Source of the DNA: a virus
Length of the DNA stretch: 5,686 nt
IMG/VR virus record: IMGVR_UViG_3300045988_001141
Location: 1-5,686 of that record
Direction: 5' to 3' (one strand)
Made by a program: the position numbers and the translations under genes. A model generated the notes under the pieces. It was given only the letters and a program-made list of their open reading frames with translations, ran no database searches and was not told the DNA's origin. Shown here one piece after another: positions 1 to 5,686 of this stretch; within the stretch, counting starts at the first letter, position 1; each line of letters opens with the position of its first letter.

Positions 1-44
1 AGAATCTCAGAGAACGCTTTAGTAAAGCAAGGGGAATTCTCTAA
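1..44 (+). CDS. VP4: Duplicated 3' end of the VP4 gene (fragment only, caused by the terminal overlap)
   Basis: Codons from position 3 read [13 protein letters not shown] followed by TAA at 42-44. This is identical to the C-terminus of the 4619-5641 ORF. Confidence 0.85.
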   Translation, partial: NLRERFSKARGIL

Positions 45-89
45 ATGGTGTCAGTGGGCCTAATCCTATCAAGAAACGATTAGGCCCAC
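1..89. repeat. Terminal direct repeat, copy 1 (circular-genome assembly overlap)
   Basis: A base-by-base comparison shows 1-89 is identical to 5598-5686. The repeat runs to both window edges, as expected for a circle that has been linearised and over-read. Confidence 0.95.
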
Positions 90-100
90 TATTTATTTTC
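53..100 (+). terminator. Perfect 13-bp stem / 12-nt loop hairpin followed by a T-rich tract, a likely intrinsic terminator for the long operon
   Basis: AGTGGGCCTAATC (53-65) pairs perfectly with GATTAGGCCCACT (78-90) around the loop ctatcaagaaac, followed by atttattttc. It starts 9 nt after the VP4 stop codon. Confidence 0.6.
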
Positions 101-116
101 GCTTATTATATATAAC
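91..116. other. AT-rich tract (atttattttcgcttattatatataac)
   Basis: Direct reading shows almost only A and T. The tract lies directly upstream of the repeat and DnaA-box cluster, so a DNA-unwinding-element role is possible but unproven. Confidence 0.35.
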
Positions 117-121
117 TTGTT

Positions 122-137
122 GTAGTAGTAGTAGTAG
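122..137. repeat. Trinucleotide microsatellite (GTA)5 / (TAG)5
   Basis: gtagtagtagtagtag read directly from the sequence. Confidence 0.9.
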
Positions 138-210
138 GGAGTGTTGAAATGTTGAATACTATGAATTTTTATCCTTGGAACGATATTTTATGGATTATTT
201 TGATGTTGAT

Positions 211-234
211 ACTTTTGTGGATAACTTGTTGAAT
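211..234 (+). repeat. ~24-bp direct repeat, copy A (ACTTTTGTGGATAACTTGTTGAAT)
   Basis: It aligns with 274-298 (ACTTTTTGTGGAAAACCTGTTGAAA) with one 1-nt indel and three substitutions. Its 11-mer ATAACTTGTTG also occurs exactly at 112-122. Confidence 0.8.
216..224 (-). promoter_or_regulatory. Exact match to the consensus DnaA box (TTATCCACA on the minus strand)
   Basis: The + strand reads tgtggataa at 216-224, the exact reverse complement of TTATCCACA. Confidence 0.55.
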
Positions 235-253
235 TGTTGAAAGTGTAGCAATA

Positions 254-273
254 TGCACAAAACCATTTGTGCA
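254..273. repeat. Inverted repeat TGCACAAA-acca-TTTGTGCA (operator-like palindrome or hairpin)
   Basis: Two perfectly complementary 8-nt arms with a 4-nt spacer, located between the two DnaA-box repeats. Confidence 0.75.
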
Positions 274-298
274 ACTTTTTGTGGAAAACCTGTTGAAA
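274..298 (+). repeat. ~24-bp direct repeat, copy B
   Basis: See copy A. Confidence 0.8.
280..288 (-). promoter_or_regulatory. DnaA-box match (TTTTCCACA on the minus strand, fits TTWTNCACA)
   Basis: The + strand reads tgtggaaaa at 280-288. It occupies the same position within repeat copy B as the perfect box does in copy A. One-mismatch candidates lie at 251-259 (ATATGCACA, + strand) and 319-327 (TTAATCACA, - strand). Confidence 0.45.
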
Positions 299-333
299 GT
301 GTTGAAAGTGTTGAAAACTGTGATTAAAGACAG

Positions 334-352
334 TCCGGCGAGCGAAACCGGA
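334..352 (+). other. Small GC hairpin (TCCGG-9 nt-CCGGA)
   Basis: 334-338 is complementary to 348-352. It forms part of a GC-rich island inside an otherwise AT-rich spacer. Confidence 0.5.
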
Positions 353-359
353 AAGTCAC

Positions 360-404
360 GTCATGCTCTTCGAACGGCGCACCGCGCCTACCGCATGACC
401 TTTT
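360..404 (+). other. Compound GC-rich hairpin followed by CTTTT, a candidate ssDNA structural signal or terminator
   Basis: The outer stem pairs GTCATGC (360-366) with GCATGAC (393-399). The inner stem pairs GGCGC (376-380) with GCGCC (384-388) around the loop acc. The sequence cTTTT follows at 400-404. Confidence 0.55.
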
Positions 405-425
405 AGATTAAATTGCAAAAAACTA

Positions 426-453
426 TTGACAAATCACAAAAGTGTGGTATAAT
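426..453 (+). promoter_or_regulatory. Promoter P1, a near-perfect sigma70-type promoter with extended -10
   Basis: TTGACA (426-431), a 16-nt spacer, then TGgTATAAT (445-453). An A/T-rich stretch lies upstream (ttttagattaaattgcaaaaaa). Confidence 0.75.
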
Positions 454-480
454 ATAATCAAAGAAAGGCAGGTAATAAAA

Positions 481-678
481 ATGAGGAAGCCTAGACTGAA
501 CGAAAACACCATGACAAAACTCGAAATTTACGGATGCGCAAAATGCGGTAAAAACTACTACGAACTGATAGACTACATCGACGCAGAAGGGAATTACAAC
601 ACAACACTTGAACGGACAGACTTAAGGACCGGAGACATGGATACGTTCGATTGGGAAAAATTCACAAAAGAGGAGTGA
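481..678 (+). CDS. Hypothetical small protein, 65 aa, mildly acidic, with one CxxC
   Basis: This is the 442-678 track ORF, but I place the start at ATG 481. The GTG at 442 sits inside the P1 spacer and -10, upstream of any likely transcription start. A weak RBS (aaggcaggt) precedes 481. I recognise no family. Confidence 0.55.
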   Translation: MRKPRLNENTMTKLEIYGCAKCGKNYYELIDYIDAEGNYNTTLERTDLRTGDMDTFDWEKFTKEE

Positions 679-683
679 AAATC

Positions 684-872
684 ATGAAACACAAATACGA
701 AATCCGAAAACTTGAAAGCGATGGGAAGGTAAACACCATCGAAGAATTTATAAAGGAACCGAAAGACGCAAGAAGAGAAGCAAGGGCATATGCAGAAAGA
801 CACCCGGGCTTATATACACTGTACAGAGTGGACACCATAGAAATCTACTTCACAGAAAAAAAGAGGGCTTGA
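684..872 (+). CDS. Hypothetical small protein, 62 aa (MKHKYEIRKLESDGKVNTIEEF...)
   Basis: This is the 651-872 track ORF. ATG 684 is preferred because AGGAG (671-675) lies 8 nt upstream, and the upstream gene stops at 676-678. The stop TGA 870-872 runs straight into a terminator. I recognise no family. Confidence 0.6.
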   Translation: MKHKYEIRKLESDGKVNTIEEFIKEPKDARREARAYAERHPGLYTLYRVDTIEIYFTEKKRA

Positions 873-887
873 CAGGCCCTTTTTTTT
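864..887 (+). terminator. Intrinsic terminator closing the two-gene cassette
   Basis: The stem pairs AGGGC (864-868) with GCCCT (876-880) around a 7-nt loop, followed by a run of 8 T (880-887). An upstream A-run (855-862) gives it a bidirectional appearance. Confidence 0.7.
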
Positions 888-897
888 ATGATATAAA
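869..897 (+). promoter_or_regulatory. Promoter P2, a sigma70-type promoter with extended -10, overlapping the terminator
   Basis: TTGACA (869-874, in the terminator loop), a 17-nt spacer, then TGaTATAAA (889-897). Confidence 0.65.
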
Positions 898-908
898 GAA
901 AATAGTTG

Positions 909-928
909 AACAGCGAAAGTGCTGTTTT
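909..928 (+). other. Stem-loop in the 5' leader of the predicted P2 transcript
   Basis: AACAGC (909-914) pairs with GCTGTT (921-926) around a 6-nt loop, followed by tt. It begins a few nt after the expected P2 start site and is preceded by an AGTTGAA iteron-like core at 904-910. Confidence 0.45.
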
Positions 929-976
929 ACAAATACCATTTATACAAAATAATCAAAAAGAAAGAGGTGAATTGCT

Positions 977-1099
977 TTGACCTTCAAGGAAATCAACGCG
1001 CTGTTCAGCAACATCCGCAAAATCTTGGCTAAACTGGACAAGATTTATCACATGTTGGAAGACAAGGACAACAGATTCCAGACCTTCAACGGAGACTGA
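977..1099 (+). CDS. Possible TTG-initiated 40-aa ORF (MTFKEINALFSNIRKILAKLDKIYHMLEDKDNRFQTFNGD)
   Basis: AAAGAGGTG (961-969) lies 7 nt upstream of TTG 977. The frame is open to TGA 1097-1099, and an in-frame stop at 968-970 bounds it upstream. The ORF fills an otherwise empty gap of more than 200 nt between P2 and the next gene, and the peptide looks amphipathic and helical. It is not in the supplied track. Confidence 0.3.
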   Translation: MTFKEINALFSNIRKILAKLDKIYHMLEDKDNRFQTFNGD

Positions 1100-1109
1100 G
1101 AGGCCGAAA

Positions 1110-1331
1110 ATGAAAGCGTGGAACGTAAGAGACCAGACCGACAAAACGCTGGCAGAAGTACTTACCAGAACCTACAAGGAAATCGAAACAACGTACAAAC
1201 ATGTATGCAAAGCCGCCACAATCGAAGACGCAAAGTTTTACATCGATATGGCATTCCGGAAAAAAGCTTTCGCAAATGACATAGAGATGGAACAAATCAG
1301 AAGGAGAGTCAACAATGGCGAAGAGGAGTAA
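1110..1331 (+). CDS. Hypothetical protein, 73 aa
   Basis: Track ORF with ATG 1110, preceded by GAGAGG (1098-1103) at 6-nt spacing. It overlaps the next ORF by 17 nt. I recognise no family. Confidence 0.6.
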   Translation: MKAWNVRDQTDKTLAEVLTRTYKEIETTYKHVCKAATIEDAKFYIDMAFRKKAFANDIEMEQIRRRVNNGEEE

Positions 1332-1434
1332 GACCAAAAAGTCAAAAGACACGAAAGTGTTTACCCAGACGGCAAAGAAAACCAAGGCCGTCAACGTAAG
1401 CCCGAAAAACATGCGAGGAGGCACGAGACTGTAA
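1315..1434 (+). CDS. Small highly basic protein, 39 aa (MAKRSKTKKSKDTKVFTQTAKKTKAVNVSPKNMRGGTRL), a candidate J/ORF8-type ssDNA-condensing protein
   Basis: Found by hand because it is below the track cutoff. AGGAG (1302-1306) lies 8 nt upstream of ATG 1315. The protein has 13 K/R against 1 acidic residue. Its TAA stop (1432-1434) overlaps the next start as TAATG. Confidence 0.6.
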   Translation: MAKRSKTKKSKDTKVFTQTAKKTKAVNVSPKNMRGGTRL

Positions 1435-1676
1435 TGCTGAAAAGATACTATGCAATCTATGACAAGGTGGCCAAGAGCTACAGCGGGCTCTTCGAGCAGC
1501 AGAACGACGCAGTCGCAAGCAGACTCTTTGAGAGCCAGCAAAAAAACAAAGAAAGCTTCATCAGCGTGAAGCCGGAAGACTTCCAGCTCCACTACATCTG
1601 CACCATGGAAGACGAAACCGGCGAAATCATCGATAACACCAAAATGCTGGTATGTGAGGGAAAGCCTAATGAGTGA
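1434..1676 (+). CDS. VP5: VP5/ORF5-like non-structural protein, 80 aa
   Basis: The pattern YYAIYDKVAKSYSGLF...A.RLF...PEDFQLHYICTMEDETGEI fits the small gokushovirus protein I recall as Y.VYD.KA..F..PF...A.R.F...PEDF.L...G.FD..TG. Its position just upstream of VP3 is also typical. Confidence 0.6.
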   Translation: MLKRYYAIYDKVAKSYSGLFEQQNDAVASRLFESQQKNKESFISVKPEDFQLHYICTMEDETGEIIDNTKMLVCEGKPNE

Positions 1677-2145
1677 ATTCAGAAGCGCATACAGCGGCCA
1701 AGTAAGGCATACGAGTCTGACCGGTAACGGACATGAACCCGAATACGAGTACAAAGTAACCGAAGCCGGCAGAGAGCTGGTAAAAACCGGCGAAAACGAC
1801 GTCTATGCACTCATTCAGAGCCGTCTGGATGAAACCAAAATCGAAAACATCATCAAAAGAGCAACCTACGACCCGACGACGCTGGGCGACCAGGAATGGC
1901 AGAACAGCGCACAGATGGTGGACATTACCGACGTACCGACGGACTACCACACATGGTACAACCGCATCGAGGACGCAAAGAAGCAGTTTGAAGCCCTGCC
2001 TATCGAAGTCAAAAACAAATGGGATAACGACGTAGAAAAATACATCATGGCCTACGGCACGGCAGAATGGGCCGACAAAATGGGCCTTCTGAAAGAAGAA
2101 AAGCCGACTGAAAACACGACAGAGAAAAAGGAGGCAGCAGAGTGA
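1669..2145 (+). CDS. VP3: Internal scaffolding protein VP3-like, 158 aa from ATG 1669
   Basis: This is the 1654-2145 track ORF. ATG 1669 is preferred because GAGGGA (1657-1662) lies upstream and it forms an ATGAGTGA overlap with the VP5 stop. The acidic protein of about 160 aa directly precedes VP1, and ...DVYALIQSRLDE...AKKQFEALPIEVKNKWDND... resembles gokushovirus VP3. The alternative start is GTG 1654. Confidence 0.65.
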   Translation: MSEFRSAYSGQVRHTSLTGNGHEPEYEYKVTEAGRELVKTGENDVYALIQSRLDETKIENIIKRATYDPTTLGDQEWQNSAQMVDITDVPTDYHTWYNRIEDAKKQFEALPIEVKNKWDNDVEKYIMAYGTAEWADKMGLLKEEKPTENTTEKKEAAE

Positions 2146-3770
2146 ACCGCAACAGTGAATACAGCTTTGCACAGAATCCACAGGTGGGAGTAAGTCGAAG
2201 CCGCTTCCAGCGGAACAACGACAACAAAACCACCTTCAACACCGGCGACCTCATCCCGATTTATCTGGATGAGGTATTACCCGGAGATACGCACGAAATC
2301 GACATGGCCTGTGTCATGCGTATGGCAACGCCTATCTTTCCCGTGATGGACAATGCCTTCTGCGACTTCTACTTCTTCTTCGTGCCGAACAGACTTCTGT
2401 GGGAGCACTGGAAGGAGTTTATGGGCGAAAACAAAGAAACCGCATGGACGCCTAAAGCAGAGTACAGTATCCCGCAGGTCACAGCACCGGCAGAAGGCTG
2501 GGCAGAAGGAACTTTGGCAGACTATCTTGGTCTGCCTACCAAAGTAAAGGGCATAAGCGTGAGCGCTCTGCCGGGACGAGCATACGGCCTCATCTACAAC
2601 GAATGGTTCCGGAACCAAAACGTGACGCAACCGACACTTGTAGAGGTGACGGACGCAACCACAACCGGCAAAAACGACGGTAGCAAAACCAACGACAGCG
2701 CAATCACGCTGGCAAAGCCTCTCAAAGCGGCAAAGGTGTTTGACTACTACACCGGAGCATTACCCGAACCTCAGAAAGGTGAACCTATTACGTTGCCTCT
2801 GAGCGGAAATGCAGCAATATTCATGTACAAAGACGATACGCTCAAAACCAAAGGAACTTTAAACAACAAAGAAGCACTGTTCCTTCAGGGCGGTTCCGGA
2901 GCACAAGGCCAACTCTACAACAATGAAAAAGCTCTGGCAGTAATGGGAGCAACAGCGTCTGGGGGAACAACCGCAGACGGCGCATACTTGGGAGCAGACC
3001 TGACGACGATAAATGCCGCAACCATCAATCAGCTCCGACAGGCATTCCAGATTCAGAAGCTGTTGGAAAAAGACGCACGTGGCGGCACGAGATACCGCGA
3101 AGTGCTGAGGGAGCACTTTGGAGTTATCTCGCCCGACAGCCGGATGCAAATTCCGGAGTATCTGGGCGGCTACAGACTGCCTATCAACGTGTCTCAGGTT
3201 ATCCAGACCTCTTCGACCGACAACACGAGTCCGCTGGGCAATACGGCGGCGCTGAGTGTGACCACGATGAACAAATCTATGTTTACCAAGTCCTTTACAG
3301 AACACGGCTTTATCATGGGACTCGCAGTGGTACGAACCGACCAGACCTATCAGCAGGGCATCGAACGCATGTGGAGCCGCACCGGACGATATGACTACTA
3401 CTGGCCGGTACTGGCAAACATCGGCGAACAAGCTATTCTCAACAAAGAAATCTATGCACAGGGCAACGAAAAGGACAACGAGGCATTCGGCTATCAGGAA
3501 GCATGGGCCGACTATCGGTATAAGCCGAGCAAGGTTACCGGCCTGTTCCGAAGCAACGCACAACAGAGTCTCGATGCATGGCACTATGCACAGGACTACA
3601 ACGCACTGCCCACTCTGAGTACCGATTGGATGCAACAGGGCGAAGCGGAGATGAAGAGAACTCTCGCAGTACAGTCTCAGCCGGACTTTATTGCAGACTT
3701 CTACTTCATGAACAAAACAACGCGGTGTATGCCGGTGTACTCCATTCCGGGACTCATCGACCATCACTAA
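2142..3770 (+). CDS. VP1: Major capsid protein VP1 (F-like), 542 aa, GTG start
   Basis: AGGAGG (2129-2134) lies 7 nt upstream of GTG 2142, which forms a GTGA overlap with the VP3 stop. Conserved blocks are present: KTTFNTGDLIPIYLDEVLPGDT, RAYGLIYNEWFRNQN, DYYTGALPEPQKG and DARGGTRYREVLREHFGVISPDSRMQIPEYLGG. Confidence 0.93.
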   Translation: MNRNSEYSFAQNPQVGVSRSRFQRNNDNKTTFNTGDLIPIYLDEVLPGDTHEIDMACVMRMATPIFPVMDNAFCDFYFFFVPNRLLWEHWKEFMGENKETAWTPKAEYSIPQVTAPAEGWAEGTLADYLGLPTKVKGISVSALPGRAYGLIYNEWFRNQNVTQPTLVEVTDATTTGKNDGSKTNDSAITLAKPLKAAKVFDYYTGALPEPQKGEPITLPLSGNAAIFMYKDDTLKTKGTLNNKEALFLQGGSGAQGQLYNNEKALAVMGATASGGTTADGAYLGADLTTINAATINQLRQAFQIQKLLEKDARGGTRYREVLREHFGVISPDSRMQIPEYLGGYRLPINVSQVIQTSSTDNTSPLGNTAALSVTTMNKSMFTKSFTEHGFIMGLAVVRTDQTYQQGIERMWSRTGRYDYYWPVLANIGEQAILNKEIYAQGNEKDNEAFGYQEAWADYRYKPSKVTGLFRSNAQQSLDAWHYAQDYNALPTLSTDWMQQGEAEMKRTLAVQSQPDFIADFYFMNKTTRCMPVYSIPGLIDHH

Positions 3771-3775
3771 CACAA

Positions 3776-3795
3776 AGCCGGGTCAAAACCCGGCT
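3776..3795 (+). other. Hairpin between VP1 and VP2 (AGCCGGGT-caaa-ACCCGGCT)
   Basis: A perfect 8-bp stem starts 6 nt after the VP1 stop. It is followed by attctt rather than a strong U-run, so at most it is a leaky terminator or an mRNA-stabilising element. Confidence 0.5.
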
Positions 3796-3815
3796 ATTCT
3801 TGTAAAGGAGAAAAA

Positions 3816-4622
3816 ATGTCATTTTTAGCAGCACTAGCAACAGGCGCAAAATTACTAGGCGGCGTGAGCACGCTCGTAAACGCAGGCACAGGCATCTACA
3901 ACGCGCTTAAAGGCACATCGGGAAGCGGATCATCAGCAGCAGACAGCTACAACGAAATGCACAGTCAAGGCGGGTCAACCATGACCAGCGAAAGTGGCGT
4001 CAATATGGGACAGACGCAAGACCTTGCAAAATACTTCCTTGGGCAAAGCCAGCAAGCACAGGGAATGCAGAGCCTTCAAAACAACAAAAACTCGCTCATG
4101 GCTCTGGGCTTAAACACTCTGGGGGCAATTCAGCAGGGCGTTTATAACCGCATCCAGCAAGACGCGGCAATGTCCTTCAATTCGGCAGAGGCAGCAGCAA
4201 ACAGAGCATGGCAAGAAAGAATGAGCAACACAAGCTATCAGAGGGCTATGGCAGACATGAAAGCGGCGGGGCTTAATCCTATACTTGCCTACGCACAAGG
4301 CGGCGCAAGCACGCCCGCAGGCGCACATGCGTCGATTGGACAAAGCTCCATCAACGCACCGAGCGTGGGAACGCAAGCGTCAACCATGCCAACAATCTCT
4401 GGTTCGATAGCAAACTACAGCAAAACCAAGGCAGAGAGTTGGAACTGGACAGACTCGAAAGGCGAAATGCACAGCAGCGGCTATAACAGCTTTCAAACAG
4501 ATTTTCCGGACTTAACCGGATGGCTCAACCAAAACAACAACAGCGGCAAAAGCACAGCAGCTGGAGGCGGCAAAAAAGATAAACAGGGCTTCGGCGGCAG
4601 CAAGGGAGGCAGTTTTAAATGA
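3816..4622 (+). CDS. VP2: Minor capsid / DNA pilot protein VP2, 268 aa
   Basis: AAAGGAG is upstream of ATG 3816. The protein is Gly/Ser/Ala/Gln-rich and contains [29 protein letters not shown], the block I recognise as the conserved core of microvirus VP2/H-like proteins. Confidence 0.88.
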
Positions 4623-5641
4623 GCTGTGAAAGACCACTTATCAGAGTATACAACCCAAACGACCATAACATAACAGGGTCAATCATGACCCTAGAAAAAT
4701 ACAGAGAAAGAGCGCATAATCCAGCGGCAACATACGAAAGCCTAGCATATAGAAAAGACGTCATGCTACTACCATGCGGCAAGTGTCTGGGATGCAGACT
4801 CAGACAGCGACAAGACTGGGAAACCAGAATGTTGATGGAGTCAAAAACACTCACACCAGCATGGTTTTTCACTCTTACGTGGAATCAAGAATATGTGCCG
4901 GGAATGATAAGAGCAACAGGCGAACTTATACGTGGAGCAGTACACCAGTGGACAACGGGAGACGCGCCAGAAGTTGTGCAAATCCTATTGCAAGAGGACA
5001 TGGTACTTTTTAACAAGAGGCTTCGAAAAAAACAAGAAATGTCCGATAAATGGGGTACAGACCTCAGATATTTTTATTGCGGCGAATACGGCGAAACCAC
5101 AGGAAGACCGCATCACCACGCAATCTATTATGGGTTAGAAATACCAGACCTCAAGAAAAAAAGAGGCAATAATCCATACTTTGAAAGCGAAACAATAGAC
5201 AACATCTGGGGAATGGGCAATGTAATAATTGCAGAGGCGTCACCAGAAACAATGGCGTATGTAGCGGGATATGTGACAAAAAAAGCCTACGGCAACGACA
5301 CAAAACGATACAATGAGCTAGGGCTACCAGCGCCTTACTGCTGCATGTCGCGAAATCCGGGTCTAGGATACGACTACTACCAAGAGCACAAAGAGCAAAT
5401 GTACAAAGACGATGGGCTATATTTTAACGGCAAAAAAAGACCCATTCCAAGGTACTTTGACAAGATGCAAGAAGCTGAGAATCCCAAAAGGCTATGGGAA
5501 GTCAAAGAAAAGAGGCAGTCAAGCGCAATAAATGCACTTAAAGTAAAAATGTCAAACACAGACGTGACCATAGAACAGCAAGGCAAAATCAAAGAAAAGA
5601 ATCTCAGAGAACGCTTTAGTAAAGCAAGGGGAATTCTCTAA
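4619..5641 (+). CDS. VP4: Rolling-circle replication initiator VP4 (HUH endonuclease), 340 aa
   Basis: ATGA overlap with the VP2 stop. [15 protein letters not shown] is the Cys cluster typical of VP4. Motif 1 is FFTLTW (4865-4882), the HUH motif is PHHHAIYY (HHH at 5111-5119), and the catalytic Tyr motif is YVAGYVTKK (5258-5284). Confidence 0.92.
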
Positions 5642-5686
5642 ATGGTGTCAGTGGGCCTAATCCTATCAAGAAACGATTAGGCCCAC
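5598..5686. repeat. Terminal direct repeat, copy 2
   Basis: Identical to 1-89. Confidence 0.95.
5650..5686 (+). terminator. Second copy of the post-VP4 hairpin, cut off by the window end
   Basis: Same sequence as 53-89. The window ends one base before the last stem pair. Confidence 0.6.

Follow-up and report, generated by a model that had tools for sequence, protein, structure and literature searches.

The data support an oriC-like reading of the non-coding stretch that follows the replication gene of a small single-stranded DNA gut phage: it is built like the core of a bacterial chromosome origin and is shared almost unchanged among more than 100 otherwise divergent phages, suggesting that these phages recruit the host initiator DnaA, which has not been reported for this virus family. 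We analyzed a window of 5,686 nt (the whole stretch of DNA from IMG/VR record IMGVR_UViG_3300045988_001141), which is a complete circular gokushovirus genome of 5,597 nt with an 89-nt terminal redundancy. All of its genes are on the + strand: VP4/Rep at 4619-5641 (ending at window position 45), four ORFans, a J-like basic peptide, and VP5, VP3, VP1 and VP2. The only long non-coding stretch is 46-480, which ends in a perfect promoter, TTGACA-16-TGnTATAAT, at 426-453, and it contains the conserved element at 104-318 (+). DnaA dependence itself is plausible but unproven, being inferred from sequence alone.

An earlier note had described DnaA boxes within a duplicated ~24-bp module beside an AT-rich tract, and we confirmed that these features are present where it placed them. 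TGTGGATAA at 216-224 is the exact reverse complement of TTATCCACA, and TGTGGAAAA at 280-288 fits TTWTNCACA. Both sit in a 21-nt direct repeat (213-233 and 277-297) that is 90% identical. The sites at 251-259 (ATATGCACA, opposite orientation) and 319-327 (TGTGATTAA) are one mismatch from the relaxed consensus TTWTNCACA but two from TTATCCACA, and 91-116 is 22/26 A/T.

We next compared these boxes against dinucleotide-preserving shuffles and against relatives, as the note had proposed. The canonical boxes alone are not significant. In the whole window, we found 3 matches to TTATCCACA at <=1 mismatch against 1.06 expected (18 of 200 shuffles reach that) and 2 matches to TTWTNCACA against 0.49 expected (20 of 200), while within 138-325, 167 of 2000 shuffles reach the observed count. 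What is far beyond chance is the underlying repeat, TGTKGA(A/T)(A/T)N. Its hexamer TGT[G/T]GA occurs 10 times forward and 0 times reverse in these 188 nt, with all copies in 142-314, whereas the shuffle mean is 1.1 and the maximum is 6 in 2000; the other 5.4 kb hold 2 forward and 4 reverse copies. The two canonical boxes are the G-variants of this repeat, and the 24-bp module is a strong box followed 11 nt later by a T-variant. In relatives, the sites are kept at fixed positions while G and T swap at a given site, so that in many of them 216-224 reads TGTTGAAAA. The site at 319-327 lies outside the conserved block and is not conserved.

The key part of the architecture, missed by the earlier note, lies upstream of these boxes. 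On the + strand, read 5'->3', there is the least stable duplex of the genome (89-128), five perfect TAG DnaA-trios (123-137), a 4-nt G-rich gap (138-141) and a pair of boxes (142-158), which is the order, strand and orientation of the basal unwinding system (BUS) of bacterial oriC. By nearest-neighbour energy, 89-128 holds the least stable 30-nt and 40-nt duplex windows of the whole genome. The AT-rich tract at 89-122, a candidate DNA-unwinding element, contains TTATT (103-107) and TTGTTGT (117-123), with ATATAACTTGTTG being invariant in the VP4-selected relatives listed; the block conserved among relatives starts at about 104. The (TAG)5 tract at 123-137 (+), that is 3'-GAT-5' x5, was detected as a tandem repeat with period 3, 5.3 copies and a 100% match, and the three trios nearest the boxes are the same in nearly all of the 77 unique relatives. 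The gap at 138-141 (+) is GGAG in the window and GGGC, GCAC or GGGG in relatives, equivalent to the GC cluster of the BUS; it is 4 nt in every element matched and also in three non-matching sequences that we read. It is followed by the trio-proximal pair TGTTGAAAT (142-150, +) and TGTTGAATA (150-158, +), each with 3 mismatches to TGTGGATAA.

Two box clusters follow on the + strand. The first (204-243) comprises TGTTGATAC (204), the perfect DnaA box TGTGGATAA (216-224), TGTTGAATT (227) and TGTTGAAAG (235), at offsets of 66, 78, 89 and 97 nt from the end of the trios. The second (280-317) comprises TGTGGAAAA (280-288), TGTTGAAAG (291), TGTTGAAAG (300) and TGTTGAAAA (309), at offsets of about 142, 153, 162 and 171 nt. 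Between them, at 251-273, is the only reverse-oriented box-like site, ATATGCACA (251-259), inside the inverted repeat TGCACAAA / TTTGTGCA (254-261 / 266-273; 8/8 complementary), which is the only pairing in the centroid fold and whose stem is invariant and loop variable in relatives of the window type (type I).

The 104-318 block is 75-99% identical in about 100 of the microvirus contigs fetched from IMG/VR, and its core is present in 48 GenBank records. Almost all come from human, pig, monkey, dog, mink or raccoon gut, and the block is annotated in none of them apart from a few 'hypothetical protein' calls. It is always on the coding strand, about 70-700 nt downstream of VP4 (90/90). Its divergence is uncoupled from that of the genes: genomes with VP4 42-45% and VP1 about 50% identical to the window carry the element at 92-97% nucleotide identity, while several genomes with VP4 98-99% identical carry a second version (type II) that is only about 75% identical. 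In GenBank, several divergent gokushoviruses match the window by megablast only in this block. Consequently, the element tracks a host factor rather than Rep, and a host factor is the most economical binder.

Relatives chosen by VP4 alone, and so unbiased with respect to the boxes, all read ATATA-ACTTGTTG-TAG-NNN-TAG-TAG-TAG, then a 4-nt G-rich gap, then a 9-mer, then a second 9-mer 8 nt further on. The first 9-mer is TGTGGAAAA in most of them, including type II relatives (1 mismatch), and TGTTGAAAT in the window type. Of the 40 unique elements from these relatives, 25 have a canonical trio-proximal box (TGTGGAAAA in most) and 39 keep at least one canonical forward box; one relative has no canonical box at all. 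Over 90 unique elements, there are 8.8 forward and 0.14 reverse sites per element, spaced by 8, 9, 11 or 12 bp. The variable base is T in 627 sites (79%), G in 162 (21%), A in 3 and C in 0.

We then compared the element to chromosome origins. The closest known system is the BUS, with its DnaA-box pair, GC gap, DnaA-trios and AT-rich region (B. subtilis incC; Richardson 2016 and 2019; Pelliciari 2021; PMC8287927, PMC6669920). The published BUS definition consists of a DnaA box, a spacer and at least three consecutive trios (NAN; consensus 3'-GAT-5') (PMC8287927). Table S1 of PMC8287927 writes the trio strand 3'->5', a reading that we checked against E. coli oriC. Read 5'->3' on the trio strand, BUS elements of Firmicutes match the phage layout: B. 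subtilis is TAGTAGAAGTAATAGTAG-GGCC-TGTGGATT-TGTGGATAA and S. aureus is TAGTAGTAG-GTGC-TGTGGATT-GGTGGATAA, while the phage is TAGTAGTAG-GGGC-TGTGGAAAA-GTTGAAAAC in type II and TAGTAGTAG-GGAG-TGTTGAAAT-GTTGAATAC in the window; the C. difficile trio tract is the complement of TAGTAGTAATAGTAGTAG-GTG (PMC7561715), and E. coli R1 has the same orientation. Parts, order, strand, gap length and box orientation are therefore the same. The phage element differs in lying within a 5.6-kb single-stranded DNA rolling-circle phage next to an HUH rep gene, rather than next to dnaA/dnaN, and in that most boxes of its array are T-variants.

A 30-nt pattern taken from the phage core, TTGTAGNNGTAGTAGTAGGNNNTGTKGAAA, was scanned against one genome for each of 185,579 bacterial species (596 Gb). 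It hit only two places, where from the base counts we estimate about 0.01 hits by chance. Both hits lie in the dnaA-dnaN intergenic region, one in a Clostridia MAG and one in a Saccharibacteria MAG, with the flanking DnaA and DnaN confirmed by Pfam; the scan found origins, not prophages, and gives no host. A type II core aligns with the Clostridia origin over 57 columns, beyond the scanned pattern.

The match to the BUS is not complete. When we applied our version of the published rule, which requires a box with <=2 mismatches to TTATCCACA within 0-16 bp of the trios, nothing was returned for the window, whose perfect box lies 78 nt from the trios, while the one type II relative tested passed (TGTGGAAAA, 1 mismatch, gap 4). 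The window would also pass if its host's standard motif were T-type, as the table sets for some species. The T found in 79% of sites replaces a G of the DnaA consensus (C6 of TTATCCACA), a position reported to be important for E. coli DnaA (Schaper and Messer 1995). T-type boxes do occur in predicted bacterial BUS elements (Sebaldella TGTTGAAAT and P. gingivalis TGTTGAAAA), and the table uses T-type standard motifs for C. pneumoniae AR39 (TGTTGAAAA) and Borrelia (TGTTGATAA), although these are predictions rather than binding data. In addition, microviruses replicate by rolling circle with their own Rep, phiX174 does not need DnaA, and the classical gokushoviruses Chp2, phiMH2K and SpV4 have no comparable element.

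Our preferred explanation, to which we assign a probability of about 0.5, is that 89-318 is an oriC-type module for assembling DnaA and opening DNA that acts on the double-stranded replicative form. In this mechanism, host DnaA-ATP would bind the canonical G-type boxes, cooperatively fill the closely spaced T-type sites (8-12 bp apart, all in one orientation), continue across the G-rich gap onto the five TAG trios of the + strand and open the adjoining AT tract. The bubble could then admit the host helicase and primase, giving theta-type copying or maintenance of the replicative form. Alternatively, it could expose a neighbouring stem-loop at 53-90 (+), directly after the VP4/Rep stop codon and abutting the AT tract, to the HUH nuclease VP4. 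This stem-loop, a candidate Rep origin or terminator, has a stem that differs completely between phage clades but is maintained: among the relatives aligned, 4 of 9 predicted pairs show compensatory double changes and none is broken, while its loop (CTATCAAG, with CTTGATAG on the other strand) and 5' flank GTGTCA are invariant. Our measurements establish the architecture with its order, strand and orientation, the fixed site positions, the conservation, the horizontal spread independent of Rep and the sequence similarity to real dnaA-dnaN origins; that DnaA is the binder, made without knowledge of the host's own box preference, that it oligomerises on the trios and separates the strands, and which downstream step this serves, are inferences.

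The earlier note's interpretation, an oriC- or iteron-plasmid-like origin, was partly supported. Its chromosomal (oriC) half holds on stronger evidence than the note had. The iteron-plasmid half is not supported: theta plasmid origins (pSC101, R6K, RK2, P1, F) share direct repeats, DnaA boxes and an AT-rich tract, but no plasmid-type initiator (RepA, pi or TrfA type) is encoded here. The only Rep is an HUH nuclease (PF23343, phrog_942) with which the element does not co-vary, and the repeats are 9-mers that are themselves box variants, not 17-22-bp iterons; the boxes are therefore not fused to an iteron core, as the note had proposed. A further parallel is offered by arrays of low-affinity DnaA sites nucleated by strong boxes, such as the E. 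coli oriC DnaA-oligomerisation regions and the weak sites of the Caulobacter origin (Taylor 2011, cited in PMC10797057). The phage element likewise has one or two strong boxes, each followed by two or three weaker same-orientation sites, though its spacing is 8, 9, 11 or 12 bp rather than a uniform 11, and there is no evidence that its weak sites discriminate DnaA-ATP.

Among alternative explanations, the best surviving, though unlikely, is that the TGTKGAAA array is bound by another protein, either a phage core protein such as VP4 or VP5 or another host DNA-binding protein, and that the resemblance to oriC is partial mimicry or coincidence. The TGTTGAAA array would then be a Rep-loading or regulatory iteron array. 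The prevalence of T-type sites, the relative without a canonical box and the failure of the window's proximal boxes under the BUS rule are consistent with this view, as are the array's location between rep and the main promoter and the assignment of VP5 to a PHROG annotated as a DNA-binding protein. However, genomes with 99% identical VP4 carry either element type, genomes with 43% identical VP4 carry a 95% identical element, and the phage core pattern retrieved only true origins. Core proteins are 35-64% identical. Accessory phage proteins are also disfavoured, as the ORFans at 481, 684, 977 and 1110 are present in only 13, 10, 61 and 60 of 88 carriers and have no family match. The absence of C at the variable position excludes the Spo0A box, TGNCGAA.

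A second, somewhat less likely alternative, compatible with our preferred explanation, is DnaA-dependent priming of the complementary strand on the incoming single strand, as the earlier note had suggested. In this ABC-primosome-like route (R6K A site, pBR322; reportedly Masai and Arai 1990), a hairpin would present a double-stranded DnaA box, the trios would bind the DnaA filament, and DnaA would load helicase and primase. The trio strand is the coding strand in 90/90 occurrences, and is the packaged strand if other Microviridae are a guide, although shared synteny alone can explain the constant orientation. Each element type keeps one reverse-oriented box that forms an inverted repeat with a forward site (254-261/266-273 in the window and TGTTGAAAA-N7-TTTTCCACA in type II), and in type II the reverse box is also complementary to the trio-proximal box. 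However, the window's short 8-bp hairpin (254-273), the only robust one, covers only 6 of the 9 bases of a one-mismatch box and lies 117 nt from the trios. The perfect box can pair with 252-262 (213-223/252-262; 11 bp, 1 mismatch, 28-nt loop), but this pairing is absent from the centroid fold and is lost in relatives that carry a T-type site there. The trios and the ordered array are not part of the ABC system.

As single-stranded DNA, 91-330 folds no better than 200 shuffles (z = -0.02), which fits a double-strand site array rather than a folded priming signal, and 320-425 is also not significant (z = -1.27). The phiX174 PriA (n') site, G4 oric and the ssoA/ssoU origins of rolling-circle plasmids are strongly folded single-strand signals, a property not found here, though sso cassettes are likewise non-coding modules exchanged independently of Rep. 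A phiX174-like nick motif, AACTTG, at 114 and 223 is not shared in any consistent place by Chp2, phiMH2K or SpV4 and is uninformative, and by eye a short palindrome in the AT tract has its half-sites in the opposite order to a XerCD/dif site.

It is improbable that the element is merely a DnaA sink or regulatory site, with the multicopy replicative form titrating DnaA as datA does to delay host initiation, or with DnaA controlling the phage promoter. There are about 10 sites per genome copy and a perfect promoter about 110 nt downstream of the array, but titration does not need perfect trios, a fixed 4-nt gap, a single orientation or adjacency to the least stable duplex. A small protein or structured RNA with the repeats as a by-product is very unlikely, because the hydrophobic 27-aa ORF at 149-232 (GGAG 7 nt upstream), though intact in most window-type elements, is cut short by stop codons or has lost its start codon in at least a dozen relatives, carries non-conservative changes and is absent from type II elements, ORF 253-327 would be put out of frame by a 1-nt gap seen in distant relatives, and Rfam gives no match in 46-480.

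A broader reading, which we hold more tentatively, is that a large group of gut gokushoviruses carries a portable mimic of the bacterial chromosome origin core and uses host DnaA-ATP to open the replicative form, coupling phage DNA replication, or plasmid-like persistence, to the host's initiation state. This would be the first oriC-type origin in a single-stranded DNA rolling-circle virus, and its exchange between phages with very different Rep and capsid genes would make it a host-range or host-physiology module. In the literature searched, no paper links Microviridae or gokushoviruses with DnaA or DnaA boxes. How gokushoviruses start DNA synthesis is essentially unknown, and the field expects folded hairpins recognised by a primosome (PMC9865509). 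An oriC-type module would instead give a concrete, testable mechanism, would tie replication of very abundant gut phages to the host initiator and cell cycle, offering a route to carrier-state persistence, and would provide a sequence handle for host prediction by matching the phage trio/box core to host origins. It would also extend the basal unwinding system beyond chromosomes, and look-alikes in large viral contigs hint that the module is used more widely by mobile elements.

We found that a stem-loop lies directly after the VP4 stop codon (window 53-90, repeated in the terminal redundancy at about 5650-5686). Its stem differs completely between three phage clades, but it is kept by compensatory changes, as 4 of 9 pairs change on both sides and none is broken, while the loop CTATCAAG and the 5′ flank GTGTCA are invariant in the sequences aligned. 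The reverse complement of the loop, CTTGATAG, contains CTTGATA, the nick-site consensus of phiX174 and pC194-type Reps, although it lies on the non-coding strand. The hairpin could be the Rep origin, a terminator, or both. A GC-rich hairpin (AGCCGGGT-CAAA-ACCCGGCT) is located between VP1 and VP2 (window 3776-3795) and was called terminator-like on both strands.

In some relatives, an optional insert separates the post-VP4 hairpin from the AT tract (for example, in the related contigs L122, L134, L147, L056, L061, L076 and L075), whereas it is absent from this window. The insert is about 160-190 nt long in the window's own VP4 clade and shorter in others. In the window's clade, it holds a G6...C6 or GGGGTCTCC...GGAGACCCC hairpin, and all versions hold a 35-45-nt alternating CG/CA tract (CACGCGCACGCGCGAAACGCGCACGCACGC) that abuts the AT-rich tract. 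The longer version also holds a reverse-facing box-like CTATCCACG or TTATCCATG. Tandem duplications were found inside the element itself: the relatives L126 and L057 carry two copies of the AT/trio/box core, while L136 and L088 carry a duplicated box module. The region is prone to duplication, and the duplicates are tolerated.

Within the element, a 27-aa hydrophobic ORF (window 149-232; MLNTMNFYPWNDILWIILMLILLWITC) is preceded by GGAG 7 nt upstream. It is intact in most window-type elements but broken in at least a dozen, and it is probably a by-product of the conserved DNA sequence.

Between the box array and the promoter, there is a GC-rich pair of hairpins (window 329-400) that is conserved in many relatives of both element types. 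In other relatives, it is replaced by unrelated GC-rich hairpin-prone modules, for example in L135/L141 and in L129/L139/L030. The pair may be a single-strand priming signal, though in this window its fold is not significant on its own (z = -1.27). Farther downstream, a perfect extended -10 promoter (12/12) drives a cassette of ORFans (window 426-1331). The ORFans at 481 and 684 occur in only 13 and 10 of 88 related genomes, respectively, those at 977 and 1110 occur in about 60, and none matches any Pfam or PHROG family. This is a variable accessory-gene region next to the conserved element.

Finally, textbook BUS-like cores were found in six viral contigs of about 9-160 kb (L158, L160, L161, L166, L169 and L173), for example (TAG)3-GGGC-TGTGGATAA-TGTGGATAA preceded by an AT-rich stretch, and no dnaA or dnaN was found in the stretches of these contigs that were retrieved. 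Two GenBank 'Bacteriophage sp.' contigs (MT836079 and MT836067) also match the trio/box core. Origin look-alikes may be used by other phages or phage-plasmids.

Follow-up and report, generated by a model that had tools for sequence, protein, structure and literature searches.

The TGTTGAA array and its genome setting

The window, i.e., the whole stretch of 5,686 nucleotides analyzed here, raises the question which protein reads an ordered array of TGTTGAA repeats in the genome of a microvirus. To our knowledge, the textbook account of Microviridae replication comprises rolling-circle synthesis and a Rep nick site and assigns no part to host DnaA. As positions 1-88 are identical to 5599-5686, the window represents a terminally redundant, circular genome of ~5598 nt. 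According to Pfam, it encodes VP1, VP2, VP3, VP4, and VP5 and additionally three small ORFs without Pfam match; the only families matched were the capsid F protein, scaffold, ORF5 and HUH Rep. The array is located in the single large intergenic region, which follows VP4.

A preliminary description, based on the letters alone, had reported eight TGTTGAW copies on one strand, and all of them were recovered on the + strand at 142-315, with TGTTGAA starting at 142, 150, 227, 235, 291, 300, and 309 and TGTTGAT at 204. Their clustering is indeed non-random: the whole window contains 10 TGTTGAW, compared with 2.21 ± 1.55 expected, and 0 of 200 shuffles reached 10. On the - strand TGTTGAA occurs once in the whole genome (at 2235), versus seven + strand copies in the array. 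Tandem Repeats Finder bore out the 8-nt doublets and the 9-nt triplet, assigning period 8 to 226-241 and period 9, at 2.9 copies, to 291-316. The AGTTGAA at 904-910, which had been taken as a degenerate array copy, turned out to be a one-mismatch match at chance level (30 such matches in the window versus 20.5 ± 4.3 expected, ~20 of them outside the array), and the link between the array and the late operon that had been built on it was abandoned.

Overlooked in that description were canonical DnaA boxes interleaved with the array in the same orientation, namely TGTGGATAA at 216-224, whose reverse complement is a perfect DnaA-box consensus, and TGTGGAAAA at 280-288. Likewise overlooked were a (TAG)5 run at 123-137, which precedes the first doublet by exactly 4 nt, and the remainder of a larger conserved module of ~230 bp (~89-317), of which the array forms the 3' part. 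Judging by its sequence, the module is probably a phage-borne version of a bacterial chromosomal origin of the dnaA-dnaN basal unwinding system (BUS) type, to which the array contributes the DnaA boxes. The module is composed of the following parts:

89-118, no strand assigned: AT-rich tract, candidate DNA unwinding element (DUE), from duplex stability and A+T content
113-122, + strand: TAACTTGTTG, phage-specific motif between the AT tract and the trios, putative VP4 (Rep) nick site
123-137, + strand: five perfect TAG repeats, corresponding to DnaA-trios (3'-GAT-5' on this strand)
138-141, + strand: GGAG, G-rich spacer of 4 nt between the trios and the first box
142-158, + strand: box pair A, the trio-proximal tandem DnaA-box pair, TGTTGAAAT (142-150) and TGTTGAATA (150-158)
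159-203, no strand assigned: spacer 1, conserved in length and variable in sequence
204-243, + strand: box cluster B, TGTTGATAC (204-212), TGTGGATAA (216-224), TGTTGAATT (227-235) and TGTTGAAAG (235-243)
254-273, + strand: hairpin TGCACAAA-acca-TTTGTGCA in spacer 2, subgroup-specific
280-317, + strand: box cluster C, TGTGGAAAA (280-288), TGTTGAAAG (291-299), TGTTGAAAG (300-308) and TGTTGAAAA (309-317)

Among all 5598 segments of 30 bp in the genome, the one starting at 89 has the lowest duplex stability (dG -29.3, the genome mean being -40.3 ± 3.4). At 426-453, ~110 bp downstream of cluster C, a consensus promoter is located, comprising a perfect TTGACA-16-TATAAT and an extended -10. Positions 1-1000 gave no Rfam match to a known RNA family.

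Conservation of the module among related phages

The module was found in 73 of 73 VP4 relatives examined (47-99% identity). At least 120 IMG/VR contigs, nearly all of microvirus size, contain it as well; in all, more than 140 relatives carry it. It is also present in genomes whose VP1 and VP4 are only ~50% identical to those of the window. Two partial records (H1 and H5) are broken in the intergenic region and hence uninformative as module-less relatives. A 16-kb viral contig (L169) was rejected as a carrier, its match being a chance match in coding sequence. The conservation figures given below refer to 103 non-redundant modules; a finer alignment comprised 23 genomes.

The near-invariant TAACTTGTTG block together with the trios reaches 93% mean pairwise identity, the maximum within the module, whereas box pair A shows 79%, the boxes 73-79% and spacer 1 only 53%. 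The A+T content of the 25 nt upstream of AACTTG is 70% on average, compared with 37% further upstream. In the finer alignment the first, third, and fifth trio never vary, and the fourth reads TAG, TAA or CAG. The three box-proximal trios are kept in 23 of 23 aligned genomes as well as in the consensus of the 103 modules, in which GTAGTAGTAG is also invariant. Counted from the last trio, the first box is located at +5 in 93% and the second at +13 in 96% of the modules, and the cluster B slots +67, +79, +90, and +98 are filled in 76-85%. The box after spacer 1 is fixed at +67 in 76% of the modules despite the low identity of that spacer. A slippage tract varying freely between isolates, which the preliminary description had named as an outcome that would refute it, does not fit box positions that are fixed in 76-96% of 103 divergent genomes.

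At homologous slots the canonical boxes TGTGGATAA, TGTGGAAAA, and TTTTCCACA are exchanged with TGTTGAAAA. Thus, the TGTGGATAA of the window's cluster B is replaced by TGTTGAAAA in other genomes, TGTGGAAAA alternates with TGTTGAAAA in a slot of cluster C (L002, L011, L013), and the pair A slot is occupied by TGTGGAAAA in three relatives (L006, L019, L138). An oppositely oriented canonical TTTTCCACA is added after cluster C in L005, L006, L017-L020, and L022, and the strict form TGTGNAWAA is present in 81 of the 103 modules. The hairpin at 254-273 occurs in L001-L004 and L007-L010 and is replaced in other lineages; only ..TTGTGCAAC is kept more widely.

About 15 genomes carry the module inverted or relocated, some of them between VP2 and VP4, so that it appears to behave as a self-contained cassette. 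Genomes of the KT264801 and KX513876 types are examples with an inverted module. The small ORFs adjoining it differ among the genomes that share it. Two independent natural deletion variants (L137 and L282) drop eight of the ten boxes and keep exactly the AT tract, the trios and box pair A; one of them, L137, is also without the promoter. The near-invariant trios, the AT tract as stability minimum and the core kept in the deletion variants form a conservation pattern that points to unwinding rather than to binding alone.

Occurrence in bacterial dnaA-dnaN regions

With a pattern derived from the phages (TAGTAG-N4-WGTKGAAA-WGTTGAA), 596 Gb were searched on both strands. Matches were obtained in 114 bacterial stretches, compared with ~2 estimated by chance under uniform base composition. 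Adjoining dnaA and/or dnaN genes were found at 107 of the 114 loci, and both genes at 88. Of 99 dnaN genes 98 flank the AT-rich side, and of 96 dnaA genes 94 flank the box side, giving the order dnaN - AT tract - TAG trios - boxes - dnaA in the 107 loci, with the AT-rich tract at the same place as in the phages, on the dnaN side of the trios. The trio-box spacer is mostly GGGC, GGAC or GGAG. As these loci were picked with a phage-derived pattern, the match of the core is partly given by construction; this does not apply to the distal geometry and the dnaA/dnaN context. Homologs of VP1, VP2 or VP4 were present in 0 of the 114 loci, and a prophage or attachment-site interpretation was dismissed.

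The distal geometry agrees closely. Boxes at +5, +13, +67, +79, +90, and +98 from the last trio in the phage are matched by boxes at +68, +79, +89, and +99 in the bacterial origins, and in the TGTTGAA-rich ones the first box beyond the pair is located at +68 in 56%. A profile of the phage module aligns to those origins over ~35-222 of 244 positions with E-values down to 2e-20, whereas in Selenomonas and some other taxa the alignment is limited to the trio and box-pair core. The resemblance to authentic dnaA-dnaN origins, like the architecture and its conservation and geometry in the phages, is thus apparent from the sequences compared.

The bacteria with TGTTGAA-rich origins are gut Oscillospiraceae, Ruminococcus, and related Clostridia. 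In MAGs of these groups the dnaA-dnaN spacer contains 4-32 TGTTGAA (16-32 in the richest), mixed with TGTGGAA, versus 0-0.7 per 500 nt elsewhere in the loci. Additional clusters upstream of dnaA, as in a bipartite origin, had been expected as support, and this expectation failed: upstream of dnaA the Oscillospirales loci contain only 0-2 TGTTGAA per 500 nt, so that in these loci the whole origin appears to lie in the dnaA-dnaN spacer. The DnaA encoded beside TGTTGAA-rich origins carries RDHSTIVY instead of RDHTTVLH in the DNA-reading helix, which reportedly contacts the bases in the E. coli domain IV-DNA structure. The fraction of TGTTGAW is 0.82 for the RDHSTIVY type and 0.41 for the canonical type (p = 2.5e-8, a statistic that ignores phylogeny). 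These data point to a previously uncharacterized DnaA-box variant and a matching change of the DnaA recognition helix in a gut lineage.

By its distribution, TGTTGAA(A) appears to be the DnaA-box variant of gut Oscillospirales (Oscillospiraceae, Ruminococcus, and related Clostridia), and Oscillospirales are therefore the likely hosts of these phages. The variant could allow a sequence-based assignment of abundant uncultured gut microviruses to these hosts. Since motif, spacing and TAG trios all recur in bacterial dnaA-dnaN regions, the array sites are best read as host-type DnaA boxes and not as iterons for a phage protein.

Comparison with published origin systems

The BUS was reportedly the subject of work by Richardson in 2016 and 2019 and by Pelliciari in 2021. 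Every published sequence element of it is present in the phage module in the right order, orientation and spacing. The trio consensus is 3'-GAT-5' (3'-NAN-5' in general) with at least three trios needed, the spacers are GC-rich with ~4 bp on average, and the box follows 0-16 bp from the trios (PMC8287927). The window contains five perfect TAG at 123-137, the spacer GGAG at 138-141 and a box from 142, and the boxes are oriented so as to read TGTGGATAA on the strand with the 5'-TAG-3' trios, the AT tract (89-118) lying beyond the trios. A BUS is further characterized by strand separation that depends on DnaA and ATP and requires boxes as well as trios. Its trio sequence is nearly identical to that of Clostridioides difficile oriC2, which reads TAG TAG TAA TAG TAG TAG GTG when reverse-complemented (PMC7561715). 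For incC of Bacillus subtilis a second, distal box subregion is needed that keeps a distance of 44 bp or more to the proximal pair (PMC6669920), and unwinding of the C. difficile origin in vitro required both origin halves (PMC7561715). In the window, cluster B begins 54 bp after box A2. The distal clusters are dispensable in both deletion variants, provided that these are viable.

The published search rule allows at most two mismatches for the better box of the pair and at most four for the other (PMC8287927). Both boxes of pair A have three mismatches to TTATCCACA, which is the E. coli consensus and may not be that of the host, itself inferred. The TGTGGAAAA of the relatives at this slot has one mismatch to it. 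Measured against TTTTCAACA, the variant at this slot in Oscillospirales dnaA-dnaN origins, the pair A boxes have one and two mismatches.

The likeness to the bacterial elements (B. subtilis incC with DnaA-box#6/7 and trios; C. difficile oriC2) thus extends to the AT-rich DUE, the trios, the spacer of ~4 nt, the box pair and the distal boxes at a distance of at least 44 bp. In contrast to these, the phage module is located in a 5.6-kb ssDNA phage by a rolling-circle Rep gene, is compact (~230 bp), can be inverted or relocated, and carries TAACTTGTTG in the place taken by more trios or AT-rich sequence in bacteria. With VP4 and small phage ORFs on its sides and neither dnaA nor dnaN as neighbor, it copies or mimics the chromosomal element without being that element.

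Plasmid and phage origins like P1 oriR, pSC101, F, RK2, and R6K use DnaA boxes as auxiliaries. They resemble the module in that a mobile replicon borrows the host initiator via DnaA boxes near an AT-rich region. However, these origins have iterons for their own Rep and one to few DnaA boxes, whereas the phage module has neither iterons nor an iteron-binding initiator and comprises a whole unwinding unit with trios and ~10 boxes.

Proposed function as a captured host origin

DnaA binding, unwinding and all downstream steps are what we infer from this architecture. Host DnaA-ATP would fill the ten boxes on the double-stranded replicative form and polymerize from box pair A onto the TAG trios of the + strand. 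The resulting filament would melt the adjoining AT tract, and the opening could start phage DNA synthesis through host helicase-loading proteins, through exposure of TAACTTGTTG to VP4, or both. Against a DnaA-dependent opening stands the fact that microviruses already encode a rolling-circle initiator, VP4. The three mismatches of both pair A boxes to the E. coli consensus and the need for two origin halves in C. difficile count against this reading as well.

If the captured-origin reading is true, a large clade of gut gokushoviruses ties its own replication to the host initiation machinery, with consequences for replication timing, persistence and interference with host replication. The module would represent a naturally minimized origin of ~70-230 bp, which might serve as replicon for genetic tools in these anaerobes, which are difficult to manipulate. 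The preliminary description knew of no such array in Microviridae, and our literature searches found none either, nor any description of a host chromosomal-type origin in this family.

The candidate nick site

The motif TAACTTGTTG shares AACTTG with the annotated viral-strand origin of phiX174, cccCAACTTG/ATATTAATAAC (rep_origin at 4306; the slash marks the cleavage position), and we regard it as a candidate VP4 nick site. It is absent from the bacterial origins, where the profile alignments mostly begin just after it, and in about 15 genomes it is located on the strand opposite the genes. The two phages are members of one virus family, each with a Rep of the HUH type, and TAACTTG TTG of the present phage adjoins sequence that melts easily. 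The phiX174 origin is located inside gene A, has its own recognition sequence and neither DnaA boxes nor trios. The trios could also be near-invariant because VP4 instead of DnaA recognizes them. As ssDNA, the segment containing the candidate cleavage site reads TATATAACTTGTTGTAGTAGTAG.

A more far-reaching version of the captured-origin reading, which we put forward only tentatively, is that gokushoviruses fused a rolling-circle origin to a captured host origin. DnaA on the TGTTGAA boxes would melt the AT tract, so that TAACTTG/TTG is exposed to and cleaved by the HUH Rep VP4. The trio filament would also guide the replicative helicase of the host, in the matching direction, to the + strand, i.e., the strand to be displaced in rolling-circle synthesis. 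The packaged strand would then be set by the module, with the antisense strand packaged wherever the module is inverted. If this holds, the change in the recognition helix, His to Tyr, would represent a switch of DnaA specificity from TGTGGA to TGTTGA.

Alternative explanations

The main rival of a captured, functional origin is DnaA titration. Copies of the replicative form, with ~10 boxes each, would act as a decoy that soaks up host DnaA and stops or retimes host initiation without origin firing. Cloned origin "inc" regions of B. subtilis and clusters of the datA type are examples of such an effect. Titration by DnaA-box clusters is described as established (PMC12371093). The high box density (median 8 per 220 nt of module versus 1 in the remaining ~5.4 kb) and the independence of the module from orientation and position suit a decoy, and some titration would be an unavoidable side effect of a captured origin as well. 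Like E. coli datA, the B. subtilis box clusters and the "inc" regions, the module offers dense boxes outside a chromosomal origin in potentially many copies. Nevertheless, a decoy requires boxes only. Titration sites are not known to possess a conserved trio/DUE unit that is in register with paired boxes; in the phage, the trios and the AT-tract junction are the part conserved most (93% versus 73-79% for the boxes). Moreover, the length of the trio-to-box spacer is fixed, the AT tract has the lowest duplex stability in the genome, and the deletion variants lose most boxes and keep the unwinding core. We therefore regard a pure decoy as rather unlikely.

Very unlikely, in our view, is a DnaA-responsive switch, in which DnaA on the array regulates the promoter at 426-453 or reads the growth state of the host. 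DnaA is a known transcription factor (PMC4447404), and the perfect promoter is located downstream of cluster C. However, several genomes have the module inverted or placed between VP2 and VP4, which leaves it in no constant arrangement with the promoter, repression needs neither trios nor an AT tract, and L137 keeps the core without the promoter.

There is similarly little to be said for a single-strand origin, i.e., a module that on the viral strand recruits DnaA, as in an ABC primosome, or another priming system for the complementary strand. According to Masai and Arai, DnaA-box hairpins can reportedly prime the conversion of ssDNA to dsDNA in the ABC primosome. The TAG trios, on the strand which DnaA binds as ssDNA, are located on the coding-sense strand in ~90% of the genomes, and this strand is presumably the packaged one. 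Against this, the ssDNA of 90-420 folds no better than shuffles (z = 0.02), no complementary copies are nearby that would make the boxes double-stranded, and the module is inverted in about 15 genomes. The one box-containing stem, which pairs 213-223 with 252-262 and places the TGTGGATAA box in a hairpin, is not conserved and was discarded. A structured ssDNA origin like G4 oriC, the phiX174 primosome assembly site or a plasmid sso was rejected as well, given the same z-value, the merely subgroup-specific hairpins and the missing Rfam match.

The preliminary description had suggested iterons, a partition site or operators, with small phage proteins among the potential ligands. An ordered, non-random array of protein-binding sites of the origin type is still the picture that the sequence suggests, but we find it highly improbable that the sites serve a phage-encoded protein or partition. 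Ordered clusters of direct repeats near a Rep gene speak for iterons, and theta plasmids have same-orientation direct repeats near an AT-rich region at the replication origin. Their iterons, though, are typically 17-22 bp long and bound by a replicon-encoded initiator, whereas the phage unit is a 9-mer host DnaA box with 8-12 nt spacing. Pfam shows no RepA/Pi/TrfA-like gene in the genome, no iteron-type initiator or ParB-like protein is encoded, and the small ORFs downstream vary among module-sharing genomes. Furthermore, motif and geometry recur in bacterial dnaA-dnaN origins without microvirus genes. Binding of VP4 is possible at the TAACTTGTTG/trio part only.

Another host factor, functionless captured host DNA or a slippage tract is hardly conceivable: slippage is a possible source of the tandem 9-mers and TGTTGAA is one base off the 0A box of Spo0A (TGTCGAA), but a universal module with fixed box positions across phages at ~50% protein identity, in a genome of 5.6 kb, argues against the latter two, and a cluster of 0A boxes was rejected because TGTCGAA occurs in 0 of 103 modules, the fourth base of their 828 TGTNGAW sites being T in 693, G in 134, A in 1, and C in 0.

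Genome organization and repeat array

The window represents a circular gokushovirus genome of ~5598 nt with an exact terminal redundancy of 88 nt (1-88 = 5599-5686), because of which the 3' end of VP4 and the terminator hairpin are present twice. The following ORFs were assigned:

481-678, 684-872 and 1110-1331, three small ORFs without Pfam matches
1434-1676, VP5
1654-2145, VP3, scaffold
2142-3770, VP1
3816-4622, probable VP2 by position, without Pfam match
4619-5641, VP4, HUH Rep

All eight TGTTGA(A/T) copies of the preliminary description were recovered on the + strand between 142 and 317 with their tandem spacings of 8 and 9 nt, and their clustering is indeed non-random: the motif occurs 10 times in the window versus 2.2 expected, and 0 of 200 shuffles reached 10. 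The degenerate copy AGTTGAA at 904, which had been linked to the late operon, is one of ~20 one-mismatch matches outside the array and corresponds to chance expectation. The array belongs to a larger module with the following elements:

from 89, AT-rich tract upstream of the trios; of all 30-bp duplex windows in the genome the least stable starts here (rank 1 of 5598)
113-122, TAACTTGTTG, likewise upstream of the trios
123-137, + strand, (TAG)5, exactly 4 nt before the first TGTTGAA doublet
142-158, + strand, box pair A
159-203, spacer 1
204-243, cluster B, with TGTGGATAA at 216-224, a canonical DnaA box as reverse complement, in register with the TGTTGAA copies
280-317, cluster C, with TGTGGAAAA at 280-288, likewise a canonical DnaA box as reverse complement and in register

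Conservation of the module among phages

In 37 GenBank gokushovirus records the block 103-320 is present with 74-94% identity, and in some of them it represents the only megablast-detectable similarity to the genome of the window. Anchored on TGTTGTAG, 23 genomes could be aligned without gaps over ~210 nt. A pattern scan of IMG/VR yielded at least 120 contigs with the module, nearly all of 4.5-6.2 kb, and among the matches listed the median identity to VP1 and VP4 of the window was 50 and 47%, respectively. The module was present in all 73 VP4 relatives inspected (47-99% identity), 67 being detected by regex and the other six confirmed by eye. Although many of the phage records come from metagenomes and are marked "unverified", the module recurs in >140 independent assemblies from several studies.

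Mean pairwise identity across 103 non-redundant modules is highest, at 93%, in the nearly invariant stretch TAACTTGTTGTAG..GTAGTAGTAG and declines through box pair A (79%) and cluster B (73%) to 53% in the 45 nt of spacer that separate these two. Despite this spacer divergence the boxes keep their distances from the last trio (+5, +13, +67, +79, +90 and +98) in 76-96% of the modules, so that the motif positions, whose conservation the preliminary description had left to be compared, are largely fixed across relatives. Same-strand boxes reach a median of 8 per 220-nt module versus 1 in the other ~5.4 kb. Homologous slots are occupied by TGTTGAAAA in some genomes and by TGTGGAAAA or TGTGGATAA in others, and in several genomes the module ends with TTTTCCACA in opposite orientation. 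Spacer 1 forms a near-perfect hairpin in one phage lineage (L004, L014, L016, L139; e.g., gtactttttctttacgtaggtacgaagaaaaagtac), which in the lineage of the window is replaced by TTTTTATCC...GGATTATTTT.

The module usually lies directly after VP4 in gene orientation. It is inverted at this place, opposite to all genes, in the phage genomes L011, L018 and L019, and both inverted and relocated between VP2 and VP4 in L015, L017, L020 and L022, in each case including TAACTTGTTG. Inverted modules were also detected in two possibly overlapping sets of IMG/VR contigs (six and two). In these phages the antisense strand would be the packaged one if the Rep nick site is part of the module. Natural deletions in two independent variants, L137 (KT264799, ~3483-3582) and L282 (downstream of VP4), have removed clusters B and C and left only the AT tract, TAACTTGTTG, the trios and box pair A; L137 further lacks the GC-rich block as well as the promoter and the first of the small ORFs.

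At ~2040-2300, a 23.6-kb non-microvirus "viral" contig (IMGVR_UViG_3300013947_000130) carries a comparable arrangement (AT tract, TAG x4, GTCG, AGTTGAAAAGTTGAAAAC, then GTTGAAAAC arrays). In the portion examined dnaA, dnaN and VP1 were not found, and the contig stems either from a different type of phage bearing an origin copy or from a host whose DNA was called viral.

Match to bacterial dnaA-dnaN origins

In bacterial chromosomal origins the basal unwinding system (BUS) lies next to the AT-rich region and comprises at least three DnaA-trios (3'-GAT-5'), a spacer that is GC-rich over ~4 bp, and one DnaA box or two in tandem (PMC8287927; PMC6669920). The trio of C. difficile oriC2 reads TAG TAG TAA TAG TAG TAG GTG when reverse-complemented (PMC7561715). 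The phage-derived pattern TAGTAGNNNNWGTKGAAAWGTTGAA, by which all bacterial loci were chosen, matched 114 bacterial stretches in a screen of 185,579 species genomes, versus ~2 estimated by chance. Pfam analysis of the ORFs flanking five loci (Oscillospiraceae/Ruminococcus, Selenomonas, Bryobacteraceae) showed the neighbor on the AT-rich side to be DnaN and that on the box side to be DnaA in 5/5. By tblastn, dnaA and/or dnaN adjoin 107 of the 114 loci, with dnaN on the AT-rich side in 98/99 and dnaA on the box side in 94/96; the pattern thus proved nearly specific for the dnaA-dnaN origin. None of the 114 loci contained microvirus genes.

The dnaA-dnaN spacers of gut Oscillospiraceae, Ruminococcus and "Eubacteriales"/Clostridia MAGs contain 4-32 TGTTGAA copies mixed with TGTGGAA, versus 0-0.7 per 500 nt elsewhere in these loci. 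Box offsets in such TGTTGAA-packed origins peak at +68, +79, +89 and +99 and nearly equal those of the phages. A profile HMM of the phage module aligned to them over ~35-222 of 244 positions (E-values down to 2e-20), and to Selenomonas and some other taxa with the trio and box-pair core only; most alignments start just past the phage-specific TAACTTGTTG. The core TAGTAG-G(G/A)GC-TGTGGAAATGTTGAA is almost identical between Bryobacteraceae/Terriglobia (L029, L033, L035, L037 and other acidobacterial loci) and Firmicutes origins. This putative unwinding core, 8-nt box spacing included, shows striking conservation across phyla.

TGTTGAA as a putative DnaA box and the presumed host

In authentic bacterial origins TGTTGAA fills the trio-proximal box slot, and it alternates with canonical DnaA boxes in phages and bacteria alike. 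DnaA proteins encoded beside TGTTGAA-rich origins carry RDHSTIVY in the helix which reads RDHTTVLH in canonical DnaA and whose residues presumably contact bases, as in the E. coli domain IV-DNA structure. With RDHSTIVY the TGTTGAW fraction amounts to 0.82 (n = 24), versus 0.41 with canonical DnaA (n = 50; Mann-Whitney p = 2.5e-8, not corrected for kinship). We infer that TGTTGAA is a DnaA box. Spo0A sites were excluded, C being present at position 4 in 0/828 sites.

RDHSTIVY-type DnaA is of the Oscillospiraceae/Ruminococcus type among the bacterial loci (e.g., L068, L058, L129, L059). In these taxa TGTTGAA boxes occur in the dnaA-dnaN spacer only and are lacking upstream of dnaA, and the origin therefore looks monopartite, unlike that of B. 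subtilis or C. difficile. The window itself contains a perfect sigma-70 promoter at 426-453 upstream of the small ORFs (TTGACA-16-TATAAT, TG extended -10, 12/12) and, right after VP4 at 53-90, a strong hairpin with 18-nt arms and a T-rich run. Together with the Shine-Dalgarno sites these elements fit a Firmicutes-type host and not Bacteroidetes, and the host assignment of the phage is one that we infer.

Proposed function and alternative explanations

All conclusions on the module rest on sequence. Given the observed architecture, geometry, conservation and match to real origins, host DnaA-ATP would occupy the boxes in the double-stranded replicative form; starting at box pair A, it would spread along the + strand over the TAG trios and melt the AT tract at 89-122. 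A role in single-stranded viral DNA is unlikely, because the viral strand folds no better than shuffles, the boxes lack complements nearby and the cassette presumably works in either orientation.

The opening may serve loading of the host helicase and thereby DnaA-dependent replication of the replicative form. DnaD of Firmicutes recognises TnnT repeats (PMC10201434), which the complementary strand of (TAG)n automatically provides. It may also expose a Rep nick site, for which the invariant, phage-specific TAACTTG TTG at the junction of AT tract and trios is a candidate; it has AACTTG in common with the annotated origin of phiX174, CAACTTG|A. A helicase on the + strand would move off from the putative nick in 5'->3' direction, as required for displacing the old + strand in rolling-circle synthesis.

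The main rival is titration of DnaA by the boxes. Some titration would happen regardless, but trios and junction exceed the boxes in conservation, and the unwinding core persists in the deletion variants, from which most boxes are lost. A role of the module in regulating the consensus promoter does not fit its relocation and inversion in some genomes. Iterons for a phage protein or a partition site, as initially considered, are contradicted by the same motif and geometry in bacterial origins without microvirus genes, and a slippage tract or passenger DNA by the fixed box offsets.

A DnaA-dependent unwinding element would be of a known kind (DnaA-dependent origin, BUS), but its occurrence in a rolling-circle ssDNA phage is new, as is TAACTTGTTG, the phage-specific addition; a literature search of incomplete coverage found no link of Microviridae or Gokushovirinae with DnaA boxes, oriC or DnaA-trios.

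Sequences neighboring the module

Between module and promoter lies a GC-rich block (330-400) with two hairpins (~332-355; GTCATGC...GGCGCaccGCGCC...GCATGAC at 361-398) and without an Rfam match, which could have a regulatory role or serve as origin of the complementary strand. The block is conserved among L001-L007, and the deletion variant L282 has retained it; L008-L010 and L012-L016 carry unrelated GC-rich cassettes instead. The first ORF past the module varies among otherwise related genomes: in L002 it is a homologue of the second small ORF of the window, and in L004-L006 an unrelated ORF. One 10.9-kb contig (L236/L306, IMGVR_UViG_3300045988_007630) contains two different VP1/VP2/VP4 sets and is therefore a chimera or concatemer of two gokushoviruses.

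Follow-up and report, generated by a model that had tools for sequence, protein, structure and literature searches.

A moron-like expression slot with varying small genes, and a possible counter-defence role, in gut gokushoviruses

The stretch of DNA analysed here, which we call the window, comprises positions 1-5,686 of IMGVR_UViG_3300045988_001141 and is a complete circular gokushovirus genome (5,597 nt), in which Pfam and PHROGs place VP1, VP2, VP3, VP4, VP5 and a VP8-like gene elsewhere than in the region of interest. This region, hereafter the slot (426-897), is preceded by the replication gene VP4 and a non-coding region, and followed by the morphogenesis genes VP8, VP5, VP3 and VP1. The promoter, the two ORFs and the terminator described in an initial annotation were all recovered at the coordinates it gave (Table 1), and the architecture of signals, ORFs and flanks, as read from the DNA, is well supported. 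The G+C content of the slot is ~0.40, compared with ~0.50 in the VP5-VP1 structural genes, although the entire 1-1300 region is also low.

Table 1. Features of the slot, in window coordinates
Feature	Position	Strand	Details
P1 promoter	426-453	+	-35 TTGACA 426-431; 16-nt spacer; extended -10 TGgTATAAT 445-453 (TG 445-446, TATAAT 448-453)
Leader with Shine-Dalgarno ATAATCAAAGAAAGGCAGGTAATAAAA	454-480	+	From the alignment of relatives
ORF1	481-678	+	ATG481-TGA678; 65 aa; acidic, pI 4.8; without transmembrane segment
ORF2 Shine-Dalgarno AGAGGAG	669-675	+	Inside the last ORF1 codons; read from the sequence
ORF2	684-872	+	ATG684-TGA872; 62 aa; basic, pI 9.3; without transmembrane segment
Intrinsic-terminator hairpin	857-887	+	Core stem 863-870/874-881; loop 871-873; T8 880-887
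P2 promoter	869-897	+	-35 TTGACA 869-874; 17-nt spacer; extended -10 TGaTATAAA 889-897; 11/12

P1 matches the sigma-70 consensus at 12/12 positions, with an additional TG, and is the sole such match within the window, where chance alone would give ~0.002 (3 spacings x 11,372 positions x 4^-12); an A-rich tract (414-425) lies immediately 5' of it. Transcription would start near position 460. In relatives, P1 is kept and lies ~55 nt before the ATG that opens the cargo, irrespective of the identity of the gene, and the leader with its Shine-Dalgarno sequence is almost unchanged before three unrelated first genes (ORF1-, ORF2- and c70-type; alignment A6). A search with the leader retrieves 40 IMG/VR contigs, nearly all of them microviruses, and 49 metagenome stretches, most of which are also microviral. 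The promoter with leader and the hairpin are found in matching positions in the majority of ~40 related genomes.

The hairpin begins within the last ORF2 codons, and its RNA folds with -15.9 kcal/mol (z = -4.6), which none of 200 shuffles equals. Its stem co-varies across 21 sequences, with 94.6% of the cells paired, double changes in four of the eight pairs, and a score reached by 0 of 500 shuffles. A terminator scanner reported it on the minus strand only, the A-tract of the plus strand being paired with the T-run. The TTGACA near its centre has a triple role, as it contains the ORF2 stop codon (TGA, 870-872), forms part of the hairpin and provides the -35 element of P2, whose spacer is made up largely of the terminator T-run. 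This TTGACA encloses the stop codon of the final cargo gene where that gene is ORF1, ORF2 or a member of an unrelated 56-aa family, and both the -35 and a TAnnnT -10 of P2 are conserved (alignment A4); a promoter scanner missed P2 because it demands a T at position 6 of the -10 element. The unit had been described as transcriptionally insulated. It does form, at the sequence level, a discrete unit that runs from its own promoter (P1, 12/12) to its own terminator (hairpin and T8), but since this terminator overlaps the near-consensus P2, the unit appears linked to, and not isolated from, the operon that follows.

Because the strand packaged in the virion is also the coding one, the hairpin forms in DNA too; co-variation does not separate DNA from RNA structure, so that it might act mainly in the packaged ssDNA, e.g. 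as a complementary-strand priming signal, and not as an RNA terminator. We consider this quite improbable, as the location right after the stop codon, the G+C-rich stem and the stretch of 7-12 T are those of a canonical intrinsic terminator, and the more distant relatives L029-L032 and L035 retain a P2-like promoter with no such hairpin seen.

Both ORF1 and ORF2 are genuine genes, since their dN/dS values of 0.31 and 0.23, respectively, indicate purifying selection, compared with 0.95 and 0.80 for the same DNA in the +1 frame, and since both proteins have confident predicted folds, alpha-beta4-alpha in the case of ORF1 (AF2 pLDDT 89.7) and beta-beta-alpha-beta with a conserved C-terminal strand-like tail in the case of ORF2 (AF2 pLDDT 86). 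The two genes are separated by 5 nt. The ORF1 homologues (n = 56), every one on a microvirus-sized contig, share a nearly invariant N-terminus, MRKPRLNENT. An alternative start at GTG442 is unlikely because this codon lies upstream of the expected transcription start (~460), and all homologues start at the ATG; the same behaviour of the ORF2 homologues makes a start at TTG651 unlikely. A profile search with ORF2, a strongly hydrophilic protein (GRAVY -1.13) with an Arg/Lys-rich helix at residues 26-39, gave 541 clusters, and the contigs among the matches listed are mostly microvirus-sized or shorter. An identical ORF2 protein, in the order ORF1-ORF2, is present in at least five independent human-gut assemblies.

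The initial annotation regarded both products as orphans without transmembrane segments and suggested profile and structure searches. These (Pfam, PHROGs, PDB, and Foldseek on the AF2 models) agree with it: despite the confident folds, no known family or structure was matched. ORF1 has no match in Pfam, PHROG, NCBIfam, PADLOC, PDB sequences or Foldseek PDB, and in BFVD it finds only its own microvirus homologue; ORF2 has none in Pfam, PHROGs, NCBIfam, PADLOC, PDB sequences or Foldseek PDB. Similarity to a described structural or replication protein of microviruses (VP1-VP5, VP8, phiX174 A*-K), of which the structural kind would speak against a cassette like this one, was looked for in Pfam and PHROGs and found for neither protein. 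Neither gene turned up in the 185,579 representative genomes of bacteria and archaea, as far as pattern seeding can reach, and thus there is no sign of prophage carriage. A 2,647-aa hit, P0179, in the representative search is spurious, as it sums at least 20 weak matches (no more than 9 bits each) to a tail-fibre repeat. The order of strands and helices recalls HicA/HicB, RelE or dsRBD-like folds, which we discarded since no Foldseek PDB hit of either model surpasses E = 0.18. A zinc finger in ORF1 was likewise discarded, as the CxxC motif (C19, C22) is not conserved and Q/Y and S substitute the cysteines in homologues. A shared fold or duplication of the two proteins, suggested from a short local resemblance, finds no support, with an hhalign probability of 0.1% and different predicted topologies.

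The slot is bordered by promoter, leader and ATG at one end and by TGA, hairpin and P2 at the other. Dozens of gut gokushoviruses conserve these flanks, and between them at least seven unrelated small-protein families interchange. The arrangements include ORF1 alone, ORF2 alone, ORF2-ORF1, ORF1-ORF2, ORF1 with c56, c70 with c56, c70 with c65b, and others. L036 has a VP4 99% identical to that of the window and no cargo gene in common with it, and the ORF1 of L006 is 90% identical despite a VP4 that is only 45% identical. Members of the ORF2 family come first behind P1 in 23 of the 40 IMG/VR contigs and 18 of the 49 metagenome stretches, and ORF2 followed by an M15 peptidase gene is the commonest arrangement in the census. 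Most genomes hold just one of the two genes, and ORF1 remnants or deletions are seen in L004, L025 and P0181-P0184. Both gene orders are known, the two genes co-occurring in the window (ORF1-ORF2), L005 and L009, and L195 has a distant pair, ORF2-like and then ORF1-like, in which the ORF2 likeness is judged from the sequence pattern only. The description as a two-gene cassette is overstated: both genes are real and adjacent, but they are independent cargo items and not an obligate pair. The comparison to a moron-like accessory module is strengthened, given that the cargo differs among close relatives and that ORF1 is only a remnant in some of them.

The uncharacterised cargo comprises ORF1, ORF2 and families of 56, 59/60, 65 and 70 aa. 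Among the cargo families other than ORF1 and ORF2, the AcrIC5-like protein described below is the sole one with a significant match in Pfam, PHROGs, NCBIfam or PADLOC. A remote relationship of the 59/60-aa family to ORF2 is not established, as the C-terminal likeness is weak (E = 0.009, probability 4.6%). One gokushovirus, L042, is flanked by bacterial genes (aroA/Crp/SDR on the left, Jag/YidC on the right) and may be integrated; it was not used for host assignment, because the flanks may derive from different organisms and the contig could be a chimera.

A homologue of the AcrIC5 family occupies the same VP4-VP8 slot in three other gokushoviruses (L037, L062 and L063). In KT264799 (L037), whose VP4 is 86% identical to that of the window, the interval from an ORF2 remnant to the conserved hairpin/P2 holds a 66-aa gene, whose product scores 74.8 bits against Pfam AcrIC5 (cut-off 27) and E = 6.7e-9 against the solved AcrIC5 structure 7YHR. 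P1 is missing from this genome, owing either to a deletion or to faulty assembly, and no close relative of its Acr gene with an intact P1 was found in IMG/VR or the metagenome collection. In L063, which belongs to a different gokushovirus lineage, VP4 is followed by a short non-coding region and a 12/12 promoter; behind this promoter come an AcrIC5 homologue (91.9 bits), a T13 hairpin and then VP8. Its relative L062 has a 12/12 promoter and an AcrIC5 homologue, and the locus stops just past the gene. Conversely, neither ORF1 nor ORF2 was found beside AcrIC5-like genes in 80 mostly tailed-phage loci. Phages commonly encode AcrIC5 orthologues, which are known from Firmicutes, Actinobacteria and Proteobacteria (PMC7913775), and CRISPR targets gut Microviridae (PMC8530359). 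In the literature searched we found no report of anti-CRISPR genes in gokushoviruses, though one may still exist.

We propose, with moderate confidence, that 426-897 is one copy of a conserved "expression slot" of gut gokushoviruses, moron-like, exchangeable and probably serving counter-defence. The incoming single strand would be converted to the double-stranded replicative form, on which host RNA polymerase would start at P1 (~460) and produce a transcript with the short leader and the resident small genes; in the window these are ORF1 and ORF2, each of which has a ribosome-binding site to itself. A large share of the transcription from P1 would end at the hairpin and U-tract (~887), and that of the downstream operon could restart at once from P2, because the hairpin carries the P2 -35 and the T-run is the P2 spacer. 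The cargo would be exchanged by recombination between co-infecting phages, the flanks being able to act as homology arms because both sides are conserved. The acidic ORF1 and the basic ORF2, two unrelated small proteins, would be made early and abundantly in order to neutralise either a defence of the host or a phage competitor.

The most likely reading of these sequence data is that the slot cargo is accessory and serves counter-defence. An anti-defence role had been among the initial suggestions and gains support from the AcrIC5-family genes in the same slot of three other gokushoviruses, where the association extends to promoter and terminator in L063, to the promoter in L062 and to the hairpin/P2 in L037. 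ORF1 and ORF2 are thus good candidates for new anti-defence proteins, because the slots of relatives carry other small genes, including these anti-CRISPR homologues; judged by slot position only, we rate such a function for the two proteins as close to evenly balanced, if slightly on the lower side. They have no similarity to known anti-defence proteins in Pfam (including its Acr families), PDB or Foldseek PDB, nor, for ORF1, in BFVD. The wide conservation of the ORF2 family behind P1 is more suggestive of a routine phage function than of arms-race cargo, and the link to Acr proteins consists of three genomes, one of them (KT264799) without P1. It is a more tentative and rather doubtful idea that the slot is a dedicated plug-and-play counter-defence locus, with the flanks as recombination arms and ORF1 and ORF2 as two new anti-CRISPR or anti-defence families; just as tentatively, the inhibitors swapped through such a locus might include AcrIC5, common to gokushoviruses and tailed phages.

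The cargo could instead serve phage-phage competition or benefit the host, as superinfection-exclusion or lysogenic-conversion morons that do not inhibit immunity, an explanation that seems fairly unlikely. It would suit the moron-like layout, in which a promoter and a terminator enclose the gene(s), the lower G+C, the horizontal spread and the possible integration of L042 in a bacterial contig, and temperate microviruses are said, by Kirchberger et al. in 2021, to bar competitors with the help of a hypervariable region in their pilot protein. However, ORF1 and ORF2 both lack transmembrane segments and signal sequences, and injection-blocking exclusion proteins known so far are mostly membrane proteins. 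In addition, there is no PADLOC match, the search of representative bacterial and archaeal genomes found neither gene, and in other genomes the slot demonstrably houses an anti-CRISPR family.

The two proteins had also been put forward as binders of the adjacent iteron and palindrome array, and ORF1 and/or ORF2 could be phage regulators or replication accessory factors, acting there or controlling P1/P2. The genes do adjoin the conserved non-coding region, ORF2 is basic and has its Arg/Lys-rich helix, and its family occurs very widely in the first place behind P1. In contrast, the non-coding region is ~90% identical whichever ORF is present, with ORF1 only (L001, L006), ORF2 only (L002) or just an ORF1 remnant (L004), and is still 81% identical in L003, which has neither gene, which argues against such binding. 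Each iteron type is found with each gene, ORF1 is acidic, both genes are dispensable in complete relatives, and Foldseek recognised no helix-turn-helix, ribbon-helix-helix or other DNA-binding fold, so we regard a regulatory role as unlikely.

A part in lysis for ORF2 is very improbable, in spite of its position directly 5' of the gene for an M15 peptidase (putative endolysin) in a large sister clade, the arrangement that tops the census; we know of no lysis gene in gokushoviruses. Roux et al. described unknown ORFs adjoining microviral M15 peptidases (PMC3394797). However, ORF2 is strongly hydrophilic and without a transmembrane segment, the window and many relatives hold it without any peptidase, and a promoter-like site separates it from the peptidase gene in the M15-clade loci examined (L029, L031, L032 and L035). 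Finally, a toxin-antitoxin-like or otherwise obligate interacting pair is scarcely credible: the two genes are small, adjacent, predicted to be co-transcribed, opposite in charge and found together in either order, with the distant pair of L195, but the majority of genomes have one gene only, each is under similar purifying selection when alone, and neither resembles a toxin or antitoxin family in Pfam, PADLOC or structure searches.

Returning to the proposed counter-defence slot, we compared it with known phage modules. Morons are known from tailed temperate phages, e.g. HK97 gene 15, and the slot resembles them in being an independent promoter and terminator unit between conserved genes, horizontally spread and dispensable (PMC3594210). 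The G+C content is also off from that of the structural genes, though the whole of region 1-1300 of the window is low. In contrast to morons, it sits in a 5.6-kb ssDNA microvirus at one fixed site, the backbone, and not the insert, supplies its promoter, leader and terminator, its terminator doubles as the next promoter, and the window genome shows no integrase or evidence of lysogeny or prophage expression. With acr operons it shares tiny, fast-evolving, unrelated proteins behind a very strong promoter, and families that replace each other at one locus; unlike them, it has no aca-type helix-turn-helix repressor gene and no cargo with a Pfam DNA-binding domain, and ORF1 and ORF2 resemble no described Acr. 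AcrIC5 itself (PF22147; 7YHR) is similar in size (~60 aa), is acidic like ORF1, and sits at the identical site in both KT264799 and L063 and at the same place behind the promoter in L062, but it is not homologous to ORF1 or ORF2 and, from its sequence pattern, is probably helical, whereas ORF1 and ORF2 are predicted to be beta-rich.

In phiX174, a few constitutive sigma-70 promoters (PA, PB and PD) are combined with leaky intrinsic terminators that grade expression levels. The slot lies in a similar one-strand genome with few sigma-70 promoters and intrinsic terminators; it differs in being a promoter-terminator pair reserved for exchangeable accessory cargo, of which we know of no counterpart described in phiX174. 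The hypervariable region of the VP2 pilot protein is another fast-changing, conflict-related gokushovirus module, involved in superinfection exclusion. However, it is a segment of a structural protein, in temperate enterogokushoviruses, whereas the slot is a transcription unit in its own right, made up of small stand-alone genes.

Microviruses are among the most abundant human-gut phages. They are thought to have nearly no room for accessory genes, and a recent global survey names methyltransferases and lysis-associated genes, peptidases among them, as the sole accessory functions that could be recognised (PMC9239249). A conserved and exchangeable expression slot, in which some members carry a bona fide anti-CRISPR family, would illustrate the way in which a genome of 5.6 kb joins the arms race between defence and counter-defence, and would yield a short list of candidate inhibitors (ORF1, ORF2 and the 56-, 59/60-, 65- and 70-aa families). 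If the plug-and-play reading is true, it would be a ready-made tool to discover inhibitors in the smallest known DNA phages. The compact natural part that combines terminator and promoter may also interest phage engineers.

The locus in the window is more than a lone moron: it belongs to a type of accessory-gene slot that is conserved among gut gokushoviruses, lends itself to recombination and in some genomes carries anti-CRISPR genes. The first 89 bases of the window are identical to its last 89, indicating a circular genome of 5,597 nt, with the genes and signals listed in the table. The closest GenBank entries come from the gut and are labelled 'Gokushovirus WZ-2015a' and 'Microviridae sp.'; none of them has any annotation in the VP4–VP5 interval of 1–1.4 kb. 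Sequence and comparative evidence supports the architecture of the slot well; its transcript boundaries are predicted.

Features of the gokushovirus genome in the window
Feature	Position	Basis or detail
Promoter P1	426-453	TTGACA 426-431, 16 nt, TGgTATAAT 445-453; sole 12/12 match in window
ORF1 (65 aa)	481-678	ATG, Shine-Dalgarno sequence
ORF2 (62 aa)	684-872	ATG, Shine-Dalgarno sequence
Hairpin + T8	857-887	RNA fold -15.9 kcal/mol, z = -4.6
Promoter P2	869-897	-35 TTGACA 869-874, 17-nt spacer, TGaTATAAA 889-897; near-consensus
VP8-like basic peptide	1315-1434	Pfam + PHROGs
VP5	1434-1676	Pfam + PHROGs
VP3 scaffold protein	1669-2145	Pfam + PHROGs
VP1 major capsid protein	2142-3770	Pfam + PHROGs
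VP2 pilot protein	3816-4622	Pfam + PHROGs
VP4 replication initiator	4619-5641	Pfam + PHROGs

ORF1 and ORF2 are genes, with pairwise dN/dS values of 0.31 and 0.23, against 0.95 and 0.80 for the same DNA in the +1 frame. Single-sequence searches gave 56 homologue clusters for ORF1 and 14 for ORF2, and a profile search with ORF2 gave 541; the longest contigs with homologues of either are mostly microvirus-sized or shorter fragments. Longer starts at GTG442 and TTG651 are not credible, since all homologues begin at ATG, and GTG442 lies 5' of the expected transcription start. Both proteins are strongly hydrophilic, ORF1 being acidic (pI 4.8) and ORF2 basic (pI 9.3), and both AlphaFold2 models are confident: ORF1 (pLDDT 89.7) forms a helix, four strands and a helix, and ORF2 (pLDDT 86) two strands, a helix and a strand, followed by a conserved C-terminal tail of low confidence. 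Their description as orphans in the initial annotation holds, as neither has a match in Pfam, PHROGs, NCBIfam, PADLOC, PDB sequences or Foldseek PDB, and a pattern-seeded search of 185,579 representative genomes of bacteria and archaea turned up neither. A BFVD search with ORF1 returned only its own uncharacterised microvirus homologue, and when 1.84 billion representative proteins were scanned exhaustively with HMMER, no more than 11 ORF1-like clusters emerged, including one spurious repeat protein. The resemblance AEGNYNTTLE / SDGKVNTIEE, once taken as a hint of a shared fold or duplication, proved to be chance when ORF1 and ORF2 were aligned, and homologues of ORF1 do not retain its CxxC motif. 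Distant ORF1-like proteins (hhalign E-values 1e-4 to 4e-4) occur in the related loci L195 (CECA01022439.1), L194 and L036/L038, with a common N-terminal pattern M-R/K-x-x-R-L/F...KYYYE; the gene lies 3' of an ORF2-like 53-aa gene in L195 and beside ORF1 itself in L194.

The proteins, promoter-like sites and hairpins of the window were compared with those of ~40 related loci. In most of these, a near-consensus promoter is found ~55 nt 5' of the first small ORF beyond the non-coding region, and the last small ORF runs into a hairpin, GAGGC-TTGACA-(A)GCCTC, followed by T7-12. Ahead of three unrelated first genes, the P1-type promoter, its 5' A-tract and the leader ATAATCAnAGAAAGGnAGG...ATG hardly vary. 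The hairpin stem co-varies, with 94.6% of cells paired and both-side changes in 4 of the 8 pairs, a score matched by none of 500 shuffles. P1, the two ORFs and the hairpin with its T8 lie where the initial annotation had placed them, but its view of a transcriptionally insulated unit stands only in part: the promoter and terminator signals are there, and simple insulation is not, because the terminator overlaps P2. The ORF2 stop codon (870-872) is the TGA within the -35 TTGACA of P2, one half of which lies in the hairpin stem and the other in the loop, and the P2 spacer is made mostly of the T-run of the hairpin. This overlap is a compaction detail beyond the earlier account. The same arrangement, in which the last cargo codons form the 5' stem arm and the stop codon falls within the -35, is seen whether the last gene is ORF1, ORF2 or an unrelated 56-aa gene, and the P2 -10 is conserved among relatives. 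The terminator and the restart promoter of the morphogenesis operon would then be a single element.

A second hairpin (AACAGCGAAAGTGCTGTT, 909-926) lies just past P2, within a motif, AGTTRAACAGCRC, conserved in most relatives. Further 3' of P2, at 977-1331, are two more small conserved genes, o977 (40 aa, TTG start) and o1110 (73 aa); some other relatives lack o1110 and have a 68-aa protein (MYDRAYYELYKG...) 5' of an o977-like gene. None of these three proteins has a family match. In the related genome KT264799 (3973-4047), a 24-codon hydrophobic ORF (MVDVIQSIAIMLLSIAVIINAKRR) directly 3' of P2 could encode a small membrane peptide.

The cargo between leader and hairpin changes from genome to genome among the ~40 loci. 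The order ORF1–ORF2 is found in the window and in near-identical copies from at least 5 human-gut samples, and ORF2–ORF1 in L005 and L009; other slots hold ORF1 alone, ORF2 alone, ORF1 with a 56-aa protein, a 70-aa with a 56-aa or a 65-aa protein, a Cys-rich 58-aa protein, or a 59/60-aa family. Using the leader DNA as a probe, the first gene in 40 IMG/VR contigs was of the ORF2 family in 23, ORF1 in 10 and of the 59/60-aa family in 3; a relaxed leader probe gave 18, 9 and 5, respectively, in a metagenome collection. In a large sister clade (L029-L032, L035, L042-L047 and many loci of the census), the gene after ORF2 encodes a peptidase M15 of 127-131 aa, a putative endolysin; in L029, L031, L032 and L035 a promoter-like site separates the two genes. 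Peptidases of this type were already described in gokushoviruses (PMC3394797).

The window itself looks recombinant from its sequence identities. L007 and L036 match it at 99% identity in VP4 but at only 72% in the non-coding region (window 1-425), and L036 has no cargo gene in common with it; genomes with a VP4 only ~44% identical (L001/L006) have a non-coding region ~90% identical and an ORF1 up to 90% identical. In the closest relative by capsid, L005 (VP1 96% identical), ORF1 is 89% identical, and ORF2 is only 53% identical and on the opposite side of ORF1, so the two ORF2 copies were acquired separately. ORF1 is cut to a C-terminal stub in KT264789 and L025, and internally deleted or frameshifted in other samples. 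Such exchange and decay mark ORF1 and ORF2 as dispensable, mobile cargo. Disruption in intact relatives had been named beforehand as evidence against the cassette; it does occur, but with strong purifying selection elsewhere it indicates accessory status, as in a moron, and not lack of function. Several otherwise intact relatives (L010 at 3001, L015, L143 and L151) have an Ile codon in place of the ORF1 ATG (IRKPRLN...), which suggests a non-canonical start or recent inactivation.

AcrIC5 is the only slot cargo family with a recognisable identity. KT264799 (VP4 86% and VP1 84% identical to the window) has, 3' of an ORF2 remnant and 5' of the conserved hairpin/P2, a gene for a 66-aa protein that scores 74.8 bits against Pfam AcrIC5 (cut-off 27) and matches crystallised AcrIC5 (7YHR) with E = 6.7e-9; this genome has no P1, through deletion or an assembly fault. 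In a separate gokushovirus lineage (L063), VP4 is followed by a short non-coding region, a 12/12 promoter (TTGACA-17-TGTATAAT), an AcrIC5 homologue (91.9 bits), a hairpin with T13, and VP8. L062 shares this 12/12 promoter and the AcrIC5 homologue after VP4, the locus stopping just past the gene; in a further microvirus, MG945373, an AcrIC5 homologue separates VP2 from VP4. Elsewhere, AcrIC5 relatives are common among tailed phages of the gut (181 loci in IMG/VR); neither ORF1 nor ORF2 adjoins AcrIC5-like genes in the tailed phages examined. AcrIC5 blocks type I-C CRISPR-Cas and has orthologues in Proteobacteria, Firmicutes and Actinobacteria (PMC7913775); it is small and acidic and thought to occlude the Cascade DNA-binding site (PMC10478522; bioRxiv 10.1101/2025.06.06.658234). 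Gut Microviridae are targeted by CRISPR (PMC8530359).

The slot resembles acr loci in its very strong promoter, its tiny unrelated proteins and their rapid replacement, but differs from them in having no aca gene. Given this anatomy, we infer that ORF1 and ORF2 are candidates, and only candidates, for a counter-defence role, read from position and not from similarity. A routine phage function has to be taken seriously for ORF2, given its very wide conservation in the peptidase-M15 clade as the gene immediately behind P1. Binding of the two proteins to the adjacent iteron and palindrome array, as proposed initially, is unlikely, since the non-coding region is conserved whichever cargo is present, if any.

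Going by established usage, a promoter of the form TTGACA-17-TGnTATAAT together with strong ribosome-binding sites of the GGAGG type would argue against a Bacteroidota host and for a Firmicute or proteobacterium. A gut phi29-like podovirus of 13-14 kb (L144 1-80, IMG/VR 3300045988_178820; L221), with protein-primed polymerase, Gp16, phi29 capsid and connector genes, has a left-end early region that opens with a P1-type promoter and leader, TTGACA-17-TATAAT-ATAATCACAGAAAGGAAGG, and continues with a series of small ORFs. Phages of the phi29 type are known only from Firmicutes. The promoter and leader common to this podovirus and P1 hint that the host is a Firmicute or that an early-expression signal is shared. 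Gokushovirus M15 peptidases were found to be closest to those of Faecalibacterium by Roux et al. (PMC3394797). One locus, L042 1-8416 (ENA ERZ1310330 NODE_3810), holds a full gokushovirus set (VP4, ORF2, M15 peptidase, VP5, VP3, VP1, VP2) between bacterial flanks, with aroA-like, Crp-like and SDR genes on one side and Jag and YidC on the other; this is either a prophage insertion or an artefact of chimeric assembly.
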